Shown: piece after piece, positions 1 through 64,000 of the stretch
How the letters are laid out: each line of letters opens with the position of its first letter
Numbering within the stretch: the first letter of the stretch is position 1
Assembly: GCA_044229975.1 (NCBI GenBank)
Contig: JBGARZ010000022.1
Location: forward strand, 32,001 to 96,000
Source: Polyangiales bacterium
GTDB lineage: Bacteria > Myxococcota_A > Polyangia > Polyangiales > Ga0077539
Direction: 5' to 3'
DNA length: 64,000 nucleotides
Notes under the pieces: generated by a model
The model's input: the letters and a program-made list of their open reading frames with translations, nothing else
What the model was told of the DNA's origin: nothing
Databases searched by the model: none
Made by a program: the position numbers and the translations under genes

Positions 1-57
1 ATCGCGCACTTTCCCCGATGGACGCCCCCGCGTCGGAGATGACAACCTCCGCGTTTG

Positions 58-984
58 ATGCCCGACCTCCTCGATCACCTCGTCACGGCTGACCCGACAG
101 CGCTGACGTGTTTCACCCTCGAAGAGTGGTGGCCGCTCATGACGAAGGTCGGCTCGGCCTTCGAAGACGCCATCGATCGAACCATCGTGTCGGGCTTCGC
201 CGCCGACCGCCTCGGGTGGGCCTTCGCGTCGGGCTACCACCATGCGTTGCGGCGGCTGGTTCCGGGTCTGCGCACGGGCGACCCGGTCGCGCTCGCGGCC
301 ACCGAGGACGGCGGCGGCCACCCGCGAGCCATCATCTCCACGCTGCGCCCCTCCGACGACGGCGGCTTCGTCCTCGACGGAACCAAGCGCTTCGTCACCC
401 TCGGCCGCTACGCCCGTCGCCTGCTCGTGGTCGCCTCCACCGGCACCACCGCTGCGGGACAGAACCAGCTCCGCCTCGTGCGGGTGAGCCCCGACGCGCC
501 CGGCCTCACGCTGAGCGACCTCCCTCCGACGCCCTTCGCGCCGGAGATCGAGCACGCGCAGGCGGTGTTCGTCGCAGTGCGCGTCTCAGCCGACGACGTG
601 CTGCCGGGGGACGGCTACGAGCGCTACCTCAAGCCCTTCCGCACGCTCGAAGACCTCCACGTGCTCGGCGCCGCGCTCGGTCATCTCGTGGCGATGGGCC
701 GCCGTCGCCATTGGCCCGAGCCCTTCTGCGAAGACGCGCTGGCGGCGGCGTGTGCGGTGCGTTCGCTCGTGGTCGAGCCGCCGGCGAGCGCGGCCACGCA
801 CCTCGCGCTGGGGGGCCTGCTGCGCACCGTCGGTCAGCTCGTGTCGGTCGCGGACGCGCAGCTCGCGGGCGTCGCCGACGACGAGGCCGCGCGGTGGACG
901 CGCGACCGCGGCATCTTGAAGGTGGCCGATCGGGTGAGGGCGATGCGCCTGGAAGCGGCCTGGAAGATCGTCGGCCGGCGCTGA
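58..984 (+). CDS. acyl-CoA dehydrogenase family protein
   Basis: ALAATEDGGG, LDGTKRFVTLG and V..DDVLPGDG segments match the ACAD N-terminal and middle domains; ATG at 58 (ORF track starts at 55). Confidence 0.7.
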   Translation: MPDLLDHLVTADPTALTCFTLEEWWPLMTKVGSAFEDAIDRTIVSGFAADRLGWAFASGYHHALRRLVPGLRTGDPVALAATEDGGGHPRAIISTLRPSDDGGFVLDGTKRFVTLGRYARRLLVVASTGTTAAGQNQLRLVRVSPDAPGLTLSDLPPTPFAPEIEHAQAVFVAVRVSADDVLPGDGYERYLKPFRTLEDLHVLGAALGHLVAMGRRRHWPEPFCEDALAAACAVRSLVVEPPASAATHLALGGLLRTVGQLVSVADAQLAGVADDEAARWTRDRGILKVADRVRAMRLEAAWKIVGRR

Positions 985-989
985 TTCAG

Positions 990-1226
990 GCGGCGGCGGA
1001 GTTCGCGTGCCGCCCATGGGTCGGAGTGCGGTCGCTCACTCCGGGCTATTTCACGTGGTCACCTCGCTGCGCGAGGTTGCAGGGACTCACAACCGACCAT
1101 GGATGGTCGATGGGTTGTTCATTGAAACCAACGCTGCAACCTCGCGCAGCGAGGTGACCACGTGAAGTAGCCCGGAGTGAGCGACCGCACTGCGACTCAT
1201 GGGCGGCACGCGAACTCCGCCGCCGC
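990..1226. repeat. long inverted repeat (93-bp arms, 51-bp loop); REP/MITE-like
   Basis: Arms 990-1082 and 1134-1226 are reverse complements with 3 mismatches; lies between convergent genes. Confidence 0.9.
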
Positions 1227-1239
1227 TCCGAGCAGTCTC

Positions 1240-3333
1240 CTACGAGCACTCCCCGAGGGAGCTGCCGTTGATCTGGATGCTCACGCCGTTGATGGAGCGT
1301 GAGGTGCAGCAGTCGTCGATGTGGGTCAGCACGATGCGGTTGCGGCCCGTCACGAGGAAGCGCGACAGGTCGGTGGTGGCGCCGTCCGAGCCGAGCAGCA
1401 CGTACGACGACGGGTCGACGATGCCCGCCGGGTAGCGCGAGTTGTGCACCGTGATGCGAACGCCATCATCGACGGAGCCAATGCGCACGATGAGGCTCGA
1501 CACCGCGTAGCCCGCCGGGATGTCGAAGAAGGTCTGGAAGAACGTGAACTCCCCGCCGTTGAGGCACGTGCACACGCGCCCGCACAGCGCCGACCCCTCC
1601 GAGAACCCGATGTCCGTACGCTCCACCGGCGTCCACGACCCGTCGGCCTCGTTGGGAATCGACGCCAGCTCGTACTCGCCCGCGTCGCCGTGCACCGAAA
1701 ACGTCCGACCGAAGCACACCGGCCCGCTCGCGCGGCTGATCTGCCAGGGCGACCCCGAGGCCGTGAGGCACGGCAGGCAGCCGGTGTTCACCTCGCCCAC
1801 GCACGCACCCCAGTTCGAGGCGCCGCCCGAGGCCGTGCAGGTCTGCGTGCCGCCGTGGCAGCGCCCGACGCCCTCGGTGCCCGCCGCGCCCGTGTAGCAG
1901 GGGCGCGTGGTGGTCGCGACGCACGCGCAGCGCGTACCCGCCCCCGAGCACGATCGATCGACGCCGTCGCAGGTGTCCGTCGTGGGCGTCACCTCGCCGT
2001 CGCAGCCGCCCCACGCCGACGTGCTCCCGCTCACGATGCACTGTTGGGTGCCCGCGCGGCAGAGGCCCACGCCATTCGTCGAGGGGAGCCCGCTGTAACA
2101 AGACCGCGTCGCCCCCGCGAGGCAGGTGCACGACGCGGTGCTGCCCGTGCACGCGCGGTCGACGCCGTCGCAGCGGTCGGCCACCGGGGTGACCTCGCCC
2201 TCGCACGCGCCCCACACCGAGCCGGCGCCGGTGAAGAGGCAGCGCTGCGTTCCGCCGCGGCAGAGGCCGACGCCCCGTGTCCCGGCCGGGCCCGAGTAGC
2301 ACTCGCGCATCGTGCCGGTGGTGCACGCGCAGGGCGACGTGGTGCCCGTGCACGAGCGATCGACGCCGTCGCAGGTGTCGCTCGTCGGCGTGACCTCGCC
2401 CACGCACGCGCCCCACGCCGTGCGCCCCGACTCGGTGCGCCCGCACACCTGCGAGCCCGCGCGGCAGGCGCCCACGCCCATCGTCGCCGGTGCGCCCGTG
2501 TAGCAGGAGCGACTGCGCCCGAGGATGCAGTCGCAGTCGGCTTCGGGCATGCCGTTGCAGGCGCGGTCGACGCCGTCGCACTGGCTCGTGGTCGGGGTGA
2601 CCTCGCCCTCGCACGCGCCCCACACGGCGCCGGTGGCGGTCATCGTGCAGGTGGAGGTTCCGGCGCGGCAGGCGCCCCGACCGGCGGTGCCCGCGGCCCC
2701 CGAGTAGCACGAGCGGGTCATGCCCGGCGTGCACGCGCAGCCCTCGTCGATGACGCCGTTGCAGCGCCAATCGCGCCCCTCACCACAGCGCACCATCTGG
2801 GGCGAGCCCGCGCCCATGCACGCGCTCCACGTCCCGAACTCGCCGGTGCCCATGCACTGCTGCATCCCGAAGTTGCAGACGCCGCGTCCGGCCTCGGCGG
2901 GAGCGCCCGGGTAGCACCGCTGGCTCTGACCTGGGAGGCACGGGCACGACTCGTCGAGGCGACCGTCGCAGTTGTCGTCGAGGCCGTTGTTGCAGATCTC
3001 CATCGGCACGCAGCCCGTGACGGGCGGGCTCACGACGGCGCCGTCGGGGAGCTGCACCGCGCCGTCGCCGAGCACCACGCTGCCGTCGGGGTAGCCCGCG
3101 GCGCCGTCGGTGGGCGCGACGCTTCCGTCGTTGGGGGTGACGCCGCCGCCGTCCATGGTCGACGCGCCGTCGGTGGGAGCGCCCGCCTCGCGGTCGGCGC
3201 GGCCGTTGGCGTCGGTGCGGCCGAGGTCGGTGCCGGTGCCTCCATCGCCGGGGTCGTGCACCGCGTAGTCCGAGTCGAAACAGCCCCCGAGGGAGAGCGC
3301 CACGAACCACAAGGCCCACCATCGCGACGACAT
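1240..3333 (-). CDS. Cys-rich repeat lipoprotein (myxobacterial putative metal-binding repeat type)
   Basis: Lipobox LGGC; EICNNGLDDNCDG motif; about six ~70-aa repeats (CYSG..GT.G.G.C..GTQ.C...WGACEGEVTP..D.CDGVDR.C). Confidence 0.8.
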   Translation of the reverse strand: MSSRWWALWFVALSLGGCFDSDYAVHDPGDGGTGTDLGRTDANGRADREAGAPTDGASTMDGGGVTPNDGSVAPTDGAAGYPDGSVVLGDGAVQLPDGAVVSPPVTGCVPMEICNNGLDDNCDGRLDESCPCLPGQSQRCYPGAPAEAGRGVCNFGMQQCMGTGEFGTWSACMGAGSPQMVRCGEGRDWRCNGVIDEGCACTPGMTRSCYSGAAGTAGRGACRAGTSTCTMTATGAVWGACEGEVTPTTSQCDGVDRACNGMPEADCDCILGRSRSCYTGAPATMGVGACRAGSQVCGRTESGRTAWGACVGEVTPTSDTCDGVDRSCTGTTSPCACTTGTMRECYSGPAGTRGVGLCRGGTQRCLFTGAGSVWGACEGEVTPVADRCDGVDRACTGSTASCTCLAGATRSCYSGLPSTNGVGLCRAGTQQCIVSGSTSAWGGCDGEVTPTTDTCDGVDRSCSGAGTRCACVATTTRPCYTGAAGTEGVGRCHGGTQTCTASGGASNWGACVGEVNTGCLPCLTASGSPWQISRASGPVCFGRTFSVHGDAGEYELASIPNEADGSWTPVERTDIGFSEGSALCGRVCTCLNGGEFTFFQTFFDIPAGYAVSSLIVRIGSVDDGVRITVHNSRYPAGIVDPSSYVLLGSDGATTDLSRFLVTGRNRIVLTHIDDCCTSRSINGVSIQINGSSLGECS

Positions 3334-3417
3334 CGGCAAGTACCTCACTGGGGCCGATGGTAGGCACGCCTCGCCAACGCGCGAAACCTACGAGCGCGCG
3401 ATGGTGACGGGTGGGAT

Positions 3418-3572
3418 CTACGCCGCGGCGTCCACGCGGGGCACACCGGTCGGGCCCGCAGTGCGCGGGTCCTACGCCGCGGCGTAGGGCAAGCGCAGTG
3501 GTCGGGTTCCTCCTCACCGGGCCTACGCCGCGGCGTCAGCGCGGCGCGCGCCGGTCGGGCCCGCAGTGCGCG
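3418..3572. repeat. 2-3 degenerate copies of the ACGCCGCGGCGT-containing ~53-bp repeat
   Basis: tacgccgcggcgtcagcgcggcgcgccggtcgggcccgcagt matches the repeat unit at 11541-12340. Confidence 0.85.
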
Positions 3573-3621
3573 AGGCCACACTGCCAGTCCCGCTCGCACG
3601 AAGCGGCCCTACGTTGGGCTC

Positions 3622-3954
3622 ATGAGCAGCGAAACCAACGCGGTGACCTGGAAGGACGGCTCCCGGTGGAGCACGGGGGCGGGCGTATTCCGACGACTGA
3701 CCGGACGGCTCGACGGGCTGCGCGACACGGTGGTGGGCTTGGGGCCGGTGCTCGATCGGTGGAAGGCACGGGGCGCGGGGGCCGTCGACGTGGACGACTT
3801 CGCGCCGACGGAGGACGACCGCGCAGTGCTGACCGCGGCGCTGGCGCGGGTGGTCGAGGACGACGACGGGGACGCGAGCGAGGAGGGGAGGGCGGTGGGC
3901 ACCGAGGCGCGGGCGCTGCACGAGTTGTTCATGACGGATGTGACGAAGGGGTAG
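3622..3954 (+). CDS. hypothetical protein
   Basis: 110-aa ORF with ATG start and host-like codon usage. Confidence 0.6.
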   Translation: MSSETNAVTWKDGSRWSTGAGVFRRLTGRLDGLRDTVVGLGPVLDRWKARGAGAVDVDDFAPTEDDRAVLTAALARVVEDDDGDASEEGRAVGTEARALHELFMTDVTKG

Positions 3955-3995
3955 CGGCGGAGGCGGGGGCAGTCGGCACCAGCGGCTTGTTGGGC
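3948..3995 (-). other. truncated attC-like site (R''/L'' half only)
   Basis: gtcggcaccagcggcttGTTGGGC matches the conserved arm of the 91-bp sites; the other arm is missing. Confidence 0.7.
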
Positions 3996-4041
3996 GGGGC
4001 TCCACTCTGTCCCGAAGGCATCCTCAAAACCGAGGCGTTCG

Positions 4042-4479
4042 TCAGCCTGCAACGTCGGGTTCGGGAGAATCCACCACGAGATCCGGATGAAGAGTGTGCG
4101 TTTCCCAGAAGTAGGGGTGTTCCCGAAGGACCGGCGTTGGCTTGATGGTCCGCTGTGCGGGGCGCATGCGACTCTTGAATCGCTCGTCGATGGGTGTGAC
4201 AGCTGCGCGAAGGCGCGCTGCTGTCTCGGCGCTTGCATGCTCGATGGAGAGTTGAATCCATACGCGGCAGCCAATCTCGTGGTTGTACTCGGATGGGTCC
4301 CAGTTCGACCAGTCGGTGTCCACGAACTGAGCCCACTGGGAGAAGTGGTCATGGAGTGTCGCTCCAACGTATGCGTCTACAAGAGTCGGGTGCTCGCCCC
4401 AGCGCTGAATCGCCACTCGAATTGCGGCCAGGTCGGTCAGGGTAATCGACACGTCGAACTCTGGTTCTCGTACTTGCAC
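4042..4479 (-). CDS. cassette-encoded hypothetical protein (145 aa)
   Basis: GTG at 4479 preceded by GAGG; stop lies 46 bp before the half attC. Confidence 0.7.
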   Translation of the reverse strand: MQVREPEFDVSITLTDLAAIRVAIQRWGEHPTLVDAYVGATLHDHFSQWAQFVDTDWSNWDPSEYNHEIGCRVWIQLSIEHASAETAARLRAAVTPIDERFKSRMRPAQRTIKPTPVLREHPYFWETHTLHPDLVVDSPEPDVAG

Positions 4480-4494
4480 CGTTGCCTCGATTTT

Positions 4495-4585
4495 GCCTGA
4501 TGGCTGGCCGCCGCGCCGCCGCAGCGGACGCGACGGGGTAGTGGCGGGTGAAGCGACCGCGGTCGGCACCATCGGCTTGTTGGGC
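4495..4585 (-). other. attC-like site with degenerate R' core
   Basis: Minus strand GCCCAACAAGCCGATGGTGCCGACCGC...ATCAGGC (R' no longer starts with GTT); 91 bp. Confidence 0.8.
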
Positions 4586-4597
4586 AGGGCGCGCATC

Positions 4598-5116
4598 TCA
4601 AGTCTCGGCGACCGCTGGGAGAGCATTGAAGTCCCTGATCGACGACTCGACCAGATTCGCCAGAGCGATCCATTCACCTGGGACAATCGCACCGTGCCAC
4701 GACAATCGCGATCTCGCTTGCCCTACAAATGCAGCCACCTCGTAGCGCACTCCGTCGCAGGCTTCTGCCGGTATTCGTTGTGTTCGTATGGGGACCAAAA
4801 GACCGTCAATCGATCCCACCAACTTCTCGACGATCTCCGGGTCGATCATCACCCGAGAAAATCCAAAAACGAAGTCGTCCTCGGGCTCTGCGGAAAGAGA
4901 ACGGTACAGCCGCAGTACATCCTCTCTGTAGATTTCATAGCATACGGTAGGTTCGAACGAGGGTCTATATACAAGTTGAAGCAGGCGTTCGCCCGAGCCA
5001 GGAAAGCACCACCATTCGTCGTGGATATGCCTCGGCGTGGTCGTCGCGATCCGCTTCTCGCTCTCGAACTCCGCGAGGCGCCTCTCAAGTTTTCGCTGCG
5101 CCTTAGTACTCGGCAT
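4598..5116 (-). CDS. cassette-encoded hypothetical protein (172 aa)
   Basis: ORF fills the interval between two attC sites; stop 12 bp before R''. Confidence 0.75.
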   Translation of the reverse strand: MPSTKAQRKLERRLAEFESEKRIATTTPRHIHDEWWCFPGSGERLLQLVYRPSFEPTVCYEIYREDVLRLYRSLSAEPEDDFVFGFSRVMIDPEIVEKLVGSIDGLLVPIRTQRIPAEACDGVRYEVAAFVGQARSRLSWHGAIVPGEWIALANLVESSIRDFNALPAVAET

Positions 5117-5195
5117 CGCTACTCTCCCAATCTACTGCCGTCCCGCAGGCAGAGCGATCTCATGGGACGCCTACAATCGGCGGCGACGAGGCTCC

Positions 5196-5286
5196 GCCCA
5201 ACGGCAGGCCTCTGTGCCGCCGCAGCGGGCACGGCTGGTTGGCAGAGGGTGAATGGGGAGCGGTCGGCACCATCGGCTTGTTGGGC
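5196..5286 (-). other. attC-like site
   Basis: Minus strand GCCCAAC...GTTGGGC; 91 bp; L' arm slightly mismatched. Confidence 0.88.
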
Positions 5287-5306
5287 TCACCGCTCTTTGG
5301 TAGGCT
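5278..5306 (+). promoter_or_regulatory. putative sigma70 promoter of the TA cassette
   Basis: TTGTTG-17 bp-TAGGCT with TGn extended -10; ATG follows 7 nt after the -10 box. Confidence 0.45.
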
Positions 5307-5313
5307 CCCCGAC

Positions 5314-5508
5314 ATGACTGCCAGGAAGATCGAAAACCGCCTCCCCGACGACCACCCCGCCTTGTTGGCTGCACGGCGTGCCCCGATCGAGTCCGAAACG
5401 GATGAGGAACGTGAGGTGGTCGAGGCTGCGATGAACTCGGGACAACTCGTGCCTGGGTCGATCGTGACGGCGGAACTCGCGCGGCGCGCACGTCGGCCCC
5501 ATGGCTGA
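5314..5508 (+). CDS. putative antitoxin (64 aa)
   Basis: Small ORF with an acidic stretch (ESETDEERE), overlapping the downstream RelE-like ORF by 8 bp. Confidence 0.6.
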   Translation: MTARKIENRLPDDHPALLAARRAPIESETDEEREVVEAAMNSGQLVPGSIVTAELARRARRPHG

Positions 5509-5746
5509 TTTGGAGATTCTCTGGACCCCCGCTGCGATCTGGGCGCTCCGCAGCTTTCACTGGCGTGAGGGCGAAGTCATTGACGCCGCTGTGCAGAAGT
5601 TTGCTCGGACGGGCGAGGGGCATGTGACTCGAATTGACGGGTCGCTGAGCCGGATGCGCCTCTACGTGCCGCCATTCACCGTGCGGTTCAGCCTGGACCA
5701 AGACAAGGGCGTACTCGTGGTCGCTTGGGTGTGGCGACAAGACTGA
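5501..5746 (+). CDS. RelE/ParE-superfamily toxin-like protein (81 aa)
   Basis: EILWTPAAIWAL...IDAAVQKFARTGEGHVTRIDG...RL.V...TVRF...LVV pattern resembles the RelE fold. Confidence 0.7.
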   Translation: MADLEILWTPAAIWALRSFHWREGEVIDAAVQKFARTGEGHVTRIDGSLSRMRLYVPPFTVRFSLDQDKGVLVVAWVWRQD

Positions 5747-5903
5747 CGAGCAGGCTGTCGATGCCCTGGCCTCGCCGCTCGGTGCTTGGTTTGTCGTCAT
5801 CCCGCTGCCCTCGTTGATCGCAGCCCGCTGTCCGCAGTCGACTGCCTGTTGCTCGTTGACCGCGACTCGCAGCTTGCTCTTCCACAGCCCGTCGCTCGTC
5901 GCT

Positions 5904-5994
5904 GCCCAACGGCCTGCCGATGTGCCGCCGCAACGGGTGCAGCGGGTTGGTGGTGGGTGAAGCGGGAGCGGTCGGCACCATCGGCTTGTTAGAT
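5904..5994 (-). other. attC-like site
   Basis: Minus strand ATCTAAC...GTTGGGC; 91 bp. Confidence 0.92.
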
Positions 5995-6153
5995 GTGCCG
6001 GATATCGCTCGCCGCTCACCCGTTTGCCGGAACCCGTTACTCGTCGTCTCGTCTGTCGCCTCGGCCGTTGTCACGCCACTGCTCTCACTGGCCGATGCAT
6101 GGAGTCTTTGGGAGAGATTGCTGATTGCAGGCCGGAGAGGTGACACAGCATGG

Positions 6154-6429
6154 CTACACTCGATACTCCAGCCCAAGGAGATTCATCGCCTCTTTCAATG
6201 CGATCGGTCTAGCGGCCTTCGTCTGCTCATCAACGAAGAGAAAGTTACTTGTACCAAGCGGCATATACGCCATGTCGCGATCCACCGTCCAACGAGCGTC
6301 AGCGTATGGAGCGACCCAACCGCCCTCTACCTTGGTGTAGTCCTCCTTCCGCGTCGCGAGCCTGTCATCGATATAGTCCACTCGGCCCAGAGCTTCTTCA
6401 GCAAGTCGATACGCCTCGTCTACATCCAT
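6154..6429 (-). CDS. cassette-encoded YrhB/Imm35-like protein (91 aa)
   Basis: ATG at 6429 with GAGGT RBS; GGWVAPY...LGTSNFLFVDEQT resembles the YrhB motif GW.F.Y...LAGN.P..VD..TG. Confidence 0.5.
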   Translation of the reverse strand: MDVDEAYRLAEEALGRVDYIDDRLATRKEDYTKVEGGWVAPYADARWTVDRDMAYMPLGTSNFLFVDEQTKAARPIALKEAMNLLGLEYRV

Positions 6430-6719
6430 CACGGCACCTCGTCCCTTGACTCCCTCACAAGCCCCACGACCGCTCTTCACACACCGCGTGAGGCGTATTT
6501 CTTCCTCGCCTTTTCCAAATAGATGCACCAGACGTCACCGCCGGCCGCCTGCTCGCTGGGGTCTTTCGTCGTTCGTCGTCTGGACCGTTGTCACGCCGCT
6601 TTCCTCATTGACCGATGCTCGCGGTCGCCACTCGTTGTCCGTTGCCCACAGCCCATTGCTCGTTGGCCGTGGCCCAATCGTTGCCTTTTCGCCGCCCGTA
6701 GCTCGCTGCCCTGTGCTCT

Positions 6720-6810
6720 ATCTAACGACTGGCCGATGTGCCGCCGCAGCAGACGCGGCGGGGTGGTAGTGGGTGAGGTGGCGGCGGTCGGCACCATCGG
6801 CTTGTTGGAC
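6720..6810 (-). other. attC-like site
   Basis: Minus strand GTCCAAC...GTTAGAT; 91 bp. Confidence 0.92.
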
Positions 6811-6845
6811 ATCTCGGCAGACGCGGGGTGTATGTTTGCAGCCAG

Positions 6846-8573
6846 CTATTCCGCAGACCACCTCGGGACAAACGACGTTGCCGGGACAGTCATCAGCTTC
6901 ATCAACTCCTTGCCGTTCGGCCACCCCGGAATCATTGTCGCAACGGTGCTCGCTGCGAGGCTTTCAGCATTTACACTGGCGACCGCCTTCAGCCAGTTCA
7001 TTGGACTGAACAACTTTCCGCTTGGTTGTGTATTGATCGCATTCTGAAGAGCATTGTCCAAGCAGCTGGCAGCCAGCGTCAGGATCTCGGTCGGCTGCTG
7101 AGCCGCCTTCAACGTCGCGGCGGGCTCCACAACGAGTTGCTGCTTGTTGGCTCTGGCAATAATAGCCGACACAACAAACAGCACATGATACTTAGCATAG
7201 CCCTTTCCTGCCTTTATCGTATCGTCGAACGTAAAATTGGACCACAGATCCTCAATGGCGTTCAGCCACGTCTGGAGGGCAAGCATTGACGCCGGATTGT
7301 AGCCAGTACGAAAGAGAGTTTTGTAGTGATCATCAAACAATCGTTTCTCGTTATACGAAATATTCGGCCTCTGGCAGTGCCAGGCCATTAGCATTTTTCC
7401 GAGTATGGCTGTGTCGATGGTCTTTGCCGCATCTCTATTGGCAGGTCGTTCTTCTCCTCTCTTGGTGAGGAGATAGCCGTCCGGGTATTGAATCTCATAC
7501 GCTCTCTTCAGTCCCACCAAGACCTTGTCGTTGCTCTTAAGATCTCGTGGCTTTACCTGAGTCTGCGAGTTCGTGTTGATGCTGATTCGATCCCCAAGCG
7601 CTCGGTCAGGAATCTCGTAAAGCCGAAAGAGAATTCGCGCATCGGAGGCTTCCGACGAGCGCACTCGCTCCGAGACCGAAAAGATCGTTGAAAGCGACTG
7701 GCATCCGTTCACGACGCTCAGTCCCTTGATGTTCATGGTTTTCCCGTCGTCGCTTATGGCGACGGAATCACATAGTGCGGTAACGCCATTGTGGTAGAAG
7801 AAAAATTCCCTCACTCGATCGCCATTGTTGATGGTGTCTTTGAGTGCCCTGTTTACCTTGTTCATTCCGAGCGACTGACGGACGTTCTTGCGAAAAAGAC
7901 GCCCGTCCTTGATCCCAGGCAGCCGTAGACATTCCTTCAAAGGCAAGACGGCTAGTACCGTCTGGGCAGAGCCTAGCTTTGTGACCAATGTGCTAGCAGG
8001 ATCAACGATCATCGCATGGTCCAATGACGGAAGTTCCTGCGCTTCAGCCTCGGCGAGCCGCAGCTTGAGAACATCTGTGTCGATGAGATGGAGCCCTGCT
8101 TCGAAGTCGTCAGATTTTTCCAGATTTTCCGCAAAGGCTTTCAAGTCTCCCCGCGCAGCGTCGGTCAATGCGCCCGTCGTGATCAACTCGAAGTCCACTC
8201 GGTAGTCGTCCTCCAGAGCTCGTCGAACCGCTTCGAGTTTCACTTTGAGTTTGTCGTTGGCATCCTTTTGCAAGGACGGAAGGTCTTGAAGTCGCATCCA
8301 CGCGCCTAGCACTTCACGAAGCGGCTCCCCATCGACGGGGCTCCCGTCGATGAATTTGCCTTGAATAACGATCACTCTACGCTCTTCGTCCTCAACGATG
8401 ATGGCGTCGATCTGCTTGTCATTGGCGCCGTCGGTGATGTCGTCCCGCGTTGCGACCGCATCACGAAGCAGTACCCTTCGCAGATGCCAGGCAACAAAAC
8501 GCTGGCCATCGTTGGCGAAATTCTGCTGATAGTAACTACCGTCCGTGATCTCACGCTTGATCTGATCGATCAT
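6846..8573 (-). CDS. AIPR family protein (abortive infection phage resistance) with N-terminal PD-(D/E)xK-like domain
   Basis: LFRKNVRQSLG, FFFYHNGVT, VVNGCQS, NTNSQTQVKPRDLKSND; N-terminal DGANDKQIDAI...IQGKF; GGAGG RBS; AT-richer than flanks. Confidence 0.92.
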   Translation of the reverse strand: MIDQIKREITDGSYYQQNFANDGQRFVAWHLRRVLLRDAVATRDDITDGANDKQIDAIIVEDEERRVIVIQGKFIDGSPVDGEPLREVLGAWMRLQDLPSLQKDANDKLKVKLEAVRRALEDDYRVDFELITTGALTDAARGDLKAFAENLEKSDDFEAGLHLIDTDVLKLRLAEAEAQELPSLDHAMIVDPASTLVTKLGSAQTVLAVLPLKECLRLPGIKDGRLFRKNVRQSLGMNKVNRALKDTINNGDRVREFFFYHNGVTALCDSVAISDDGKTMNIKGLSVVNGCQSLSTIFSVSERVRSSEASDARILFRLYEIPDRALGDRISINTNSQTQVKPRDLKSNDKVLVGLKRAYEIQYPDGYLLTKRGEERPANRDAAKTIDTAILGKMLMAWHCQRPNISYNEKRLFDDHYKTLFRTGYNPASMLALQTWLNAIEDLWSNFTFDDTIKAGKGYAKYHVLFVVSAIIARANKQQLVVEPAATLKAAQQPTEILTLAASCLDNALQNAINTQPSGKLFSPMNWLKAVASVNAESLAASTVATMIPGWPNGKELMKLMTVPATSFVPRWSAE

Positions 8574-8731
8574 ATTTTTTCCTCCGGTGTGCTTGCGAGA
8601 GTGTCAGAGCCGACTGCCGTTGTTCAAGAGTCTTCGTGTCGCCTGCGTCGTAATCACCACATTGATCGCTTTTCTTCGCTCGTGACCCGCCGTTTGCCAC
8701 CTCACAGCCGGCCGCCCGCTGCTCTGTGGCT

Positions 8732-8822
8732 GTCCAACGGCTGGCCGATGTGCCGCCGCAGCGGGTGTAACGGGTTGGCATTGGGCGAGTTGGCGGCGGT
8801 CGGCACCATCGGCTTGTTGGGC
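8732..8822 (-). other. attC-like site
   Basis: Minus strand GCCCAACAAGCCGATGGTGCCGACCGC...GCGGCGGCACATCGGCCAGCCGTTGGAC; 91 bp. Confidence 0.92.
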
Positions 8823-8870
8823 GGTCTTGCCACAGAGTCCTGATCTCCAGATCGACGAAGCCGCGCAGTA

Positions 8871-9653
8871 TCACTTAGTCCCGAGTGCTCGATCCCACAA
8901 CAAGACTTGTGTTTGAATGGCTCCGGAGTCACCACCAGACAGCATGTCAAATTCTTCATTTGACATCGCGGCGATTTTTTCTCTAATAAGCTGATCTTCA
9001 GAAAGCAATCGCCGGTTCTGAATTGCTGAATTTGATCTTGCAAAGCCCAGCATACAGCGGACAACTCCATCAGCGAGCGTTTTCCGATCCGCGGATCGCA
9101 ACCAAGCGATCAGGCGGTTCAGATCGGCTAACGAATCAGACGTCGGACGCATGCCCGATAAAAGAAAAAGACCTTCGTAATGATACCACAACACGTCATC
9201 AAAAGAGCAGGACGGCCGTTGCCAATCTTGATACCGCACGGAACACAGCTCTTCGTAGAAGAGCCGAGAAGCCTCGAGTCGTTGCGCAACCCGATCAGCC
9301 GAACAGGGCGCCGTGTGAGCAGTTACCACGCTGATGGTGCCGTAGGCCGTGTCCAATGAGTACTTATCGAACTCGTGGCCGAACGGACGCCGATCCACGT
9401 CCTTTCGTACGGACTGAATCGCCGCCTTCATCTCTCCCCAGAGATACGCTCGCCACTTCGGACCGTCCCAACTGAAGTCGCTCGTCGCGTCGATCACAAC
9501 GATCTGATCGGCCGCAACCGGTTGGACAGGGATCTGGGGGAATTGCCCTGACTTCTTGTACGCTCGCGCCCATCGCATGCCCTCGCGCCGCACCGCCTGC
9601 CGAACAGCAGGAGCGGTTCCATAGAGGAAATCTGGAATTTCCAAGCACTTCAT
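8871..9653 (-). CDS. cassette-encoded hypothetical protein (260 aa)
   Basis: ATG with GAGGA RBS; stop 48 bp before attC; AT-richer codons. Confidence 0.8.
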   Translation of the reverse strand: MKCLEIPDFLYGTAPAVRQAVRREGMRWARAYKKSGQFPQIPVQPVAADQIVVIDATSDFSWDGPKWRAYLWGEMKAAIQSVRKDVDRRPFGHEFDKYSLDTAYGTISVVTAHTAPCSADRVAQRLEASRLFYEELCSVRYQDWQRPSCSFDDVLWYHYEGLFLLSGMRPTSDSLADLNRLIAWLRSADRKTLADGVVRCMLGFARSNSAIQNRRLLSEDQLIREKIAAMSNEEFDMLSGGDSGAIQTQVLLWDRALGTK

Positions 9654-9719
9654 CGCGTCCTCTCTTGGCTAGAATACCGCATCGATGAGCGGGTCAGCGA
9701 GTTCATCGGGGGGCGTCAC

Positions 9720-9763
9720 GCCCAACTCTGTCCGCCCAACATCTCATTCACCCGCCGCCCAAC
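9720..9763 (-). other. candidate array entry point (attI-like); three GTTGGGC cores
   Basis: GCCCAAC on + strand at 9720, 9734 and 9757; complementary to R'' of the first attC. Confidence 0.45.
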
Positions 9764-9777
9764 CTCACTCTTCTGCT

Positions 9778-9960
9778 GTTCGCCCGCCGCCGTCACTGCC
9801 GAACCCCATTTCGTCCGTTGTTCGCCCGCCGCCGTCACTGCCGAATCCCCATTCGTCCGTGGTTCGCCCGCTGCCGTCACTGCCGAACCCCGTTCGTCCG
9901 TTGTTCGCCCGCCGCCGTCACTGCCGAACCCCATTCTCCCGTTGTTCGCCCGCCGCTGTC
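9778..9960. repeat. 41-42-bp tandem repeat, about 4.4 copies
   Basis: gttcgcccgccgccgtcactgccgaaccccattcgtccgtt starting at 9778, 9820, 9862, 9903 and 9944 (partial). Confidence 0.9.
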
Positions 9961-10516
9961 CACCCCTCCGCGCCCGCGCCGCCCTTCTGCTCGCCCATGC
10001 CCGCGGCGCCCGCGCCGCTCCGATCGAATCTGCCCATCGACGCCAACCCGCGGATCCCGCCATCGGCCGCGTCGAAGTCCACCGCCCCCACGCGCCTCGT
10101 GTGCCAACACGGCTTCCCCATATCGCGTCCCTCTGCCGCCGTCGCGACCTGCACAGCAACAACCCTCCACAAGGCGCCCCACGATGTTGCTGCGCCCGGA
10201 GGCAGCGATCGTCGCTCCATCTGTCGCCGCGTCGTCACCGATGACCCCAATGAACCCCGAACGACCCTCCGCACCATCCAGGAGCCGCCAGGCCACGAGG
10301 ACCGCCGCACCACGATGATCGCCCCTCCACCATGTTGTCGACCGCAGCTCGCCAGGCGTGGCGAGCCCGCTCGACCGCCGGTCGCCCTTCACTCCCCTTC
10401 AATCCTCAGTTGATCGTTGGAACCGCTCCCACAGCAGTGTGCGGGAGCGCGTCGTTTCCGGGGCATCCGGCCATGCGGGAGCCGCATCCCTCTTCGGTCA
10501 GCGGTGCGCCTCTGCG

Positions 10517-11323
10517 CTATGCCGTCCCCTTCTTGTCGTCCGTCCCTTCGGTCTTCCCCTTCGCCTTCGCCTTCTTCTTCCCGACCGCCCTCCCGGGCCG
10601 CCGGAACCGCCGCGCCTCCGCCGCGTCCTCCCGCAGCGCGAAGCGCCCTGCGGTGCACAGCCGCGCCGCGATCGCATCGACCTGCGTCCAGGCCGCGTTG
10701 CGCAGTCGTGTGTGCAGCTTGTTCGCTTCGGCGTCCGGCGCTGACACCTTCGGCAACGCCGCCGCCGCCTTCGTCATCCGCTTCCGCGCTGCGCCCAGCT
10801 TCGAGAAGCGCACCAACGACGCCTTGTTCTCCTCGCAGAACGCCTCAAGCGCCCGCACATCATCGTGCAGGTCGGCGAGCCCGTCGCCGCGCAACACCTC
10901 ACGGCACCACGCGCGCTTCCTGGCGTCCTTGCGAAACGCGAAGCGAATGACCGCCACGACATCGCCTTCCGCCGCGCGCGCTTCGTCGTAGAGCGTCTTC
11001 TGCTTGGGCGTGAGGTTCGACGTGCCCACCTGCCGCCGCGTGTGCTCGTCCTGAAGCGTGGTCAGCAGCGCCAGCGCCCCCGAAAACCGCCCGATCTCGC
11101 CCTCGGTCAGATCGTCGTCGGGGTCCATCGGCGTCGCCAGCAGGGCAGCCTTGTGGGGCCCGACCGCGGCCTCCAGCGCCTGCGCCCACGTGATGTACGC
11201 CGGAACATCCCGATTGGGCCGCTTGATCTCCCCTGCGGGAACAGCCTCCAACTCCGACCGCAGCGCCGCCCCGACATCCCGGGGCACGCGGCTCCCACCC
11301 GTCTTCGTCTTCCGCTCCGCCAT
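10517..11323 (-). CDS. hypothetical helical protein with Lys-rich tail (268 aa)
   Basis: ATG at 11323 with GGAGG RBS; the upstream extension in the ORF track is repeat DNA. Confidence 0.75.
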   Translation of the reverse strand: MAERKTKTGGSRVPRDVGAALRSELEAVPAGEIKRPNRDVPAYITWAQALEAAVGPHKAALLATPMDPDDDLTEGEIGRFSGALALLTTLQDEHTRRQVGTSNLTPKQKTLYDEARAAEGDVVAVIRFAFRKDARKRAWCREVLRGDGLADLHDDVRALEAFCEENKASLVRFSKLGAARKRMTKAAAALPKVSAPDAEANKLHTRLRNAAWTQVDAIAARLCTAGRFALREDAAEARRFRRPGRAVGKKKAKAKGKTEGTDDKKGTA

Positions 11324-11386
11324 GTGCAGACCTCCAGCAACGACCGTATCAGCGGCTGCCAGAGCGCAGCAACGCCTACATGGGTC

Positions 11387-11519
11387 GGTGAGCGGGTCGA
11401 CCAGTGTGGTGAGCGGGTCGACCGGTGTGGTGAGCGGGTCGACCAGTGTGGTGAGCGGGTCGACCAGTGTGGTGAGCGGGTCGACCAGTGTGGTGAGCGG
11501 GTCGACCAGTGTGGTGAGC
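11387..11519. repeat. 21-bp tandem repeat, about 6.3 copies
   Basis: ggtgagcgggtcgaccagtgt, near-identical units. Confidence 0.95.
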
Positions 11520-11540
11520 CCGTCGGACAACTCGGTGAGC

Positions 11541-12340
11541 CGCGCACCGATCAGGCCCGCAGTCACGGGGGCCCACGCCGCGGCGTCAGCGCGGCGCGCA
11601 CCGGTCCGGCCCGCAGTCACCGGGGCTACGCCGCGGCGTCAGCGCGGCGCGCATTGGTCAGGCCCGCAGCCACCGGGGCCACGCCGCGGCGTCAGCGCGG
11701 CGCGCATTGGTCAGGCCCGCAGTCACCGGGGCTACGCCGCGGCGTCAGCGCGGCGCGCACCGGTCAGGCCCCAGTCGCCTGCCGTCCGTTGATCGATGTT
11801 GGTCCGGACTGTGACTGCAGGCCCGACCGTTGCGCGCCGCGCTGACGCCGCGGCGTGGGCCCCGGTGACTGCGGGCCTGACCGTTGCGCGCCGCGCTGAC
11901 GCTGCGGCGTAGCCCCGGTGGCTGCAGGCCCGACCGTTGCGCGCCGCGCTGACGCCGCGGCGTAGCCCCGGTGACTGCGGGCCCGACCGGTGCACGCCGC
12001 GCTGACGCTGCGGCGTGGCCCCCGTGACTGCGGGCCTGACCGGTGCGCGCCGCGCTGACGCCGCGGCGTGGGTCCGCCGACTGCGGGCCTGACCGTTGCG
12101 CGCCGCGCTAACGCTGCGGCGTAGGGCCGGTGACTGCGGACGTGAGCGTTGCGCGCCGCGCTGACGCCGCGGCGTGGGCCCCCGTGACTGCGGGCCTGAC
12201 CGGTGCGCGCCGCGCTGACGCCGCGGCGTGGGCCCCCGTGACTGCGGGCCTGACCGTTGCGCGCCGCGCTGACGCCGCGGCGTGGGTCCGCCGACTGCGG
12301 GCCTGACCGGTGCGCGCCGCACCGACCCCGCGGCGTGGGT
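11541..12340. repeat. 53-54-bp palindromic repeat in two opposed tandem arrays (about 4 + 10 copies)
   Basis: Unit gtgactgcgggcctgaccggtgcgcgccgcgctgACGCCGCGGCGTgggcccc; orientation flips at about 11778-11810. Confidence 0.95.
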
Positions 12341-12350
12341 CCGCCGCCGC

Positions 12351-13709
12351 TCAGTACCCGTCGATCACGCTGAGCGCCTCGTCGTGGGCCGAGTTCACCG
12401 CGGCCTGCGGGGCGGCGGAGGTCGCGCCCGAGGTCGGCGACGTCATCGCGGGCAGCGCGCGGCGCATCGAGCTCACCCGCCCGATCTGCTCCCGGTACGC
12501 GCGGCTGTTTCGCGTCGAGGCGTCGCTGCGCGCCCGGTCGAGCAGCGCGTCGAGCTGCCGCTCGGCGGCGGCGACGTTGCCGCTGCGGGCCTCGCGGATG
12601 GCGGCCACGGTGCCGACGGCGAGCTGCACCTGCGCGGCCACTGCCTCGACCTCCGCGCTACGACCGCCCTCGATCTCCGCCGCATCGCTGCTCGCGTGGG
12701 CCCCCAGAAACACATCCCGCTCGTAGCGCTCGGAGGGGGCGGCCGGGTCGTTCCAGGCGAGGCGGGCGTCGACGAGCTCGATGGGCGAGCCCGCGCGGTG
12801 CGCCGGAACGTTGAGCCTCACGATGAGGTCCCGCGTCGCCCCTTCGGTGATCTCGCCGAGCTGCACGGTGATGCCCGCGTCGGTGCGCGCGGCGTCGTGT
12901 CCGAGCACCGCCTCGATCTGCACATCGGGCCCGGGGCTCAGCGTCACCACGGCGTTGCGGGCGATGACGCGCTCCATGCGCAGCACCTCGGTGCGAAACG
13001 CCGTCGCCACCGCCGAGGAGTCTTCGACGTAGTGGAAGTGTCCGCCCGAGCGCTGCGCGATCGCGCCCATGAGGGTCTCGTTGTATTCGAGCCCGAGGCC
13101 GAGGGACGTGATGGTGATCTGGTGGGCCCCGGCGCTCGCCGCCATCGCCTCGATGCTCGCCGCGTCCGTGTTGGGAACCCCATCCCCCAACAGCACCACG
13201 CGGTTGATGCCGCCGGTGTTGAGGTGCGCGGCGACCTGCTCGATGCCGAGGCGCAGGCCGTTGGCCATGTCGGTGGTTCCGCGGGCGCGCATCGCGCTGA
13301 TGCGCTGGCGGGCCGCGGCGCGCTCGCTCGCGTCGAGGACGGCGGAGGGGAAGATGACCTCGGCGCGCGAGTCGAAGGTGACGACGGCGAGGCGGTCGCC
13401 GTCGCGCATGGCGTCGACGAGCGCGAGGCTGGCGGCGCGGGCGTCGTCGATGGGCCGACCCTCCATGGAGCCCGACGTATCGATGACGAGGCCGACGTTG
13501 ATGGGCGGTCGGATGGTCGGGTCGACGGCGGCGGTCGCGAGGCGTAGCCGCGCAACGAGCGTGCTGCGCGCCCCGGCGGGGACGAAGCGGTTGCCGAGGG
13601 CGCCGTCGAGGGAGAGGGCTTGCGGGGTTCGTGCGTGGCGCTGGGCGCCGGCGCAGGCCGCGAGGGAGGAGAACAGGGCGAAGACGAAGAGCAGCAATGG
13701 GCGTCGCAT
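12351..13709 (-). CDS. vWA-domain lipoprotein (YfbK-like)
   Basis: Lipobox LAAC; MIDAS motif DTSGSM; GTT and LLGDG motifs. Confidence 0.88.
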   Translation of the reverse strand: MRRPLLLFVFALFSSLAACAGAQRHARTPQALSLDGALGNRFVPAGARSTLVARLRLATAAVDPTIRPPINVGLVIDTSGSMEGRPIDDARAASLALVDAMRDGDRLAVVTFDSRAEVIFPSAVLDASERAAARQRISAMRARGTTDMANGLRLGIEQVAAHLNTGGINRVVLLGDGVPNTDAASIEAMAASAGAHQITITSLGLGLEYNETLMGAIAQRSGGHFHYVEDSSAVATAFRTEVLRMERVIARNAVVTLSPGPDVQIEAVLGHDAARTDAGITVQLGEITEGATRDLIVRLNVPAHRAGSPIELVDARLAWNDPAAPSERYERDVFLGAHASSDAAEIEGGRSAEVEAVAAQVQLAVGTVAAIREARSGNVAAAERQLDALLDRARSDASTRNSRAYREQIGRVSSMRRALPAMTSPTSGATSAAPQAAVNSAHDEALSVIDGY

Positions 13710-13806
13710 GGTGGGAACCTCTGACGCGCAGAACGCACCAGAGGTCTCCGGGCTTACGCTGGTCGTTGCGAAGGGTGGAGGGGGAGGAGGGGTGAAGGAG
13801 GGACGA

Positions 13807-16362
13807 TCAGCGCGGCGTGAGGCGGTACGCCCGGCCCGTCACGACCGCGTCGGCCGTGTTGTACGAGACCTGCGTGCCGTACTCGCTCGTGAGGCTCTCG
13901 GCGCCGATGGTCGCGCTGTTGCCCGAGGCGCGTTCGTCGCCCGCGGTGATCGAGCAGTAGTGCAGCTCGATGACGTTGGTGCCCTCGAACAGCTTGGCCT
14001 GGAAGGTCAGCCGGATGAGGCCATCGCCGTCGGTGAAGTTCGTCCACTGCGTGACGAAGCGGCGCGCGGGCGCGGTGCCGAGGGTGATCGTTCGCGCGGT
14101 GGCGATCTGGTTGTCGTCGTCGTCGACGGTGCGGAGGTCGTCCCAGAAGGGAGCCACGAAGCCGTCGGGCTCCTCGTCGCTGTCGGGGATGGCGTAGTTG
14201 ACGTACTCCGTGCTCGTCGACCCCCCGGTGGCCGCGTAGAGCTGGAGGAAGCCGTTGGACGCCATCGACCAGCGCGTCGCCGCGTCGCCGAAGAACGTCA
14301 GCGTGAAGGGCAGCGCCGCAATGTCGCTGGAGTTGTCATCGCCCCAGTCGCCGCCCGCCGCGCGGGTCACGGCCGTGCCCGTCGTGACGTCGTCGCAGGC
14401 CGCCGTGATGGTCGTGACGGTGTAGCCGGGCAGGAGCACCGGCGCGCCGACCTCCAGGTCGAAGGTTCCGCTCGCGGCGGCGCTACCCGCGACGGACACG
14501 AGGTAGTCCTGCGCCATGGCGCCGCCGTTGGTGAGCGTCACCGTGGCGGCGCCGCCCGACGCGGCCGCCGTGTTGTTGGCGACGCAGCTCGTCGAGGTGC
14601 ACGAGGACAACACGCGCAGCGTCGGCGTCCACGCCATCATCGCGCCCGCGGGAACCGCGCGCACCGGCACCCGGCTCCCCGACGGAACGGTCACGCGATA
14701 GAAGAGCTGTCCTCCATTGGCGGCCGAGACGCACGGGGTGGTCGTGCGGAGACCGTTGCGGGCGTCCTGCGCGCTCAGGGTCATGCCAGCCGTCACCGCC
14801 ACGGGCGTCGCGCAGAACTGACCCGCGACGATGGGCGCGGTCGTCGCGGAGAGGTCCCACGATCCCTCCGTCGTCGCGGAGGTCGACGACAGGCTCACGA
14901 CCACCGTGATGGCCGCGGTGCCCGCGTTCGGGATGTCGAGGATGGCGGGGGCGGGCGTGCCGCTCGTGCCCCCGATGGTGCTGTCGATGCACGTGGTGGA
15001 TGAGCACTCGTCGCGCAGCCGCAGCACGGGCTGACGGGGCGTCGTTCCCACCGGGGTGGCGGTGACGCGCGCGCGCTGCCCGGCCGGAATCGTCAGGCTG
15101 TAGAAGCGCTGACCGCCCACGTCACCCGTGCGGCAGGGCGCGGCCGTGAAGGGAGCGCCCGCGTTGGACTGCCCGGTGAGGGGAGTGCCGGGGACGAGCG
15201 CGACGGCGTCTTCGCAGGCCTGACCGGCGGAGAGCGCGGCGGTGTTGACGACGAGGTCGAAGGAGGTCGAGGTGTCCGCGGAGGCCATCTGCGCCACGGA
15301 GACGATGAAGGTTCGCGGAGAGGTCGTGGCGTTGGCGAAGGGCTGCGAGAGCGTCGACGACGACGACGACGCGAACTGGACGCAGGACGTGGCGTCGCAG
15401 CCGGCGTAGACGCGCACGGCGTAGCCCCAGCTCCCGGATGCTCGCGTGACGAGCGCGGTGCCCACGGTGTTGGCCGGGAGCGTGACCGTGTAGAAGAGCT
15501 GGCCCCCCGGCTCGACGCCCGGCGTGCACAGGCCCGGACCGCCCGCGTTGGCGAAGGTCTGGCCCGTGAGCGCGGTGCCCACGGTGAGGGCGCGCGCCGT
15601 CGCGCAGGTGGCGTTGTCCGCGGGCGTGAAGGTGCTCGCGGTGAGGGCGTAGGTGCCGAACTGGCCGTTGTAGCCGTCGACGACGACGGAGTAGGTGCCG
15701 GGGTCGAGGACGGCGCGCATCACCGACGAGTTGGTGCGACCGGAGCCGGTGCCCGAGTCGTCGTCGCACGACAGCTCCGTCGTCGCGTCGTTGCAGACGC
15801 GGCGGATGGAGAGCTCGGTGTCGAAGCTCGTCCCGGCGTTGTCGAGGGAGAGGATCACCCCGGTGCGCGCGGTGACCACCAGGTTGTAGAAGGCCTCGCC
15901 GCCGCTGGTGTTGCTCTGGCAGCGCGTGCTCGGGACGATGCCGCCGGTCGCGATGGTCGTGCCCATGAGCGCGATGGGGGTCGCCGACGGGAGGGTGATG
16001 GTGTCGCGCGGCGCCGGGCACATCACGCCGCCATCCACCAGAACATCCACCGCCGGCACATCGGCGACATCCGTCGTGGGCACGTCAACCACGATCGCGT
16101 CGGCGAGGCCGCCGTCCTTGTCGGCCGCATCGATGGGCGTTCCCACGTCGAGCGCGGCGTCCATCGGGGTTCCGCCGTCGGCCGGGACGTCGGTGGGCGT
16201 CCCGACGTCGAAGCCGAGATCGGTCGGCGTGGCGTTGTCCGTCGGGAAGCCTGCGTCGGCGCTGCCGTCGTCGGGCGTCACGACGGGATCGTCCCCGCAG
16301 CCGACGGCCGCGACGGACAGGGCGCAGAGCGCCAGGGAGAGGCGCCATGGAGTCGAGTTCAT
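13807..16362 (-). CDS. large Cys/Thr-rich surface lipoprotein with PPC-like repeats
   Basis: ATG at 16362 with GGAG RBS; lipobox AVGC; FDTELSIRRVC...CDDD...LDPGTYSVVVDGY; C-terminal VAPFWDDL domain. Confidence 0.78.
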   Translation of the reverse strand: MNSTPWRLSLALCALSVAAVGCGDDPVVTPDDGSADAGFPTDNATPTDLGFDVGTPTDVPADGGTPMDAALDVGTPIDAADKDGGLADAIVVDVPTTDVADVPAVDVLVDGGVMCPAPRDTITLPSATPIALMGTTIATGGIVPSTRCQSNTSGGEAFYNLVVTARTGVILSLDNAGTSFDTELSIRRVCNDATTELSCDDDSGTGSGRTNSSVMRAVLDPGTYSVVVDGYNGQFGTYALTASTFTPADNATCATARALTVGTALTGQTFANAGGPGLCTPGVEPGGQLFYTVTLPANTVGTALVTRASGSWGYAVRVYAGCDATSCVQFASSSSSTLSQPFANATTSPRTFIVSVAQMASADTSTSFDLVVNTAALSAGQACEDAVALVPGTPLTGQSNAGAPFTAAPCRTGDVGGQRFYSLTIPAGQRARVTATPVGTTPRQPVLRLRDECSSTTCIDSTIGGTSGTPAPAILDIPNAGTAAITVVVSLSSTSATTEGSWDLSATTAPIVAGQFCATPVAVTAGMTLSAQDARNGLRTTTPCVSAANGGQLFYRVTVPSGSRVPVRAVPAGAMMAWTPTLRVLSSCTSTSCVANNTAAASGGAATVTLTNGGAMAQDYLVSVAGSAAASGTFDLEVGAPVLLPGYTVTTITAACDDVTTGTAVTRAAGGDWGDDNSSDIAALPFTLTFFGDAATRWSMASNGFLQLYAATGGSTSTEYVNYAIPDSDEEPDGFVAPFWDDLRTVDDDDNQIATARTITLGTAPARRFVTQWTNFTDGDGLIRLTFQAKLFEGTNVIELHYCSITAGDERASGNSATIGAESLTSEYGTQVSYNTADAVVTGRAYRLTPR

Positions 16363-16615
16363 CGGTGGGTGCTCCTGCAAACAGTTTTTGTGACGAGAGG
16401 TGCGCCGCCCTCCCACTGAGCTCCCCGGCAGCATCGTGGCCGGTCTCGTGGGCGTCGCAGAAGCGCGGCCCGGGCGCTGTTGTGCCCTCGGTGGCCGAGC
16501 GCAACCCGCGAGGCGTCGAGCCCGCGCGTGGCGCGATTCGTCACGAGCCCGCGAAGGTGCGGCGCCAGACGGCAGGGGGTGACCTCCGAGCCGCGACGGC
16601 GTTAGCGTGCGCCCC

Positions 16616-17512
16616 ATGCACATCGCAATGATCGGCCTCGGGAAGATGGGCCTCAACATGGTGGTGCGGCTGCTCAAGGGCGGCCACACGGTGGTGGCGA
16701 TGGATCGTGACCCCGCGCAGGTCGCGAAGGCGAAGGAGGCGGGTGCCATCGCGGCCGCCGACGTCGACGCCGTCATCGCCGCTCTGCCGACTCCGCGCGT
16801 CGTCTGGGTGATGGTTCCGTCGGGGGCGATCACGCAGACGGTCATCGACTCGGTCGCGGCGAAGCTCTCGCCCGGCGACGTCATCGTCGATGGCGGCAAC
16901 TCCAACTGGCACGACTCGCAGGCCCGCGGCGCCGCGCTCGCCGCGAAGGGCATCCGCTTCGCCGACGCGGGCACGTCGGGTGGCGTGTGGGGCCTCGCCA
17001 ACGGCTACTGCCTGATGGTGGGCGCCGAGCCCGAGACCTTCGCCGTCATCGAGCCCGCCATCGCGACGCTGGCGCCCGTCGACGGGTACCGCCGCGTCGG
17101 CCCGGTGGGCGCCGGGCACTACGTGAAGATGATCCACAACGGCATCGAGTACGGGCTGATGCAGGCGTACGCGGAGGGCTTCGAGATCCTCCAGACGTCG
17201 CCCTTCAAGCTCGACCTCGGGTCCATCGCGGAGCTGTGGGGCAAGGGGTCCGTCGTGCGGAGCTGGCTGCTCGACCTCATGGCCGACGGGCTCAAGAAGG
17301 CGCCCGGCCTGCCCGACATCAAGGGCTTCGTCCCCGACTCGGGTGAGGGTCGCTGGACGGTGCAGGCCGCCATCGATCAGGACGTGCCCGCGCCGGTCAT
17401 CACGCTGTCACTCCAGATGCGCTTCCGGTCGCGGCAGGCCGACAGCTTCGGCGCGAAGCTGCTCGCGATGATGCGCAACCAGTTCGGCGGTCACGCGGTG
17501 ACGAAGTCATGA
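16616..17512 (+). CDS. gnd: 6-phosphogluconate dehydrogenase, decarboxylating (short NAD-type)
   Basis: GLGKMG, DGGNS, GTSGGVWG, KMIHNGIEYG, MRNQFGGH. Confidence 0.95.
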   Translation: MHIAMIGLGKMGLNMVVRLLKGGHTVVAMDRDPAQVAKAKEAGAIAAADVDAVIAALPTPRVVWVMVPSGAITQTVIDSVAAKLSPGDVIVDGGNSNWHDSQARGAALAAKGIRFADAGTSGGVWGLANGYCLMVGAEPETFAVIEPAIATLAPVDGYRRVGPVGAGHYVKMIHNGIEYGLMQAYAEGFEILQTSPFKLDLGSIAELWGKGSVVRSWLLDLMADGLKKAPGLPDIKGFVPDSGEGRWTVQAAIDQDVPAPVITLSLQMRFRSRQADSFGAKLLAMMRNQFGGHAVTKS

Positions 17513-19032
17513 CCAACCCCTTTCGCCAGGGGCTCCATGGCGACCGGCTGCCCGCGCCGACGGCGGTGGTGATCTTCGGCGCGTCGGGTGACCTCACGCG
17601 GCGCAAGCTGATGCCGGCGCTCTACAACCTCGCCCTCGCACGCTTGCTCCCGCCGGGATTCTCGGTGCTGGGTGTCGCGCGCCGCCCGTGGACGGAGGAC
17701 TTCTTCCGCGACGAGCAGCACAAGGCCGTCGCGGAGTTCTCCCGCAAGAAGCCCCTGGACGAGACCGTCTGGAACGACTTCGCCCAGGGCATCGGCTACG
17801 TCGAGGGCGACCACACGAAGCCCGAGACCTACGCGTCGCTGAAGCAGAAGCTGGAGGAGCTCGATCGTACCCGCGGCACCTGTGGCAACCGGGTCTTCTA
17901 CCTCTCGGTGTCCCCGTCGGAGGTGGGCACCATCGTCAAGCATCTCGCCGACGCGGGGCTCCTCGCCGACCCGCGGGACACGACGTGCGCGACGCGTGTC
18001 GTGTGCGAGAAGCCCCACGGCACCGACCTCGAAAGCTCGCGCAAGCTCGACGAGACCCTGCACGCCTCGCTCGACGAGTCGCAGATCTTCCGCATCGACC
18101 ACTACCTCGGCAAGGAGGCAGTGCCGAACCTCCTCGCGTTCCGCTTTGCCAACGCCATCTTCGAGCCGCTCTGGAGCCGCCAGCACATCGACCACGTGCA
18201 GATCACCGTGGCCGAGGACATCGGCATCGAAGGCCGCGGGAAGTTCTACGAGTCGGCCGGTGCGATGCGCGACATCGTGCAGAACCACCTCGTGCAGCTC
18301 GTCACCCTCTGCGCGATGGAACCCCTCGCGTCGCTCGATGCCACCTCGGTGCGCGACGAGAAGGTGAAGGTGCTGCGCGCCCTGAGACCGCTCTCGCCCG
18401 ACGACCTCCATCGCAATGTGGTGCGCGGTCAGTACGGTCCTGGCGGAGTCGGGGGCGCGCTCGTCCCGGGCTACCGCGAGGAGAAGGACGTCGCGCCCGA
18501 CAGCACCACCGAGACCTTCGTCGCGATGAAGCTCGCGATCGACAACTGGCGCTGGCAGGGCGTTCCCTTCTACATCCGCGCGGGCAAGCGGTTGACCCGT
18601 CGCGTGACGGAGATCTCGGTGCACTTCCGGGGCGTCCCCTTGCCCCTCTTCGGCGCGGCGGCCTCGGAGCCCAACGTGCTCGCGCTGCGCATCCAGCCCG
18701 ACGAGGGCATCACGCTGCGCTTCGTCTCCAAGGTGCCGGGTCCCACCACGGTGCTGCGCCCCGTGAGCATGGACTTCCGCTACGGAACCACCTTCGGCAA
18801 CACGGGCCCCGAGGCGTACGAGCGGCTGCTGCTCGACGTGATGCTGGGCGAGGCGACGCTCTTCACCCGCGCCGACGAGGTCGACTGGAGCTGGCGCTAC
18901 TTCGACCCGGTGCTCGCGCACTGGAAGTCCGAGGGCGCGAAGCAGCTCCCGACGTACCACGCGGGCACCTGGGGACCCGCGGCGGCCGAGGAGCTCATCG
19001 CGCGGGACGGCCGACGGTGGAGGTCACCTTGA
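17509..19032 (+). CDS. zwf: glucose-6-phosphate 1-dehydrogenase
   Basis: GASGDLT, RIDHYLGKE, DIVQNH, WQGVPFYIRAGK. Confidence 0.97.
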   Translation: MTNPFRQGLHGDRLPAPTAVVIFGASGDLTRRKLMPALYNLALARLLPPGFSVLGVARRPWTEDFFRDEQHKAVAEFSRKKPLDETVWNDFAQGIGYVEGDHTKPETYASLKQKLEELDRTRGTCGNRVFYLSVSPSEVGTIVKHLADAGLLADPRDTTCATRVVCEKPHGTDLESSRKLDETLHASLDESQIFRIDHYLGKEAVPNLLAFRFANAIFEPLWSRQHIDHVQITVAEDIGIEGRGKFYESAGAMRDIVQNHLVQLVTLCAMEPLASLDATSVRDEKVKVLRALRPLSPDDLHRNVVRGQYGPGGVGGALVPGYREEKDVAPDSTTETFVAMKLAIDNWRWQGVPFYIRAGKRLTRRVTEISVHFRGVPLPLFGAAASEPNVLALRIQPDEGITLRFVSKVPGPTTVLRPVSMDFRYGTTFGNTGPEAYERLLLDVMLGEATLFTRADEVDWSWRYFDPVLAHWKSEGAKQLPTYHAGTWGPAAAEELIARDGRRWRSP

Positions 19033-20135
19033 GCGTTCCGCTGCACAAGGTCGAGGCCGAGCTGACGAAGCTGTGGGCGGAGAAGTCTCAGCAGGACTCG
19101 CACCCGCGGGTGCTCGACCTGGTGGCGTTCTGCGCGACGCCCGACGAGCTGCCGCGGGTGTGCGCCGCCCTCGCGCCGCTCGCGCTCAAGCACCCGTGCC
19201 GAACGCTGACCGTCGTGTGCTACCCGGGCGACGAGCCGTCCATCACGGCGCGGGTGGCGCTGCACGTCGACCCGTCGCGCGGCGGAGAGCCCGTCGGCGA
19301 CGACGTGGTGCTGGAGGTGCGCGGCGCGGCGCGATCGTGGGTGCCGTCGGCCCTCCAGCAGCTCCGCCGGGGCGACCTGCCGATGCACCTCTGGTGGTCG
19401 GGTGACCTGCCCGACGACGACCGGCTCTTCGACCACCTCACCGACGACGCCGACGTCACCATCGTCCACAGCGCCGACATGGACCTGCGCGACCTCGAAC
19501 AGCTCCGCCGCGTGCTGGCGTGGCGCGTCGAGCGCGCGGTGTTCCTCGACCTCAACTGGGTGCGGCTGGCGCTGTGGCAGGAGCTCACGGCGCGCTTCTT
19601 CGATGGTGCGGGGGTGGCCGCGCTCATCCCGGCTCTCGACGCCCTGTCGCTCGGCTTTGCACCGCGCCCGGGCTCCGACGACGCCTCGCCGACGCAGGCC
19701 GCGCTCCTCGCCGGGTGGATCTCCGTCTGCACCGGTTGGGTCGTCGATGGCGCGACGTGGACCACGGAGTCCGATGGCTCGCGCGTCGCGACGGTGAAGC
19801 GCGCCGACGGATCACCCGCGCGGGTTCGCTTCGCGGAGGACGATCGGCCCGGCGTGTACGCGGGCGCGCTGCACACGGTCACCTTGAGCGGCCCCGGGCT
19901 GAAGCTGGAGGTCGGGCGCGCGCTCGAAGACCCGCTGGTGCTCTGCTGGTCGGGCGAGGTGCCGGGGCAGCTCCTGCCGTCGCAGTGCGTTCGCATGGGC
20001 GTGCCCGACGAGCCGAAGATGCTGGCGCGCGCGCTCGATCGACCGGAGCGCGATCCCTTGTTCGAGCGCAGCCTCGCGGCGGCGGCGGCGCTCACGCGGG
20101 CGGTGGCGCCCTTGAAGGGCGAAGAGACAACGTGA
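19029..20135 (+). CDS. opcA: G6PD assembly protein OpcA
   Basis: TTG overlapping the zwf stop; HPCR, DLPMHLWW and DLNWVRLALWQE motifs; position between zwf and pgl. Confidence 0.85.
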   Translation: MSVPLHKVEAELTKLWAEKSQQDSHPRVLDLVAFCATPDELPRVCAALAPLALKHPCRTLTVVCYPGDEPSITARVALHVDPSRGGEPVGDDVVLEVRGAARSWVPSALQQLRRGDLPMHLWWSGDLPDDDRLFDHLTDDADVTIVHSADMDLRDLEQLRRVLAWRVERAVFLDLNWVRLALWQELTARFFDGAGVAALIPALDALSLGFAPRPGSDDASPTQAALLAGWISVCTGWVVDGATWTTESDGSRVATVKRADGSPARVRFAEDDRPGVYAGALHTVTLSGPGLKLEVGRALEDPLVLCWSGEVPGQLLPSQCVRMGVPDEPKMLARALDRPERDPLFERSLAAAAALTRAVAPLKGEETT

Positions 20136-20154
20136 CGGAGGCATCGAAGAGCGA

Positions 20155-20880
20155 ATGAAGTTCATCGAGGGAGGTCTGCCTGCGAAGACGGCGATCGAGG
20201 GCGCGGCGCTCATCGCCGAGTGGAGCCGCGAGGCCATCGCCGAGCGCGGGCGCTTCGACGTGGCCCTCGCCGGGGGCGAGAGCCCGAAGCCCATCTACGA
20301 GGCGCTGCGCGCTCGGCGCGACGTCGATTGGAAGCGCTGGGAGGTGTTCTTCGGTGACGAGCGCGCGGTGTCGTCGCACGACCCGCTGAGCAACCAGCTC
20401 GGGGCGGAGGAGGCGCTGCTCAACCGCGTGCCCCTCCGGCCCGAGCACGTCCACCCGATGTACACGCTGGGCCTCGACATCGAGCAGGCGGCGCTGGACT
20501 ACGAGCAGGAGCTGGTGAAGGTGCTCGGTTCGCCGCCGGTGTTCGACCTGGTGATCCTCGGGGTCGGCCGCGACGGGCACACGCTCTCGCTGCCTCCGTA
20601 CTGCGGCGCGATCTTCGAGAAGGAGCGCTTCGTGATGGCGCTCGTCGACCCGGAGATGAACCCGGCCGTCGACCGCATCACGCTCACGCCGCCCGTGGTC
20701 GTCGCCGCGCGGCGGGTGCTGGTGATCGCCAGCGGTCGCGCCAAGGCGAACGCCATGATGGCCGTCCTCGACGACCCCGACGACCGGGCGAAGGTGCCCG
20801 CACAGATCATCCGCGACGCGAAGGGCGAGGTGACGGTGCTGGTCGACTACGAGCTCGCCCGGGCCATCGGGAGGGCATAG
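20155..20880 (+). CDS. pgl: 6-phosphogluconolactonase
   Basis: ALAGGESP, FFGDER, LGVGRDGHTLSL, RITLT. Confidence 0.93.
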   Translation: MKFIEGGLPAKTAIEGAALIAEWSREAIAERGRFDVALAGGESPKPIYEALRARRDVDWKRWEVFFGDERAVSSHDPLSNQLGAEEALLNRVPLRPEHVHPMYTLGLDIEQAALDYEQELVKVLGSPPVFDLVILGVGRDGHTLSLPPYCGAIFEKERFVMALVDPEMNPAVDRITLTPPVVVAARRVLVIASGRAKANAMMAVLDDPDDRAKVPAQIIRDAKGEVTVLVDYELARAIGRA

Positions 20881-20882
20881 AG

Positions 20883-21710
20883 ATGGCGCGGGCTCGATGG
20901 GTGTGGTCGGCGGCGCTCGCCGTGGCGTGTCAGGGCGCTCCGACGCGTCGCCCGCCCGCACCGCGGGTGGACGCCGCCCGACCCATCGACGCGGGCGCTG
21001 CACGCGATGCGGCAGTCGTCGACGTCGCAGCCGACGCCGTGGCCGATGCGGGCGCTGACGCGGGTCCACCGTCCACGATCTATCTCAACACCCTCGGGGT
21101 CGACCGCCTGCGCGTGGGCACCACCATCCCCTTGCGGGTGTGGCGGCGCGGGGCCGTGGACGTCGACGTCACGGCGCAGTCCACCATCACCGTCGAGGAC
21201 CCCAACCTCGGGCAGATCCTGCCGGGGCATCGGTTTCACGCCGCCAACCTCGGACGGGTGATGCTCATCGCTCACGTGGGCGACGAGGAGGCGCGCGGCG
21301 TGGTCGAGGTGAGCGCCCGGATGCCTCCGGGCATGGGCTACGTCCCAATGGTGCGCGGCGGTCCCGGTCGGCCGCTCATCTACGCGCGCTTCTCGTCGCC
21401 GCGCACCGCCGTGCAGCGCTTCGAGTTCGCCTGGGTCGACGGAACACTCTCCTTCGAGTCACGCGGCCGCGCGGTGGACTTTCCCGTCACGGTCCGCGTC
21501 GCGAGCGGAACCTTCGACCCGCACCGCGGCCCCGAGGAGCTCGCTGCCGTGACCGGGCAGGTGGTGTTCGATCGGTGGGTGCAGGAGCGCCTCGACGGCC
21601 ACGCCGAGCTCATGGCGGGCGGTCGACCGCTGCGGTTCACGTTCTCGTTTCACGACACCGACCCGTGGACGCTGCGCATTCCGCCGACAGAGCTGCGACC
21701 AGTGCAGTGA
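20883..21710 (+). CDS. hypothetical lipoprotein
   Basis: Lipobox AVAC followed by a DAG-rich linker. Confidence 0.65.
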   Translation: MARARWVWSAALAVACQGAPTRRPPAPRVDAARPIDAGAARDAAVVDVAADAVADAGADAGPPSTIYLNTLGVDRLRVGTTIPLRVWRRGAVDVDVTAQSTITVEDPNLGQILPGHRFHAANLGRVMLIAHVGDEEARGVVEVSARMPPGMGYVPMVRGGPGRPLIYARFSSPRTAVQRFEFAWVDGTLSFESRGRAVDFPVTVRVASGTFDPHRGPEELAAVTGQVVFDRWVQERLDGHAELMAGGRPLRFTFSFHDTDPWTLRIPPTELRPVQ

Positions 21711-23232
21711 GGTACGGCAGCGGCAGCAGGTTGCGCGGCCGCAGCCCCAACCGCATCCCGAGACCCCAGGCGACGACGTAGACGGCCGCGAGCGCGAGCG
21801 CATCGAAGCGTCGGCCGCCGCGCCACGCGAGCACGAGCACGGCGACCAGGAGCGATGCGGCGAGGACGGCCATCGGGGCGGTGACGTCCTCCGCGCGACC
21901 GAGCGTCCCGTACGAAGCGAGCGAGCGGGCGAGGGGGAGCCCGCCGTGCTGGCCGAGGCCGTTGCCTGCGCGCAGATCGGGCGCATCGCCGGTCACCGAC
22001 GTCGGGTGCACCTGCGCGCGTGATGCGAGCAGGGCGCCTGGGACGAGGGCGACGCACCACGCGGCGACGGCGATGGCGATGAGCACGCGAGCGCGGGCGG
22101 GGGATGGTGGGAGGGTGCGCGGGTCGATCCACGCGGCAGCGACGAAGGTGAGCGCGAAGAGCCCGGCGACGAGGTCGGTCCAGGCGGCGAGGCCGGCCGC
22201 GGTGAGCAGGACGAACCAGCGGGCAGCGCGGTCGCGGTCGTCATCGCGGAGCGCAGACGAGGCGACGGCGGCGAGGACGACGAAGAGCGTCGCGAGCGCG
22301 TAGGGGCGGGCGAGCACCGCCTCCGAGGTCACGCGCGGCGCGAGGAGTGGCAGCGCGACGAGCAGCATCGACCACGGTCGACGAGCGCGCACGGCGTGGG
22401 CGAAGGCGAGCGCGCACGCCGCGAGGATGGCGCACACCACGGAGAGCCTGCGCAACACCGCGTCACCGCGGGCGGGCGTCCAGCGCAGCGCGTGCCCGTA
22501 GCCCTGTTGCAACGCGCGAAACACCGGCGGATGAACCCACGCGTCGTGGTCGTCATCGAGGACGAGGGTCGTCGCGGGCCGCGCCCAGTTCTCGTCGCCG
22601 TCGTGCGCGCGTTGCCGCCCGGCGCGGGCCGTCATCACACCCGCGATGACGACCAGCGCGAGCGCGATGGCGAGGGCGCGACGGTCGGCGCGACCCGATG
22701 GCGTGGTCGGTGTGCGAGCGAGCAGGGAGGCCGCGAGCGTGGCGAGGAGCGCGAGCGCGAAGCACACCGCGACGACGCGGTCGGGCGCGAGTCCGGTGCG
22801 GGCCATGAAGGGCGTGAGCAGCCCGTGCGAGGCAGCAGCGCGTGGCGGGGCGACGGTCCAGATGTCGCCGTGCTCACGGGCGCAGAGGGCGTCGCGCACG
22901 CGGCGGACGTCGGTGGCGCCCCCACAGGTTCGTGCGGACACGTCGAGCGCGCAGCCCCACCCTCCGCGGTGGGCGACGACCAGCGCGCACCGGCCGTCGC
23001 CTGGCGCGAACTGCACCCGCACCTCGTCGTCGGCGAGCCGCACGCCCGCCACCCGCATCCCGTGAAACGCACCGTCGAGCACCGGCGCGAGAAAGCGCAT
23101 CACCGCCTGTTCGCGTCCGGGGTAGATGTGCGCCGCGGCCCCCGGCGGGCGCGCCACGATGAGCGCAACGAGGGCGCAGACCAGCGACAGCGCGAGGCCG
23201 ATGAGGCGGTACGCGGTCGGGGCGGCGCTCAG
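21637..23232 (-). CDS. polytopic membrane protein, GT-C glycosyltransferase-like; start uncertain
   Basis: DGDE, HPP, LRRLSV and ARPYAL motifs with many hydrophobic segments. Confidence 0.55.
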   Translation of the reverse strand: MSAAPTAYRLIGLALSLVCALVALIVARPPGAAAHIYPGREQAVMRFLAPVLDGAFHGMRVAGVRLADDEVRVQFAPGDGRCALVVAHRGGWGCALDVSARTCGGATDVRRVRDALCAREHGDIWTVAPPRAAASHGLLTPFMARTGLAPDRVVAVCFALALLATLAASLLARTPTTPSGRADRRALAIALALVVIAGVMTARAGRQRAHDGDENWARPATTLVLDDDHDAWVHPPVFRALQQGYGHALRWTPARGDAVLRRLSVVCAILAACALAFAHAVRARRPWSMLLVALPLLAPRVTSEAVLARPYALATLFVVLAAVASSALRDDDRDRAARWFVLLTAAGLAAWTDLVAGLFALTFVAAAWIDPRTLPPSPARARVLIAIAVAAWCVALVPGALLASRAQVHPTSVTGDAPDLRAGNGLGQHGGLPLARSLASYGTLGRAEDVTAPMAVLAASLLVAVLVLAWRGGRRFDALALAAVYVVAWGLGMRLGLRPRNLLPLPYLTALVAALSAECAASTGRCRETRT

Positions 23233-23972
23233 AGGTCCACCAGGTCGAAGATCTCCACCTGCACCCCTTCGGCGAAGTGCGCGAGCGGCTCTTCGTCGGG
23301 TCGCGCGATGCCGCACGCCGCGCAGATGGACTCCTCCCACGAGAACACCGTCGCGCGCTGCAACGGGTACGGCGTGTGGTGGACCTGGCCGCGCTGGATG
23401 CGCCCGCCGCCCGTGTCGGCGAAGAGGTAGTACCGCTCGGCGAGGAAGTGCTCCAACGTGCCCGGAACCGCCGCCGACGGTTCCCCTTCGGGGCGATAGC
23501 GGCCCTTGAAGTGCGCGGGGAGGGGAGGCGGCGAGAGGCGCTCGGTGGCGTAGTCGATGACGCCGTCGTCGCCGCGCGTGAGCGACATGCGCGCGTAGTG
23601 GTAGGGCAGGTGCCAGCCCGCGCGGGCGACCTGCACCGGCAGCCACGCCGCGGCCTCCAGCGTGAAGAACCACACCCCAGGGTCCTTGCCCTTGTGATGG
23701 ACGTAGGTGCGGAGGTTGGTCTCGTGGAAGTCGGAGGTCCCGGGCACCGCGGGGAGCCACGCGAGGCGCACGCCCTTCATGGTGAAGGGGACGAGACCCA
23801 CCCACGCGCTGCCGTCGAAGGTGTCGATCTCCAGCTCCGCGGGGATGAGCGGGCGCAGCACCTCCACCGGCACGCGCCAGTGGAGGAAGAGCAGGGTCTC
23901 CCAGGTCTGGTGTTGCGCGGGGCTCACTCCCTCGGGTCGTCGCGTCGGGGCGATGCGGTCGATGGTGTCCAT
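23229..23972 (-). CDS. YqjF/DUF2071 family protein
   Basis: QTWETLLFLHW, WVGLVPFTM, ETNLRTYV, GVWFFTLEA, FLAERY. Confidence 0.9.
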   Translation of the reverse strand: MDTIDRIAPTRRPEGVSPAQHQTWETLLFLHWRVPVEVLRPLIPAELEIDTFDGSAWVGLVPFTMKGVRLAWLPAVPGTSDFHETNLRTYVHHKGKDPGVWFFTLEAAAWLPVQVARAGWHLPYHYARMSLTRGDDGVIDYATERLSPPPLPAHFKGRYRPEGEPSAAVPGTLEHFLAERYYLFADTGGGRIQRGQVHHTPYPLQRATVFSWEESICAACGIARPDEEPLAHFAEGVQVEIFDLVDL

Positions 23973-23995
23973 GGAGGACCGCGACGATAGCGGAC

Positions 23996-24700
23996 CTACC
24001 GCTGCGTCGCGAAGCGCGTCCAGAGGCGCTCGAACTCCGCACCGAACGCGTCGACCAGGGCGCGGTCGCCCGTGACCACGACGTTCTCCTGGTTGTAGTT
24101 GGCGGCGCTGCGGGTCCAGTTGTAGCTGCCGTTGAGCAGCCGGGCGCCGTCGAAGATCGCGAACTTGTGGTGCATGTGCGCCTCGGTCTGGTCGACCCTG
24201 ACCTCCACGCCCGCCCGCCGCAGCGGCTCGATGTCCGAGCCCTCGTCCATGGACTTGTCGTTGTCGCTGATGACCCGGATCACCACGCCGCGGCGCCGCG
24301 CGTCGAGCATCGCGTTGCGGATGCGGTCGTCCGTGATGGTGAACACGCAGACGTCCACCTTGCGCTTCGCCCGCCCGAACTCCTCACGGATGGCGTCGAG
24401 GCACTGGTCCCCCGGACTGAACGTCGCCCGCCCGCCCGTCTCCGCCGACGGCGCCGCGGGCTTCGCGCCGTCCTGCGTGAGCTCGGCGAGCGAGAGCACC
24501 CAGCGGAAGGTGTCGCGCATGCGGTCGTCGCTCATCGACGCGCGCGCCAGCACGATGGCCTGCGCGCAGAAGAGCGTGACGGTCTCGCGGTCCATCGCCC
24601 GCTGACCAAACACGCGCTCGACGGAGGCGCGGGTGGCGTGCGTGATGCTCGGATCGGCGAGGGACTGCTGGATGAGTGCTTCGAGCTCGCGTGCGCCCAT
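23996..24700 (-). CDS. phospholipase D-family nuclease (single HKD motif)
   Basis: HHKFAIFD...GSYNWTRSA...NQEN. Confidence 0.9.
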   Translation of the reverse strand: MGARELEALIQQSLADPSITHATRASVERVFGQRAMDRETVTLFCAQAIVLARASMSDDRMRDTFRWVLSLAELTQDGAKPAAPSAETGGRATFSPGDQCLDAIREEFGRAKRKVDVCVFTITDDRIRNAMLDARRRGVVIRVISDNDKSMDEGSDIEPLRRAGVEVRVDQTEAHMHHKFAIFDGARLLNGSYNWTRSAANYNQENVVVTGDRALVDAFGAEFERLWTRFATQR

Positions 24701-24730
24701 GAAATGTTCCGGTGCCTCCGGGCGCGGACG

Positions 24731-25861
24731 CTACTCAACCGCCCGCGGGAGAAACACCCGAAACGTCGTCCCGCGCCCGAGCTCGCTCTCCACGGTGACG
24801 TGCCCGCCGCTCTGCTTCACGATACCGAACACCGTCGACAACCCGAGCCCGGTGCCTTCGCCCACGGGCTTGGTGGTGAACAATGGCTCGAACACCTTCG
24901 CCTTCGTCTCGGCGTCCATCCCCGTGCCCGTGTCGGCCACGAAGACCCCGACGTAGGGGCCCGGCTTCACCCCGGGGTTCTTCGCCGCGTAGGCGTCGTC
25001 GAGCAACACGTTGGCGGTCTCGAAGCGCACCGTTCCCCCTTTGGGCATCGCGTCGCGCGCGTTGACCACGAGGTTGATGAGGATCTGGCTGACCTGACCC
25101 GGGTCGACCCGCACCCGCGCCAGCGGCTCTTCGAAGGCCTCGACGAAGGCGATGTGCTGCCCGATGGTGCGCCGCAGCAGCCGCTCGGCCTCACGCACCA
25201 GATCGTTGAGGTCGACCACCTTGGGCGCCAGCACCTGCTTGCTGCCGAAGGCCAGGAGCTGCTTCGCCAGGGACCTCGCGCGCTCGGCCGCGTCGCGGAT
25301 GGCCTGCATGTCCTCGTGCCGCGGGTCGGCCTTGGGCGTGCTCGACATGACCAGCTCGGTGTAGCTGAGGATGATCGCGAGGAGGTTGTTGAAGTCGTGC
25401 GCGACGCCGCCCGCGAGGTGGCCGATGGCCTCCATCTTCTGCGACTGCCGGAGCTGCGCCTCCAGCCGACCGCGCTCGCGGTGCTCGACCATCGCGGCGA
25501 GCTCGCGGCGCACCGCCGGGTTGAGCCGGGTGAGGTTGCCCTTGGAGATGAAGTCGCTCGCGCCGCGCTTGAGCGAGGCCACCGCGAGCTCTTCGTTGAC
25601 CGTCCCCGACACGATGATGAACGGGATCTCGACCCCGCTCTCCTGCACCACGGAGAGCACCTGCGGGGCTTCGAAGCGCGGCATGCTGTAGTCCGAGATG
25701 ACGATGTCCCAGGGCCCGCCGAGCAGGGCTTCGCGCAGGGCCTCCGGGGTCTCGACCCGGGTCGCCCGCGGGTCGAAGCCGCCGCGGCGCAGCTCCATCA
25801 GCAGCAGCGTCGCGTCGTCCTCGTTGTCCTCGACGACCAGCACACGGAGTACATCCGTCAT
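24731..25861 (-). CDS. receiver-histidine kinase hybrid
   Basis: N-terminal REC domain; AHDFNN, NLVVNARDA, FTTK, GTGLGL. Confidence 0.93.
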   Translation of the reverse strand: MTDVLRVLVVEDNEDDATLLLMELRRGGFDPRATRVETPEALREALLGGPWDIVISDYSMPRFEAPQVLSVVQESGVEIPFIIVSGTVNEELAVASLKRGASDFISKGNLTRLNPAVRRELAAMVEHRERGRLEAQLRQSQKMEAIGHLAGGVAHDFNNLLAIILSYTELVMSSTPKADPRHEDMQAIRDAAERARSLAKQLLAFGSKQVLAPKVVDLNDLVREAERLLRRTIGQHIAFVEAFEEPLARVRVDPGQVSQILINLVVNARDAMPKGGTVRFETANVLLDDAYAAKNPGVKPGPYVGVFVADTGTGMDAETKAKVFEPLFTTKPVGEGTGLGLSTVFGIVKQSGGHVTVESELGRGTTFRVFLPRAVE

Positions 25862-26298
25862 CGCGAGCTCCCCCCGGCGCCGGGCGCCTCGTTGACCACC
25901 AGCCAGTACTGTCCGAGGGCGCGCACCACCTCGTTGAACTGAACGAAGTCCACCGGCTTGCGCACGTAGCTGTTGGCGCCGCAGCGGTAGGCGTCGGCGA
26001 TGCCCTGCTCCTCGGCCGACGACGTCAGGATCACCACCGGCACGAGGGCCGTCCGCGGGTCGGCCCGCAGGACGCGCAGCACGTCGATGCCGTCGAGCTT
26101 CGGCAGCTTGAGGTCGAGCAGCACCAGGGCGGGGGTGACGTCCGGCGGGGCTTCGGGGGTGCCCACGAGCCGGGCCACCGCCTCGGCGCCGTCGCGGGCC
26201 ACCACCACCCGGTCACCGATGCCGTTGTTCTTGAGCGCGCGCAGCGTCAAGAACTCATCATCCGGGTTGTCTTCGACCACCAGGATCGTGCCCTTCAT
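25858..26298 (-). CDS. single-domain response regulator
   Basis: VEDNPDD, LLDLKLPK, LTSS, NSYVRKP; ATG at 26298. Confidence 0.92.
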   Translation of the reverse strand: MKGTILVVEDNPDDEFLTLRALKNNGIGDRVVVARDGAEAVARLVGTPEAPPDVTPALVLLDLKLPKLDGIDVLRVLRADPRTALVPVVILTSSAEEQGIADAYRCGANSYVRKPVDFVQFNEVVRALGQYWLVVNEAPGAGGSSR

Positions 26299-26379
26299 CA
26301 CCAACGCCTGACCTCCGCGAACTGTCACGATAGAACGCCCCGCCCGGCGTCGCGAGGGGATAGAGTGGGGGCAACCCCC

Positions 26380-26970
26380 ATGGCAAGACTCGACCTGCGG
26401 CTGCGTAACCTCGAGAACTCCGAGCTCCTCATCGCCTCGTTCGAGAGCGAGGACGACGCGGAGACCTGGCTGGCCGACCGGCCCCACATGATGGAGGTGA
26501 TCGGCCTCATCGCCGAGTCCTCCGACCCGGCGATGCACCAGCGCCTGCGGCAGGCGGTGCGCCCGCTCGACGCCGACGAGGCCGCGGTGGTGCGTCGCAT
26601 GGACGAAGCAGATGCCATCGCCCGCGCCGAGCAGGAGGCGGAGGCTGTTCGCCGCGCGGCGGCCGACGCCGAGGCCCACCGCCAGTCGATGCGCGACGCC
26701 GACCCCGATCGACCGCTACAGCTCACCTGGACGCCGCGCGACGGCTACTCGGTCATGGACCCGGCGGACGAGCGCCCGATCTCACAGGAAGTGAAGGACG
26801 CCGTGGTGGCCTGGGTCGCCGAGCGCAACGAGTGGGTCGCCGACCGCGGTCAGGTCGTGGCCGAGGCCGTGGTGACGGTGTGGCCGGGCGCGCTGCCCGA
26901 CGGCGAGTCGCGGGTGATGCGCGGCGGAAGGTTTGTTCCCGTGGCCAAGGAGCCGACCGGGAAGTCCTAG
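26380..26970 (+). CDS. hypothetical protein
   Basis: Clean ORF with host codon bias. Confidence 0.75.
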   Translation: MARLDLRLRNLENSELLIASFESEDDAETWLADRPHMMEVIGLIAESSDPAMHQRLRQAVRPLDADEAAVVRRMDEADAIARAEQEAEAVRRAAADAEAHRQSMRDADPDRPLQLTWTPRDGYSVMDPADERPISQEVKDAVVAWVAERNEWVADRGQVVAEAVVTVWPGALPDGESRVMRGGRFVPVAKEPTGKS

Positions 26971-26991
26971 CGGAAAGGGCAGAGCGCCCGC

Positions 26992-28536
26992 GTGTCCGAC
27001 CGACCCGAAAGCCCTGACGACCGATCGCACGCTCTCGCCGAGGCGCGCTTCGAGTCGATGCTTCACATCACGCCGACGCCGACGGTCATCACCCGCCTCC
27101 GCGACCAGCAGTACATCGCCGTCAGCGACAGCTTCCTCGCGCTGCTCGGCTATGAGCGCGCCGACGTCATCGGCCGCACGTCCACCGAGCTCAACATCTG
27201 GGTCGACTCGCGCGACCGCGACCGCCTCACCGCCGCCTTCGCGGAGGGCCGCCCCGTGCGCAACCTCGAAGCGCGCGTCCGCACCCGCACGGGCGAGCAG
27301 CTCATCGTGCTGGTGTCCGCCGAGCGCATGGACTTCTACGGCGAGCGTTGTGTGTTCTCGCTGGCCAACGACATCACGGCGTTGCGCCGCGGCGAGGAAG
27401 ACCGTCGACACGCCCGGCGGATGGAGGCCATCGGGCAGTTCGCCGGCGGCATCGCGCACGACTTCAACAACATGCTCCAGGTGATCTCCGGCTTCGCCAC
27501 GGTGGCGCGCCACCGCCTGCCCGGCGACCACGAGGTGCACGCCGAGCTGGAGCAGATCCTGCGCGCGGCGTCGCGGGCGGGGCAGCTCACCCGGCAGCTC
27601 TTGTCGTTCAGTCGGAGGCAGCTCTCGCAGGCGCGGGTCATCGACCTCAACGCGCTGGTCGGCGACATGCACCGGATGCTCTCGCGGCTCATCGGCGAGC
27701 ACGTGCGCCTGGAGGTGCGCCTCGACCCGGCGGCGCTGCGCGTGCGGTGCGACCCCGGTCAGCTCGAACAGGTGCTTCTCAACCTCTGCGTCAACGCGCG
27801 CGACGCCATGCCCGCCGGCGGGGTGCTCACGCTGATGGTCTCGTCGGCGCCGCTCGACCCGGACGACGCGCAGATCCACGCCGAGCTCGCGGCGGGCGAC
27901 CATGTGCATCTGCGCGTGACCGACACCGGCGTCGGGATGGACGCGGCGACGGTGGAGCGGGCCTTCGATCCATTCTTCTCGACGAAGGCGACCGGTCAGG
28001 GGACGGGCCTCGGTCTCGCGACGGTCTACGGCATCGTGCGGCAGTGCGGCGGCGCCGTGTGGATCGACAGCGCGCCCGGCCGCGGCACCAGCGTCAACAT
28101 CTGCCTGCCGGGCACCGAAGCCCCGGCCGACGTCGCGCCGCTCCCGCCCGCGCACGCGATGCGCGAGGGCCGCGGCGAGACGGTGCTCGTAGTGGAGGAC
28201 GAGCCCATGGTGCGCCGCCTCGCGGTGCAGCTCCTCGAACGCCACGGCTACCGTGTGATGGAAGCCGTCGACGGTGACGACGGCCTGCGGGTGTACGAGG
28301 CCGCCGCGGGGGCCATCGCGCTGGTGCTCACCGACGTGGTGATGCCCAGCCTCAACGGCGTCGAGATGGTGAACCGCATCGCGCAGCAGCACCCCGGGGT
28401 GCGGGCCCTGTTCATGACGGCGTGGTCGGGCGACGCCATCCCGGCAGCGATGCAGCGCTACGCGGCGGTGCTCGACAAGCCCTTCACGCCGGAGGCGCTC
28501 CTGACGGCGGTGCGCTCGGCCCTCGACCGGCCGTGA
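26992..28536 (+). CDS. PAS-domain hybrid histidine kinase/response regulator
   Basis: PAS domain, AHDFNN, GTGLGL, C-terminal REC domain (TDVVMP). Confidence 0.93.
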   Translation: MSDRPESPDDRSHALAEARFESMLHITPTPTVITRLRDQQYIAVSDSFLALLGYERADVIGRTSTELNIWVDSRDRDRLTAAFAEGRPVRNLEARVRTRTGEQLIVLVSAERMDFYGERCVFSLANDITALRRGEEDRRHARRMEAIGQFAGGIAHDFNNMLQVISGFATVARHRLPGDHEVHAELEQILRAASRAGQLTRQLLSFSRRQLSQARVIDLNALVGDMHRMLSRLIGEHVRLEVRLDPAALRVRCDPGQLEQVLLNLCVNARDAMPAGGVLTLMVSSAPLDPDDAQIHAELAAGDHVHLRVTDTGVGMDAATVERAFDPFFSTKATGQGTGLGLATVYGIVRQCGGAVWIDSAPGRGTSVNICLPGTEAPADVAPLPPAHAMREGRGETVLVVEDEPMVRRLAVQLLERHGYRVMEAVDGDDGLRVYEAAAGAIALVLTDVVMPSLNGVEMVNRIAQQHPGVRALFMTAWSGDAIPAAMQRYAAVLDKPFTPEALLTAVRSALDRP

Positions 28537-28541
28537 GCTGC

Positions 28542-29213
28542 TCAGACCTGGAGGATCGCCCCGAGGATGGCCATGCCCACGGTGCTCGCCGAGAGCGCGG
28601 CGGCCCCCGTGGGCGGTAGCAGGCGCGGCAGCACCTCGGGCTCGGTGCGCCAGGTCACCATCGGCGGCCGAACGAAGCTCAGCCCGTCGCCCGACCCCGT
28701 CTGCGACTGACGCATCGGGTGCTTCGCCGTCAGCGCGCCGCGCCGCACCTCGCCGATGATCGCCACGCGCTCGCCCACGCGCAGCACCTGCTCGTCGACG
28801 AGGCTCTCGCCGTCGCCCGCGTCGGCCTCGAAGTCGATGCGGCACTGGTTGGGGTCGAGCATCACCCGCCCCGAGTCGTCCTCCACCCAGAACGTCCCTT
28901 CGGTGCGCTCGACCCGCGCGAGCGTCCGTCGCGCGCGCAGCCCACCGCCCTCGATGACGTAGTGGTGCACCTGGCGCACGGCCGTCGCGACGCCGCCGTA
29001 CTGGCTGACCGTGGGGTGCTCGCATCCGAGCGTTCCCACGAGCTTCACGAGACCGGTGGTGGCCTGGCCGATGGGGGTGATCGGGAGGTGTTCGAGGGCC
29101 CTCGCTTCGGCGAGGGTCATGGGACCAAGCTGCTGGCGGTAGAACTGGGCGAGGCTCCCGACGGTCGCAAGGCCCGAGACAACGGCCCCCACGAGCAGCG
29201 GCGGAAACATCAC
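28542..29213 (-). CDS. membrane protein with GIDE-like beta domain
   Basis: N- and C-terminal TM segments; VKLVG, FWVEDDSGRV and EQVLRVGERVAIIG motifs; overlaps the lexA stop. Confidence 0.55.
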   Translation of the reverse strand: MMFPPLLVGAVVSGLATVGSLAQFYRQQLGPMTLAEARALEHLPITPIGQATTGLVKLVGTLGCEHPTVSQYGGVATAVRQVHHYVIEGGGLRARRTLARVERTEGTFWVEDDSGRVMLDPNQCRIDFEADAGDGESLVDEQVLRVGERVAIIGEVRRGALTAKHPMRQSQTGSGDGLSFVRPPMVTWRTEPEVLPRLLPPTGAAALSASTVGMAILGAILQV

Positions 29214-29923
29214 ATCATCCTGACGCCGGCCACGTCGCGAAACAACCCCACCGCCACGCCGAGGATGTGAAACACCCCCATCTCGCGCTTGCGCACGAAG
29301 ATGGGGCTCATGGTCTTGTTTTCGGGCTGGAGCCGGATGTGGTCGGGCTCGGGGAAGTAGCGCTTCACCGTCGCCTCGTCGCCCACCACCGCCACCACGA
29401 TCTCGCCGCGCGACGCCGTCTGCTGGCGCTTCACGAACAGCGTGTCGCCGTCGTGGATGCCCGCGTCGATCATCGACTCGCCCTTCACCCGCAGCGCGAA
29501 GGTCTCCCCGCCGCCGCGGAGCATCGACGGGTCGACGTGCATGTAGCGCTCGACGCGCTCATCCATGACGCCGAGCGCGCCGGCCGCGATGCGGCTGTAG
29601 AAGGGGATGGCCACGGCGTCGTTGGCCGGGCGGTCGTCGCGGTCGACGCGGATCACCTTCTCGGGCATCTCCTCGGTGGCTTCGAGGCTCTTCATCAGGA
29701 AGGTGCGGCCGAGCTTGGTGGGCTTGAGCGCGCGCGACTTCATCCCGATGCGCTCGAGGTAGCCCTTGCGCTCCAGCGCGCGCAGGTGATCGCTCACCCC
29801 GTTGGTCGAGCGGATGTCCATGCGCGCCCCGATCTCTCGCAGCGTCGGCGGATACCCCTTCTCCACGATGGCCTGCGCGATGAACTCCAGGATGGCCTGT
29901 TGACGTTCGGTGAGTGGAAGCAT
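29210..29923 (-). CDS. lexA: SOS repressor LexA
   Basis: LTERQ, GYPPTLREIG, IAAG cleavage site, GESM, ATVKR; alternative start at 29971. Confidence 0.96.
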   Translation of the reverse strand: MLPLTERQQAILEFIAQAIVEKGYPPTLREIGARMDIRSTNGVSDHLRALERKGYLERIGMKSRALKPTKLGRTFLMKSLEATEEMPEKVIRVDRDDRPANDAVAIPFYSRIAAGALGVMDERVERYMHVDPSMLRGGGETFALRVKGESMIDAGIHDGDTLFVKRQQTASRGEIVVAVVGDEATVKRYFPEPDHIRLQPENKTMSPIFVRKREMGVFHILGVAVGLFRDVAGVRMM

Positions 29924-30001
29924 CGGCGTGTGCGCTCCTCTTCGGTGTTGAACAGTGTCGGCACTGCTCATCGGAACCTGTCTGGCGGTTCAGGCAAGCT
30001 A

Positions 30002-30018
30002 GCTGAACGCTCGTGCAG
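30002..30018 (-). promoter_or_regulatory. putative LexA operator (myxobacterial type)
   Basis: Minus strand CTGCACGAGCGTTCAGC, one mismatch to the M. xanthus consensus CTRHAMRYBYGTTCAGS (recalled from memory); upstream of lexA. Confidence 0.65.
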
Positions 30019-30080
30019 CCGTCAACGAAGCGCTTGTCATTCTCTGGCGTGACCTTCGCGCGCGCTGCTACGCCTCGGCC

Positions 30081-30905
30081 GTGCGGCCCTTGCGACGGCT
30101 CTGGTGGACGCTCCTCGCGCTGTGCAGCGTCGTGGGCGTCGCCCACGCCGACCCTCCGCCCCGCGCCCGCCGCGGTCGCATCCCTCCGCCCCCGCCGACC
30201 ACCAGCGTCGCATGGCCCAACCACGGGACGCTCGACCACGGCCGCCGCCTCGCCTCGGCGGACTGCCGCACGCTCCCTGGTCGCACCCTCCAGTGGGGCA
30301 CCGACGAGCTCGTCAGCCTCCTCGAACGCACCGCCGCCAAGATGCGGCAGCAGTTCAGGGTGCCGCTCACCGTGGGCGATCTCTCGGCCCGCGAAGGCGG
30401 CGCCGTCAGCCGTCACCGCTCGCACCAGTCAGGGCGCGACGCCGACATTGCGTTCTTCGCGCGCACCAACCCGGCGCGCGGTGAGTCGCGTCCGGTGACC
30501 CTCTACGACTACGTGGTCTTCGATCGCAACGGCCGCTCGCTCGATGGCAGCCTGCGCTTCGACACCGAGCGCAACTGGGCCCTCGTCACCGCGCTGCTCA
30601 CCGACCATCACGTCCGCGTCGAGCGCCTCTTCGTCTCGACGCCGCTGCGCGCCCTGCTGCTCCAGCACGCCCGCGCGGTGCACGCCTCGCAGGCCCTCAT
30701 CAACCTCGCGGCCAACACCCTGGTGCAGCCCGCGCGGGTCTCGCCCCACGACAACCACTTCCACGTCCGCATCGCGTGCCCCGCGGGCGATCGCCAGTGC
30801 CACACCGGCGTCTGGCTGCCGCCCCGTCCGCCGCGTCGGCGGGTGAATCATCCCGCCGCCCGCGCCCGCGCCGCCGCGACCCGGCGCGCCCCTACGGGTC
30901 GATGA
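30081..30905 (+). CDS. penicillin-insensitive murein endopeptidase (MepA-like, M74)
   Basis: GDLS...HRSHQSGRDAD, HDNHFHVRI. Confidence 0.88.
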   Translation: MRPLRRLWWTLLALCSVVGVAHADPPPRARRGRIPPPPPTTSVAWPNHGTLDHGRRLASADCRTLPGRTLQWGTDELVSLLERTAAKMRQQFRVPLTVGDLSAREGGAVSRHRSHQSGRDADIAFFARTNPARGESRPVTLYDYVVFDRNGRSLDGSLRFDTERNWALVTALLTDHHVRVERLFVSTPLRALLLQHARAVHASQALINLAANTLVQPARVSPHDNHFHVRIACPAGDRQCHTGVWLPPRPPRRRVNHPAARARAAATRRAPTGR

Positions 30906-31779
30906 ACACCTGTACGCCGACGTCGCCCGCGCCCGAAAACACCCGCACCCGGTAGCGATAGAGCCCCGAGTAGCGGGTGCAGAAGCGCGCGCTCTCGGTC
31001 CCGCGGTGCGTCGCGTCCTGGGCCACGCGGTGCCGCGTCGGGTCTTCGAGCTCCACCACCAGATCGCTCACGCTCGGAACGCCCGCCGCCACCACCTCCA
31101 CGCATCGGTTGGAGGGCAACGCGACGGTCTGCTCGATCATCCCGTTGGTGGCCAGCGTGTGCCGCGACATGGCCGTGAACCCGAGCGTCCCCGGGCGCCG
31201 CGCCGCCACCTGGCGGAGCTGCGCGCCGAGGTAGTCCGACCCGGTTCCGCCGACGGGAAACCGCGCCGTCGTCGTGGCGCCGGGGTCCTCTGCACCTGCG
31301 TCGACCGCGACCCGCACCGCGTTGACCCGCTCGTCGAGCGCGAGCACCTCCAGGTGCCACCACGCCGCGCTCCACGCCTCGACGTCGACCCGGTACAGCT
31401 CCGGCGCCTCGGTCACGCAGAACCGCTGGCGCACCGCCGTCCCCGCCGAGTTGGCCAGCGTGAGCCCGGGGCCCTCCATGGCCTCTCGTACCCGCACCTG
31501 CGCACGCACCTGCGAGGCGCCCTGCGCCGCTCCGACGAGCTCATAACAACGGTTGCGTTCGAGCCGCGGGTGCAGCGCCTCGCTCGCCGGGTGCCGCGTG
31601 CGTCTGGCGTTGACCAGCACCGGAACCCTCCCGGCGCGCAGCGGCGCCACCAGCGACTCCGGCGTCACCACCGGAGCGTCGACCGCCCCCGCGTCCTGCG
31701 CGCGAGCCGTCGTGGAGAGCAGGAGGAATGCGGTGCCCGTGATTGCGTCGATGACCCTCACGGCGGCGCACGCTAGCAT
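30892..31779 (-). CDS. hypothetical secreted protein with two Cys-containing repeated domains
   Basis: Signal-like N-terminus; RCYELV...RFC and RCVEVV...RFC repeats; start uncertain. Confidence 0.6.
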   Translation of the reverse strand: MLACAAVRVIDAITGTAFLLLSTTARAQDAGAVDAPVVTPESLVAPLRAGRVPVLVNARRTRHPASEALHPRLERNRCYELVGAAQGASQVRAQVRVREAMEGPGLTLANSAGTAVRQRFCVTEAPELYRVDVEAWSAAWWHLEVLALDERVNAVRVAVDAGAEDPGATTTARFPVGGTGSDYLGAQLRQVAARRPGTLGFTAMSRHTLATNGMIEQTVALPSNRCVEVVAAGVPSVSDLVVELEDPTRHRVAQDATHRGTESARFCTRYSGLYRYRVRVFSGAGDVGVQVFIDP

Positions 31780-31794
31780 GCGCGAACCGCCCCG

Positions 31795-32256
31795 ATGTCG
31801 ACCGCTACGCCCACCGACGTGACGCTCGCCCCACCGCCGCGTCGCCTCTTCGATCGAGCCGCCTGGGCGCTCGCCGCGCTCGCCGCGTGGCCGGTGGTCA
31901 TCCTCTCGGCGTGGCTCAACCCCGACCACCGCGGCTTCGGGACGCACCAGCAGCTCGGTCTGCCACCGTGTTCGTTCGAGGCGATGACCCATGTGCCGTG
32001 CCCCGGCTGCGGGCTCACCACCAGCTTCACCAACATGGCCCACCTGCATGTGCTCGACGCCTTCCGCGCGCACCTCATGGGGCCGCTGCTCTTCGCGCTC
32101 ACGCTCGGCGTCGCGCTCGCGTCGCCCATCGGCGTGCGTCGGGCCTGGTCGGTGACGGGTGCCCTGGCGCTGCCGTGGCTCACGGCCTACCTCGGCGTGA
32201 CACTCGCCGCCGGGCTGGTCACCTTCAGCGTCCGCCTCGCGCACAAGTTTCTGTGA
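31795..32256 (+). CDS. DUF2752 membrane protein
   Basis: GTHQQLGLPPC...PCPGCGLTTSF. Confidence 0.85.
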   Translation: MSTATPTDVTLAPPPRRLFDRAAWALAALAAWPVVILSAWLNPDHRGFGTHQQLGLPPCSFEAMTHVPCPGCGLTTSFTNMAHLHVLDAFRAHLMGPLLFALTLGVALASPIGVRRAWSVTGALALPWLTAYLGVTLAAGLVTFSVRLAHKFL

Positions 32257-32297
32257 CCATCATCGAGGCGTCGTGAGATCGGAATCAGGAGGCTCCC

Positions 32298-32555
32298 ATG
32301 GCCGATGTGCAGGTGTACGTGACGACGTATTGTCCCTATTGCGTGCGCGCGAAGGGGCTGCTCAACCGCAAGAAGGTGGCGTTCACGGAGATCAACGTGG
32401 ACGACGACCCGACGAAGCGGGCGTGGCTGGTCGAGGCGACGGGGCAGCGAACGGTTCCGCAGATCTTCATCGACGGGAAGTCGGTGGGCGGCAGCGACGA
32501 CCTCCACGACCTCGAACGCCGCGGCGAGCTCGACAAGCTCTTGGGTCGCTCGTAG
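32298..32555 (+). CDS. grxC: glutaredoxin 3
   Basis: CPYC, TVPQIFI, GGSDDL; GGAGG RBS. Confidence 0.93.
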   Translation: MADVQVYVTTYCPYCVRAKGLLNRKKVAFTEINVDDDPTKRAWLVEATGQRTVPQIFIDGKSVGGSDDLHDLERRGELDKLLGRS

Positions 32556-33655
32556 CGCTCGGCCTCTCTCTCCTCCCTCTCACCGTCACCGCCCAGACCC
32601 GCCCCGCCATCGGCTACTCGCCCGACGCGTGGGCCGCTTCGGGTCTCGGCGCGATGCGCGGCGCGACGCTCGGCCCCATCGAAAGCTCCCAGCACCCTGG
32701 CGTCGGGTACGGCACGCCCGCCAGCGCGGCGGCCCTCGATGAGCTCGTCGCCCTCGGCTGCAACTGGGTCTCCTTCACACCCTTCGGCCGTCAGTGGGAC
32801 CTCGACGAGACCGACATCCGCCTCGACTTCGAGGCGCCCTTCGACGTCAACCGCGAGAACGTCAAGCGCGTCATCGCCCAGGCCCACGCGCGCGGCCTTC
32901 GCGTGCTGCTCATCCCGCACCTCTGGGTCGACATGGGCGGCTGGCGCGGCGAGATCGCCCACCGCGACGACGTCGCGTGGCGCCGTTGGTTCGCGAGCTA
33001 CACCCGCTTCGTGACGGCGTGGGCGAGGGTGGCCGAGGAGTCGGGCGCCGAGATGCTCTCCATCGGCGTCGAGATGAAGTCCTCGTCGAGCACGCGCGGC
33101 GAGTGGTTCGACGTCATCGCGCAGATCCGCCGCGTCTATCACGGCATGCTCACCTACTCGGCCAACTGGGACGGCGAGGAGGGCGTCACCTTCTGGGATC
33201 GCCTCGACGTCGTGGGCATCCAGGCCTTCTACCCGCTGGCCGAGCACCCCGGCGCGACCCTCGACGAGCTGCGCCGCGCGGCCGTCGCCCGCGCCGATCG
33301 GTTGGAAGAAGCGTCACGCCGCTGGGCGAGGCCGGTGATGTTCGCGGAGTTCGGCTACACCGCGCGGCCCGACCCGACCCTGCGTCCGTGGGAGTGGCCC
33401 GAAGACCTGGGCAACGTGCGCGTCGACGCCCACGCGCAGGCCATGGGCTATCGCGCGCTGATGGAGGCCTTCATCGGCCGGCGCTGGTTCACCGGGGGCT
33501 TCGTGTGGCGCTACTACGCCAATCCGATGGACTCCTCGCAGGAGCCGCCCTTCGGATTCTCCCCGCGCGACCGCGAAGGAGAGCAGGTGCTGCGCGAGCT
33601 GTACGACCCGGCGCTCGCCTGGGGCAGCGACCCCTTTCCCCGCCTCGTCTGGTAG
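32540..33655 (+). CDS. glycoside hydrolase family 113-like TIM barrel; start uncertain
   Basis: GWRGEI, WFASY, IGVEM, TYSANWD, FAEFGY. Confidence 0.75.
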   Translation, partial: LGSLVALGLSLLPLTVTAQTRPAIGYSPDAWAASGLGAMRGATLGPIESSQHPGVGYGTPASAAALDELVALGCNWVSFTPFGRQWDLDETDIRLDFEAPFDVNRENVKRVIAQAHARGLRVLLIPHLWVDMGGWRGEIAHRDDVAWRRWFASYTRFVTAWARVAEESGAEMLSIGVEMKSSSSTRGEWFDVIAQIRRVYHGMLTYSANWDGEEGVTFWDRLDVVGIQAFYPLAEHPGATLDELRRAAVARADRLEEASRRWARPVMFAEFGYTARPDPTLRPWEWPEDLGNVRVDAHAQAMGYRALMEAFIGRRWFTGGFVWRYYANPMDSSQEPPFGFSPRDREGEQVLRELYDPALAWGSDPFPRLVW

Positions 33656-33715
33656 CCCCGGCTTTTCCCTGCCACCTTTTTGGAGCTCCTCGCGGCGCCG
33701 CGGTACTGCCGCTCC

Positions 33716-34510
<795 letters not shown>

Positions 34511-34542
34511 CCCCTCCATCCACCTCCCCACGGAAACCGCCC

Positions 34543-35403
34543 ATGTTCGATCGCGCACTCAAGGGACTCCGCCAGCAGTTCGGCACGCAGATGCTGTCCA
34601 TCGCCACCGTGGCGCTGGCGCTCTTCTGCATGGCGGGCGCGCTGCTCGTCCTCGAAAACGCCGGCGCCATGGTGCGTCGCTGGGGCTCGCCGGTGAAGGT
34701 CACCGTCTTCCTCGCCGAGGGCGCCTCCGTCGATCAGGTCGACAGCCTGCGCCGCGCGCTCGCCGCGCTGCCCGAGGTGGAGGACGCCCGCTACGTGTCG
34801 TCCGCCGAGGCCCGCCAGTCGCTCAGCCAGGGTGACAACACCGTCGGCAGCGCGCCCGTCGAGCTCTTCCCCGCGACCATCGAGCTGCGCCTCGTCCCGT
34901 CGGCCGTCACCGCCGAGCGCGTCGCCTCCGTCGCGCTGCGTGTGCGTCGCATCCCGATGGTGGCCGAGGTCGAGACCTACCGCGGCTTCACCGAGCGCCT
35001 GCGCGGCCTGCTCGCGGGCGGTCGCGCCGCGGCGGGCATCGTCGCCCTCGGCGTGCTGCTGTGTGTCTTCGCGGTGGTGAGCAACACCGTCCGCATGTCG
35101 CTCGCCGCACGTCTCCGCGAGATCGAGGTGCTCCGCCTCGTCGGCGCCACGCGCTCGTACATCCGCGGCCCCTTCCTCATCGAGGGCGCGATGCTCGGAA
35201 CCATCGGCGCCGCCGTCGCCGTCGCCGTGCTCGCGGTGGTGTTCATGACGCTGCGCTCGCAGTTCGAGCTGTCCCTCGGAACGGTGCTCGGGCTGCACCC
35301 GGTGTTTCTCCCGTGGTCGGTGCTGGCGATGTTGATCGTGGGCGGCGGCATGCTGGGCGCGCTGGGCAGCGCCGCGGCGCTCCGTCGCGGTCTTCAGTCC
35401 TGA
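34543..35403 (+). CDS. ftsX: cell division permease FtsX
   Basis: Four TM segments; NTVRMS...EIEVLRLVGAT...IRGPFLIEG. Confidence 0.92.
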   Translation: MFDRALKGLRQQFGTQMLSIATVALALFCMAGALLVLENAGAMVRRWGSPVKVTVFLAEGASVDQVDSLRRALAALPEVEDARYVSSAEARQSLSQGDNTVGSAPVELFPATIELRLVPSAVTAERVASVALRVRRIPMVAEVETYRGFTERLRGLLAGGRAAAGIVALGVLLCVFAVVSNTVRMSLAARLREIEVLRLVGATRSYIRGPFLIEGAMLGTIGAAVAVAVLAVVFMTLRSQFELSLGTVLGLHPVFLPWSVLAMLIVGGGMLGALGSAAALRRGLQS

Positions 35404-35417
35404 GCGGAGGTGAGCAC

Positions 35418-36368
35418 GTGAAGCGAGCGTTGATCCTCGGTGCGATGGTGCTCGGCCTCTCGGCCGCTCCGTCGCGTCCCGTCGCGCAGAACCTCGGCGT
35501 CGCGGCCGTCCCTTCGTCGCCGCTCGGCGCGCTGTCGTCGGCGCAGGCGGAGATCGTTCGCCTCTCCAACGAGCTCACGCGCATCGACACCGACGCTTCG
35601 ACGCTCACCCCGGAGCGCGCGGCCCTCCGTGCGCGGGCCCGGCAGCAGGCCCGCTGGCTCTACCACCTCTCACAGGGCGACGCGCTCGCGGTGCGCGGTG
35701 GCCCGGAGATGCTCCTCGACCACGCCGCGCGAGCGGGCCGGGTGCGCCGCGTTCTGCACGCCACGCTCAAGACCATGGAGCGCGCCGACCGTCGCGCCGA
35801 GACGCTCGACCTCGACCGCCAGCGCGTCTCGCGTCTCCTCCAGGTCGCCCAGGAGCAGCGCACTCGCGCCGAGGCCGAGCAGCGCGCCAACCTGGCCCTC
35901 GGCGCCTACGGAACCATCAACCCCAGCGCCCCGCCCCCCTCCGTCACCGTCTACGGCGGCGCCGCGTCGGTGACCCCTGGCGTCGAGCGCTTCGCCGAGA
36001 GCGCGGGCCGTCTGCTCTTCCCGGTCGCCGGCCGCGCCGAGGTGCGTCGTGCGTATCGCGAGGGCGCCGAAGGCCCCGGCATCGAGATCTCGGTCGCGCT
36101 CGGAACCCCCGCCCGCGCGGTGTTCCCCGGTCGCGTGGCCTTCGCCGATCGCTACGGCGCCTACGGCATGATCGTCATCGTCGACCACGGCGATCACTAC
36201 TACTCGGTGAGCGCCAACCTCGCGCGCATCGACGTGCGCGTCGGCCAGGAGCTGTCGACCGGCGACGTGGTCGGCAGCGCGGGCGACGACGGCCGCGGCC
36301 CGATGCTGTACTTCGAGGTGCGCCACGCGGGCGAGACCGTCGACCCGGTTCCGTGGCTGGGGTTGTGA
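35418..36368 (+). CDS. envC: EnvC-like murein hydrolase activator (coiled coil plus degenerate M23 domain)
   Basis: Follows ftsEX; YGMIVIVDHG and LYFEVR with Zn ligands lacking. Confidence 0.8.
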   Translation: MKRALILGAMVLGLSAAPSRPVAQNLGVAAVPSSPLGALSSAQAEIVRLSNELTRIDTDASTLTPERAALRARARQQARWLYHLSQGDALAVRGGPEMLLDHAARAGRVRRVLHATLKTMERADRRAETLDLDRQRVSRLLQVAQEQRTRAEAEQRANLALGAYGTINPSAPPPSVTVYGGAASVTPGVERFAESAGRLLFPVAGRAEVRRAYREGAEGPGIEISVALGTPARAVFPGRVAFADRYGAYGMIVIVDHGDHYYSVSANLARIDVRVGQELSTGDVVGSAGDDGRGPMLYFEVRHAGETVDPVPWLGL

Positions 36369-36397
36369 GCGCGACCGTGCGGGCGTAGAGCGCTCGC

Positions 36398-36904
36398 GTG
36401 GGCATCCCCGACATCCTCGTTCTCGGCATCGACCCGGGCAGCCACCGGCTCGGCTACGGCCTCGTCGTCCGCCGCGGCAACAAGTACATCCACATCGCGC
36501 ATGGGGTGGCGAAGGCGCCGGCGACGGCGCTGCTCCCGGAGCGTCTGCGGGTCATCGCCGATGGGTTGGAGCAGGTGCTCGCGCAGCACAAGCCCGCGGT
36601 GGTGGCGTTGGAGCAGGCCTTCGTCAGCCGCGACCCGCACGCGGCGCTGGTGATTGGTCATGCGCGTGGGGTGGCGATGCTGCTCGCGGCGCGCGCGGGG
36701 CTGACGGTGGTGGAGTATCCGCCCGCGGTGGTGAAGCGCTCGGTGACGGGCAACGGCCGCGCGGAGAAGGCCCAGGTCGGGGCGATGGTGAAGTCGATGC
36801 TCGGGCTCGCGGAGGTCCCCAAGGAGGACGCCGCCGACGCGCTCGCGGTGGCGATCACCCACGCCAACGCGACGGGGCTCGCGGCGCTGCTCAAGCGGGC
36901 GTAG
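36398..36904 (+). CDS. ruvC: Holliday junction resolvase RuvC
   Basis: LGIDPG, GHARGV, VKRSVTGNGRAEK, DAADALAVA. Confidence 0.95.
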   Translation: MGIPDILVLGIDPGSHRLGYGLVVRRGNKYIHIAHGVAKAPATALLPERLRVIADGLEQVLAQHKPAVVALEQAFVSRDPHAALVIGHARGVAMLLAARAGLTVVEYPPAVVKRSVTGNGRAEKAQVGAMVKSMLGLAEVPKEDAADALAVAITHANATGLAALLKRA

Positions 36905-36928
36905 CGAGGCCCGTCGACGCGCGGCCGA

Positions 36929-37342
36929 TCACCCGCGCGGCGGGCTCGTCGGATCAGCCTCCTCGCTACCGCGGAGCGTGGTCCGCCAGGCGATCTGGCC
37001 GGGTTCGTCGATGGCGTCGATGAGGTTGCGGACGCGCCGCTCGCTGAGCCCCGTCGGGTCGATGTCGAAGTAGAGCGTCCAGTGGAGGCGGCCGGGCGCG
37101 GCGTCGTCGCGATCGACGTCGAGCCAGAAGGCGTGGAGGGTCTGCTTCGTGATCTCGATGATCTTGCCGCGCAGGCGCACCCGCGTTGGGCTGTGCTCGG
37201 TCACGCGGTACGACACGAGACCGTCCGAGGCGCCCCACTCCCACACGTCGCGCCTGTAGAGAACGCGCGTGACGATGTCCTCCAGCACGCGGTGCGGGTT
37301 CTCCGTGGAGTCGAGGTCGAAGACCGCTTCAAGGTCACTCAC
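36929..37342 (-). CDS. hypothetical protein
   Basis: 137-aa ORF with host codon bias. Confidence 0.65.
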   Translation of the reverse strand: MSDLEAVFDLDSTENPHRVLEDIVTRVLYRRDVWEWGASDGLVSYRVTEHSPTRVRLRGKIIEITKQTLHAFWLDVDRDDAAPGRLHWTLYFDIDPTGLSERRVRNLIDAIDEPGQIAWRTTLRGSEEADPTSPPRG

Positions 37343-37421
37343 TCCCCGAGCATAGACTCCATGTGCACTGGCGGAGGAGGAGAGCCGCGCGACGGGCTCC
37401 GCTACTGCGTCGGTTCGCCTC

Positions 37422-38996
37422 TCAACCCGTCGGCAGCACCACCTTCGCCGCCGCCTCGATGCGGTACACCAGCGTCAGCGTCAGCGTGCTCCCCGCCGCG
37501 AGCGTCACCGCCCACTTCGCGAACCCATCCCGCGCATCGAGCGTCGCGCCGTCGTGTGACACCACCGCGACCTTCACGTCGTCGACCTCGCTCACCGGGT
37601 AGCGCTCCACCACGCTCAGCTTCCGCGCCTCGTCGGACAGGTTGCTCAGGTACAGCCGCACCGTACGCGCGACCTTCTGCGTGCCGATCACCGGCGTCAC
37701 GTCGCGCTTCTCGTCCACCGAGCGCCGCACGCGCAGCCCGTCGTCGACGCCGAAGCCCAGCTCGAAGGGCTCGCCGCGCCCCACGAAGTCCACGCGCCCG
37801 CGGCCCACCAGCTCGTTGCCGCGCGCGAGCACCACCGGCCCCGCGAGCAACGGAACCGCGCCCGCGTACGTCGCCGTCGCGCGCAGGTGCACCGCGTCGC
37901 CGCGCTCGGGCCACGCCACGCGCTCGACCGTCGCGTCGACCGTCGTGCGGGTGAGCTCCACCCGATGGGGCTCGCCGTCGCTCGGGATGCTCACCGGGTG
38001 CGCGCCCTCCAGCCACTGCGCCTCGCCGCCGTCTTCCACGCCCGGCATTTCGTCGACGTCGCGGCTGCCGCGCGCGAGGCCCGCCGTGGTGATGGTCTGC
38101 TCGCGCGCCTCCACCACCACCCGCGAACGCTCGGGCTCGCTCTTGCGCCGCGTGGTCAGCACATCGTCCGTGAGCAGCGGCGCCGCGGCCGACTTCGCCG
38201 GGCGCGCCGTCGAGAAGCGCGCCGCCACGTTGCTCCACACCTCGCCCGTCACCTGCCAGATCACCGCCGCCGTGGTGATGGTCACCCTCGACGGCTCGCC
38301 ATCACCCGCCGGGGTCCAGCGCGCGAGGTGCTCCGGCCGCCACAGCGCGCACGGCGTCCGGTAGCTGAGCTCGATGGTGACCGACCGCGCCTCGCTCGCC
38401 TCGACCTGCACTTCCACTCGCGACGTCCGCAGGTCACGCGTCGCCTTCGCTGCCTCCAACCGCACGAGCGCCCGCCCCTGCTGGGTGCGCGCGTCGATGC
38501 TCCGGTCCTCCGCGTCGAGCAGCGCATCCTCGGTGGCGCTCGCGCTCTCCTCGACGGCGTCGAAGGCGCTGCGCCACGCCGTCGCTCCGGCGCCCGGGTC
38601 GTCCGTCGTCCCGCGCGGAACGGCCGCCACCGCTCTCACCCAATCGAGCGCGACGGCGTCGAGGCGCTCGACGTCCGTGTGCATCCGATGCTCGTCGCGC
38701 TCGGCCGCTGCCCGGCGGGCCGTCGTCTCCGCGGCGTCACGCTCGGCCGCGTCGCGCTCGTCGTCTCCCGCGACGGAGACCGCTCGCACCGCCCGCACCA
38801 CGCGCGTCGCGATGACCCGCGCGCCGTCGCCCACCACGCCCGCGACGAGGCTCGGGTCGTCGAGGGCCGCCGTCACACCGTCGATCGCCACCCAGGAGAC
38901 GCCCGCTGCGACCTCGGTGGTCGCGCGTCGCACCACCTCGGCGCGGTCCTCGAAGAGGGTCACCCGCACGGCCTCGCTCTTCACCAGGTCAGCCAC
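37422..38996 (-). CDS. DUF4140/DUF4139 (mucoidy inhibitor MuiA family) protein
   Basis: VTLFEDRAEVVR, QVTGEVWSN...FSTARP, SIPSDG, LGFGVD. Confidence 0.85.
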   Translation of the reverse strand: MADLVKSEAVRVTLFEDRAEVVRRATTEVAAGVSWVAIDGVTAALDDPSLVAGVVGDGARVIATRVVRAVRAVSVAGDDERDAAERDAAETTARRAAAERDEHRMHTDVERLDAVALDWVRAVAAVPRGTTDDPGAGATAWRSAFDAVEESASATEDALLDAEDRSIDARTQQGRALVRLEAAKATRDLRTSRVEVQVEASEARSVTIELSYRTPCALWRPEHLARWTPAGDGEPSRVTITTAAVIWQVTGEVWSNVAARFSTARPAKSAAAPLLTDDVLTTRRKSEPERSRVVVEAREQTITTAGLARGSRDVDEMPGVEDGGEAQWLEGAHPVSIPSDGEPHRVELTRTTVDATVERVAWPERGDAVHLRATATYAGAVPLLAGPVVLARGNELVGRGRVDFVGRGEPFELGFGVDDGLRVRRSVDEKRDVTPVIGTQKVARTVRLYLSNLSDEARKLSVVERYPVSEVDDVKVAVVSHDGATLDARDGFAKWAVTLAAGSTLTLTLVYRIEAAAKVVLPTG

Positions 38997-41115
38997 GGCG
39001 ATTGCCTCCGATGATCTCGTTCTTGGAAGGGATGGTGAGTCGGTAGCTGAACTCCACGGTGCTGCGCCCGCCCGCCGGGACGATCACCTCCCAGCGCAGT
39101 CCCCCGCGCACGGCCGCGCCGCGCTCGGCCTGGGTGAAGCGCTCGGGCTCGGGGCGCGCGCCCTTCGGCGTGACCTCGACGGACTTCTCGTCGGTGACCG
39201 GCAGTCGATCGACGAGCTCCACGAGCGCGGGCGAACCCAGCGCCGACGACAGCTCGATGGAGACCGTGTGGTCGATGACGGTGTCGCCGCCAAGGAGACC
39301 CGCCGTGTCCTCCTTCGCGCGCACGTTGCGGGCGAGGCGCAGGCGTTCGTCGAGGCCCATGCCGACGCGGAGCGTTCCGCCGCGGTCGATGCGGTCGATG
39401 GAGGCGACCACCAGCAAGCTCCCATCGACGTAGACGTCTACCGGTCCAGAGAGCAGCGGCGCGTCGAAGGGGTTGCGCAGCTCGACCTCGCGAAAGACCT
39501 CCGGGCGCTCGCACGCGACGGCCCGCCAGCGCACCGTCGGCGTCGCGTCTCCGCTGCCGAGCGGCACCCGGTGCGTGAGCCCGTCCGACGGAACCTCCAC
39601 CAGCCCTTCCGCGCCATACCGATGATCGAACATCCCGCGCGAGCGCATCGGGTCGACGGTTCCGGGTAGCGCGGCGACTGACTCCATCGAACGCGTGGCT
39701 TCGGTCTGTCGTTGTCGCCAGGTGTCTCCGCGGTCGCGCCCGAGTCGCCCGCGGTGATGAGCGGCGGCGGCGTCTCCGAGCGTCAACCCGTCGTAGTCGA
39801 GCCACGCGTCGGACGGCTCGATCGGATCTTCCGGCGGAGGTGGCGCCGCCCCGCCATCCATCATGGCTCCACCTCCACCGAACATGCCCCCCAGCAGACT
39901 CGCGCTCTTGGGCGCCGCGGCGCTCATGCGCATCGCTTGCGGCGCCATGGCCCTCGACATCGGTGGGGCCACAGGCGCTCCCGGCGCGGCACCTCCCGCG
40001 CCAGGCGACGTCCCCGCGCGGGTCCTGGTCGGCGCCACCTCGGCGCGCAGGTCGGCGAGCGAGTCGTCGAAGGCCATCGACGCCTCGACCTCCTCTCCCT
40101 CTGACTCTTCTTCTTCCTCTTCCTCTTCTTCGACGCCGCCCTGCCATCCATGCGCAGACGGCGACCTCGCGGCGATCGTCATGGGGGCCGCGCCGAAGGC
40201 CCGGTCGTAGCCCGCGAACATCGCGTCGACCCCGGCGGGTGGATCGCGAAACCCACGCTTCGAGGGAGGCTGTGCGCGGCCGAAGCGCAGCGACGGGAGC
40301 GTCGGCATGCGCGCGTCGAAGAGCATGTCGGCGGTGGAGAGTTCGAGCCGCGCGTCGCGCCAGTCCTCGCCCGAGCGTTGCGCGACGAGGGCCTCGGTCA
40401 CCCAAGTCGCAGCGCGCGCGTTGTCGCGGATGCGGAGGGTGTAGATCGGCCACCAGCGCGCCGCGCCCACCGCGTAGGTGAGCTCGATGTGGGGGAGGGG
40501 CCCTTCGCCGCGCACGGTGACGAGCACGCGCCGGGTCGGGTGCGCGTCGCCGACGCGATCGGCGCTGCGGGCTTGCGCGGCTTCGACGCGGGCGCGCTGG
40601 AGGGCGAGGGTGAGCTCGTGGCGTTGGCGCTGGAGGGCGTCGAGGCGCGCGTCGAGGTCGGCGGCGAGGTCGGCGAGCATCGTGTGGGTGGCGAGCGTCT
40701 CGCGGGTTCGCTGCACGACGGCGCGCGGGTCATCGGGGGCGCGTCGCGCGCGGTGGTCGGGGGCGAGGCGAGCGGCGACGACGGCCTCGCGTCGGCGGTG
40801 CAGGAGCGACGCGCGGCGATCGACGCCGCGGAGCGTGCGTTCGATGGAGCGCACTGCGTCCAACGAGGGACCGAGCGCCGAGCCGCTCGCGGGGACGACG
40901 AGCGTCGAGCGAACGAGCACCAGCGTGCGACCGGCGGCTTCCTCGGGGAGACGAACGCGAAACGACCCGGGCGCAGCGAGCGGGGGAAGACCGTCGAGCG
41001 CGAGCGTGACCTCGCCGTCGGCGGGCGTGTGGGCCGGGACCACGCGCCGGGTGACGCGCGCGCCTCGCGCGAAGACGTGGACGTGCGTGATGGTGCTGCT
41101 GCAAGAGATCGCCAC
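38989..41115 (-). CDS. DUF4140/DUF4139 protein
   Basis: VHVFARGARVTR, QRSGEDW...LELSTA, VPSDG, LLSGPVDVYVDG. Confidence 0.85.
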   Translation of the reverse strand: MAISCSSTITHVHVFARGARVTRRVVPAHTPADGEVTLALDGLPPLAAPGSFRVRLPEEAAGRTLVLVRSTLVVPASGSALGPSLDAVRSIERTLRGVDRRASLLHRRREAVVAARLAPDHRARRAPDDPRAVVQRTRETLATHTMLADLAADLDARLDALQRQRHELTLALQRARVEAAQARSADRVGDAHPTRRVLVTVRGEGPLPHIELTYAVGAARWWPIYTLRIRDNARAATWVTEALVAQRSGEDWRDARLELSTADMLFDARMPTLPSLRFGRAQPPSKRGFRDPPAGVDAMFAGYDRAFGAAPMTIAARSPSAHGWQGGVEEEEEEEEESEGEEVEASMAFDDSLADLRAEVAPTRTRAGTSPGAGGAAPGAPVAPPMSRAMAPQAMRMSAAAPKSASLLGGMFGGGGAMMDGGAAPPPPEDPIEPSDAWLDYDGLTLGDAAAAHHRGRLGRDRGDTWRQRQTEATRSMESVAALPGTVDPMRSRGMFDHRYGAEGLVEVPSDGLTHRVPLGSGDATPTVRWRAVACERPEVFREVELRNPFDAPLLSGPVDVYVDGSLLVVASIDRIDRGGTLRVGMGLDERLRLARNVRAKEDTAGLLGGDTVIDHTVSIELSSALGSPALVELVDRLPVTDEKSVEVTPKGARPEPERFTQAERGAAVRGGLRWEVIVPAGGRSTVEFSYRLTIPSKNEIIGGNRRG

Positions 41116-41307
41116 GGGTCGCTCCTCCCGCGCTGCGTGGGCGCTGCGCGGCGTGAAAGGTCGCACGGTGCGATCGGCGCGAGCAACGGACCTTTGGGTG
41201 AGCCGAGAGCCGCGGAGGTTGAAATGGCCGAAGCCCCCGAAGCGTCTCCGCGAGGAGAGCGCCGCGAGGGCTCCGATGGGGTGGTCGCTGGTGGGGCGAC
41301 CGACCGA

Positions 41308-41799
41308 CTACTGCTGGGCGTCCCAGGTGTCCTGGTGCGTGATGCCGCCGTTCTCGTAGGTCCAGGTGACGGTGTGGAACACGAAGGTCACTTCCTCCAA
41401 GGGGGGCTCGGTGGAGGTGGCGGGGACGATCGTGTCGGGCACGATCTGCTTCTGCGAGTTGATGCGGCCGCGCTTGATCTCGACCGTGTAGAACTGCTCG
41501 GTCGTGCCGTCACCGGTGGGGTTCGGACGGAAGAACTTGAACTTGCCCTCGATGACCTCGTTGTTGCAGAGGGCCTTGGCGAGGAGCGGGGTCGACTTGT
41601 CGATGCGCTTGCGGATGAGCAGCGGCTCGTACTGGCGGCGGCCGGTGGCGAGCGACGAGCCCGCCTCGCGGGCGGTCTTCACGGCCTGCTCGTAGTAGAC
41701 GCACTCGATCGAACCCTCGCGACCCAGGCTGGTCTGCGTGCTCTCGCCCTTGATCTCGGTGCCGTTCGCCTTGAGATAGAGATGTACGGTTTCGGCCAT
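41308..41799 (-). CDS. hcp: type VI secretion tube protein Hcp (TssD)
   Basis: IKGES, GRRQYEPL.IRKRIDKSTPLL, EQFYTVEI, LEEVTFVFHTVTW. Confidence 0.93.
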   Translation of the reverse strand: MAETVHLYLKANGTEIKGESTQTSLGREGSIECVYYEQAVKTAREAGSSLATGRRQYEPLLIRKRIDKSTPLLAKALCNNEVIEGKFKFFRPNPTGDGTTEQFYTVEIKRGRINSQKQIVPDTIVPATSTEPPLEEVTFVFHTVTWTYENGGITHQDTWDAQQ

Positions 41800-41887
41800 G
41801 ATGGTCTCTCGATGTGGGCAGTGGGGGAGGGTAGTCGCCGCGCGTCGCCAATGCCCACCGTTGGCGACCCCGACGGGCCCGGACTTG

Positions 41888-41903
41888 AGCACCACTCATG
41901 CCA
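41888..41903 (-). promoter_or_regulatory. putative sigma54 (-24/-12) promoter of hcp
   Basis: Minus strand TGGCATGAGTGGTGCT (GG-N10-GC), about 90 bp upstream of hcp. Confidence 0.6.
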
Positions 41904-42156
41904 CGTTGGCAAGCCCTCCCTCGACGTTGCCGCGACCGGCGTGAAACCCCGCTGAACCAGCCAACGCAGCACCTCGGGGCCCGGGGCCGCAGTCAGTGGA
42001 CGGCAGTCCAACGGCGGCGCGGTCTCCGTAGGTTGTCGCGACCCGAGGCCGTCGATTCCGTCGGCTTGGCCAGCGTTGGGACACTTGGCCGACGCATTGG
42101 ACGACTGTCGAAGCGATCCATCCGTTGAGACGTTCGGGTACACTCCGGCGCCCATC

Positions 42157-43494
42157 ATGAGCGACGAGAACACCCTGGTGAACCTGAGCGACTTCGGCTT
42201 CTCCCGGAGCCTCGTCCTCCACGAGCCGCAGTTGCGCTGGGTCGACGCCGCGGGCTCGCACAGCTACCTGCTCACGGGTCGCCGCATGATCGGCTCGGCG
42301 GAGGACTGCGACATCAGCGTGCGCGACGACGAGGTGTCGCGCCTCCACGCCTCCTTCGAGGTCACCTCCGACGGCGCGTGGGTGCGCGACCTCGGCAGCC
42401 GCAACGGAACCTTCGTCAACGGCGTGCGGGTGCGCGAGGCGCGGGTGCCCGACGGCGGGAGCGTGCACGTCGGCACGACCGACCTCTGGCTCTACTACAA
42501 CCAGAACACCCTCGAGCTCGACCTCTGGCCCTTCGAGCGCTTCGGCCCGCTGTGGGGGCGCAGCGTGCCGATGCGCGAGATGTTCGCGAAGCTCTACCGG
42601 GTCGCGTCGATGGACTCCACGGTGCTCGTGCTCGGCGAGACGGGCACCGGGAAGGAGCTCGTCGCGCGCGCGCTGCACGAGTCGTCGCCGCGCTCGGAGA
42701 AGCCCTTCGTGGTGGTCGACTGTGGCGCGCTCGCGGAGAGCCTCCTGGAGGTCGAGCTCTTCGGCAACGCGAAGGGCGCGTACACCGGGGCGATGGGCGC
42801 GCGCGCCGGGGCCATCGAGTCTGCGGACGGCGGCACGGTGTTCCTCGACGAGATCGGGGAGATGCCGCTCGCGATGCAGCCGAAGCTGCTGCGCGCGCTC
42901 GAAGGGCGCATGGTGCGGCGGGTCGGCGAGTCGCAGTACCGCAACGTCAACGTGCGCTTCATCGCCGCGACGCACCGCGACCTCGCGACGATGGTCAACG
43001 CGGGGACGTTTCGCGAAGACCTCTACTTCCGCCTCTCGGTCGTGCCCGTCACGGTGCCCCCGCTGCGCGAGCGCCTCGACGACATTCCCCTGCTCGTCGA
43101 CAAGCTGATGCCGACGGGCGCTCGCGCCCGCGACGTCGTGACGCCCGATCTCCTCCAGGAGCTGCGACATCGCTCGTGGGCGGGCAACGTTCGAGAGCTC
43201 CGCAATTTCGTCGAGCGGGCTCTCGCGCTCGGTGCGCGAGGCGCGCTGCATCTCGCCGGCGCGCGCGTCGACGACCACCATCCCTCCGTCGCGCCTCCGT
43301 CCGAGGGCGCGCTCCCGGCGGTGAGCGCCGACGAGCCCTTCAAGATCATCCGCGACCGGTGGCTCGACCACCTCGAGCGCGAATATTTGCGCTCGATGAT
43401 GGGGCGCCATAAGCGCGACACGAGCGCCATCGCACAGGCCTCGGGGCTCGACCGCAGCTACGTCTACCGCCTCATGCGCAAGCACGAACTCTGA
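42157..43494 (+). CDS. FHA-domain sigma54-dependent transcriptional activator
   Basis: FHA motifs (VSRLHA, DLGSRNGT); GETGTGKE, GAYTGA, FLDEIGE, FREDLYFRL; C-terminal HTH. Confidence 0.93.
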   Translation: MSDENTLVNLSDFGFSRSLVLHEPQLRWVDAAGSHSYLLTGRRMIGSAEDCDISVRDDEVSRLHASFEVTSDGAWVRDLGSRNGTFVNGVRVREARVPDGGSVHVGTTDLWLYYNQNTLELDLWPFERFGPLWGRSVPMREMFAKLYRVASMDSTVLVLGETGTGKELVARALHESSPRSEKPFVVVDCGALAESLLEVELFGNAKGAYTGAMGARAGAIESADGGTVFLDEIGEMPLAMQPKLLRALEGRMVRRVGESQYRNVNVRFIAATHRDLATMVNAGTFREDLYFRLSVVPVTVPPLRERLDDIPLLVDKLMPTGARARDVVTPDLLQELRHRSWAGNVRELRNFVERALALGARGALHLAGARVDDHHPSVAPPSEGALPAVSADEPFKIIRDRWLDHLEREYLRSMMGRHKRDTSAIAQASGLDRSYVYRLMRKHEL

Positions 43495-43510
43495 GCATCG
43501 CGAGGGCCCC

Positions 43511-43540
43511 TTGACACCCTTCGATGGTGTCAGTCATAAA
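43511..43540 (+). promoter_or_regulatory. putative sigma70 promoter of the str operon
   Basis: TTGACA-18 bp-CATAAA upstream of rpsL. Confidence 0.55.
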
Positions 43541-43620
43541 GCCGCCCCTCGCGACCGGTCCCCCGCGCATTGATGGACGGGACCTTTAGAACTCCAGCAA
43601 ACCGAAGAGTCACCCCACCG

Positions 43621-44019
<399 letters not shown>

Positions 44020-44022
44020 TCG

Positions 44023-44493
44023 ATGCCTCGTCGTGGAGAAGTACCGAAGCGCAAGAACGTCCCGGACCCCAAGTACAAGGACCGTCTGGTCGCCAAGCTC
44101 ACGAACACCGTGATGCTCAGCGGCGAGAAGTCCATCGCGGAGGGGATCGTCTACGGGGCCTTTGATTTGATCCAGGCGCGCCAGAAGGAGGACCCGTTGG
44201 AGGTCTTCCGCAAGGCCCTCGACAACATCAAGCCGAAGGTCGAAGTGAAGTCCCGCCGCGTGGGCGGTGCGACCTATCAGGTGCCCGTGGAAGTTCGGCC
44301 CGACCGTCGGGTCTCGCTTGCCATGCGCTGGATGGTGTCGTATTCGCGCAGCCGCGGCGAGAAGACCATGGCCGAGCGCCTGGCCAACGAGCTGGCCGAG
44401 GCCGCCCAGGGCCGCGGCAACGCGGTCAAGAAGAAGGAAGACACCCACAAGATGGCCGACGCCAACAAGGCGTTCGCCCACTACCGCTGGTGA
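44023..44493 (+). CDS. rpsG: 30S ribosomal protein S7
   Basis: [22 protein letters not shown]. Confidence 0.98.
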
Positions 44494-44792
44494 GCATCGA
44501 CCCGAGCGCATGACGACGACGACATAAGACGACCGACGCCGCGCCACCCCACCGGGGTGGGTACAGAGCGGCTCCCCCGACGAGGGTGTGAGCCGCACGC
44601 GTGAGTAGCGCCAGTCGTGACCCTCCCGGGCCGTGAAGTATCCCTCCGAAGGTGAGGGAGAAAGGTCCCCGGGGGGGTTTCGTCTGTCCGGCGTTCGGTG
44701 TACTGGCCGCTCCCGCTCTCAGAGTTTCAAGGCTTCGTTTCCAAGACCTCAGCCGCCCGAAGTTGGGCGGCGCACCGACGGAGAAGACCACA

Positions 44793-46913
44793 GTGCCTCG
44801 CGACCTCCCGATCGAACGCTATCGCAACATCGGCATCATGGCCCACATCGACGCGGGCAAGACGACCGTGACCGAGCGAGTCCTGTTCTACACGGGCCGC
44901 ATTCACCGCACCGGTGAGGTTCACGAGGGCGGCGCCACGATGGACTGGATGGAGCAGGAGCAGGAGCGTGGCATCACGATCACCTCCGCCGCGACCACGG
45001 CCTTCTGGGTTCCCAGCATCGGCCCGGGCAAGGACATCAAGCACCGCGTCAACATCATCGACACCCCCGGACACGTGGACTTCACCATCGAGGTGGAGCG
45101 CTCGCTCCGCGTGCTCGACGGCGCGGTCGCGGTGTTCGATGGCGGCAACGGTGTCGAGCCGCAGTCGGAGACGGTCTGGCGCCAGGCCGACCGCTACAAG
45201 GTCCCCCGCATCGCGTTCATGAACAAGATGGACAAGATCGGCGCCGACTTCCAGATGTGCGTCGAGTCGATGCGCGAGCGCCTCGGCACCAACCCGGTGC
45301 CGATCCAGCTCCCGCTCGGCGAGGAAGAGAAGCACCGCGGCGTCATCGACCTCATCCGCATGAAGGCCATCGTGTTCGACGAGGCCTCCAAGGGTCAGAA
45401 GTTCTCCGTCGAAGAGATCCCGGCGGACTTCAAGGACGCGGCCGACACCGCCCGTCAGCAGCTCATCGAGTCCATCGCCGACGTCGATGACGCGGTGGGC
45501 GAGAAGTTCCTCGCGGACGACGTCGCGTCCATCACCGAGGCCGAGATCCACGCGGCCCTCCGCGCGGGCACCATCTCCTTCAAGCTCGTCCCGGTGTGCT
45601 GCGGCTCGGCCTTCAAGAACAAGGGCGTGCAGCAGCTCCTCGACGCGGTGGTGACCTACCTCCCGTCGCCCATCGACGTGCCGGCCCGCATCGGCAAGCA
45701 CCCCGACAAGCCCGACGTGGAGGTCATCCGCAAGGCCGAGGACAGCGCTCCCTTCAGCGCGCTCGCCTTCAAGCTCATGAACGACAAGTTCGTGGGCAAC
45801 CTGACCTTCATCCGCGTGTACTCGGGTCAGCTCGACTCGGGCACCAGCGTGCTCAACACCACCCGCGGCAAGAACGAGCGCGTGGGCCGTCTGCTCCTCA
45901 TGCACGCCAACGAGCGTGAGGACATCAAGGACGTGTTCGCGGGCGTCATCGCGGCGGCCGTGGGCTTCCGCGACACCCGCACGGGCGACACGCTCTGCGA
46001 CGAGAAGAACCCGGTCGTGCTGGAGAGCATGAAGTTCCCGGACCCGGTCATCTCGATCGCCATCGAGCCGAAGACCAAGAGCGACCAGGACAAGATGGGC
46101 GTCGGGCTCCAGAAGCTCGCGTTCGAAGACCCGTCGTTCCGCATGAACACCGACGAGGAGAGCGGCCAGACGCTCATCCACGGCATGGGCGAGCTCCACC
46201 TGGAGATCATCGTCGACCGCCTGAAGCGCGAGTTCAAGGTCGAGGCCAACACGGGCAAGCCCGAGGTCGCCTACCGCGAGTCCGTGAAGCGCAAGGCCGA
46301 GGGCGAGTGCAAGTACGCCAAGCAGTCGGGCGGTCGCGGCCAGTACGGCCACGTCGTGCTCGACCTCGAGCCCGGCGAGCGCGGCACCGGCTTCATCTTC
46401 GAGGACGACATCAAGGGCGGCGTCATCCCCCGCGAGTTCATCCCCGCGGTGGAGAAGGGCGCCCGCGAGGCGCTCCAGCGCGGCGTGCTGGCGGGTTACC
46501 CCGTCATCGACACCAAGGTGCGGCTGTTCTTCGGCAGCTACCACGACGTCGACTCCAGCGCGCAGGCCTTCGAGATCGCGGCCTCCATGGCCGTGCAGGA
46601 CGCCTGCAAGAAGGCCGGCATCTCGATCCTGGAGCCGATCATGGCCGTCGAGGTCGTGACGCCCGACCAGTTCATGGGCGAGGTCATCGGCGATCTCAAC
46701 TCCCGCCGCGGCCAGATCAAGGGCATGAACGCGCGCGGCAAGAACGCGCAGGCCGTCGAAGGCACCGTGCCGCTCGCGAACATGTTCGGCTACGTCACCG
46801 ACCTCCGCAGCAAGACCCAGGGCCGCGCGGTCTCGACGATGCAGTTCTCGCACTACGAGCCTGTGCCCAACGTGGTGCAGGAAGAGATCGTGGCGAAGAG
46901 CCGCGGCAAGTAA
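44793..46913 (+). CDS. fusA: elongation factor G
   Basis: [31 protein letters not shown] start at 44793. Confidence 0.98.
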
Positions 46914-46966
46914 TCACAAGAGTTTCAAGACAACCCACAACGAAGAACGAAAGAGAGTAGAGAGAA

Positions 46967-48163
<1,197 letters not shown>

Positions 48164-48274
48164 GATGACCGGGGCGCTCGTCGCCCCCGTCCGGGACTCT
48201 TCGTACATCGAAGAGCGCCGGTCGGGGGTGGCGGGATCCCCAGTCGACTGAAGTTACCTTTAAGGAAACCCGAA

Positions 48275-48583
48275 ATGGCGACCACCAAGATCCGAATCCG
48301 CCTCAAGGCGTTCGACCACAAGCTCCTCGACCAGGCGGCGAGCGAGATCGTGGAGACGGCGCGGGGCACCGGCGCCCGCGTGGCGGGGCCCATCCCCCTG
48401 CCCACGAAGATCAACCGTTATACCGTGCTGCGCGGGCCGCACGTCGACAAGAAGTCCCGGGAGCAGTTCGAGATCCGCACGCACAAGCGGCTCCTCGACA
48501 TCCTGGAGCCCACCCAGCAGACCCTGGACGCGCTGATGAAGCTCGACCTGTCGGCCGGCGTGGACGTTGAAATCAAGAGCTGA
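48275..48583 (+). CDS. rpsJ: 30S ribosomal protein S10
   Basis: [30 protein letters not shown]. Confidence 0.98.
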
Positions 48584-48593
48584 GGGCACCGCC

Positions 48594-49223
48594 ATGGCAA
48601 AGCTGACGGTAGTCAATATCAAGGGCGAGCAGACCGGTGAGATCGACCTCTCGGATGAGGTCTTCGGGATCACCGAAATCAACCAGGATCTCTTCTACGA
48701 GATCGTGAAGGCGCAGCTCGCATCGCGGCGCGCCGGCACGCACTCGACCAAGGGCCGCGCCGAGGTCGCGGGCTCCAAGAAGAAGCTCTACAAGCAGAAG
48801 GGCACGGGCAACGCGCGCCACGGCAACATCCGGGCGCCCATCTTCGCGAAGGGCGGCAAGGTCCACACGCCGAAGCCGCGCGACTACTCCTACCGGCCGC
48901 CGGCGAAGATGCGCGCGGGTGCCCTCCGGCACGCGCTCTCGCTCTTCGTGAAGGAGGGGCGCATCGTGGTCCTCGACGGGTTCGCCGTCGACGCCGTGAA
49001 GACCAAGTCCGTGGCCCAGGCGCTCACCTCGGTGAAGGCCCAGGGCGCCTCGGTCGTGGTCGACGCTGCCACCAACGAGAACCTCCGCCTGTCCACGCGC
49101 AACCTCGACCGCGCGACCTTCCTCCCGCCGGAGGGCGTCAACGTGTACGACCTGCTCCGGCACGACACCCTGATCCTGACCCAGGACGCCGCGCGCGCCT
49201 TGGAGAAGCGCCTGAGCGCGTAG
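48594..49223 (+). CDS. rplD: 50S ribosomal protein L4
   Basis: [29 protein letters not shown]. Confidence 0.96.
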
Positions 49224-49236
49224 GACGAGCAGAGCG

Positions 49237-49536
49237 ATGAACACCAACATCCCCCAGATCCTCCGGCGCCCGCTGACCCTCACCGAGAAGGGTGCGACGC
49301 TGAAGGCCGAGCTCAACAAGGTCATGTTCGAGGTCGCCCGCGACGCGAGCAAGACGCAGATCCGCGCCGCCATCGAAGGCGCCTTTTCGGTCAAGGTCAT
49401 CGACGTCCGCACGATGATCGTCCGCGGCAAGATGAAGCGGATGGGTCGCGGTTACGCGAAGACGCAGAACTGGAAGAAGGCGATCGTGACGCTCCGTGAG
49501 GGCGACACCATCGAAGTCTTCGAGAACCAGGCGTAG
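49237..49536 (+). CDS. rplW: 50S ribosomal protein L23
   Basis: [15 protein letters not shown]. Confidence 0.96.
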
Positions 49537-49550
49537 GTCAGGATAGAGCC

Positions 49551-50381
49551 ATGGCGATCAAGTCCTTCAAGCCCAACACCCCGTCGCAGCGCTACATGAC
49601 GGTCTCCACGTTCGAGGGAATCTCGGACAAGAGGCCGGAGAAGTCGCTCACGGAGCACCAGACCTCCACCGGCGGCCGCAACAACGCGGGCCGCATCACG
49701 TCGCGCTTCCGCGGCGGCGGTCACAAGCAGCGCTACCGCATCATCGACTGGAAGCGTAACCGTATCGGCATCCCCGCCACGGTCGCCGCCATCGAGTACG
49801 ACCCCAACCGCACCGCGCGCATCGCGCTCCTCCACTACGTGGACGGCGTGAAGGCGTACATCCTCGCCGCCGACGGCCTCAAGGCCGGCGACAGCGTGGT
49901 GTCCTCGCGCAACGCGGACATCAAGCCGGGCAACGCCCTGCCGCTGCGGTTCATCCCGCTCGGCACGGTGATCCACAACGTGGAGCTCAAGGTCGGCAAG
50001 GGCGCGCAGCTCGTCCGCTCGGCGGGCGTCGCGGCGCAGCTCGTGGCCAAGGAGAACGAGTGGGCCCAGGTGCGGTTGCCTTCGGGCGAGATCCGCAAGG
50101 TCCACCTCGACTGCCGCGCCACCATCGGCCAGGTGAGCAACCCCGACCACGCGAACATCACCATCGGCAAGGCTGGTCGTTCGCGCTGGCTCGGCAAGCG
50201 CCCGCACAACCGCGGCGTGACCATGAACCCCGTCGATCACCCCATGGGCGGTGGCGAGGGTCGTACCTCCGGCGGCCGTCAGCCGTGCTCACCCTGGGGC
50301 CAGCTCTCGAAGGGCCTCAAGACGCGTCACAACAAGCGCACGGATTCCATGATCATCAAGCGCCGCGGCGCGAAGGGTTGA
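49551..50381 (+). CDS. rplB: 50S ribosomal protein L2
   Basis: [28 protein letters not shown]. Confidence 0.98.
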
Positions 50382-50385
50382 GCTC

Positions 50386-50688
50386 ATGCCTCGTTCACTG
50401 AAGAAGGGTCCGTTCATCGATGTGCACCTGCTCGACAAGGTGCTCAAGGCCGCCGAGGAGAAGTCGAAGCGCGTGATCAAGACCTGGTCGCGGCGGAGCA
50501 CCATCCTCCCCGAGGCCGTCGGTCTGACCGTGTCGGTGCACAACGGGCGGAAGTTCGTCCCGGTGTTCGTCACCGAGAACATGGTGGGTCACAAGTTCGG
50601 CGAGTTCGCCCCGACGCGCACGTTTCACGGGCACTCGGGCGACCGCAAGGGCAAGGCCCCCGCTGGCAAGGGCACCGGGAAGAAGTAA
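50386..50688 (+). CDS. rpsS: 30S ribosomal protein S19
   Basis: [26 protein letters not shown]. Confidence 0.98.
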
Positions 50689-50700
50689 GGGGACACCCAG

Positions 50701-50988
50701 ATGACGACCTCCAATCCGATCACCCCGGTGGTCACCGCCACCCCGACCAGCACGGCGATCAACCCCGGCGACGCCGTGGTCTGCAAGCCCCTCGAAGTCA
50801 CCGTCGGCGACAAGGGCATCGAGCGCGCGATCAAGAACCTCAAGCGCAAGATGGCCGCCGAGGGCGTTCTTCGCGAGCTGAAGCGCCGCCGCCACTACAT
50901 GAAGCCCTCCATCAAGAAGCGGAAGAAGGCCTCCGAGGCCGCTCGCCGCCGCCGGAAGCGCACGCGCACCGAAGGCGTCGGTCCCTGA
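50701..50988 (+). CDS. rpsU: 30S ribosomal protein S21 with N-terminal extension
   Basis: IERAIKNLKRK...EGVLRELKRRRHYMKPS...AARRRRK. Confidence 0.85.
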   Translation: MTTSNPITPVVTATPTSTAINPGDAVVCKPLEVTVGDKGIERAIKNLKRKMAAEGVLRELKRRRHYMKPSIKKRKKASEAARRRRKRTRTEGVGP

Positions 50989-51125
50989 CGAAGGTCGTCC
51001 CAGCCCTGCTGCGCACCCGGATGCAGCGGTCGGCCGCGCTCGAAATACGCAAGTATGTCTCGCGCGGCCTCCCTCGCCTCCGGGCGCTCGCGACGGGCTG
51101 AAACGACCTTCTCCCGCCTCTCTCG

Positions 51126-51923
51126 CTACACCCTGATCATCGCCAACACCCCCAGGTGATCGCTGGCCCAGACGTCGCCCTCCGGCGCGTCGAAGGCCAG
51201 CGAGCAGCGCAGGGGCACGCCCTCGAAGCGCTCGTTGGGCCCGCGCACGAACACGTAGTCGATGCGCCGGTCGGGCTCGTGGCCGTCGCTCGCGTAGGGG
51301 TTGCGCCGCACGAAGGTCGCGCCTGATCCGCCATCGCCCGCGGCCGCCCAGCAATCGCAGAAGTACACGCACTCGCCGCCGAAGCCCGTGAGCCCTCGGA
51401 GGTAACGCACCTCGTCGGAGTCGGGCTCGGCGTTGAAGTCGCCCGCGAGCACCGCCGGGAGCTCTCCCTCGTCGACCATCGCGTCCATGAAGGCCACCAG
51501 CTCGCGCACCTGCTGCACCCGCACGTGGCCGTGGTGGAGCTTCCAGTTGAGGTGCGTGCTGAACACCGGCAACGTGCCGAAGGGCGTCGCGATGGCGGCG
51601 AAGGTGACCACGCGGTTCTCGTCGGTTCCGCCGCGAGGGAGCGGGCGAGCGACGGTACGGACGATGGGCCAGCGGGAGAGCACCGCGTTGCCGAAGGGGT
51701 AGTGGTCGTCGCCGTCAGACCCGAACGCGACGTGGTAGCCGGTGCCCTCGGCGATCATCGCGGCCTGATCGAAGTCGGGCAGCGAGAGCACCTCCTGCAA
51801 ACAGATGACGTCGGGCTGCATCGCGGCGATGCCCTCGCGAATCACCCGGAGGCGCTCGTCCCAGGGGCCACCCCGGTTCCAGATGTTGAGGGTGAGGACC
51901 TGGAACGTGCGCGGCGACGTCAT
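51126..51923 (-). CDS. endonuclease/exonuclease/phosphatase family protein
   Basis: TLNIW, CLQEV, THL, GDFN, RIDY, SDH. Confidence 0.92.
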   Translation of the reverse strand: MTSPRTFQVLTLNIWNRGGPWDERLRVIREGIAAMQPDVICLQEVLSLPDFDQAAMIAEGTGYHVAFGSDGDDHYPFGNAVLSRWPIVRTVARPLPRGGTDENRVVTFAAIATPFGTLPVFSTHLNWKLHHGHVRVQQVRELVAFMDAMVDEGELPAVLAGDFNAEPDSDEVRYLRGLTGFGGECVYFCDCWAAAGDGGSGATFVRRNPYASDGHEPDRRIDYVFVRGPNERFEGVPLRCSLAFDAPEGDVWASDHLGVLAMIRV

Positions 51924-52912
51924 CGGCGAAAGGCCACCGCCAGGAAGCCGCCGAACTGCATGTCGGTCGCGCCGGTGAGCTGATAGCGGTCCGTGCGCTC
52001 GGGGTTGAAGCTGTGGAAGTACGAGCGGAACTCCCCGGCCGCGCGGATCTCGACGCCTGCCGCGAGCGCGATGGCGATGCCCCCGACCACGTCCACGCCC
52101 GACGTACTCACGTGAGGAAAGACCTCGCCGAGCTGTCCGGTGTCGAGCACCGCGAGGTAGGCCGCGTCGAGGGAGAGCGCCACGCGATGGGAGAGCGCCC
52201 AGCGCGATGCGATGCCCGCCTGGAGCGACTGGTACGTGAGGTCGGGCGCGCCGCTGACGGGCACATCGCCTTCGCCACGCACGGCGAACTCCTGGCGGCG
52301 ATAGGCGACCACCAACGCGAGCTCGTGACGTTCGGTCTCGAAGGGCGCGCGCACCTTGAGGCCCGCGAGCAGCGACCACGCGGAGGTGTCGTAGTTGCGG
52401 CCGCGCGCGTCGACGGTGCTGAGCCCGACGGCGGTGTCGAAGTGGACGACCGCGCCGATGAGGCGGCCCGCGCGAGCGCTGGTGAGCGCGCCGGGAAAGA
52501 ACTCGCCCGCGACGCGGAGGGACGGCGCCGCGGAGAGGTCGTAGGGGCGAAGCGCCTGCGTGGTGTCGTTGTCCCAGCTCAGCGAGCGAGAGAACACCCG
52601 ACCGCCGACCGCGAGGTCGAGGCCGGGGTAGCGCCACTCGGGCTCAGGCTCCGCCACAGGAGGCGGCGTGGCGATGGCGCGCGTGGCTTCGGGAGGCGGA
52701 GTGTTGGCGGCGGGGAGCGGGACAGCGTGGGCGATGGCGCTCTCGTCATCGACGACCTGGGGCGGAGGCGGAGGCGGAGTGCGTGGGGGACGTCGCGGCG
52801 GGCGTCGCACCGGTCGACGGTTTTGCGCAAGGGTCTGGGCATGAGCGGGGCCCGCAGTGGTCAAGCCGAGGAGCCCGAGGGAGATGGCGAGCGCGAGGAT
52901 GCGGGGACGCAT
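51920..52912 (-). CDS. secreted protein, probable outer-membrane beta-barrel
   Basis: Signal peptide (AHA-Q), Pro-rich linker, amphipathic beta strands to the C-terminus. Confidence 0.65.
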   Translation of the reverse strand: MRPRILALAISLGLLGLTTAGPAHAQTLAQNRRPVRRPPRRPPRTPPPPPPQVVDDESAIAHAVPLPAANTPPPEATRAIATPPPVAEPEPEWRYPGLDLAVGGRVFSRSLSWDNDTTQALRPYDLSAAPSLRVAGEFFPGALTSARAGRLIGAVVHFDTAVGLSTVDARGRNYDTSAWSLLAGLKVRAPFETERHELALVVAYRRQEFAVRGEGDVPVSGAPDLTYQSLQAGIASRWALSHRVALSLDAAYLAVLDTGQLGEVFPHVSTSGVDVVGGIAIALAAGVEIRAAGEFRSYFHSFNPERTDRYQLTGATDMQFGGFLAVAFRR

Positions 52913-52919
52913 GCGCGGG

Positions 52920-52970
52920 AAGGTACACCAACTCTCCGCGCGCCGACCTCCGTGGGAGTTGGTGTACCTT
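52920..52970. promoter_or_regulatory. inverted repeat filling a divergent intergenic region
   Basis: AAGGTACACCAACTC (52920-52934) and GAGTTGGTGTACCTT (52956-52970). Confidence 0.6.
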
Positions 52971-52979
52971 GCGGCCGGT

Positions 52980-54266
52980 ATGAAGCGCGGCAGCGCGTGG
53001 GTCGTCGCCTCGTTCGTGGTCGCAGCCGCCATCGCGCCGTCACGCGTCGCGGCGCAGGTCTCCACCGAGGCAACCCCGGCCGACCTCGAGCAGGCCCGTC
53101 AGCGCTTTCGCGAAGGCGTCGCGGCCGCCGAGTCCGGGCGCTGGGATGTCGCGCGCGACCTCTTCCGCGCCGTGCTGGCGGTGCGCTCGGCGCCGCTGGT
53201 GCACTTCAACTACGCGATCGCCTGCCGCAACACGGGCCAGGTCGTTCTCGCCATCGAGCACTTTCGCCGCTTCGTGCTCGACCCCTCGGTCGCCGCAGAC
53301 ACCGCGCGCATCGACGCCGCGCGCACGGAGATCGCCGAGCTCACCGGGCGCCTCGCGCACATCCGGGTCGTGGTGTCCGGCGACGTCGCGCAGGGCTTCC
53401 TCCTCGACACCCGTCGACAAGACGTCGCGCTGCTTGGTGAGGAGATCGCAGTCGATCCTGGGCCACACGTCGTCGCGGTCGAGGGGCGCGCGGGGGACAG
53501 CCAGACCCACGAGACCGATGCCCTCCGCGAGGGCTCGCACACCAGCGTCACCATCGCCCTCGCAGCGACGGCACCCGACCCCGTCACAGCACCCGTTCGC
53601 ACCACCGCGCCGCCGCGAACACAGTCCTTTGGTCACTGGGTGTCTCGCCCTGGCCCGGGTGGTCGCTGGGTCGAGTGGGCCGCGCAGGCCCCGGCGCAGC
53701 CGTCGGTCTGGGAGCGCAAGCCCTTCACGCTGGCGCTCGGCGTGGGCCTCGGATCGCCTGTCGGTGTCGCGTCGCTCTCGATGCGCTACTTCCCGCAGCC
53801 GTGGTTTGGCGTCGAGGTGGCGGGCGGCGGGCCGAGCTCCTACGGCGCGGGCTTCCTGCTGCACGCGCATGTGAGGATGCCCCTCGCGGCGACGTCGTAT
53901 GTGTACGCGCCGGGACTCTTCGTGGGCCCGGGGGTCAACCTCACCAGCCTCCAGCTCACCTGTGCGCCCGGTGAATGCGATGGCGTCCCGGCCGCGCGTG
54001 TCGAGCACGTCACCACCCTCTCGCTCGACCTCGGCACCAGCCACGAGTGGCGCCTCGGGTCGGCGTTTACGCTCCGCTTCACCGCGGGCCTGCGCTGGAT
54101 CGTCAACCGCGCCGACCTGCGCGCGGTGACCCTGGGCGTCCCGACGGCGTGTCAGTCGGGCGACGAGCTGGGGGTGGAGAACTCCCCGTGCGGGCACGTC
54201 AACGGCGACGCCTCGGGCCTCGGAGGATTCGTCGGGCTCGACATCGGCTACGGCATCGGGCCATAG
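52980..54266 (+). CDS. secreted TPR + PEGA-like + beta-barrel protein
   Basis: Signal peptide; ARQRFREG...FNYAIA TPR; VDPGPHVV; beta-rich C-terminus. Confidence 0.7.
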   Translation: MKRGSAWVVASFVVAAAIAPSRVAAQVSTEATPADLEQARQRFREGVAAAESGRWDVARDLFRAVLAVRSAPLVHFNYAIACRNTGQVVLAIEHFRRFVLDPSVAADTARIDAARTEIAELTGRLAHIRVVVSGDVAQGFLLDTRRQDVALLGEEIAVDPGPHVVAVEGRAGDSQTHETDALREGSHTSVTIALAATAPDPVTAPVRTTAPPRTQSFGHWVSRPGPGGRWVEWAAQAPAQPSVWERKPFTLALGVGLGSPVGVASLSMRYFPQPWFGVEVAGGGPSSYGAGFLLHAHVRMPLAATSYVYAPGLFVGPGVNLTSLQLTCAPGECDGVPAARVEHVTTLSLDLGTSHEWRLGSAFTLRFTAGLRWIVNRADLRAVTLGVPTACQSGDELGVENSPCGHVNGDASGLGGFVGLDIGYGIGP

Positions 54267-54275
54267 GATTGCGCG

Positions 54276-56099
54276 GTGCGAAACCTGTCGGCGGCGGCGG
54301 CGTGCGTGGGGAGCGTGGTGATGGCGGCGGGGGCCCTGCTGGCGCAGGTTCCGAGGCCGACGCTGCCGGGCATCGAGACGATGGCGGTGGAAGACCTGCG
54401 CCCGGGCATGCGGGGCTACGGGCTCACCGTGTTTCGGGGCACGCGGCCCGAGCGCTTCGACGTCGAGGTGCTCGACACCATCCACAACTTCCGCCCGCAC
54501 ATGGACCTCGTGCTCATCCGCCCGACGCACCCGACGCTGGAGCGCGCGGGCACCGTCGGCGGCATGTCGGGCTCGCCCATCTTCATCGACGGCAAGCTCA
54601 TCGGCGCCTACGCGTACGGCTGGGAGTTCGGTCGTGATCCGGTGGCGGGCGTCACGCCCATCGCCTCCATGCTCGCCGAGCTCCGACGACCGCGGCGCAC
54701 GCCCGCGGGAATGATCCCGGGTAGCGGAACGCCCTTCGAGATCGTTCCGTCGAGCGCTCCGCACGCGCGATGGGACACGCTCTCTCGCGGCGCCCTCGCT
54801 GCCCGCACGCCCGTCGCCACGGCCTACGGATCGCTCATCCCGGCGATGACCCCGATGTCCGTTACGGGCATGGGAACGCGCGCCACCGAGCACCTCGCCG
54901 AAGCGCTCGCACCGTTCGGGGTGGTTCCGTTGCAGGGGGCCGGCGGCGGTGGGACGGCGCAGCCCGCGGCCGATGCGCCGACGCACTACGAAAACGGCGG
55001 CGCCATCGCCGTGCGGATGGTGCAGGGCGACATCTCGGGCAACGTCACGGGCACGGTGACGCTCGTGACGCCGCAGGGCGTGCTGGCCTTCGGGCACCCG
55101 ATGATGGGCCTCGGAGAGACGGCGTTTCCGTCGGCGGTGGCGCGGGTGATGTGGATCCTCGCGAGCGAGCGGCGGTCGTTCAAGATGGCCGAGCCGGTGC
55201 GGTCGCTGGGCGCGCTGGTGACCGATCGCGGGCCGACGGTCGTCGCCGACGAGCGCGCGACAGCGCCCACCGTGCCGATGCGCGTGACCATCCACGGGGC
55301 CGACGGCGCGCCGCACCCCGACTGGAACGTCACCCTCGCCGGGCAGCGTCCGATGACGGCAAGACTCGCGGCGAGCGTGCTGGAGTCGGCGCTCGAAGAC
55401 ACGGTCAACGACCTGGCCGAGTCGGCGTGGACGGTGCGGTCGCGGGTGTTCTTGCGTGGTCGTGCGCCGCTGGAATTTACCGACCATGGTGCCGGGGCGG
55501 AGGGCGTTCGGACGCCGCCGGTGCCGGGTGGTTTCGAGGTACTCACGCGGGTGGTCGACAACGCGTTCGGGATGGCCGTGGTGGAGCGCATCGAGGTCGA
55601 CCTGACGATGCGGTGGCAGCGCGATTTCGCGTACGTGCGCTCGGTGACCGCGGGCGCGACGGAGGTCGACCCGGGCAGCACCGTGGAGCTGCGGGTGCAA
55701 CTCGGTCGCTACGGCACCGGCCCCGAGATGCGAACCATCCGGCTGGAAGTTCCGCGCGAGCTGGCGGGGCGCGAGCTCGACGTGGAGGTGGCGGGCGGCA
55801 ACGAGGTGGTGCCCGACATGCCGGAGCCCGAGACGCTCGACGACCTCCTTCGCAACGTGAACACCAGCTTCCCAGACGATGCGTTGGTGGTGAGCGTTCG
55901 CATGCCGGGGCAGGGCGTGACACTGCACGGGCGGGTGATCCCCAACCTGCCGGGCTCGGCCTTCGACGCGCTGCGGCCGTCGACGGGGACGGAGGGCGGC
56001 GATCCCTTCCAGAACTACCGACGCACGGTGGTTCCGGTGGGGCGGGTGGTGCTGGGGCGTGATCGGTTGAGGCTGCGCGTGCGCGAGGTGAGGCTGTGA
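54276..56099 (+). CDS. SpoIVB peptidase S55-domain protein
   Basis: GMRGYGLTVFRGT, GGMSGSPIFIDGKLIGA, GTVT...LAFGHP. Confidence 0.88.
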   Translation: MRNLSAAAACVGSVVMAAGALLAQVPRPTLPGIETMAVEDLRPGMRGYGLTVFRGTRPERFDVEVLDTIHNFRPHMDLVLIRPTHPTLERAGTVGGMSGSPIFIDGKLIGAYAYGWEFGRDPVAGVTPIASMLAELRRPRRTPAGMIPGSGTPFEIVPSSAPHARWDTLSRGALAARTPVATAYGSLIPAMTPMSVTGMGTRATEHLAEALAPFGVVPLQGAGGGGTAQPAADAPTHYENGGAIAVRMVQGDISGNVTGTVTLVTPQGVLAFGHPMMGLGETAFPSAVARVMWILASERRSFKMAEPVRSLGALVTDRGPTVVADERATAPTVPMRVTIHGADGAPHPDWNVTLAGQRPMTARLAASVLESALEDTVNDLAESAWTVRSRVFLRGRAPLEFTDHGAGAEGVRTPPVPGGFEVLTRVVDNAFGMAVVERIEVDLTMRWQRDFAYVRSVTAGATEVDPGSTVELRVQLGRYGTGPEMRTIRLEVPRELAGRELDVEVAGGNEVVPDMPEPETLDDLLRNVNTSFPDDALVVSVRMPGQGVTLHGRVIPNLPGSAFDALRPSTGTEGGDPFQNYRRTVVPVGRVVLGRDRLRLRVREVRL

Positions 56100-58135
56100 C
56101 GAGGAGGGTGTGGCTGGCGTTCGCGGGGCTGGCGGCGGGCGTGGTGGTGGCGTTTGCTGGCGTGGGCGAGGGCGTGACCACGCGCTCGACGACGCTCGAC
56201 ACGACAGCCGAGCTCTCCGCGGGCGTGCTCGACCGCGTCGCGGTGACGAGCGAAGGCACCGTGGTGGTGGGTGAGGAGCTCTCGCGCATCGCACCGCCAG
56301 AGCCCGTCGGGAGCGTGTGGTCGCTGTTGGACATGGGCGACGGATCGGTGCTCGCGGGCACTGGCGTCGAAGGCCGCGTGTATCGCATCGCCAACGGCCG
56401 CGCGACGCGCTGGTCGGAGACCGGTGCGGTGGTGGTGACCTCGCTCGCGCGCGGCGAGGACGGCGCGATCTACGCGGGGACGCTCCCTGATGGCCGCGTG
56501 TATCGACTGGTGGCGCCGCAGGGTGAAACGTTGCAGCCGCCGGTGCTGGTCGCCGAGCTCGCGGGTGTTCAGCACGTGTGGTCGGTCGCGTGGGACGCGC
56601 GGCGCCATGTGCTGCTGTGCGCGACGGGACCCGATGGAAAGCTGTTCTCGGTCGACCCGCGGCGGCCTGCGGCGACGGCCGCGACGGTGCTCTTCGACAG
56701 CGACGAGGCGCACCTCTACGCGATGGCGCTGCGCGACGACGGCGAGGTGGTGCTCGGCGCAGGCGGCGGTCACGCCGTGGTGTACGGGCTGCCGTCGACG
56801 GGGCGGCCGCGGGTCATTGCGCGGCTCGCGGGCGACGAGGTGAAGGGCCTCGCGATCGCGGGCGATGAGGTGGTGGCGATCGCCAACGAGTTCAGCGAGC
56901 CGACGGAGGCGCCTCGTCGAACGGTGGCCCAGTCGCGCACGCCGACGACGGGCGGTCCGACGACGCCGCGGCCGCGGCCGGGGCGTGGGGCGGCGTATCG
57001 TATCGGCGCGTCGGGCCTCGCCGAGCGGGTGTACGCCAACAGCGAGTCGCACCTCACGGCGGTGCAGTGGGACGCGCGTCGGCGCGAGGTGTGGGTGGGC
57101 CTCGGGGTGGGCGGTCGCGTGCTGGCCATCGGCGGCGATCGCACGGTGCGGGTGGCGCACGACGTCGACGAGCAGGGCGTGACGGTGCTGGCGCTCGCGG
57201 GGCGCACGCGGATGTTCGCGACGACGGATTCGGGGGCGTTCTACACGGTGCTTGCGCGCGCGCCGACGGACGCGACATGGAACAGCCGGGTCATCGACGC
57301 CGGCTCGCCCGCGCGTTGGGGAGCGCTGCGCCACCGGGGTACCGGGACGCTCACGTGGGAGAGCCGCAGCGGCAACGTCGAGCTCCCCGACGCGACGTGG
57401 AGCGCGTGGGCGGCGCTCACCGACGGCACCTCCCTGGCCTCGCCGTCGTCGCGGTACCTCCAGGTGCGATCGCGCTTCGGGGCTGGCGCGACGCTGCGGG
57501 CGGTGACGGCGTTCTACCTGCCGGAGAACCAGCGTGCGGTGTTGACGGAGGTGACCGCGACGTCGGCGGAGACGAAGGTGGGCGAGTCGCGCTCGTCGGT
57601 GCTGCGGCTGGCGTGGAAGGTGGAGAACCCCGACAACGACGGGCTGCGCTACCGCTTGTTCTTCCGTGGTGATGGCGACGCGACGTGGCGCGGGCTGTTG
57701 CGCAACCAGGAGTGGCTGACGGGGACGAGCTACGACTGGTCGACGGAGGGTCTCGCCGAGGGCTGGTACCGCGTGGAGGTCGACGCGTCGGACGAGGCGG
57801 CCAACCCCGACGACGCGGTGACGCGCGACGTGCGGGCGAGCGAGCCGGTGCTGGTCGACAACACGGCGCCGACGGTGAGCGCGCGGGTGACGGGCGAGCG
57901 GGTCAGCGGCGAAGCCGAGGACGGCGCGAGCGTGGTGCTGCGCGTCGAGGCGAGCGTCGATGGCGGCGAGTGGCGCGCGCTGCGGGCGGATGACGGTGTG
58001 CTCGACGAGCGGCGTGAGGTGTTCGGGGGCTTGCTCCCGAGCGGCGGTGCGCGGGCGGGTGAGCACGTGCTGTCGGTGCGCGCGACGGACGAAGCGGGCA
58101 ACGTGGGGGTGGCGAGCGTGCGGTACCGGCGGTGA
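56096..58135 (+). CDS. secreted beta-propeller protein with C-terminal FN3/Ig-like domains
   Basis: Repeated YAGT.PDGRVY-type blades; ESRSGN...TWS.W, RYLQVR, VDNTAP; overlaps the S55 gene stop. Confidence 0.75.
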   Translation: MTRRVWLAFAGLAAGVVVAFAGVGEGVTTRSTTLDTTAELSAGVLDRVAVTSEGTVVVGEELSRIAPPEPVGSVWSLLDMGDGSVLAGTGVEGRVYRIANGRATRWSETGAVVVTSLARGEDGAIYAGTLPDGRVYRLVAPQGETLQPPVLVAELAGVQHVWSVAWDARRHVLLCATGPDGKLFSVDPRRPAATAATVLFDSDEAHLYAMALRDDGEVVLGAGGGHAVVYGLPSTGRPRVIARLAGDEVKGLAIAGDEVVAIANEFSEPTEAPRRTVAQSRTPTTGGPTTPRPRPGRGAAYRIGASGLAERVYANSESHLTAVQWDARRREVWVGLGVGGRVLAIGGDRTVRVAHDVDEQGVTVLALAGRTRMFATTDSGAFYTVLARAPTDATWNSRVIDAGSPARWGALRHRGTGTLTWESRSGNVELPDATWSAWAALTDGTSLASPSSRYLQVRSRFGAGATLRAVTAFYLPENQRAVLTEVTATSAETKVGESRSSVLRLAWKVENPDNDGLRYRLFFRGDGDATWRGLLRNQEWLTGTSYDWSTEGLAEGWYRVEVDASDEAANPDDAVTRDVRASEPVLVDNTAPTVSARVTGERVSGEAEDGASVVLRVEASVDGGEWRALRADDGVLDERREVFGGLLPSGGARAGEHVLSVRATDEAGNVGVASVRYRR

Positions 58136-58163
58136 TGGTTGTGTGCAGTCTGCGCGTGCCCGG

Positions 58164-58291
58164 CTGCGGCGGGTTGAAACCCACGGCAGCCAAGGTGAAG
58201 CCCGCGAGGCGGGCTGCTCACAGGACCTGGACATCGGGCAGCCCGCTTTGCGGGCTTCACCTTGGCTGCCGTGGGTTTCAACCCGCGGCAG
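58164..58291. repeat. REP-like inverted repeat doublet
   Basis: 42-bp arms (58164-58205 / 58250-58291) containing GGGTTGAAACCC, plus an inner 9-bp stem. Confidence 0.88.
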
Positions 58292-58303
58292 CAGGCGGGC
58301 GCA

Positions 58304-59179
58304 GTGGAACGCACTGACTCACAAAGGCTCACCGGGCAGGTGGCGCTGGTAACGGGCGGCGGTCGCGGCATCGGTCGCGCGTCGGCGCTGGCGCTGGCGG
58401 CGGACGGTGCGCGCGTGGTCATCGCCGACACCGGGTGCTCACGCGAGGGCGAAGGGCTCGATGCGAGCGTGGCCGAGGCCGTCGCGCAGGAGGTGCGAGA
58501 CGCGGGCGGCGAGGCCGTGGCGACGAGCGTCGACGTGAGCACCGAGGCGGGTGCGCAGGCGGCGGTGGCGCGGGCCGTCGAGGCGTTTGGTGGGCTCGAC
58601 GTGCTGGTGGCGTGCGCCGGCGTGACGCGCGATCGCACCTTCCTCAAGGCGACGGCCGACGACCTCGACGCGGTGTGGGCCGTGGGTGCGCGCGGGATGT
58701 TCGTGGCCGCGCAGGCGGCGGCGCGGCGGATGATCGCGCAGAAGCGCGGCGGTCGCATCGTGACGGTGACGTCGACGGCGGGGCTCTACGGCGTGCTCGG
58801 TCAGGGCGCGGGCGCAGCGACGGCGGCGGCGGCCTACGGGCTCACGCGGGTGATGGCCATCGAGCTGAAGAAGCACGCGATCAGGGTCAACGCCATCGCC
58901 CCGGTGGCGCGCACACGGATGACCGAAGACCTTCCGATGTTCGCGAGCGGGGGACTGTCCGAGGCGACCTACGGGGCGGGCTTCGTGGCGCCGGCGGTGG
59001 TGTTTCTGGCGAGCACGGCGAGCGGCGAGATGAGCGGCGAGGTGCTGAGCGTCGCGGGCACCAAGGTGTCGCGCTACCGGGTGCAGGAGAGCGTCGGCGC
59101 GGTGGCGGACGACCCGCGAACGCCGTGGAGCGTGGACGAGCTCGCCGCGCGCTGGGCGGCGTTTTCGCGATGGGGGTGA
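58304..59179 (+). CDS. SDR family oxidoreductase
   Basis: TGGGRGIG, AGVTRD, VNAIAP; canonical YxxxK appears replaced (GAAAT). Confidence 0.85.
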   Translation: MERTDSQRLTGQVALVTGGGRGIGRASALALAADGARVVIADTGCSREGEGLDASVAEAVAQEVRDAGGEAVATSVDVSTEAGAQAAVARAVEAFGGLDVLVACAGVTRDRTFLKATADDLDAVWAVGARGMFVAAQAAARRMIAQKRGGRIVTVTSTAGLYGVLGQGAGAATAAAAYGLTRVMAIELKKHAIRVNAIAPVARTRMTEDLPMFASGGLSEATYGAGFVAPAVVFLASTASGEMSGEVLSVAGTKVSRYRVQESVGAVADDPRTPWSVDELAARWAAFSRWG

Positions 59180-59219
59180 TCGGGAGGGTTGGAAGGGCAG
59201 GCGACGAGGCGGGTGGGGA

Positions 59220-59387
59220 CTACAGGTCGATGATGGTCACGCCGCGGTCGTCGTCGTCACGGCGCACGGGTGGGTTGTAGTTTGGGGTCACCACGGGGAT
59301 GGGCAGCTCAAGCTGGGGCTGCTCATAGCGATGCCGCTGGGAGTTCTCCCGGCGCCGGATCTCTTCGATGATGAACGGAGGCAGCAT
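59220..59387 (-). CDS. small protein (55 aa), absent from the ORF track
   Basis: MLPPFIIEEIRRRENSQRHRYEQPQLELPIPVVTPNYNPPVRRDDDDRGVTIIDL*; GGGAGG RBS 8 nt upstream. Confidence 0.75.
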   Translation of the reverse strand: MLPPFIIEEIRRRENSQRHRYEQPQLELPIPVVTPNYNPPVRRDDDDRGVTIIDL

Positions 59388-59532
59388 CGCAGGAACCTCC
59401 CAGACGCGATGGGCAATCGCGTCAACTCGGAGACAGGCTACGGAACCTTCTACACTCTAGAGGTTCTCATCGGCGACTATAGCAATCAAGCTAGGGTGAT
59501 CAAGAGAGCGGTCGAACGTGGGGTGTCCTGAA

Positions 59533-60777
59533 GTGGCTCATCGAATTCTGGTCGGGTGTCTGACCACTCTCGCCCTCAATCTCGTACCTGTCAGCGCGTC
59601 CGCCATCCCCGACTATGACCCCCAGTCGCGCATCTGGAGCGGCACCTCCGAGCTCGTCCGCATCGCCGCCGAGGCCGAGGTCGAGCTCCGGCCCACCACC
59701 ACCCTCGACTGGTCGCAGCTCCCCCGCGGCGGCGCCCTCCTCGTGCTCCACCCCCGCAACAGCCTCGGGCTCGCCGACGTCTCGGCCTTCCTCGATGACG
59801 GCGGCCGCGTCGCCTGGCTCGACGACTTCGGCGCCTCCGAGGAGTTCTGGCGGTGGTTCCAGTTTCATTCGGAGCCGGTGCACGACGGCATCCCTCGCTC
59901 GCCCGCGCTCCCCGAGCTGCTCATCGCCCGCCCCCGCATCGCCCACGGCCTCACCGAGAACGTCGACGCCCTCATCACCAACCTCCCGGTCGCCCTTTCG
60001 CACCCGCGCCTCCGCCCCGTCTTCGACTTCGCCGGGAGCGAGCAGGGGATGCTCCTGGTCGGGCAGATCCACGCGGGCAAGCTGGTCGTCGGCGGTGACC
60101 CGAGCATCCTCATCAACACGATGATGCGCTTCCCGGGCAACCGGCAGTTCGCGCACAACCTCCTCTCCTTCCTCGGCGGTCGGCCCGGCGGGCGGGTCAC
60201 CATGGTGTGGGGCGACGTTCGCGTCCGCGGTCAGTGGCAGGGCCGCACGCGCGCCCGCACCCGTCGTCGCGAGGCCGTCAACACCCTCAACACCGCCTTC
60301 CGATCGCTGTCCGACTCGCTCTCGCCCGCCGCGGTGCTCCGGCCGCTCGCGGCCCTCATCGCCCTCGCCGTCGCGTGCGTCGTCGGCGCCCTCACCTGGG
60401 GTCGCCGCCCGAGCGAGCGCTACGGCCCGCGCGGTCCGGTCGGCGCCACGGCGGGGGTCACCGAGCGCGTCGCCATCTTCTCCTCGGCGCACGTCAACCT
60501 CCTGCTGCCGGCGCTCGTCGCCCGAACGCTCCTCGAAGGCGCCCTCCTGCGAGCCGTCGGTCTGAAGCCGCCGACGGACGTGCGGGCCGTGCTCGACCGG
60601 CTCTCGACCCGGCTGTCACCGGCGCAGCGCGACGACGTGCGGGCCGTGCTCACCGAACTCGACGTCGTGGCCAGCAGCGCGGAGGACGGCGGGCGGGTCA
60701 AGGTGAGCCCCGCGGCCTTCGTCGCGCTCTGGCGGCGCATCGCGGGGGTGCTGCGGAGCGTCGATGGCGCCCCGTAG
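59533..60777 (+). CDS. DUF4350-like protein
   Basis: DYDP...WSGTSEL, FLDDGGRV..DDFG, DPSILINTM...GNRQF; precedes MoxR. Confidence 0.7.
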   Translation: MAHRILVGCLTTLALNLVPVSASAIPDYDPQSRIWSGTSELVRIAAEAEVELRPTTTLDWSQLPRGGALLVLHPRNSLGLADVSAFLDDGGRVAWLDDFGASEEFWRWFQFHSEPVHDGIPRSPALPELLIARPRIAHGLTENVDALITNLPVALSHPRLRPVFDFAGSEQGMLLVGQIHAGKLVVGGDPSILINTMMRFPGNRQFAHNLLSFLGGRPGGRVTMVWGDVRVRGQWQGRTRARTRRREAVNTLNTAFRSLSDSLSPAAVLRPLAALIALAVACVVGALTWGRRPSERYGPRGPVGATAGVTERVAIFSSAHVNLLLPALVARTLLEGALLRAVGLKPPTDVRAVLDRLSTRLSPAQRDDVRAVLTELDVVASSAEDGGRVKVSPAAFVALWRRIAGVLRSVDGAP

Positions 60778-60855
60778 CCGTCGCAAAAGCGTTCGCGGGT
60801 CGACGGCCGATGGTGCCATCCTCCGCCTCCTCCCGAGCAACCCCGAGAACCCTTC

Positions 60856-61875
60856 ATGAACGACGTCGTCCCCACCGGCCTCCGGCCCGAGGTGTTGTCC
60901 CAGGCGCAGGCGCTCACCCGCGCCGTGCTCGACGAGGTGGGCCGCGCCTACGTGGGCCACCCCGACATCCCCGAGCGCATCCTGGCCGCCCTCCTCGCGC
61001 GCGGTCACTGCCTCCTCGAAGGCGTCCCGGGCGTCGCCAAGACCACCCTCATCAAGGCCTTCGCGGCGGCGATGGGCGGGTCGTTCAAGCGTATCCAGTT
61101 CACGCCCGACCTGCTGCCGAGCGACATCACGGGGACGTACGTGCTCTCCCCCCGCGACGGCACCTTTTCGCTGCGCCGCGGGCCCATCTTCGCGCACGTC
61201 GTGCTCGGCGACGAGATCAACCGCGCGCCCGCCAAGACCCAGAGCGCGCTCCTCGAAGCCATGCAGGAGCGCCAGGTCACCATCGACGGAGAGACCCACC
61301 CGCTGGCCGAGCCCTTCTTCGTGCTCGCCACGCAGAACCCTCTCGAACAAGAGGGCACCTACCCCCTGCCCGAGGCCCAGGTCGACCGCTTTCTCCTCCG
61401 CGTCGTGGTGCCGTATCCGTCGACCGAGGACGAGATCCGTGTGCTGCGCGCCTACTCGGCCAAGGCCCCCGTCGTGCGCGGTGTGGTGTCCCTCGACAAC
61501 GTGCTCTGGCTCCAGTCCGTCGCCGACGCCGTACACGTCGACGAGGAGATCTACGCCTACGCCGTCGCCCTCGCGGGCTACACCCGAACGCACCCCAAGG
61601 TCGCCCTCGGCGCCTCGCCCCGCGCCTCGCTCGGCCTGGTCCTCGCCGCGCGCGCCGTCGCGCTGATGGAGGGTCGCGGGTTCGTTCTTCCCGATGACGT
61701 GAAGCGCGTGGCGCAGCCCGTGATGGCGCACCGCATCCTGCTCGGCGCCGAGGCCGAGTCCGAGGGCGCCTCGCCCGCGGCGCTGGTGGAGGAGGCGTTG
61801 GGGAGGGTTCCGTATCGGCGCCTCGATGCGCGCGACGCGGCCGCGACGCACGGCCGCGCAGTGGCCGGACGCTGA
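60856..61875 (+). CDS. moxR: MoxR family AAA+ ATPase
   Basis: [46 protein letters not shown]. Confidence 0.95.
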
Positions 61876-61882
61876 CGGGTCG

Positions 61883-63499
61883 ATGCCGTCGCTGAGCTAC
61901 AGCGGACGGGTGATTCTCGCGGGCGCGGGGGCCATGGCCCTCGGCGGTGTGCTCGCCGGAGTCGCGCCGCTCGCGCTCGCGGGCAGCGCCGCAGTGACGG
62001 GGGTCGCGCTCGCGTGGGTCATCGCCTCGCCGATGCCGCGGCGCATGCGCCGGACGCGGTTGGAGTTCTCATGGTGGGTGCTCGCCCACGAAGACGGACC
62101 GCGACGACCCGACGAGCCCGTCTCGGTGCGCGTGGTGCTGCGCAACCCGACGAGCGAGGCGCTCTTGCTCTCGACGCCGCGCCTGGCGTTGTCAGCGGGC
62201 GTTCGGTACACGCGGCACAAGGGCGCGCGCATCGAGGTGGGTCCGCATCAAGCCGTGACCTTCGACCTCCAGGTGCGCCCGAGCTACGCGGGGCGGCACG
62301 TGCTGCATGGCGCGTGGATGACCCTCGGAGGGCCGCTCGGTCTCGCGTGGGTGCCCTTGTACTTCCCCAACCCGTTGGTGCTCGAAGTGGCGCCGCGCGG
62401 GTTCTCCACCCGGCCGATGACGACCACGCTACGCACCACGACGGCGAGCGCGCGGGCGGGTCGGAGCGTGCGGCGCGCGGGCGAGGGCCCCGAGCTGCGG
62501 GAGCTGCGGGAGCATCGGCCGGGTGATCCGTTTCGGCGCATCGCGTGGGGGCCGAGCGCGCGGCGCGGGCGGCTGCTGGTGCGCGAGACCGAGGACGAGT
62601 CGCAGACCACGCGGGTGCTGGTGGTGGACGCGTCGGCGACGATGCGCGGCGACGAGCGGGGCAGGGCGCGCATCGACCACGCCATCGAACTGGTGGCGCA
62701 GGCGGCGCGGGCGAGCGCGAGCACGGGCGATCGGTTGGGGCTGGTGGCCTTCGATCGGCGGGTGGTGCTGCGGGTCGACGCGGGCGACGGGGCGGCGCAC
62801 CTGCGCTCGCTGGTGGCATCGGCGGTGGAGCTGCGCTCGGTGGTGGACGAGGACCTCACCGACGTCGACGACGACGCGCTGGTGGAGACCGTGGCGCGCT
62901 ATTTCCGGGAGCAGGAGGGCGTCGACGCGATGCGCGGCAACACCGGCTACGAGGCGCGGGTGACGCTGCTGCGGTGGATCGAGCGAGCCACCGGCGACGA
63001 CGCCGCCATGCGGCTGCCGGTGAAGGCGAGCGACCCGGTGGGGCGAACGCTGCGGGCGTTCTGTCGGGCGCGGGCGATCGCGCTGCCGATGCGCCACGAC
63101 CCGAGCGGGGCGGCGAAGAGCATCGGGCTGCTGCACGCGCTGGGCGTCGCGGGGCAGGGGGCGCGTGAGGCGCGCACGGTGATGGTGCTGAGCGACCTCG
63201 ACTCGCTCGCGGCGACCGACGAGCTGCGTCGCGCGGTCGGGATGCTGCGCAAGGCGAGGCACCGGGTGAGCGTGGTGGCGCTGGCGGGCGAGCGCTTCGT
63301 GGGGGCGGCTCCGTCGGGGCTGTCGAAGGACGAGCTCGCGGCGCGGCAGGCGGTGGAGGGCGTGTTTCTGGAAGAGGAGCGCGCGCGCCTGGCGAAGCAC
63401 CGGGCGTGGCTGGCGAGCGCGGGGGTTCCGCTGCTGGTGGCGACGGGGGCGGAGCCGATGGTTCACTGGCTCAAGCGCGCGGCGGCGCCGCGGGTGTAG
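61883..63499 (+). CDS. DUF58 domain protein
   Basis: ELRELREHRPGDPFRRIAW..SAR...LLVRE, VDASATM, GDRLGL. Confidence 0.9.
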   Translation: MPSLSYSGRVILAGAGAMALGGVLAGVAPLALAGSAAVTGVALAWVIASPMPRRMRRTRLEFSWWVLAHEDGPRRPDEPVSVRVVLRNPTSEALLLSTPRLALSAGVRYTRHKGARIEVGPHQAVTFDLQVRPSYAGRHVLHGAWMTLGGPLGLAWVPLYFPNPLVLEVAPRGFSTRPMTTTLRTTTASARAGRSVRRAGEGPELRELREHRPGDPFRRIAWGPSARRGRLLVRETEDESQTTRVLVVDASATMRGDERGRARIDHAIELVAQAARASASTGDRLGLVAFDRRVVLRVDAGDGAAHLRSLVASAVELRSVVDEDLTDVDDDALVETVARYFREQEGVDAMRGNTGYEARVTLLRWIERATGDDAAMRLPVKASDPVGRTLRAFCRARAIALPMRHDPSGAAKSIGLLHALGVAGQGAREARTVMVLSDLDSLAATDELRRAVGMLRKARHRVSVVALAGERFVGAAPSGLSKDELAARQAVEGVFLEEERARLAKHRAWLASAGVPLLVATGAEPMVHWLKRAAAPRV

Positions 63500-63511
63500 C
63501 GGGAGGCGACG

Positions 63512-64000
63512 ATGTTGGCTGCGGTGGTGCTGGCGCAGTTGTGTACGGTGGTTCCGGCGGGGGGCGTGGTGGTGACGGAGGGGCGGGGCGGGCACGGGGC
63601 CGTGCTCGCGGCGCATGCGGGCGGGGTGGTGGTGGGGTGGCAGGAGACGGGCGCGCGGCCCAGCGGAACCCAGGGAGGGCCGCCCGACTGGCGACCGACG
63701 GCGGCGTACTCGCGCGAGCTCGACGGCACGACGATGACGCCGCGCGCGGCGGCAAGAGAGGTCACGCGGGAGGAGGAGTCCTACGCGCACCTGGGCATGT
63801 TGGCGGCGTCGCCGTCGCCCGCGGGAGACGGCGCGGGCATCGCGTGGTGCCAGTGCTTTGGTGGCACCGGCAACATCGCGTGCGAGTCGACAGCCTTCGG
63901 GAACTTTCCGGCGGTCACGGCGAGGCACACGGGCGGTGGTTGCAGCAGCGCGACGGCGCTGGGGACGGCGGGCGCGGGGTCGGTGTTTGCGTTCACGGAC
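63512..64000 (+). CDS. hypothetical protein, truncated by the window end
   Basis: ATG at 63512 with GGAGG RBS; frame appears open to the end. Confidence 0.5.
   Translation, partial: MLAAVVLAQLCTVVPAGGVVVTEGRGGHGAVLAAHAGGVVVGWQETGARPSGTQGGPPDWRPTAAYSRELDGTTMTPRAAAREVTREEESYAHLGMLAASPSPAGDGAGIAWCQCFGGTGNIACESTAFGNFPAVTARHTGGGCSSATALGTAGAGSVFAFTD

Follow-up and report, generated by a model that had tools for sequence, protein, structure and literature searches.

The window, a 64,000-nucleotide stretch of a Polyangiales contig, contains what appears from its sequence to be an integron satellite, with an attI-like site, six cassettes and a decayed half of an integrase gene in front of them (Table 1). 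There is one intact intI in the source genome, along with nine attI-like heads that lie at unlinked loci and share one attC family. Eight of the nine are integrase-less, and intI remnants lie behind two of these eight. It is probable that platforms in this family duplicate, lose intI while retaining attI, and receive new cassettes in trans through one integrase.

Table 1. Features of the window array. Bit scores are from R2, the family attC model built here, whose training set includes the window sites.
Feature	Position	Strand	Remarks
Truncated attC 6	3946..3995	-	left arm and part of loop; from comparison with G002, G003 and G004
Cassette 6	3946..4500	-	ORF 4042-4452, about 136 aa
attC 5	4495..4585	-	without GTT; 75.9 bits
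Cassette 5	4501..5201	-	172-aa ORF 4598-5116
attC 4	5196..5286	-	degenerate L' arm; 93.4 bits
Cassette 4	5202..5909	-	two overlapping ORFs, opposite strand: 5314-5508, 5501-5746
attC 3	5904..5994	-	intact; 99.8 bits
Cassette 3	5910..6725	-	124-aa ORF 6154-6528
attC 2	6720..6810	-	intact; 97.3 bits
Cassette 2	6726..8737	-	575-aa AIPR protein 6846-8573; GC 0.54
attC 1	8732..8822	-	intact; 102.8 bits
Cassette 1	8738..9739	-	260-aa ORF 8871-9653; GC 0.56
attI-like simple site	9734..9752	-	7-nt L-like box, 5-nt spacer GAGAT, G^TT core
Second GTTRRRY box	9757..9763	-	23 nt upstream of core
41-bp tandem units	9777..9960	-	4.4 copies; amplified form of upstream attI unit
Candidate Pc	9933..9962	-	sigma70-like, TGGACA-18-GAGAAT; faces cassettes
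Decayed intI 3' half	9971..10377	+	model nt 480-944; 5' half missing
268-aa hypothetical gene	10517..11323	-	within inserted island

The repeats are a cassette array. The five 91-bp sites of the initial annotation were recovered to the base, together with its half-site ending at 3995, and every site has a single gene or gene pair before it on the minus strand, as had been described. Pairwise, the five sites are identical at 68-76 of 91 positions. The proposed consensus, RYYYAAC to GTTRRRY, holds for four of them and breaks down at attC 5, where ATC replaces GTT and the L' arm is degenerate; attC 4 departs from the stated pattern in its degenerate L' arm. A public contig is identical to the window at 4440-4590 with zero differences, so the ATC is not an assembly error; the site is likely not recombinogenic. 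Integrity of the attC sites declines with distance from the head, and the truncated attC 6 is fused to the chromosomal ORF at 3622-3954, which takes its last codons and stop from it.

The two extrahelical bases that had been claimed were seen at top-strand positions 16 and 23, on the R''-L'' arm of an L''/L' stem as in attC, and the folding check put forward with the initial annotation gave a bottom strand at least as stable as the top strand at all five sites (by only 0.2 kcal/mol at attC 5). Of 1104 cells, 95.1% pair (97% in the L stem), compared with 19-49% in all slid controls, and RYYYAAC (R'') and GTTRRRY (R') are both present in 37 of the 42 left-arm matches of the genome. The R and L boxes of the arm pattern stand, but the L'-R' stretch does not run as first written, since 8 nt separate GGCACATC from GTT. 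The 146 left-arm matches examined gave 114 complete family sites, and in 113 of these the spacer is 8 nt long. The R-L spacers, 5 and 8 nt, are short and unpaired as the definition of attC requires. In class 1 and VCR attC sites these spacers measure 5-6 nt. Lengths of up to 10 nt are permitted in the available text of PMC7370490. Environmental attC-like sites matching a generic motif, at least 128 distinct ones among the matches listed, include at least 51 with 8 nt and at least 67 with 6 nt, and the 8-nt spacer was rejected as a novelty. On the bottom strand, the first extrahelical base of this family is C and not the G expected of attC, which the available text of Bouvier et al. (PMC2727003) calls absolutely conserved. 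The same C is found, by pattern, in the environmental sites listed, and the C bulge is therefore an attC variant and not a mark of non-attC sequences.

It is very improbable that the repeats are REP-like palindromes at gene ends instead of recombination sites, even though real REP-like arrays of 53-bp units lie close by in the window. Such palindromes do not agree with R and L boxes that carry two unpaired bases, with strict one-strand clustering in low-GC arrays, with one array that is divergent from the intact intI, or with the cassette closure described below. Clustering and closure thus speak against the ordinary REP behaviour against which the initial annotation had set its proposal, and its attC identification is upheld.

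A search of the genome and its relatives, also suggested at that stage, supported a lineage-specific attC family. The 20-nt left arm had 39 matches in the genome and none for the reversed control, so the family is not due to chance, and the arm was found in 17 of 24 same-family genomes as compared with 0 of 16 genomes from other families. The exact two-arm pattern matched 64 stretches; almost all of them come from records that carry the label Polyangiales, Myxococcales/Myxococcaceae or Deltaproteobacteria, in line with the myxobacterial host that had been suspected. Family sites have a mean identity of 85%. A generic attC regular expression run over the genome was noisy and gave no reliable second family, and the arm was absent from five supplements of PMC8352920.

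The array had been given the range 3948..9763; the array itself was right, but its attI head had been overlooked, as had the remnant of intI that lies just past 9763. The predicted crossover in the head falls between 9740 and 9739, and the 15-nt core also adjoins intact intI genes in two other genomes (G021 and G014). A profile of eight intI-adjacent sites (seven other loci and contig C4) yielded 8 matches in 10 Mb at E<=5, every one of them an array head. It scored the window head at E 1.6, which is weak alone; the head model R3, with the window head in its training set, scored it at E 3.2e-7 and also matched three of the 41-bp units. Closure of the first cassette is 4/4 here. By homology to intI-adjacent sites, a candidate attI stands at the head, as in a complete integron, and the box at 9757..9763 is likely an accessory IntI binding site, by analogy with the direct repeats of attI1. 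The candidate Pc was the sole promoter match in 9600-10700, where shuffles expect 0.0. Paralogous platforms also have a conserved TTGAC motif close to their outer end; it may be the -35 box of a promoter or else a recombination junction.

No intact intI adjoins the window array, only the frameshifted 3' half, which has internal deletions and about 60% identity to intact genes (tblastn E 2e-7; nhmmer E 5.6e-24 in a genome-wide search). Of nine matches to TIGR02249 in the genome, one passed the cut-off (414.8 vs 265 bits). This gene, on contig C4, has full-length homology to the solved IntI4 (E 5.6e-79) and is divergent relative to its array. Four congeners, G001-G004, have an empty site where the island lies here (the flanks are not joined in G005). 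The 268-aa gene within it was absent behind heads elsewhere, and we rejected it as a conserved head-linked gene able to mobilise heads; no such gene was found. The initial annotation had seen a sedentary chromosomal integron of the VCR/XCR type. That class was not sustained: the locus has no working intI, it is not the same locus across related genomes, the island being missing in the four congeners, and the sites of the family are scattered among roughly ten small arrays in each genome, with no large fixed array. The rnpB gene was considered as a fixed locus and discarded; the intI flanks of G002 and G004 are interrelated, but the source genome's own match lies on a contig lacking an array.

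The lowest GC contents belong to the two head-proximal cassettes (0.54-0.56, flanks 0.71-0.73). The protein of cassette 2 matched Pfam AIPR (E 5.1e-32) and PADLOC AbiU (E 2.7e-36) and, judged by these similarities, is likely anti-phage. The ORF pair of cassette 4 likely encodes an antitoxin and a RelE/ParE-like toxin; a ParE cluster was matched in the atlas (0.93, 179/256 features), ranked under three unnamed clusters, and a Pfam search of the two ORFs gave no match. Cassette 3 had a weak Imm35 match under the cut-off (E 0.0057), and family searches, PADLOC among them, returned nothing for cassettes 1, 5 and 6. Low-depth pieces from two public runs (one study, small shares) matched cassettes 3-6 and the intI remnant, leaving cassettes 1-2 uncovered and the head joint unseen; no RNA runs with matches were listed among the public runs.

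All five GTT-led cassettes of the window close perfectly as circles. Genome-wide, closure was perfect for 27 of 35, with a mean of 3.77 of 4 compared with 2.91+-0.10 when shuffled (0 of 20000). Perfect closure reflects insertion of the IntI type but does not date it. Different arrays of the source genome have cassettes in common at 91-99% identity. The six cassettes of the window had no second copies in the genome or in the relatives' arrays compared, which counts against recent use of this head.

We also examined heads in 17 relatives (n=52), a short head pattern having been rejected because it was as frequent in controls. Full-length intI genes accompany 9 heads, fragments 16 and none 24, with 3 unassessable. 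The core ATG^TT was intact in 21 of 23 intI-less heads. First cassettes at intI-less or fragment heads closed perfectly in 14 of 24 cases (3.42 vs 2.45+-0.13; 0 of 20000); by class the counts were 4/5 at intact-intI heads, 5/10 at fragment heads and 9/14 at intI-less heads, the slightly worse closure of the latter two being what slow decay would give. The flanks of intI vary from genome to genome. For 34 of 56 heads the nearest head was in the same genome (4.2 expected), while that of the window head was in G001, and the window platform may therefore come from outside. In G001 and G020 (94% and 96% complete, several heads each) the intI query used here turned up no intact gene, so the trans-acting enzyme is unseen in both.

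On our preferred reading, platforms would be copied in their entirety, with attI, intI and a short flank, into new chromosomal places, with intI deleted piecemeal afterwards, sometimes ahead of a further copy, and the attI core retained. The copying may, at a guess, be ordinary duplication or the work of IntI at some secondary site close to the outer boundary, which is conserved. The single intact integrase, on C4, would insert and shuffle cassettes at integrase-less heads in trans, excised circles entering by bottom-strand attC x attI recombination at G^TT. Newcomers to the window array would enter at 9740/9739 and displace older cassettes outward, where they decay.

The arrays might instead be frozen relics of complete integrons that lost intI and have decayed since, their heads homologous by descent and no longer used. 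The remnants at two of eight integrase-less heads here and the fragments at 16 of 52 heads in relatives would fit this, as would the truncated or degenerate distal attC sites, the slightly poorer closure at dead heads and the commonness of intI pseudogenes in the available text of PMC2426708. We nevertheless regard it as unlikely, since heads with one common intI deletion hold different cassettes at different loci: in G020, the heads C61 and C19 share a deletion that left about 63 nt of intI (81% identity over 626 nt), and in G011 C122 and C148 share another (81% over 388 nt). Moreover, the first cassette at the intI-deleted head C61 shares 98.5% identity across 401 nt with one from a different genus (G002:C5), which implies arrival later than the loss of intI there, albeit from a single cassette in draft metagenome bins. 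The 15-nt core is also unchanged across genera beside a remnant of about 60% identity. Movement of cassettes between arrays with no IntI action at the satellites, by homologous recombination or gene conversion between attC sites and heads together with self-insertion of an IS91-type element, which would keep the satellites looking fresh, appears still less probable. The high mean identity of family attC sites suits such exchange, as do the heads C2b, C20 and C23b (88-94% identity over 125-151 nt). The IS91-type element begins at G^TT and is 100% identical at two different intI-less heads here and two in G001, which speaks for service in trans, but it encodes its own tyrosine recombinase and may insert itself; at two heads it may also be followed by the same cassette. 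Were exchange to run through attC loops, however, a cassette's start would not be expected to pair better with its own end than the linear site does (3.77, compared with 2.97 for the linear site), and the first cassette at C61 matches the other genus from its first bases on. Service in trans by one integrase remains the reading that we prefer.

How CALINs arise and are used has yet to be settled, and most integrons have no known attI site; the present family supplies an attI consensus with which most of its integrase-less arrays start. Use of the satellites in trans would give a cell several first positions for the expression of new cassettes at the cost of one integrase, and arrays called degraded would then need re-reading. 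The likely anti-phage AIPR gene is among the cassettes that satellite positions could express. A wider idea, possible though on balance doubtful, is a distributed integron, in which non-autonomous, intI-stripped attI platforms multiply around the chromosome like miniature elements and serve as parallel landing pads for one integrase, every pad offering a promoter-proximal first position of its own. On this view, a large number of CALINs elsewhere would be active satellites in which attI had simply not been sought. Service in trans likewise suggests that, among orphan cassette clusters, many may still be docking sites in use and not fossils.

Among known systems, the window array resembles CALINs in having at least two attC sites, about six cassettes and no functional intI nearby. 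In their available text, the surveys of these (PMC4889954, 2016; Neron et al. 2022, PMC9024848) list loss of intI as one of four origins, suggest functional links to an integrase elsewhere, frame CALINs as degraded or as cassette donors, report just 15 of 279 with an intI pseudogene nearby and could not search for attI beyond classes 1-3. Unlike the CALINs surveyed there, the satellites keep an attI homologue, frequently have remnants and show intragenomic amplification of heads. CALINs and intI pseudogenes were already known; the new part is the amplification of attI-bearing satellites across a family, which we did not find in the literature searched, preprint supplements aside. With the Vibrio VCR and Xanthomonas ilvD integrons the family shares a uniform, lineage-specific attC, a divergent intI and toxin-antitoxin-like and defence-like cassettes, but it has no fixed locus, whereas in Xanthomonas, according to the available text, intI stays at ilvD and CALINs at conserved loci (10.1101/2025.06.18.660453). 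Several intI genes per genome, many broken and some from intragenomic duplication, were described by Nemergut et al. (2008, PMC2426708), and the present family resembles that picture; that study, in its available part, counted integrase genes and did not follow attI sites or intI-free arrays. In the attG/SALIN system, as its available text describes, IntI acting in trans places cassettes away from the integrase locus (Loot et al., 10.1101/2022.09.11.507474); attG sites are unrelated genomic sequences, whereas the insertion points here are native attI homologues.

The array is a genuine attC cassette array, with hardly any room for doubt. The initial annotation placed its five 91-bp sites and its half-site correctly, and the two unpaired bases it proposed were borne out, at positions 16 and 23 from the R'' box. 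Its consensus does not fit all five sites: the one at 4495-4585 has no GTT, and the L' arms are damaged in those starting at 4495 and 5196. With the register corrected, 95.1% of 1104 cells were paired in 48 aligned family sites, and the L stem was 97% paired in these sites versus 19-49% in slid controls. The GC content is 50-65% in the array region versus 71-73% in the flanks. The family left arm, a 20-nt portion on the R'' side, had 146 matches in this genome and its relatives, and in the complete sites the L'-R' spacer measured 8 nt with a single exception (113 of 114). This length is ruled out as a novelty since it is frequent among environmental attC-like sites, where the L'-R' spacers of sites matching one generic motif (L300-L424) are two-peaked, with 6 nt in at least 67 and 8 nt in at least 51 of the 128 listed.

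The six cassettes run on the minus strand from 9739 downward. The first bases of all five GTT-led cassettes complement the R'' box of their own attC, and this closure is the signature expected of integration as circles. Across the genome (cassettes up to 2.5 kb with a GTT), closure was perfect in 27 of 35 and averaged 3.77 of 4, compared to 2.91±0.10 with shuffled starts (0/20000) and 2.97 within linear sites; the family sites are kin and non-independent, and therefore shuffle counts here and below are no probabilities.

The array range in the initial annotation ended short and overlooked the head, an attI-like insertion site at the array start, and an intI remnant beyond it. The head contains a simple site whose spacer is 5 nt and whose predicted crossover core is G^TT; upstream of it come another GTT box, a 41-bp unit repeated 4.4 times and a single candidate promoter match oriented toward the cassettes; 15 nt of this head are identical beside intact intI genes in two relatives, G021 and G014.

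Features of the window, its genome (G000) and relatives (G001-G005, congeners; C, contigs; L, sequence stretches)
Feature	Location	Remark
Inverted repeat, 93-nt	990-1226	97% complementary, between convergent genes
53-bp REP-like unit, scattered copies	3413-3584	near left end of island
ORF	3622-3954	final codons from truncated last attC
Non-coding stretches ahead of attC sites	5760-5900, 6540-6720	many short AACG-containing repeats; resemble corresponding stretches of relatives' cassettes
Simple site of head	9734-9752	
Decayed intI 3' half	9971-10377	divergent from array, nhmmer E 5.6e-24
21-bp unit, 6.3 copies	11387-11519	upstream of and in frame with 268-aa gene
53-bp REP-like unit, head-to-head arrays	11541-11776, 11811-12338	4.5 and 9.9 copies, right end of island
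AIPR/AbiU-like protein		window cassette cargo
Likely toxin-antitoxin pair		window cassette cargo, reverse-oriented
Imm35 match, weak		window cassette cargo
Three ORFs, no known identity		window cassette cargo
Heads matched by intI-adjacent-site profile	C4, C19, C14, C2, C23, window	two heads on C2, one matched twice
TTGAC motif, conserved	L026, L025, L031	facing array, ~330-400 nt upstream of heads
TTGAC motif	L103, L104, L110, L111	in intI 3' flanks
IS91-type element	L026:7729-9814 (G000:C19), L031 end (G000:C2), L165 and L285 (G001)	first cassette
Transposase-like insertion, ~1.3 kb	G002:C5 (L067, around 13440-14740)	between attI region and intact intI
Cassette common to G020 and G002:C5	L067	split by another insertion
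Other DNA, ~18 kb	G002:C41:79856-98235 (L161)	between homologues of window 3334 and 3621

In G002, G003 and G004 only 2-3 nt separate the end of the chromosomal ORF at 3622-3954 from the stop codon of the 12351 gene, and the outer flanks lie about 0.5 kb apart in G001; about 8.4 kb were therefore inserted at this locus (five congeners searched, G005 being too fragmented to judge). The extra DNA in G002 indicates that this neighbourhood takes insertions repeatedly.

The left arm had 42 matches in ten stretches of the genome, and the family model R2 had 41, one of them marginal (C31). Only one gene, divergent from an array on C4, passed the integron-integrase cut-off; as the genome is 93% complete, it may lack a further intI. 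Searching the 10 Mb with a profile built on eight sites adjacent to intI, only one of them from this genome, gave eight matches at E<=5, every one at an array head, and did not recover the heads on C20 and C39. The head model R3, trained on sites including the C4, C20 and window heads, ranked eight heads at the top, and blastn added a ninth, degenerate, on C39. The intI remnants that stand behind two heads, those of the window and of C20, begin near nt 480 in both cases, and no remnant turned up at the other six integrase-less heads. No head was visible for the arrays on C8 and at the start of C23, which lies at the contig end. The contigs that carry the arrays are 67-570 kb long and host-like in GC, and mis-binning is therefore less likely.

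Of 24 same-family genomes, 17 had the left arm, compared to none of 16 others, and among 301 genomes of the phylum a looser pattern gave 2 single sites outside the family. The exact pattern was present in 64 stretches, and almost all of their records carry the name of Polyangiales or of other myxobacteria. Same-family genomes contained IntI homologues in 9 of 24 cases and heads in 18, with a weak head in 1 of 4 outgroups. In 17 relatives, with secondary matches merged and six weak loci (E 0.002-0.046) left out, 52 head loci had behind them a full-length intI in 9 cases (two genes broken), a fragment in 16 (5 close to a contig end) and no intI within at least 1 kb in 24, while 3 had too little sequence to judge; a family attC lay <=6 kb downstream at 42. 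The fragments span different parts of intI, so deletions recur.

It is very probable that platforms, consisting of attI, intI and a short flank, have been amplified. Of 56 heads, 34 had their nearest relative in their own genome (4.2 expected), the flanks beyond intI vary between genomes, and paralogous heads have intI deletions in common, from which we infer that platforms multiply within genomes, sometimes after intI loss. The TTGAC motif roughly marks the limit of resemblance between paralogous platforms and is a candidate promoter or junction.

Use of satellites, the heads without an intact intI, in trans by a distant integrase is a fairly likely reading of the sequences. In its favour, 21 of 23 intI-less heads of relatives keep the core intact, and first-cassette closure at heads with no or fragmentary intI was perfect in 14 of 24 (0/20000 shuffles), but closure is slightly worse at such dead heads. 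Also in favour, two heads in G020 (C61 and C19) have a common deletion, with about 63 nt of intI left, and are now 81% identical, yet the cassette that stands first on C61 matches one from another genus at 98.5% identity. Against use in trans, G001 and G020 yielded no intact intI, and the window's own head offers nothing to date an insertion, the public contigs examined being uninformative on its use. On the side of use, an IS91-type element starts at G^TT, 100% identical, at two G000 and two G001 heads; it brings a tyrosine recombinase of its own and may target attI by itself, which counts against this reading. The element also encodes an IS91-family transposase, lies exactly at G^TT in the 4 places seen, and has at its far end a near-perfect inverted repeat between AAC and GTT without extrahelical bases.

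In the literature searched, which left most subscription papers out of reach, neither amplified attI-bearing satellites nor the family attC were described. The comparison included further integron studies (PMC2727003, PMC7370490, PMC8352920, 10.1101/2022.02.06.479319, PMC8876359, PMC3607928), and the standard tool looks for attI in class 1-3 only. Earlier work (PMC4889954, PMC9024848, PMC2426708, 10.1101/2022.09.11.507474, 10.1101/2025.06.18.660453) describes or proposes CALINs, intI genes that are broken or occur several to a genome, and the movement of CALIN cassettes in trans. The window locus is a CALIN by definition, and our verdict is that it probably works like an integron lacking its own enzyme.

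Follow-up and report, generated by a model that had tools for sequence, protein, structure and literature searches.

In a 64,000-nucleotide stretch of a Polyangiales genome (the window), an initial annotation described heptamers that pair from one recombination site to the next, and read this chain as a record of insertions made by an integron integrase (IntI). What is the locus that carries these pairings, and what can they tell about its history? Our analysis indicates, at a probability of about 0.93, that the locus is an integron array of six cassettes, headed by an attI of its own and accompanied by a broken intI, and that the chain of core sites is the footprint predicted of IntI crossover within GTT.

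Layout of the array

The features of the locus are collected in Table 1. Four of the cassettes had been outlined by the initial annotation, with lengths that are borne out by the attC repeat spacings (701, 708, 816 and 2012); the annotation had overlooked attI, the intI remnant and the first and sixth cassettes. The GC content of the cassettes is 0.55–0.65, against 0.71.

Table 1. Coordinates of the array and its neighbouring features in the window
Feature	Position	Strand	Description
Whole block	3955–12350		8.4 kb; array, attI, intI remnant, ORF 10517–11323, 21-bp and 53-bp repeats
Cassette 6, decayed	3955–4500	-	ORF about 4042–4479; R″ 3989–3995
Cassette 5	4501–5201	-	701 bp; 172-aa ORF 4598–5116; attC5 4495–4585
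Cassette 4	5202–5909	-	708 bp; antisense toxin–antitoxin (TA) pair on plus strand; attC4 5196–5286
Putative antitoxin	5314–5508	+	Overlaps toxin gene over 5501–5508
RelE-fold toxin	5501–5746	+	AlphaFold pLDDT 92
Cassette 3	5910–6725	-	816 bp; 124-aa ORF 6154–6528; attC3 5904–5994
Cassette 2	6726–8737	-	2012 bp; 575-aa AIPR protein 6846–8573; attC2 6720–6810
Cassette 1	8738–9739	-	1002 bp; 260-aa ORF 8871–9653; attC1 8732–8822
attI	9734–9753	-	GGGTGAATGAGATG^TTGGGC; crossover between 9740 and 9739
Direct repeats	9757–9976		Five, 41–42 bp, upstream of attI
intI pseudogene remnant	9971–10378	+	3′ half only, frameshifted

The attI site closes in GTTRRRY at the head of the array. Its motif heads four other arrays of the genome, lies ∼180 nt upstream of the intact intI in L048, and is present in G002, where it is interrupted by an IS; four further attI sites of the genome also have upstream repeats related to the direct repeats of the window. 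A sigma-70 search upstream of attI gave one 9-of-12 match (9962–9933, minus strand), with 2 matches found against 1.2 expected. The promoter and terminator scan stayed at chance level, GC skew was not specific as a marker of attI (379 peaks), and the Rfam scan gave 0 matches.

The attC sites of the window are 91 nt in length and have extrahelical bases at positions 16 and 23, which are separated by a 6-bp stem, consistent with PMC5027507; the first extrahelical bottom-strand base is C in the window array, whereas it is usually G according to that paper. The complete attC anatomy (R″/R′, L boxes, extrahelical bases, 57–141 nt, bottom-strand hairpin) is present in attC1–3 and, through decay, only partial in attC4 and attC5. 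The truncated attC6 retains only R″, L″ and part of the centre, and merges into the stop codon of the flanking gene (3622–3954). In all five sites, folding gave greater stability for the bottom strand than for the top strand. Rebuilt in their circular form, attC1–3 fold at −28.1, −27.2 and −24.3 kcal/mol, compared to −24.9, −23.0 and −22.9 kcal/mol as found; attC4 is equal in both forms and attC5 gains nothing. The folds of attC4 and attC5 are no better than those of shuffles (z = −0.03 and −0.31).

The right arm of attC5 is decayed. The base at the cassette end, 4501, is A and not G, so attC5 has lost its GTT and ends in ATCAGGC. Identical letters stand on a contig of sequencing run X2, in which 4440–4590 is unchanged.

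Core-site chain at the locus

All eight heptamers of the initial annotation were recovered on the minus strand, letter by letter. GTTGGAC (8732–8738) pairs with GTCCAAC (6804–6810), GTTAGAT (6720–6726) with ATCTAAC (5988–5994), GTTGGGC (5904–5910) with GCCCAAC (5280–5286), and GTTGGGC (5196–5202) with GCCCAAC (4579–4585). As had also been remarked, the two cores within a site often mismatch; perfect R″/R′ pairing occurs in only one of the five full window sites. The chain extends to attI, whose heptamer (9734–9740) matches R″ of cassette 1 (8816–8822). The sixth link, ATCAGGC (4495–4501) against GCCCAAC (3989–3995), fails because of the ending of attC5.

Taken alone, the four links noted initially are weak evidence, since only two of them are non-consensus; they are equalled by 2 of 24 permutations (p = 0.083). 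With the attI link added, five of five are perfect (6/120 permutations), and for all six links the count is five of six (24/720 permutations).

The chain at genome and genus scale

A profile built from the window sites gave 51 matches in the genome at E up to 10. We kept 43 of them (42 at E up to 0.001 and one degenerate in-array site), which form seven arrays and three single sites. Of the links, 32 could be scored. Among these, 22 are perfect (null mean 8.1, maximum 17 in 100,000 shuffles) and 30 have at most one mismatch, leaving 10 imperfect; within sites, pairing is perfect in 12/37. The relatives' data set holds 28 loci and 103 sites. There, 46 of 67 scored links are perfect and 21 imperfect, with nine skipped (null mean 13.2, maximum 25 in 20,000 shuffles), and within-site pairing is perfect in 21/82; kinship and common cassettes among the relatives mean that these link counts overstate independence.

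The pairing was also followed base by base in 94 of the 98 delimited cassettes. At positions 4, 6 and 7, agreement with the start of the same cassette was seen in 83, 80 and 83 of the 94, respectively (null means 39, 55 and 68), and agreement with the start of the following cassette in only 47, 57 and 66. Among 53 non-consensus starts, 32 are perfect to their own cassette and nine to the next start. Past the heptamer, position 8 exceeds the null (50/94 versus 35) and position 11 does so marginally; positions 9, 10 and 12 are not above the null in the 94 cassettes.

Breakpoints of shared cassettes

The 98 delimited cassettes yielded 18 homologous pairs. The first mismatch falls 3–10 bases past the closing G in all 18; the alignment runs from base 1 in 13, and the other five share part of the body only. 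One 570-bp cassette occurs on both contigs C19 and C23 (565/570 identical); upstream, the two copies lie in unlike DNA as far as the base preceding the G, and downstream they part 7 bases past the closing G, once the heptamer in common has ended. The initial annotation had named strain breakpoints outside the G^TT positions as refuting its reading. For the genus this test is passed: cassettes shared in the genome and the genus have their boundaries within GTT, with no window cassette among them; the window cassettes have no close copy elsewhere in their own genome, nor among the 59 cassettes from relatives. As positions 1–3 (GTT) are invariant, sequence alone places the crossover only within GTT; the exact point, G^TT, is taken from PMC5027507.

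Cassettes also occur in larger units. A block of two cassettes on contig C20 (C20-5/6) appears in the same order on C23, and there are tandem copies as well. Such pairs and tandem copies chain too, so chaining does not count events. The initial reading of the chain as a record of insertions stands as regards the expected footprint; that each cassette entered singly as a circle is more than a chain can show.

The sequencing data comprised two runs, X1 and X2, both of them small shares. Their contigs contained no credible circle junction, and for the window cassettes neither circles nor empty-site junctions were seen. The joints were short or marked 'between: not known', and lay at attC repeats in a metagenome; we therefore took none of them as evidence of a circle or an excision. 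A contig of X1 tracks attI over 9734–9755, a weak match of 22 letters, and differs from the window on the cassette side.

Cassette cargo

The cassette 2 protein matches PF10592 (AIPR; E 5e-32), in agreement with the earlier call, and PADLOC assigns it to AbiU (E 2.7e-36). By annotation it is AbiU-like and predicted to act against phage. A homologue in G011 (51% identity) had no match to the genome's attC model in the stretch examined. The TA call for cassette 4 is likewise upheld by the RelE fold: the top Foldseek match of the toxin model is an archaeal RelE (TM 0.83, E 4e-5). The toxin had no Pfam or NCBIfam match, and no locus in the metagenome contigs searched. The partner ORF is a putative antitoxin, judged by its position upstream of the toxin gene and its overlap with it. 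For the ORFs in cassettes 1, 5 and 6, family searches returned no assignment; the best Atlas score of the cassette 1 ORF is 0.75. The cassette 3 ORF has a weak Imm35 match, which is under the cut-off.

One intact integrase and eight attI-like sites

No intact intI was found beside the array, only the frameshifted 3′ remnant. By blastn and tblastn with the IntI of contig C4, it corresponds to nt 480–945 of the intact C4 intI; the catalytic Tyr and the HxLR motif are absent. The local alignment score is 210, compared to a shuffle maximum of 131, with 281 of 403 aligned bases identical, and 10141–10310 is unchanged in run X1. The C4 protein is the sole intact IntI of the genome (TIGR02249, 414.8 bits; one per genome). 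Its nearest named relatives come from Polyangiales and Deltaproteobacteria MAGs (84–85%) and from Sorangium (74–77%), which points to a host in the Myxococcota. The neighbours of the intact intI differ between this genome, L048 and L042/G004, the last two being alike. A recombinase on C19 was considered as a second IntI and rejected; it is under the TIGR02249 cut-off, is gapped in the IntI-specific region and has a Y2 transposase partner.

The genome holds eight attI-like sites, seven of them without an intact intI. Two have remnants, in the window and on C20, which share their starting point (nt 480 and 483). At the five other satellite sites no remnant was convincing: three score within shuffles, and two (C2:257027 and C23) are marginally above them in long gappy alignments without tblastn support. 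Two intI-less loci have cassette DNA in common that is 97–100% identical. One intact intI for eight attI-like sites makes it likely that the window array and several similar ones are served in trans.

The whole block is absent between the flanking genes in three congeners (G002, G003 and G004), as the homologue of ORF 3622–3954 and the vWA gene (12351–13709) end a few bases apart there. Its distal end meets the chromosome inside an attC and not at GTT, so IntI does not explain the arrival of the platform.

Discussion

In a circular cassette the attC is fully paired. When it recombines with attI at G^TT, the R′ of the circle is split and TTRRRY comes to stand at the head of the cassette; the attC is left with the G alone of its own R′ and borrows six bases from the next cassette. 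The mechanism in the initial annotation, in which IntI crosses over in GTT and the cassette's own TTRRRY comes to head it, is right, as are its four boundaries. In published accounts, recombination of a circular cassette's attC with attI gives chimeric sites (PMC4889954, PMC2674596, PMC3053210), and a cassette begins with the first T of one R′ and closes with the G of the following R′ (PMC2674596). The chain is therefore the described and expected state of any array, and adds nothing new to integron biology.

As to the history of the locus, we favour a copied platform that was later served in trans. The platform may derive from a complete integron that was copied to this site, and have lost the 5′ half of intI; cassettes would have been stacked at 9740, newest first, the distal sites attC4–6 having presumably decayed. 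Any present activity would require the single intact C4 IntI to act in trans, and the window attI gives no direct sign of recent activity. We extend this only tentatively, at clearly less than even odds, to the genus: its intI–attI platform would be copied to new sites and shed the integrase, and the attI-headed satellites would be loaded in trans by one IntI, with the window and C20 arrays stemming from one copy, as the remnant starts suggest, and the window attI still in use.

The alternative that survives best contests the in-trans step only and shares the integron origin. The array could have been built under an intact intI of its own, here or at a donor locus from which it then moved as a block, and have seen no cassette traffic since; to this we give a chance just short of even. 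A chain would survive block moves, intI is heavily decayed, attC4–6 are damaged and no window cassette is common to other arrays. Moreover, of the eight congeners searched, five gave no match to IntI at E 1e-40 and a further one has a broken copy, yet most carry attC-like sites. However, the 20-nt attI motif is intact and the same as at an intact intI, whereas the adjoining intI is ∼70% identical with many indels; attC1–3 are intact as well, and the nearly identical cassettes are shared by other attI loci of the genome that lack intI.

It is highly improbable that the units are small transposons or MITEs bounded by 7-bp terminal inverted repeats (GTTRRRY...RYYYAAC), the chain being those repeats. 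Formally, a chain does equal an inverted-repeat match at both unit ends, but the breakpoints of duplicated and shared cassettes refute this reading: duplicated units span the whole attC to the closing G, 84 bases past R″. In the window cassettes no target duplication or transposase was seen, and attI, IntI and attC anatomy are all there. Chance matching among a few common heptamers, for which the frequency of GTTGGGC (17 of the 37 R′ sites of the genome) and the permutation result for the four links speak, is refuted at genome scale and has a vanishingly small probability, as rare heptamers chain too and no shuffle reached the observed counts.

The locus would work in the manner of an integron array. 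By definition it belongs to the CALINs and not to the complete integrons, and it has kept attI and an intI pseudogene; six sites lie on contig C28, and no intact intI lies on that contig. It resembles chromosomal integron arrays (Cury et al. 2016, PMC4889954; ACID, PMC2674596) in its attI, attC-bounded cassettes, chimeric sites, cassette definition, and TA and anti-phage cargo, and differs in having no working intI. With CALINs it shares two or more attC sites, about 5–6 cassettes, the lack of an intact intI nearby and an IntI elsewhere in the genome. Unlike them, it still has an attI that can be recognised and a pseudogene of intI, the latter being nearby in only 15 of 279 CALINs in the CALIN survey, and its genome has eight attI-like sites per one intact intI. 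The attG/SALIN insertions (Loot et al., 10.1101/2022.09.11.507474) are likewise IntI-made cassettes away from the main integron; in contrast to a bare GWT site, a true attI heads the window array, with repeats upstream of it and the remnant of an intI. Mobilisation of CALIN cassettes in trans has already been proposed in PMC4889954, PMC9668308 and 10.1101/2025.06.18.660453. On several attI sites per integrase, a search by title and abstract start, which left most subscription papers outside its range, found no paper.

Chaining is a good means to delimit cassettes and to locate an unannotated attI. Of more lasting value is the context: eight attI-like sites and one integrase in a Myxococcota-type genome, with empty sites in congeners. 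If the satellites are active, part of the CALINs filed as dead would be live capture sites.

IS91-family element bounded like an integron cassette

One IS91-family element, which encodes a tyrosine recombinase and a Y2 transposase, is bounded in the manner of an integron cassette: it starts at G^TT on the attI side and ends in an attC-like hairpin, which is 111 nt in length. All four left ends seen, in the source genome (G000) and in a second genome (G001), begin with G^TTGGAC and lie directly at attI. A set of 80 metagenome loci includes 12 left ends that begin with GTTGRAC, as well as seven right ends at which a G^TT closure precedes differing DNA. One passage of PMC9229058 mentions ISShvi3 as a similar case.

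Features of the source genome and related loci
Feature	Sequence	Coordinates	Handle
IS91-family element, cassette-like bounds	G000:C19	433345-436054	L127, L158
Same element, further loci	G000:C2 (end); G001:C151; G001:C214		
Second satellite array	G000:C23	363145-369400	L124
Non-coding cassette leaders, related, 100-200 nt	window	5750-5903; 6530-6719; 8640-8731	
Array far-end junction	window	3946-3954	
G-over-C skew upstream of attI	window	9741-10240	
intI remnant starts	window; G000:C20	9971; 73391	
REP-like 53-bp repeats, inverted clusters flanking the block	window	3410-3600; 11530-12345	
21-bp tandem repeat	window	11387-11530	
Inverted repeat, 93 nt	window	990-1226	

Cassette leaders and the far end of the array

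The leaders stand at the start of several cassettes and are ~70-76% alike; they are also found in the arrays of contigs C4, C20 and C23, and certain very short cassettes seem to consist of a leader and an attC alone. At the far end of the window array, the junction with the flanking gene falls inside attC6. The final two codons before the stop of this gene are not those of its congener counterparts (TKG* in the window, TRS* in congeners), and its stop codon may be derived from attC sequence.

Sequence context of attI sites and repeats

In the 500 nt upstream of all eight attI sites, the cassette strand carries a G-over-C skew of 0.28-0.47, which ranks in the top 1% of genome bins. The skew extends into unrelated adjacent genes and is not specific to attI, as the genome contains 379 peaks of at least 0.30. 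For the REP-like repeats, the query's two repeat-bearing ends gave 1221 genome-wide BLAST hits. Elsewhere in the window, an inverted repeat (97% perfect, 51-nt spacer) separates two convergent genes.

Satellite arrays and intI remnants

The site of the second satellite array is nearly empty in genome G008, where a 67-bp gap is found, and is short in genomes G002 and G004. The intI remnants of the window and of C20 start at nearly identical points, gene nt 480 and 483, respectively, which suggests that both descend from a common truncated ancestor that was copied.
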